Assembly (NCBI GenBank): GCA_977017575.1
Contig: CDRNVI010000235.1
Span: 1-15,734 of the forward strand
DNA: 15,734 nt
Origin: Paramoeba atlantica
Lineage: Eukaryota > Protista > Discosea
Direction: 5' to 3'
The position numbers and the translations under genes are program-made. Shown piece by piece: positions 1 to 15,734 of the stretch; within the stretch, counting starts at the first letter, position 1; the number at the start of each line of letters is the position of its first letter. Under the pieces are notes generated by a model. That model was given only the letters and a program-made list of their open reading frames with translations. It was not told the DNA's origin and made no database searches.

Positions 1-229
1 AAAGAAAAAAAGTGAGAAAGAAAAATAAAAATATTTATTTTGGATTTTTATTTTTCTTTCTCACTTTTTTTCTTTCTCTCACTTTCTTCTCTTTTCTTCT
101 TTTTCCTTCTTTTCTCTCTTTCCCTCCTTCCCCTTTTTTTTTCTTTTCTCTCTCTTTTCTTTTTCTTCTCTTTTTTCTTCTCTTTCTTCTTCTCTTCTCT
201 CTCTCTTCTCTCTTCTTCTTTCTTTTCCT

Positions 230-1170
230 CTCTCCTTCTTCTTATCTTTCTCTCCTCTTTCCCTCTTCTCTTTTCTCTTCCTCCTCTCTTTTTCTCCTTT
301 TCTTTTTCCAACACACACAGCCTTGAGAACAATAATATTGGAGATGAAGGAGCGAGAGAGATTGGTAAGTCCCTCTCAACAAATGCAACACTTCAAACAC
401 TTATGTTTTGCTTTCATTTTGTTTTCTCTCTTTATTTCTGAATTGTGTTTTTGTCTCTTTTGTCTCTTTTTCTCTTTTTTCATTCTTTTTTTCTCTTTTT
501 TTCTTCTTTCTCTTTTCTTCTCTTTCTTCTTCTCTTTCTTCTTCTCTTTTCTTCTTTCTCTTTTATTCTTCTTCTCTTTCTTCTTCTCTCTCTTCTCTCT
601 TCTTTCTTTCCCTCTCTCCTTCTTCTTATCTTTCTCTCCTCTTTCCCTCTTCTCTTTTCTCTTCCTCCTCTCTTTTTCTCCTTTTCTTTTTCCAACACAC
701 ACAGCCTTGGTGGCAATGATATCGGAGATGAAGGAGCGAGAGAGATTGGTAAGTCCTTCTCAACAAATGCAACACTTCAAACACTTATGTTTTGCTTTCA
801 TTTTGTTTTCTCTCTTTATTTCTGAATTGTGTTTTTGTCTCTTTTTTCTTTTTTTCTCTTTTCTCATTCTTTTTTCTCTCTCTTTTCTCTCTTTTCTTCT
901 CTTTTCTTCTTCTCTTTCTCCTTCTCTTTCTTCTTCTCTTCTCCTCTCTCTCTCTTTTCTCTTTTTTCTTTCCCTCTCTCCTTCTTCTTATCTTTCTCTC
1001 CTCTTTCCCTCTTCTCTTTTCTCTTCCTCCTCTCTTTTTCTCCTTTTCTTTTTCCAACACACACAGCCTTGAGAACAATAATATTGGAGATGAAGGAGCG
1101 AGAGAGATTGGTAAGTCCCTCTCAACAAATGCAACACTTCAAACACTTATGTTTTGCTTTCATTTTGTTT
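230..1170 (+). repeat. Tandem LRR exon+intron cassette, 3 copies (periods 384 and 362 nt)
   Basis: Exon starts at 321, 705 and 1067. About 90 nt of intron before each acceptor and the first tens of nt after each donor are essentially identical. Exons 1 and 3 are identical. Confidence 0.95.
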
Positions 1171-2813
1171 TCTCTCTTTATTTCTGAATTGTGTTTTTGT
1201 CTCTTTTTTCTTTTTTTCTCTTTTCTCATTCTTTTTTCTCTCTTTTTTTCTTCTCTCTCTTTTCTTCTTCTTCTCTCTCTTCTTCTCTCTTCTTCTCTCT
1301 TCTTCTCTCTCTCTCTCTCTCTTTCTTTTTTCTTTTTTCTTTTTTCTTTTTTCTTTTTTCTTTCCTTTTTATTCTTTTCTCTTTATTAATTTCTTTATTG
1401 ACAGTGTTCATGACAATCCTTTTTACCGTTCTCACCCACAATTGATGAAGGATATTCGAAGTCTACTCACTCCAAAGGTTTTCAATTTGAAAAATTTTTG
1501 TCAAAGAAAAACACATCCAACAACACACAAATTCAAAAACAAAAGACAACGAAAATATAAGAAAACAAAAGAAAACAAAAGAAGAAAATCAAAAAGAAAT
1601 AATTTTTTTTTTTGTTTTCTCAAATATCTTTTTGTAGAGAATATTTCAGAAACAAGTTGAAGCTGCTGAGCAGGGGAATGCAAATGCACAGTATAATGTA
1701 GGGTGGCGATATGAGAATGGCGGTAAGGGTGTAGCTAAAGATGAGGAGAAGGCATTTGAATGGTATTGTAAGGCTGCTGAGCAGGGGAATGCAAATGCAC
1801 AGTGTAACATAGGATTGATGTATCAAAGTGGTGGCAAGGGTGTAGCTAAAGATGAGGAGAAGGCATTTGAATTGTATCATAAGGCTGCTGAGCAGGGAAA
1901 TGCAAGGGCGCAATATAACTTAAGCTTGATGTATCAGAATGGTGGCAAAGGTGTAGCCAAGCAGCGAGATTGGAGTGCTGCACTTAAATGGTGTCAGTTG
2001 AGTGCAGAAGCAGACTATGGGTTAGCAAAGGATCGATTACATCAATGGCAAGAACAGATAATCAAATTAGAGAGTGTTTCACCACAAGATAGTCCCTGGC
2101 AGCAGCAGAGGTTGAAAGCACTTCCTCCTCCTGCTGGATGGGTGAAGAAAAAAGAGAGTATTATTGCTGAGGAGGAAGAGAGATCTGGTGGTGGTGGGGT
2201 TAGTTTTGATGTGTCTGACAGCAGTAGTAGTGGAGGAGGATACTACAGCAGTGGAGGTGATGTTGAAACAGCAGTAATTGAATCAGAAAATTTGGGATTG
2301 GGTTCTTCTTCTAATGCATCTGGCCAGTTGCAAGCTTCGTTAAGTGCACATCAATTAACCTGTTTATTGGGGTCACAGTATGGTGAACTTATCGAGTGTG
2401 TCAAAGCATTAGGGGGGATGAGGGGGGGTGAGGGGGGGCAGAGTGTTGATGATGATGGTGGTGCTGCCAATCTCCCCCCCCCATTGTTGCAAGTGGATAC
2501 TCACAGTGCAGCCTTGGCAGAGCTCTATGCCTTAGTGAAGCAGTCTATCAATTTAGATGTTCATGTTTACAGTGCATTGATAAAGGTCTTAGAATATTGT
2601 GTGCCAGTGTATCAATTGCAGCAGCAGCAGCAGCGAGCAACAACAACAACAGGGTGTGATGATAAGGTTGAGAATGAGGCTCTTTTTTTGCCATCATCAC
2701 GTTTAGAGCATGCAGCCTTGTTAGTGAAGCAGAAGCTGTTTGTGATGTTATCTATTTACAACAAGACAAAGAATCATTCCTCAAGCTCTCAATTAGTAAT
2801 TTACTCTCTTTGA
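321..2813 (+). CDS. 5'-partial spliced gene: RI-like (28-aa) leucine-rich repeats + Sel1-like repeats + low-complexity region; exons 321-404, 705-788, 1067-1150, 1405-1477, 1638-2813
   Basis: Three 84-nt phase-2 exons, each preceded by CACACAG and followed by GTTTTG, read (I)LENNNIGDEGAREIGKSLSTNATLQTL or (I)LGGNDIGDEGAREIGKSFSTNATLQTL. They splice in frame to a capping exon (VHDNPFYRSHPQLMKDIRSLLTPK, 1405-1477) and then to an open exon from 1638 (RIFQKQVEAAEQGNANAQYNVGWRYENGGKGVAKDEEKAFEWYCKAAEQG...) in the same frame as the track ORF 1815-2813. The start lies upstream of the window. The TGA at 2811-2813 may instead lie in an intron 2796-2880 (GTAATT...CATACAG). Confidence 0.85.
1662..1994 (+). 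repeat. Sel1-like (SLR/TPR-like) repeats, 111-nt (37-aa) internal tandem duplication, 3 copies
   Basis: GCTGCTGAGCAGGG recurs at 1662, 1773 and 1884. Translation AAEQGNAxAQxNxGxxYxxGGKGVAKDEEKAFExYxK matches the Sel1 consensus (A..G...AQ..LG..Y..G.GV..D...A..WY..AA.QG). A degenerate further unit follows (DWSAALKWCQLSAEADYGLA). Confidence 0.92.
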
Positions 2814-2880
2814 TTCTCTTTTTCTTTTTCTTTTCTCTCTTCTTTCCAAAAATGTGTTAACAATCCCCATTTCCATACAG

Positions 2881-3692
2881 TGTCAAAGAACTGTGCGGAG
2901 GAGAGATCTCTTCAGATCTTGATGTTTCGACCCCCCCCCCTTTCTCTCTCTTTCTCCATTTCTTCCAATCAAACTTCCACCTTCAAGATTGAATTTTCTT
3001 TCGATGTTATTATCTTTTACATTATTGTCTTGGTTTTTTTTCTTTTTTTTTTTTCTTTTCTTTTTCTTTTTTTTCTTTTATATTTCTCTTTTCTTTTTTC
3101 TCTTTTCTCTGTTTTCTTTTTGTTTTCTCTTCTCTTCTTTTCTTATTATTGATTGATTTTTTGTTTTTTTGTTTTTTTGTTTTTTTGTTTTTTTTTGTTT
3201 TTTTTTGGAATTCTCTTTTCTGTAAAGTACCTTTTCCCTTTTATTAAAATTTAAAAATATTTTTTTTTTTTCCTTTCTCACTCTTTCCTCTCCTCTTTAG
3301 GAAATTCCTCTTGCTTTGATTTTCTAACCCTAAGGACTTTATTTTCTGGAGATGCAATGGGTTTGGACAACAAAAGAGGTGTTGTTCCTTTAACTATAGA
3401 AGATTGGGAAGAGTGTGTTCCTTCTCTTTTTCTTTTACACAACATCCCATTACTTGGTTTTTTTATTTTTTTATTTTTTATTTTTATTTATTTATTTATT
3501 AAGATTTTAATCACGACTTGAAATTTGATTTAAATTTTTGATTTTATTTATTATTTAAAAAATTTACTCTATAATTTTTGGTATTGTTTTTTGTTTAGTG
3601 CTTCTCTCTCTTTCTTATTCTAAATAAGTAATAGTGGAATTCCACAAGATGGCTTCACACACCTTTGCATTGCAATGAAAGAATTCTTTTAA
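2881..3692 (+). other. Candidate downstream exons of gene 1 (2881-2923, 3301-3412, 3629-3692); linkage unresolved
   Basis: GC-richer islands bounded by AG/GT between T-rich tracts. 3301-3412 + 3629-3692 splice into an open chain GNSSCFDFLTLRTLFSGDAMGLDNKRGVVPLTIEDWEDNSGIPQDGFTHLCIAMKEFF* (TAA 3690-3692). I could not find a stop-free in-frame link from exon 1638-2795 to this chain. Confidence 0.4.
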
Positions 3693-4089
3693 GAGAAAGA
3701 AATTGTTTTGGATCATAGTTTATTTGTTTCTTTGTGATTGATGCCAAGAGGATTGATGTTTGCGAGTGTTTGGAAAAGGGAAAGGAGAGAGAGAGAAGAC
3801 AACATCAATTTTTACTTGGTTTATTTTTATTTTTTATTTTCTTTCTTTCTCTTTTTCAGATGAGTTGAGTGTCTCTTTTTACTAAAACTATTAATGCCAA
3901 GTTTTCGAAAGGAGCGTCTTGGTGGGAAAAGCAGCTCTCTTTTTTTTTTGGTTGGAATTTTGATATTGTTGATGTGCTTCAACACACAAGGATTGTGATG
4001 ACTTCTCTCTATCTTTGTGGTGTGATGTTGAATTTCACATATTGTTCTTGTTGGATATCTTGTGGGGTGGGGTATTAGAGTGTTGGCGG

Positions 4090-4800
4090 TTTCCCACACA
4101 TTTTGTTTTCATGTTTGTTTTCCTTTGTTCTCTTCCCCTTTTCCCTCTCCCTTTTTCCTTTTAACAACACTAATCTTTTCTCTTTTCTCTTTCTCCAGAG
4201 TTTCTCTCTCTCTTTGTGTGTTTGTTGGGGTTTTAATTGATTATTTTTGAAGCAATTTATCACTATTACCAATTATCATTGTTGTGGGTCATTGGTTTGG
4301 TGTTTGTTTTCATGTTTGTTTTCTTTTATTCTCCTTCCCTTTCCCCCTCTCCCCTCTTTTTAACTGAATCTTTTCTCTTTTCTCTTTTCTCTTTCTCCAG
4401 TTCTCCAGAGTTCTCTCTTTGTGTGTTTGTTGTTGGGGTTTTAATTGGTTATTGCTATTACCAATTATTGTTGTAAAATCGTTGCTTTTGTGTTTGTTTT
4501 CTTTTTTTTTTTTTGTTTTGTTTTGTTCTCCTTCCCTTTCCCCCTCTCCCCTCCTTTTAACTAAATCTTTTCTCTTTTCTCTTTTCTCTTTTCTCTTTTC
4601 TCTTTTTTCTTTCTCCAGTTCTCCAGAGTTCTCTATCTCTTTGTGTGTTTGTTGTTGGGGTTTTAATTGGTTATTTGAAGCGATTTATCACTATTACCAA
4701 TTATTGTTGTAAAATCATTGCTTTTGTGTTTGTTTTCTTTTTTTTTTTTGTTTTCTTTTATTTTCCTCCTTTGTGTGTTTCCCTCTCCCTCTATTGAACT
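4090..4800 (+). repeat. Degenerate tandem repeat, ~210-218-nt unit, about 3.5 copies
   Basis: CTCCAGAG recurs at 4193, 4403 and 4621, each followed by TTGTGTGTTTGTTG(TTG)GGGTTTTAATTG...CTATTACCAATTAT and an intron-like C/T tract containing TTTTAAC. Confidence 0.85.
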
Positions 4801-6365
4801 GAACTTGTTGTGCAAAAGTGTTTGTGTGTTGGATTGTGAATGGACACCAATTTATCAATATATTCGAGAGATTGTTTGTTAAACATCAGTAGTGCTTTAC
4901 AAAGATCCCATGCATGGATCACTACTGTGCCACCATTGTCGCATCATTGTGAATCATTGGTTTTGTGTTTGTTTTTCACAAACTTGTTTTCTTTTATTCT
5001 CCCCTTCTTTGTGTTCCTCCCTCCCCTTTTCTCCCCCTCCCTCCCCTTTTCTTCCCTCTTCTTTTAACTAAAATACTTTCTTTTTTCTCTTTCTCCAGTT
5101 TGCTGAGATTATCAGTGATATATTAATCAACAATTTGAAACCTTTAATATCACTGCCTCCATTGTTGTTGTGAATCACATTGGTTTTGTGTTTGTTTTTT
5201 GTGTTTGTTTTCTTTGTATTCTCTCCTCCCTTTTGTGTTTCCCCTCTTTTCCCCTTCCTCCTCCATTTTGCAAACACACACACCTAAATACTTTCTTTTT
5301 TCTCTTTCCCTTCAGTTTTGAAAACAGTCTGGTCATTCAATCAACCAAAAGATTGGGTGTTTCTGTTGGATGTTTTAATAATTTGGGTCTGGTAGCAATA
5401 AGAAAATTCTTGGAAATGAGGAAATTATTTGGTATTCATTTATTGAGATAATTTCTATTTTGCCTTTAATCCCTTCATGGTTTGCAAACTCTCCATTGGC
5501 TTGAAAGTAAGACCATTTAATTGAGACCTTCTTTTTTTTTAGGTTCAAAAAAATCTTGGGGAGGTTGTGTACAACTGCAAGGCTTGAGGAGAAAAAGGAT
5601 AGGAGGAGGAGGGAGTAGGTGTTTGTCAACACTCCTTCACACAAAAAGAGGTTCTTTTTCTTTTCTTTTTGGAAGAAAATAGAGAAGGCGAGGGGAGCAA
5701 AGGGGGAGTGATTTCCTTAAAGGAAAGAGGGTAGTTTCTGAGAGACTCTGCACAGTTTATAGGGAGAAAAGATTCTCAACACGATAACAACAACGATAAG
5801 AACAATGTGATAACAAACAACAACAAAGGAGGAGAAGAGTGAGTGTTTGGTAACACTCCTTCACACAAAAAGAGGTTCTTTTTTTTTTCTTTTTTGGAAG
5901 AAAATAGAGAAGGTGAGGGGAGCAAAGGGGGGTGATTTCTTTAAAGGAAAGAGAGAGTAGTTTATGAGAGACTTTGCACAGTTAAAAGGGAGAAAAGATT
6001 CTCAACATGATAACAAACAACAACAAAGGAGGAGAGGAGTGGGTGTTTGTCAACACTCCTTTCACACAAAGAGGTTCTTTTATTCTCCTTCTTTGTGTTT
6101 CCTCCTCTCCCTTTTTCCCCTCCCTCCACATTCAACTAAATCCTTTCTTTTTTTCTCTTTCTCCAGTTCACTGAGATTATTGGTGATATTTAATCAACAA
6201 TTCAAAGCCTTTTTATTCCTGCACCACCACCATCAACATTGTCATTATTGGTTTTGTGATTGTTTTTTCATGTTTGTTTTTTTATGTTCTCCTCCTTTGT
6301 GTTTCCCCCCTCCCTTCTCCATTTAACAAAATCCTTTCTTTTTTTCTCTTTTCTCTTTTTCTCAG
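4800..6365 (+). pseudogene. Decayed exon/intron modules related to the 4090-4800 array; includes two 84-nt exon-like units (5099-5182, 6167-6250)
   Basis: Repeated pattern ATTG|GTTTTGTG ... TTTTAAC/TTCAAC ... (Y)nCTCCAG|. The two 84-nt units are similar to each other (CTGAGATTAT...GTGATAT.TAATCAACAATT...AA.CCTTT) but carry stops or indels relative to one another. Product not recognised. Confidence 0.4.
5619..6080 (+). repeat. Tandem duplication, 224/200-nt unit, 2 full copies plus a partial third
   Basis: GTGTTTG(T/G)(C/T)AACACTCCT(T)TCACACAAA(AA)GAGGTTCTT at 5619, 5843 and 6043, with shared downstream sequence GGAAGAAAATAGAGAAGG...GGGAGAAAAGATTCTCAACA. Confidence 0.9.
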
Positions 6366-6616
6366 TTCTCATCATGTATATCGTATTGGTTTTAATTGAT
6401 AAGGTTTAAAACCACTTATCACACTGCTCTGCTGTTCCCACATTCAACACCACAGTGGAGGTGTGTTTCGTGACTCTCTTGCACTGCTGCTGTGTGTGTG
6501 TTAAAGCCACTTCCATTATCATTGACCTTGTTAAATAAATTTCAGAAAGAAGGAGATAGGGAATGATTTGGGTGTTATGATCTAACAAAGGTTGTGATCG
6601 AGCTCAACTCCAAACA

Positions 6617-8038
6617 ATGTCAATCATCCCAACCTTGATTGCAAGCAAACAAAGAAAGCCTGACTCAACATGGCTACACTTCAAAATAACCTATTCTCAA
6701 ATTGTTCAAATTTTATTGGAAAAAGGAAAACCAAATGTTGATCTTCCAAATGTGGTTCTTCTTTTTCTTTTTCTTTTTTTTTTTTTCAGTTTCTCATTTT
6801 TCTTTTGTTTTTTAATGTAAAGAATGGAACAACTCCTCTTTTTATTGCTGCTCAAAATGGAGATGAACAAATTGTTCAACTTTTATTGGAAAAAGGAAAA
6901 CCAAATGTTGATCTTGCAAATAAGGTTCTTTTGTTGTTTGTTTTCTTTTTCTTTTTCTTTTTTTTTCAGTTTCTCACTTTTTCTATATTTTTTTTAATGT
7001 AAAGGCTGGAATAACTCCTCTTTATATTGCTGCTCAAGAGGGACATGAACAAATTGTTCAACTTTTATTGGAAAAAGGAAAACCAAATGTTGATCTTCCA
7101 GATCAAGTTCTTTTGTTATTTGTTTCTTTTTCTTTTTCTTTTCAGTTTCTCATTTTTCTATTTTTTTAATATAAAGGATGGAGTAACTCCTCTTTATATT
7201 TGCTGCTTGTGAAGGATATGAACAAATTGTTCAAATTTTATTGAAAAAAGGAGCTAATGTTGATCTTGCAGATAAGGTTATTTTGTTGATTGTTTCTTTT
7301 TTTTTTCCTTTTTTTTATACTCTAAAATTTGTGTGGTATATATTTGTGTTTCTTTTTTTCTTTTTAAACTCCTTTTTATGTTTAGAATGGCTGGAGCCCT
7401 CTTCATATTGCTGCTTTCAAAGGTTTTGAAGAAGTTGTAAAAATTCTAATTGAATATGGGTCTGATATACATCATCAAGAGAAAGTTTTCATTTTCTTTT
7501 TTTTCTTTTTTTATATTTATTCTCATTTTTTTTTTTCTATGATGAGAGGAGAATGGATTTGTGTGATTGTTTTATTTTGTTTTTCTCTTTTAACATTTTT
7601 TTTTTTTTTTCAAGATTGGTTGGACTCCTCTTCACACAGCCACTTCTAAAGGTTTTAAAGAAATTGTAAAGATTTTTATTGGGCATGGTGCCAATGTTAA
7701 TATTCAAAATCAAGTTTTTTTTTTCTTTTTTATTAGGGTTTCTTTGTTTTTATTTGTTTATTTTTTTTATTTGTGGGGTGTTGTTGAAAGAGGAAACTTT
7801 TTTTTTTTTGATTTTTTTTTTCTTTTTTTGTTAGAGTGGTCACACAGTACTTGATGTTGCTAAAGATGAAAAAATTATTGAACTAATCATGCAATTAAAG
7901 GTTTGATTTTTTTTCATTTTTTTTATTTCAATTTTTTTATTATTCAAATAATGATTGTAAGAAATGGAATCTCCCTTTTTATTTTCTTGATTTTAGGGAC
8001 AAACTAGAAAACCAGCTCAAACAAAAAAAGAAAATTAA
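6617..8038 (+). pseudogene. Ankyrin-repeat gene A (probable pseudogene or chimera): exons 6617/6698-6754, 6823-6924, 7005-7106, 7177-7276, 7386-7484, 7615-7713, 7835-7900, 7997-8038
   Basis: Phase-0 exons read [34 protein letters not shown], then NGWSPLHIAAFKG..., IGWTPLHTATSKG..., cap SGHTVLDVAKDEKIIELIMQLK and terminal GQTRKPAQTKKEN*. The first ankyrin exon is only a 3' half (from 6698), fused to unrelated sequence with an in-frame ATG at 6617. Exon 7177-7276 is 100 nt: an extra T in TATATTTGCTGCT near 7201 shifts the frame (real or a homopolymer error). Confidence 0.8.
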
Positions 8039-8208
8039 AATATGTTGTTGTAGTTCATTCTTCAAAACATAAAAACAAAGAAAAAGAATTCAAAATATTT
8101 TTTGGTTTTGAGAAAAATTTGTTTTTTTAACAAAGAAAATTTGAAATAAATTAATTAGAGATGTACAATAGTTGAAATTTTTTTTTATTCTTTGAATTCA
8201 CTTCAAAG

Positions 8209-9096
8209 AGGATGGAATGATCAAAAAGATAAGTTAAATGAAGAAGTTGGACTGTTTTCCAGTCAAGACCAAAGAAGCATTGAAAAGTTGAAGAAGATAA
8301 TGGTTGTTGATGGTTGAGCTCTTGTGTTGTGATTTGAAGCCAATCAAGTTTCTCTTTCCTTTTCTTTATCCATCAAAACAAAAAAAAAAAACTTTTTCCA
8401 AAAAGAAAAAACTTCCAAAAAACAAAATAGCTTTTTTATTTATTCTCAGTTTTTTGGAACTTAAGTTGAAAGTTGGAAAAAAACTAAAAAAGGAATTATC
8501 TTTTCAATTCAAAAAAGTTTGAACTTTTTTTTATTTCTAATTTTAGAATTTTGGTTTTGATTCCACTTTCCAAAGTTGAAAAAAAAAAGAATTTTTTTTT
8601 TGATGGAAAAAAAGATCAAAAAAAAATCAAAAAAGTTGATAAAAACATAGTTTTTAAAACAACAAAAAAAGGTTTTGGGACAAGTGGTGGACAGGCACAA
8701 TGTTCAGTTGGTTTTTAATACAATTGTTGATTGTAAGGATTTTGCGAGTGGCCTTGATTACACCCAACTTTCTTATTCAGTTTCTTTGATTTTAATTTTT
8801 TTTTTTTTTAATTTCTTTTTTTTTTAAAATATCTTTTTTTAAAATTTCTTTCTTTTTTAGAATGGATGTTATGTGTCTGGGTCAATCATTTTCCAAGAAG
8901 TCAGGCAATCCAACAATTTTAGTTCTTTTGTCAATAATTTGAGTTTCATCTCTGTGTCATAGTATGTATTTTTTTGGAATCTGGCTTTTTTCATTTTTTT
9001 TTAATTTTTTTTTTAATTTTTTTTTAATTTTTTTTTTCAAAAGGTTTGTGTTTTGAAAAAACAAATTCAAAAGGGAAAAAACAATTTGCAAACTGA
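8209..9096 (+). CDS. Orphan exon chain of unknown product: 8209-8302, 8672-8779, 8861-8942, 9044-9096
   Basis: AG/GT-bounded coding-like islands splice without internal stops: GWNDQKDKLNEEVGLFSSQDQRSIEKLKKIM|VLGQVVDRHNVQLVFNTIVDCKDFASGLDYTQLSYS|NGCYVSGSIIFQEVRQSNNFSSFVNNL|SLCFEKTNSKGKKQFAN*. No independent start is evident and no domain was recognised. Confidence 0.4.
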
Positions 9097-9458
9097 GTCA
9101 GAGGAGTCACTATTGGAGTTGAGAGTGTTTCATTCAAAGCTCTTTTTGTTTCAAATTTTTCCAAAAAAGAAGACCAATCAACTAAAAAAAAAAAGAATAA
9201 AATCTTTCAACAACCATCTTTGGTTTTTTTTGTTGTTCACTCTAATTAAAAAGTTTTTTTTCTTCTCTTTTTTCTTTTCTCTCTTTCTCACTCTTTTTAT
9301 ATGTTAATTTTCTTTTCTTTTCTTTTCTTTTACCTTCTGCTTCAACCACACATGAACAACTCTCATCAGCTCTCTCATCTTCCTCATTTTATCACACAAG
9401 ACTAATGAAAACAGGATATCTATTCTCTTTTTCAAACTTTTAAACTTTTAATTAAAAT

Positions 9459-10845
9459 TTAATTTTCTTTTTTTGCTTGAGCTGGTTTTATAGTTTTTCC
9501 CTACAACCATGAAAACAAAAATGAGATCATATTCTTCTTCCACACTCAAATAATGTATTTATTCAACAAAAAAATCAAACAAAAAAAAGAAAAGAAAAAA
9601 AAGAAAAAAAAGAAAAAAAAGAGGAAAATGGACAAAAAAAAAGAAAGAAAAAACCAAACCTTCAATTGAATGATCAGATCAACAATTCTCTGGTTCTTTG
9701 CAACATCAAAGACTGTCCTCCCAGACTAAAACAAAAAAAGAAAAGAAGTTCAAAAAAAAAAAGACCCCACCCAAAACCAACAAAATCAAAATAAAATCAA
9801 AAAAAAAAGGGAACATTCTAAATCAAACACATCAAAAAAAAAATATTCTTTAAAAAAAGGTATTCTAAAAGAAAAAAAAGGAAGATTAAAAAACACAGAT
9901 TTTACACACACTTTGATCAACTAACACAATCAAAAGAGATATTCCCCAAAACCCAAATAACAAATATACACAAAACAAAATGAGAAAAAACAAAACAAAA
10001 ATGAAACAAAAAGGGGAAAAAAAAAATATCAAAAAAAAAAGAAAAATGAAAAAACTTGGTTTTGAATATTAACATTGGCATGATGTTCAATAAAAATCTT
10101 TACAATTTGTTCAAAACCTTTCGCAGCAGCAAAATGAAGAGGGGTCCACCCAAACTTAAGAATTTTTTTTTTTTTTTAAAAAAAGAATTTTTAAAAAATA
10201 AAACACAAAACAAAAAACACTCATATCCACCCTCCCTCGAGGGACTGGAAAAACAAAATCAACAAATTCAAAAGAACAATGAATAACACAAGAACCATAT
10301 TTGAAAGAAAAAGGAGTTCAAAAAAACAAAGAAAGAACCCTACCACAAATATTTATTCCATAAACAAATATCAAAAAAAAAAAAAGAAAAATGAAAAAAC
10401 TTTGTTTTGAATATTAACATTGGCACAATGTTCAATAAAAATTTTTACAATTTGTTCAAAACCTTTCTCAGCAGCAATATGAAGAGAGGTCCATTCAAAC
10501 TTAACAAAAAAGATTCAAAAAAAAAAAGAAAAAGAAAAAGAAACAATCAACAAAATTACCTCATCTGCAAGATCACCATTTGCTTTCCAATAAAATTTGA
10601 ACAATTTGTTCATGTCCATTTTGAGCAGCAATATAAAGAGGAGTGAATCCATCTTTGACATTAAAAAAAAATAGAAAAATGAGAAAGTGAAAAAAAGAAG
10701 AAAAAGAGAAAAAGAAAAAGAATCAATCAACAAAATTACCTTATCTGCAAGATCACCATTTGCTTTTCCTTTTTCCAATAAAATTTGAACAATTTGCTCA
10801 TGTCCATTTTCAACAGCAATATAAAGAGGAGTTGCTCCATCCTTT

Positions 10846-10876
<31 letters not shown>

Positions 10877-11400
10877 TGAGAAAGTGAAAAAAAAGAAAAA
10901 GAAAAAGAAAACAATCAACAAAAGAACCTGATTTGCAAGATCAACATTTGAGTTTCCTTTTTCCAATAAAATTTGAACAATTTGTTCATGTCCATTTTGA
11001 GCAGCAATATAAAGAGGAGTTCTTCCATCCTTTTTACATTAAAAAAAATAGAAAAATGAGAAACTGAAAAAGAAAAAGAAAGAGAAACAATCAACAAAAT
11101 AACACCTTAGTTGCAAGATCAACATTTGCTTTTCCTTTTTCCAATAAAATTTCAACAATTTGTTTGTGTCCATTTTGAGCAGCACCAAAAAGAGGAGTTC
11201 TTCCATCCTTTACATTTAAAAAAATAGAAAAATGAGAAACTGAAAAAGAAAAAGAAAAAGAAAAAGAAAAAGAAAAGAAACAATATCAACAAAAGAACCT
11301 GATCTGGAAGATCAACATTTGGTTTTCCTTTTTCCAATAAAGATTGAACAATTTGTTCATCTCCTTCTTGAGCAGCAATATAAAGAGGAGTCATTTCACC
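9459..11400 (-). CDS. Ankyrin-repeat gene B (5' end not found): exons 11400-11299, 11207-11106, 11029-10928, 10841-10740, 10652-10560, 10499-10401, 10154-10056, 9725-9660, 9500-9459
   Basis: Reverse-strand phase-0 exons with the same repeat consensus as gene A (e.g. [67 protein letters not shown]). Cap SGRTVFDVAKNQRIVDLIIQLK and terminal exon GKTIKPAQAKKEN* are homologous to those of A, with the same TAA position. Exon 10652-10560 is 93 nt with compensating -1/-8 indels. Confidence 0.82.
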
Positions 11401-11780
11401 CTTTTTATAAAAAAGTTGTAATAACAAAAAGAAATTTTGAATATTTTCAGTGATTTTTTTGTTTGTTTGTTTGTTTTTGAGAGAGAGTTCAAATTATGTG
11501 TGGTGAAATGAAATTATGTGTCCTTGGATGTTATTCTGTCCCCAAAAACAAAAAGAAAGCTCACTCTTGACAATGAGAGAAAATGGAACACCTTTCTTAA
11601 TTTTTCCGGAGGAGGATCGGTTGTTGGAAGGTTTTCAAAAAAAATAAAACAAAAATAAAACAAAAAAAGAAACTTCAACAGAATTGAACCTGTGGTGTGG
11701 AGGGGAAGTTTTGCTTTTTTTTTTTGTTTTATTTTTGTTTTATTTTTGTTTTTTTTTTTTTTTTGTTTTATTTTTTCTTG

Positions 11781-14528
11781 ATGAATTTGAATGAGAGAAA
11801 CATGATGGAGGAGGAGGTGGGAGAAAGAGAGAGTCCTGAGAAGAGAAGAGAGGATGAGAGAAAGAGGAAGAGAAAAGATGAAGAAGAAGAGAAAGGGAGA
11901 GAAAAACAAAGAGATGGAGTGATTAAAAGAACAAAAGTGGAAAATGAAGAACTTGAAGCAGTGAGATTGAGAAATGAAGAAGAAGAGAGGAAGAGAAAAG
12001 AAGAAGAAGAAGAAGAAGAAGAGAAAGAGAGAAAAGAAGAAGAAGAAGAGAAATTGAAAAAAGAGTTTGATGGTCTTTTTTTTGCTGCTCAAAATGGAGA
12101 TAAACAAACCGTTCAACTTTTCTTGGAAAAAGGAAAACCAAATATTGATCTTGCAGATCAGGTTATTTTGTTGATTCTTTTTCTTTTTCTTTTTCTTTTT
12201 CTTTTTTTGTTATTCTTCTTATTTTTAATTTGTTGAGAATGAAAAAATGGATTGAGTGAGCTCATATTTCTAAAACAAACAAAAGCTGCTATTTATTGAT
12301 TTTTTCATTTCTTTTCCCCCCCCTTTTTTTTTATGTTCCCAAAAGGAATATGGAGCAACTGCACTTGATGCTGCTGCTTTTGAGGGACATCATCAAATTG
12401 TTCAACTTTTATTAAAAAAAGGAAAATCAAATGTTAATTCTCAAAGAAAGGTTTTTTTTTATTCTTTCTTCTTTTTTTTCAGAAAGAAAATATTTTTGAA
12501 ATGAAAGAGAAAGTTTTTTGTTCATTGTGATTGAATTTGTTTTTTACAATTTTTATAAAAAATATATTTTTTTCATTTTTTTTTTGAATGTTTTTCTATT
12601 AATTTTAAATCAATCAGGATGGAACAACTCCTCTTCATGTTGCTGTTGAAAATGGACATGAACAAACTGTTCAAATTTTATTGGAAAAAGGAAAAGCAAA
12701 TGTTGATCTTGCAGATAAGGTTATTTTTTTGTTAATTGTTTTTCTTTTTTTTTTTTCTTTTTTTTTACTTTCTCATTTTTCTATTTTTTTTTAATGTAAA
12801 GGATGGAGCAACTCCTCTTTTTATTGCTGCTGAACATGGATATGAACAAATTGTTCAAATTTTATTGGAAGAAGGAAACCCAAATGTTGAGTTTGAAACA
12901 AAGGTTATTGTTATTGTATTTTTATTTTTAATTTGTTGAGAATGAAAAAATGGATTGAGTGAGCTCATATTTCTAAAACAAACAAAAGCTGCTATTTATT
13001 TATTTTTCATTTCTTTTCCCCCCTTTTTTTTTATGTTCCCAAAAGGAATATGGAGCAACTGCACTTGATGTTGCTGCTTTTGAAGGACATTATCAAATTG
13101 TTCAACTTTTATTAGAAAAAGGAAAATCAAATGTTAATTCTCAAAGAAAGGTTTTTCTTTATTCTTTCTTCTTTCTTCTTTTTTTCAGAAAGAAAATATT
13201 TTTGAAATGATAAAGAGAAAGTTTTTTGTTCATTGTGATTGAATTTGTTTTTCACAATTTTTATAAAAAATATATTTTTTTCTTTTTTTTTATTCTCTCT
13301 ATTTTTTTAAATTAAAAGAAAAGGATGGAACAACTCCTCTTTTTGTTGCTGTTGAAAATGGACATGAACAAACTGTTCAAATTTTATTGGAAAAAGGAAA
13401 AGCAAATGTTAATCTTACAACTAAGGTGTTATTTTGTTAATTGTTTTTCTTTTTCTTTTTCTTTTCTTTTTCACTTTTTCACTTTTCTATTTTTTTGAAT
13501 GTAAAGAATAGGGTAACCCCTCTTTATATTGCTGCTCAAAATGGACATGAACAAATTGTTCAAATTTTATTGGAAAAAGGAGAACCAAATGTTGATCTTG
13601 CAACTGAGGTTATTTTGTTGATTGTTTCTTTTTTTTTCACTCATTTTTCTATTTTTTTTAATGGAAAGGATGGAGTAACTTCTCTTTTTATTGCTGCTCA
13701 AAATGGACATAAACAAATTGGTCAACTTTTATTGGAAAAAGGAAACCCAAATATTGATCTTGGAAATAAGGTTCTTTTGTTGATTGTTTTTTTTTCTTTT
13801 TCTTTCTTTTTCTTTTTCTTTTTCTCTTTCTCATTTTTTCTCATTTTTTTTTCTATTCATGTTAAAGAATGGAGCAACTCCTCTTTATATTGCTGCTTAA
13901 AAAGGACATGAACAAATTGTTCAACTTTTATTGGAAAAAGGAGCCAATGTTGATCTTGCAAATGAGGTGTTATTTTGTTGATTGTTTCTTTTTCTTTTTC
14001 TTTTTCACTTTCTCATTTTTCTATTTTTTTTAATGTAAAGGATAGAACAACTCCTCTTTGTGTTGCTGCTCAAAATGGACATGAACAAATTGTTCAAATT
14101 TTATTGGAAAAAGGAAAACCAAATGTTGATCTTGCAGATAAGGTTATTTTTTGTTAATTATTTTTCTTTTTTTTTTTCTTTTTTTTTCACTTTCTCATTT
14201 TTCTATTTTTTTTTAATGTAAAGGATGGAGCAACTCCTCTTTTTATTGCTGCTGAACATGGATATGAACAAATTGTTCAAATTTTATTGGAAAAAAAAAA
14301 ACTAAATGTCAATCTTACAATGATGGTTTTTTTTCTTCTTATGAATATTTTGAAGAGTTGATTGATTTTGATTTCTTGTTTTGGTTCCTTCTTGAACCCT
14401 AAACCCTTATTTGTTTTAATCAAAAGGATGGAGCAACTCCTCTTTTTATTGCTGCTCAAAATGGACATGAACAAATCGTTCAAATTTTATTGGAAAAAGG
14501 AGGAGCTAATGTTGATCTTCCAAATGGG
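11781..14528 (+). CDS. Ankyrin-repeat gene C, 3'-truncated by the telomere: exons 11781-12161, 12346-12450, 12618-12719, 12802-12903, 13046-13150, 13324-13425, 13507-13608, 13669-13770, 13868-13966, 14041-14142, 14224-14325, 14427-14528
   Basis: The first exon encodes an E/K/R-rich region ending in a degenerate ankyrin repeat ([33 protein letters not shown]). Eleven 99/102/105-nt phase-0 one-repeat exons follow. There is an in-frame TAA at 13898-13900 where paralogous exons mostly have CAA. The terminal exons seen in A and B are absent. The ATG at 11781 is a candidate start only, because upstream exon-like segments exist. Unspliced readthrough into the telomere ends at TAG 14538-14540. Confidence 0.85.
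12220..13410 (+). repeat. ~700-nt higher-order duplication of a two-exon ankyrin block
   Basis: Intron TAATTTGTTGAGAATGAAAAAATGGATTGAGTGAGCTCATATTTCTAAAACAAACAAAAGCTGCTATTTATT, exon [35 protein letters not shown], the next intron and exon [19 protein letters not shown]... occur twice (exon starts 12346/13046 and 12618/13324). Confidence 0.93.
14395..14407 (-). repeat. Short interstitial telomeric motif in inverted orientation (AACCCTAAACCCT)
   Basis: Exact reverse complement of AGGGTTTAGGGTT, inside the last complete intron (14326-14426) of gene C. Confidence 0.75.
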
Positions 14529-14529
14529 G

Positions 14530-15734
14530 TTAGGGTTTAGGGTTTAGGGTTTAGGGTTTAGGGTTTAGGGTTTAGGGTTTAGGGTTTAGGGTTTAGGGTT
14601 TAGGGTTTAGGGTTTAGGGTTTAGGGTTTAGGGTTTAGGGTTTAGGGTTTAGGGTTTAGGGTTTAGGGTTTAGGGTTTAGGGTTTAGGGTTTAGGGTTTA
14701 GGGTTTAGGGTTTAGGGTTTAGGGTTTAGGGTTTAGGGTTTAGGGTTTAGGGTTTAGGGTTTAGGGTTTAGGGTTTAGGGTTTAGGGTTTAGGGTTTAGG
14801 GTTTAGGGTTTAGGGTTTAGGGTTTAGGGTTTAGGGTTTAGGGTTTAGGGTTTAGGGTTTAGGGTTTAGGGTTTAGGGTTTAGGGTTTAGGGTTTAGGGT
14901 TTAGGGTTTAGGGTTTAGGGTTTAGGGTTTAGGGTTTAGGGTTTAGGGTTTAGGGTTTAGGGTTTAGGGTTTAGGGTTTAGGGTTTAGGGTTTAGGGTTT
15001 AGGGTTTAGGGTTTAGGGTTTAGGGTTTAGGGTTTAGGGTTTAGGGTTTAGGGTTTAGGGTTTAGGGTTTAGGGTTTAGGGTTTAGGGTTTAGGGTTTAG
15101 GGTTTAGGGTTTAGGGTTTAGGGTTTAGGGTTTAGGGTTTAGGGTTTAGGGTTTAGGGTTTAGGGTTTAGGGTTTAGGGTTTAGGGTTTAGGGTTTAGGG
15201 TTTAGGGTTTAGGGTTTAGGGTTTAGGGTTTAGGGTTTAGGGTTTAGGGTTTAGGGTTTAGGGTTTAGGGTTTAGGGTTTAGGGTTTAGGGTTTAGGGTT
15301 TAGGGTTTAGGGTTTAGGGTTTAGGGTTTAGGGTTTAGGGTTTAGGGTTTAGGGTTTAGGGTTTAGGGTTTAGGGTTTAGGGTTTAGGGTTTAGGGTTTA
15401 GGGTTTAGGGTTTAGGGTTTAGGGTTTAGGGTTTAGGGTTTAGGGTTTAGGGTTTAGGGTTTAGGGTTTAGGGTTTAGGGTTTAGGGTTTAGGGTTTAGG
15501 GTTTAGGGTTTAGGGTTTAGGGTTTAGGGTTTAGGGTTTAGGGTTTAGGGTTTAGGGTTTAGGGTTTAGGGTTTAGGGTTTAGGGTTTAGGGTTTAGGGT
15601 TTAGGGTTTAGGGTTTAGGGTTTAGGGTTTAGGGTTTTAGGGTTTAGGGTTTAGGGTTTAGGGTTTAGGGTTTAGGGTTTAGGGTTTAGGGTTTAGGGTT
15701 TAGGGTTTAGGGTTTAGGGTTTAGGGGTTTAGGG
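14530..15734 (+). repeat. Telomere, (TTTAGGG)n, G-rich strand running toward the end
   Basis: One TTAGGG (14530-14535) followed by 171 heptamer units to the end of the window. Only two variants: TTTTAGGG at 15635-15642 and TTTAGGGG at 15720-15727. The orientation is that expected for a right-hand chromosome end. Confidence 0.99.

Follow-up and report, generated by a model that had tools for sequence, protein, structure and literature searches.

The window, that is, the complete 15,734-nt stretch of Paramoeba atlantica DNA analysed here, probably holds, in the final 8 kb towards the chromosome end, three incomplete, partly decayed members of a large subtelomeric ankyrin repeat gene family whose cassettes are exchanged, whose surface diversity is selected, and whose members are subject to chromosome-end breakage. 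By blastn, translation and splice-site checks, 23 single-repeat ankyrin exons are found in phase 0: 14 of 102 nt, five of 99 nt, two of 105 nt and two lesioned ones, of 100 nt (frameshifted) and 94 nt (deleted) (Table 1). This reproduces the count, lengths and phase given in an initial annotation of this DNA, apart from the deleted exon at 10560–10653, whose lesion is confirmed but whose re-derived borders yield 94 nt rather than 93 nt. The re-derived exons likewise bear out one repeat per phase-0 exon: 21 of the 23 lengths are divisible by three, and AG..GT borders together with such a length characterize all window cassettes except the frameshifted 7177–7276 and the deleted 10560–10653. Seven single exons compared with the Pfam Ank model (PF00023) score 34–41 bits (cut-off 21.1; E values from 1e-8 to 1e-10) over model positions 1–33 of 33, exon borders thus coinciding with repeat borders. 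Cassette repeats also return hundreds of ankyrin and DARPin matches in the PDB, and their register agrees with consensus ankyrin designs and with AnkR/AnkB structures. Seven residue states before TPL, the choice of F, Y, H or C following PL, the varying pairs after AA or AV and the variable last three codons were all recovered as first described.

The exons had been regarded as a subtelomeric library. While the subtelomeric setting holds, a single coherent library is rejected: the exons belong to three truncated or lesioned gene fragments—A, B and C—lying on both strands.

Table 1. Exons of gene fragments A, B and C and the adjoining telomere, in window coordinates
Feature	Position	Strand	Description
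A exon 1	6617..6754	+	ATG-started ORF entering second half of a cassette (half-cassette 6698–6754)
A2	6823..6924	+	102-nt cassette; AG..GT; Pfam Ank E 5e-9
A3	7005..7106	+	102-nt cassette
A4	7177..7276	+	100-nt cassette, frameshift, splice sites intact
A5	7386..7484	+	99-nt conserved penultimate-type ANK repeat (GW.PLH type)
A6	7615..7713	+	99-nt ANK repeat
A7	7835..7900	+	66-nt C-terminal capping half-repeat
A8	7997..8038	+	short basic tail exon including stop codon
B1	11299..11400	-	102-nt cassette, first recognisable exon of B
B2	11106..11207	-	102-nt cassette
B3	10928..11029	-	102-nt cassette; Pfam Ank E 2e-10
B4	10740..10841	-	102-nt cassette
B5	10560..10653	-	dead cassette: acceptor AA instead of AG; internal deletion breaks frame
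B6	10401..10499	-	99-nt conserved ANK repeat
B7	10056..10154	-	99-nt conserved ANK repeat
B8	9660..9725	-	C-terminal capping half-repeat
B9	9459..9500	-	tail exon including stop codon
C exon 1	11781..12161	+	E/K/R-rich N-terminus of ~95 aa, then half ankyrin repeat
C2	12346..12450	+	105-nt landmark cassette subtype (ends ..NSQRK)
C3	12618..12719	+	102-nt cassette
C4	12802..12903	+	102-nt cassette
C5	13046..13150	+	second copy of 105-nt subtype, via internal multi-cassette duplication
C6	13324..13425	+	102-nt cassette
C7	13507..13608	+	102-nt cassette
C8	13669..13770	+	102-nt cassette, two framework deviations
C9	13868..13966	+	99-nt cassette, in-frame stop at codon 11
C10	14041..14142	+	102-nt cassette
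C11	14224..14325	+	102-nt cassette, degenerate loop, then atypical intron
C12	14427..14528	+	102-nt cassette, last of C
Telomere	14526..15734	+	(GGGTTTA)n, 172 copies

Three incomplete genes at a chromosome end

Gene A is 5′-truncated, chimeric and frameshifted. Its homology to the family begins at 6698, the truncation point; no match to the family occurs upstream of this position, and Pfam found nothing in the whole first exon. Positions 6698–7316 are 93.6% identical to C201:74697–75317 (contigs of the assembly are designated by C and a three-digit number), with a single nucleotide difference between A2 and C201:74824, while positions 7315–8156 are 95% identical to C142:69995–69154, which makes A a chimera of a C201-like and a C142-like gene. 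The length of A4 is not a multiple of three and in-frame stops follow downstream, although the frameshift sits in a short T run where an assembly error is possible. The capping half-repeat A7 (22 aa), for which Pfam gave no match, is conserved in gene B and elsewhere in the family.

Gene B lacks an N-terminal exon—no E/K-rich one was found in the 400 nt upstream of B1—and includes one dead cassette, B5, which is now probably part of an intron. Gene C, whose first exon lies head-to-head (divergent) relative to B, carries an in-frame stop and is truncated by the telomere. This exon differs by 6–10% from its counterparts on C198, C218, C142, C191 and C201, and its Pfam search gave only sub-threshold low-complexity matches. 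The flanks of C5 are identical to those of C2. Since the telomere begins, with an imperfect unit, in the final codon of C12 (14526–14528), gene C has no 3′ exons. Disabling lesions are commoner in the window (3 of 17 cassettes) than elsewhere (1 of 178, on C225), and this enrichment is confined to the window.

A family of exchanged cassettes with variable surfaces

Across the genome, 249 DNA matches to the family were obtained. No fewer than 200 cassette exons were counted, distributed over 11 contigs, of which some similar ones could be haplotypes rather than separate chromosome ends. Outside the window the family is intact: none of 157 sampled 102-nt exons (143 of them outside the window) contains a stop, 154 distinct peptides are encoded, and all 173 introns between cassettes are of the GT..AG type. 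Intact members begin with an E/K/R-rich, charged N-terminus and a capping repeat, continue through 8–25 internal ankyrin repeats and two conserved repeats of 99 nt, and end in a C-cap and a short basic tail. A single phase-0 exon of 102 nt, or in variants of 99 or 105 nt, encodes each internal repeat and precedes an intron of ~79 nt. Six of the 11 contigs bear telomere repeats (C218, C198, C225, C191, C176 and the window); on these, arrays lie 0–22 kb, mostly 4–22 kb, from the telomere, and the main array is transcribed telomere-ward in all six cases. The remaining five arrays are no more than 32 kb from a contig end. The domain examination covered first exons and cassette regions of part of the family. 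By eye, the first exon on C198 shows the same charged segment as that of gene C, and no signal peptide is evident in the family proteins. The earlier label of a receptor/effector family exceeds these data, which comprise a charged E/K/R-rich N-terminus and ANK repeats; Pfam revealed no signalling domain in the single N-terminal exon submitted to it.

The unit of evolution in this family is the exon+intron cassette of ~180 bp, and the proposed growth by duplication of entire cassettes is supported. Cassettes share 84% nucleotide and 67% amino-acid identity overall, the latter rising to 86.5% at 21 framework sites, and their number differs between contigs (12 on C198, 13 on C218). Variable sites are in linkage equilibrium, with r2 of ~0.01 beyond 5 nt and all four gametes in 83% of site pairs, although such near-zero linkage disequilibrium might partly reflect recurrent mutation among few allowed residues. 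Where two cassettes have nearly the same downstream intron, their upstream introns are almost as diverged as in random pairs. Moreover, the unique 3′ modules differ by 5–28% between genes, whereas cassettes everywhere differ by ~10%. Taken together, the linkage equilibrium and the greater uniformity of cassettes than of unique 3′ parts point to concerted evolution combined with selection that favours diverse surfaces.

DARPin positions 2, 3, 5, 13, 14 and 33 were reportedly randomised by Binz et al. in 2003; they map onto cassette exon positions 34, 1, 3, 11, 12 and 32. At these six positions, which were fixed before analysis, pN is 0.38 among 126 cassettes, compared with a synonymous divergence (pS) of 0.095 and an aligned-intron divergence of 0.098 that may be underestimated owing to T-rich alignments. 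Given this synonymous and intron divergence, surface pN is about fourfold neutral (ratio 4.0; 3.7–4.4), whereas framework sites are at ~0.7 times neutral. Introns and synonymous sites are concordant at ~0.097 (pS/intron ratio 0.97), all neutral sites in cassettes being only ~10% diverged. Surface pN exceeds pS in 60 of 62 independent pairs, and the 14 intact exons of the window alone display the same pattern (0.32 vs 0.06). A per-site test places 13 positions significantly above neutral, at three to six times the neutral level, and eight below. The 13 include all six DARPin-randomised positions and, in addition, 7, 8, 14, 20, 26, 27 and 33; those on the concave face, according to the sequence register to consensus ANK, are 1, 3, 7, 8, 11, 12, 14, 32, 33 and 34. 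The proposal that variability centres on the known ankyrin binding face is thereby upheld, in contrast to the near-invariance claimed for synonymous sites of helix 2, which is marginal: piS is 0.054 in codons 16–21 and 0.080 in other framework codons (ratio 0.67, bootstrap 0.40–1.00), with intron divergence at 0.098. From the pattern observed, we infer selection for surface diversity as its cause. The eight recent exon pairs of clearest orthology give 5.1% for surface pN, 3.3% for pS and 2.3% for non-coding divergence, an excess of only 1.5- to 2.2-fold that is not significant on these counts; ongoing fast change is therefore indistinguishable from an older surface diversity that persisted as neutral sites were homogenised.

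Proposed history and alternative explanations

In the reading favoured here, cassettes multiply, are lost and are exchanged within arrays and between chromosome ends, presumably by unequal crossing-over and short-tract gene conversion. Such exchanges keep introns, synonymous sites and framework residues at ~10% divergence, and diversity selection would maintain or drive differences in the beta turn, the first helix and the loop, at positions lining the concave binding groove. The result would be a repertoire of putative soluble binder proteins with many different surfaces. Ectopic recombination at the chromosome end probably produced the 5′-truncated chimera A; B is an inverted fragment that lacks its first exon and retains one dead cassette, and C, which bears a premature stop, probably broke at its twelfth exon and was then capped by newly added telomere repeats that healed the end.

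The variability might stem from decay of the repeats, through weakened constraint or mutational hot spots, rather than from selection on a binding surface. In favour of this are the frameshift, stop, lost acceptor and truncations of the window copies and a pS at hypervariable codons ~1.8 times that at framework codons. However, this explanation, already disfavoured, is made extremely improbable by the stop-free 102-nt exons, by a framework below neutral beside 13 specific sites far above it, by the coincidence of variable sites with positions chosen beforehand and by the agreement of introns with synonymous sites. Diversity might instead be generated at the RNA level, with regulated exon skipping, for which the initial annotation allowed, or alternative splicing creating many binder isoforms per gene. 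The cassette exons are all of the 0-0 phase type with uniform AG..GT sites, the acceptor-less B5 would leave gene B in frame if it is not spliced in, and alternative splicing of such exons has been reported for brown-algal ROCO genes (PMC11378527). Yet exon symmetry follows automatically from one repeat per exon, and thus is no evidence of skipping, and the lesioned exons of A and C retain good splice sites, so that nothing suggests their avoidance; a combinatorial library of this kind is unlikely.

The sub-cassette mosaicism with near-absent linkage disequilibrium, the chimeric gene A, the subtelomeric clustering and the cassettes being more uniform than unique gene parts would also fit a silent donor archive, in which broken arrays patch expressed ankyrin genes by gene conversion, like the subtelomeric pseudogene archives of antigenic variation. 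The data give no sign of which way sequence was transferred, of somatic change or of monoallelic expression, however, and most members are intact, so that a pseudogene archive is unneeded to explain the diversity; lesions, moreover, are enriched in the window alone. We consider such an archive very unlikely. A natural ‘DARPin’ repertoire with surfaces continually renewed, be it by conversion from broken arrays or by combinatorial exon skipping, appears improbable as well. If true, such renewal would give a single-celled amoeba-like protist an ankyrin-based recognition system of an adaptive-like kind.

Relation to known repeat-protein systems

The ROCO-LRR and NB-ARC-TPR genes of the brown alga Ectocarpus are described as families of candidate receptors whose exons are shuffled (Zambounis et al. 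2012, PMC3341825; PMC11378527). Both they and the ankyrin family encode one repeat per short, fixed-length phase-0 exon in tandem exon+intron repetition, exhibit variability at exposed residues and conserve exon order poorly between paralogues. The initially suggested likeness in logic to Ectocarpus extends to single-repeat phase-0 exons, inactivated exons and pseudogenes (PMC3341825); here, inactivated exons beside intact genes comprise B5, A4, C9 and one on C225. Several differences exist. For example, the repeats are LRR or TPR in Ectocarpus and ankyrin in P. atlantica, Pfam found no ROC-COR/NB-ARC module in the N-terminal exon of gene C, and both-strand blastn within arrays found none of the antisense cassettes that Ectocarpus has in introns, opposite-strand copies here being a separate convergent or divergent gene fragment. 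Unlike the Ectocarpus families, the ankyrin arrays are strongly subtelomeric and point to the telomere.

Fungal NLRs possess highly internally conserved ANK, TPR or WD repeats (Dyrka et al. 2014, PMC4986451). They share with the family ANK repeats of 33–34 aa, variation in repeat number, concerted evolution by repeat reshuffling, and a concave face whose inner helix and beta-hairpin/loop carry positively selected or polymorphic sites. Internal conservation is high in both, but the amino-acid identity of whole cassettes (67%, against 86% in the framework) falls short of the fungal criterion of 85%. In contrast to the intronless fungal ANK/WD/TPR repeats, which are fused to a NACHT/NB-ARC and an effector domain, each repeat of the ankyrin family is a separate exon and the N-terminus is a charged low-complexity segment; no NACHT/NB-ARC occurs between N-terminal exon and first cassette in the window, on C198 or on C218. 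The strategy of cassette-built, hypervariable repeat proteins thus gains a third form beyond brown-algal LRR/TPR and fungal intronless ANK/WD/TPR.

As in synthetic DARPin libraries (PMC8229355), N- and C-terminal caps enclose a fixed framework, each of the six library positions coincides with a hypervariable site, and residue states combine almost independently. The family differs from DARPins in being natural, with seven more variable sites, a 34-residue module containing an extra loop residue and up to ~25 repeats. It represents an independent natural demonstration of the DARPin design, in which a constant framework carries variation at beta-turn and first-helix positions and modules can be gained or dropped; here the design arose as exon+intron cassettes at protist chromosome ends. 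Candidate binding targets include prey, symbionts, parasites and self-recognition, and ~150 distinct natural repeat surfaces become usable for ankyrin binding studies. The window itself illustrates turnover, in which members may die by recombining ectopically, by acquiring point lesions, or by breaking at a cassette boundary that a new telomere then heals.

In the vertebrate ankyrin genes ANK1-3, many repeats are single 99-nt exons. The best solved-structure matches of the cassettes are the membrane-binding domains of vertebrate ankyrin-R/B/G (4rlv, 7tw3 and 1n11), which share long canonical ANK repeat arrays with the family. However, each vertebrate ankyrin comes from a single conserved gene whose repeats diverged anciently, whereas the family described here is multigene, recently homogenised and hypervariable.

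Organization of the ankyrin cassette family

The window constitutes a complete 15.7-kb contig (C235) of a eukaryotic assembly totalling 45.7 Mb. Its ankyrin exons between 6617 and 14528 were re-derived by blastn with one cassette (a one-repeat ankyrin exon and its intron) as a query; the matches were then translated and their splice sites inspected. The exon census of the initial annotation was borne out, with exons of 102 nt (n=14), 99 nt (n=5), and 105 nt (n=2) accompanied by two lesioned copies, and all the residue states it had listed were recovered from the translated exons. The proposed phase-0, one-repeat-per-exon layout also holds: AG..GT borders and phase 0 are found in every intact exon of the window, and exon borders are repeat borders, since single exons cover positions 1–33 of the Pfam Ank model. 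The repeats share their register with consensus ankyrin designs and the AnkR/AnkB structures. A 105-nt cassette subtype, ending in ..NSQRK and followed by a longer intron, occurs at 12346–12450 and 13046–13150. It is found again, in one or two copies per array, in several other genes (C142:71078, C146:19226, C151:28815, C176:51921), in the manner of a positional landmark.

A two-cassette query produced 249 matches in the genome. From the window and about 170 kb of ten further contigs, with the arrays on C171 and C206 set aside, 200 cassette exons were extracted on 11 contigs (157 of 102 nt, 22 of 99 nt, and 15 of 105 nt). None of the 157 exons of 102 nt contains a stop, and 154 distinct peptides are represented; the introns between cassettes (median 79 nt) are GT..AG in 173 of 173 cases. 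Arrays comprise 8–25 cassettes. Intact genes, exemplified by those on contigs C198 and C218, open with a charged first exon, a capping repeat of 99 nt, and a repeat of 105 nt; the 102-nt cassettes come next, and a pair of conserved 99-nt repeats then precedes the C-cap and the tail. The first exons on C198 and C218 carry, by eye, the same charged segment as that of gene C in the window; no signal peptide is evident by eye, and a Pfam search of the gene C N-terminal exon returned no signalling domain.

Telomere positions were judged from the end sequences of five contigs besides the window. CCCTAAA repeats open C218, C198, C225, and C191, and TTTAGGG closes C176. The arrays on these five contigs lie at distances of 4–22 kb from the telomere, and their transcription runs towards it, as does that of gene C; the other five arrays (C201, C146, C142, C151, and C189) are at most 32 kb from a contig end. 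The telomere-proximal ankyrin genes at C198:6100–10050 and C218:10040–14170 have flanks that are 97–99% identical and a much more diverged centre, with 12 cassettes in the former and 13 in the latter. This pair may represent paralogous ends or two haplotypes.

Diversity at the repeat surface

In DARPins, synthetic ankyrin binders, module positions 2, 3, 5, 13, 14, and 33 were reportedly randomised by Binz et al. in 2003. These six, corresponding by register to exon positions 34, 1, 3, 11, 12, and 32, were chosen in advance as the surface test set, and selection statistics were drawn from the 126 cassettes having both flanking introns. Intron divergence was counted as mismatches in pairwise-aligned introns; an ungapped comparison was discarded (pi ~0.37, inflated by indels in T runs). 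The neutral baseline was derived from random matchings or from the intron not used to pick pairs, as nearest-neighbour choice on the same intron biases it downward.

At the six positions pN amounts to 0.38, against a pS of 0.095 over all codons and an intron divergence of 0.098. The variability noted earlier at DARPin-type surface positions, placed here by sequence register, thus stands at about four times the neutral level (surface/neutral ratio 4.0; 3.7–4.4 when independent pairs were drawn by random matching 300 times), while pS/intron is 0.97 and framework pN is ~0.7 times neutral. Surface pN exceeds pS in 60 of 62 independent pairs (p 8e-16). After Bonferroni correction, 13 sites (1, 3, 7, 8, 11, 12, 14, 20, 26, 27, 32, 33, and 34) lie above neutral expectation and eight (5, 6, 9, 13, 16, 21, 22, and 24), which form the TPL, Ala, Gly, and Leu-Leu core, lie below it; identity is 86.5% in the framework versus 36% at variable sites. 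The window's 14 intact exons alone display the same pattern (surface 0.32 versus pS 0.06). The concave binding face of ankyrin repeats is formed by the beta-hairpin/loop and the inner helix (PMC4986451, PMC8229355), and it is to this face that the variable sites would map.

Pure neutrality or decay as the source of the surface variability does not fit this pattern. A comparison of eight recent exon pairs of clear orthology points in the expected direction, with 5.1% for surface pN, 3.3% for pS, and 2.3% for non-coding sequence, but on counts too small for significance. The surface may be undergoing ongoing rapid change, or it may retain old diversity under the protection of selection as conversion evens out the other sites; the two readings fit these counts alike, and both imply selection for diversity.

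Helix 2 had been described as nearly invariant even at synonymous sites. Synonymous diversity is indeed lower in codons 16–21 than in the other framework codons (0.054 versus 0.080), but special conservation does not follow, as the bootstrap interval of the ratio (0.67; 0.40–1.00) reaches 1. The helix appears invariant mainly because all neutral cassette sites, introns included, diverge by only ~10%.

Probable cassette exchange and three broken genes

Linkage between variable sites is near equilibrium (mean r2 ~0.01 beyond 5 nt), and all four gametes occur in 83% of informative site pairs. Pairs picked for near-identical downstream introns (1.2%) have upstream introns that are 7% diverged, compared with 9.8% in random pairs, and adjacent cassettes (7.6%) differ only slightly less than cassettes on different contigs (9.8%). 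Unique 3′ modules differ by 5–28% between genes, whereas cassettes are everywhere near 10%. Together with the chimeric structure of gene A and the unequal cassette numbers of the C198/C218 pair, these observations point to a reticulate and concerted cassette history. On the simplest reading, cassettes would be gained and lost through unequal crossing-over, with short-tract conversion within and between subtelomeres adding further exchange.

Ankyrin units, lesioned exons, and telomere in the window
Feature	Position	Strand	Description
Gene A	6617–8038	+	5′-truncated chimera, fourth exon frameshifted
Half-cassette	6698–6754
Frameshifted exon	7177–7276		100 nt; gene A, fourth exon
Gene B	11400–9459	-	four good cassettes, one dead, two conserved 99-nt repeats, C-cap, tail exon
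Deleted exon	10560–10653		94 nt by our borders; acceptor AA
Gene C	11781–14528	+	E/K/R-rich first exon, internal multi-cassette duplication, twelfth exon ends at telomere
N-terminal exon	11781–12161
Telomere	14526–15734		GGGTTTA, 172 copies; contig end

The initial annotation had proposed a single subtelomeric library of diversifying cassettes. Its observation of such a family was confirmed and its interpretation supported in part, except that the exons fall into three broken units, genes A, B, and C, instead of one library. In gene A, family homology sets in sharply at 6698, partway through a cassette; 6698–7316 matches C201:74697–75317 with 93.6% identity, and 7315–8156 matches C142:69995–69154, the 3′ end of a gene on that contig, with 95%. 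Gene A is thus identified as a truncated chimera of C201-like and C142-like parts, and its donor junction near 7315 directly documents ectopic exchange of sequence between chromosome ends. An assembly error could account for its frameshift, which falls within a short run of T. The charged first exon typical of intact members was not found in the 400 nt upstream of gene B.

The first exon of gene C diverges by 6–10% from those on C198, C218, C142, C191, and C201, and an in-frame stop is present in its exon at 13868–13966. Gene C lacks any 3′ exon because its twelfth exon closes with a codon (14526–14528) that already belongs to the first, imperfect telomere unit (GGGGTTA, within 14526–14535); the apparent GT donor of this cassette is telomeric for the same reason. 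The atypical last intron contains, some 120 nt upstream of this point, an inverted 10-mer resembling telomere repeats (CCCTAAACCC, 14397–14406), which may be the scar of an earlier end rearrangement.

Disabling lesions affect 3 of 17 close cassettes in the window compared with 1 of 178 elsewhere (Fisher p 0.002). Framework deviations per cassette (0.50 in the window versus 0.39 elsewhere) are so far not significantly raised (p 0.49); only disabling lesions are enriched. What the window shows is a real and striking hypervariable ankyrin family at its decaying edge.

Related systems and neighbouring repeats

The closest systems in logic are the ROCO-LRR and NB-ARC-TPR families of Ectocarpus, in which, as in the ankyrin family, each repeat occupies one phase-0 exon, exon order is scrambled, and inactivated exons occur along with pseudogenes (PMC3341825); a later account (PMC11378527) reports alternative splicing in them. 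Fungal NLRs are closest in repeat type: their ANK repeats are internally conserved and polymorphic in number, and the selected sites lie on the concave face (PMC4986451). In contrast to both, the ankyrin family unites ANK repeats with exon cassettes and is subtelomeric. No NOD or ROCO module was found by Pfam in the gene C N-terminal exon or by eye in the C198 and C218 first exons, and the literature on Paramoeba/Neoparamoeba ankyrins and on subtelomeric ankyrins under diversifying selection yielded no description of the family.

Further repeats reside on the same chromosome end. At 142–1335, a 362-bp tandem unit (3.3 copies, 89% matches) contains short exons separated by CT-rich introns and encodes an RNI-type leucine-rich repeat motif with a weak Pfam LRR_6 match (E 0.003–0.006, below cut-off); it is a second cassette-built repeat family. 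A Sel1-repeat coding region at 1662–2813 (Pfam Sel1, E 3.9e-12) shows a tandem period of 111 bp between 1662 and 1957; its GC content of 0.42–0.43 is clearly above the 0.25–0.30 of the ankyrin region. A pyrimidine-rich 197-bp tandem repeat (2.5 copies, 78% matches) occupies 4102–4591.
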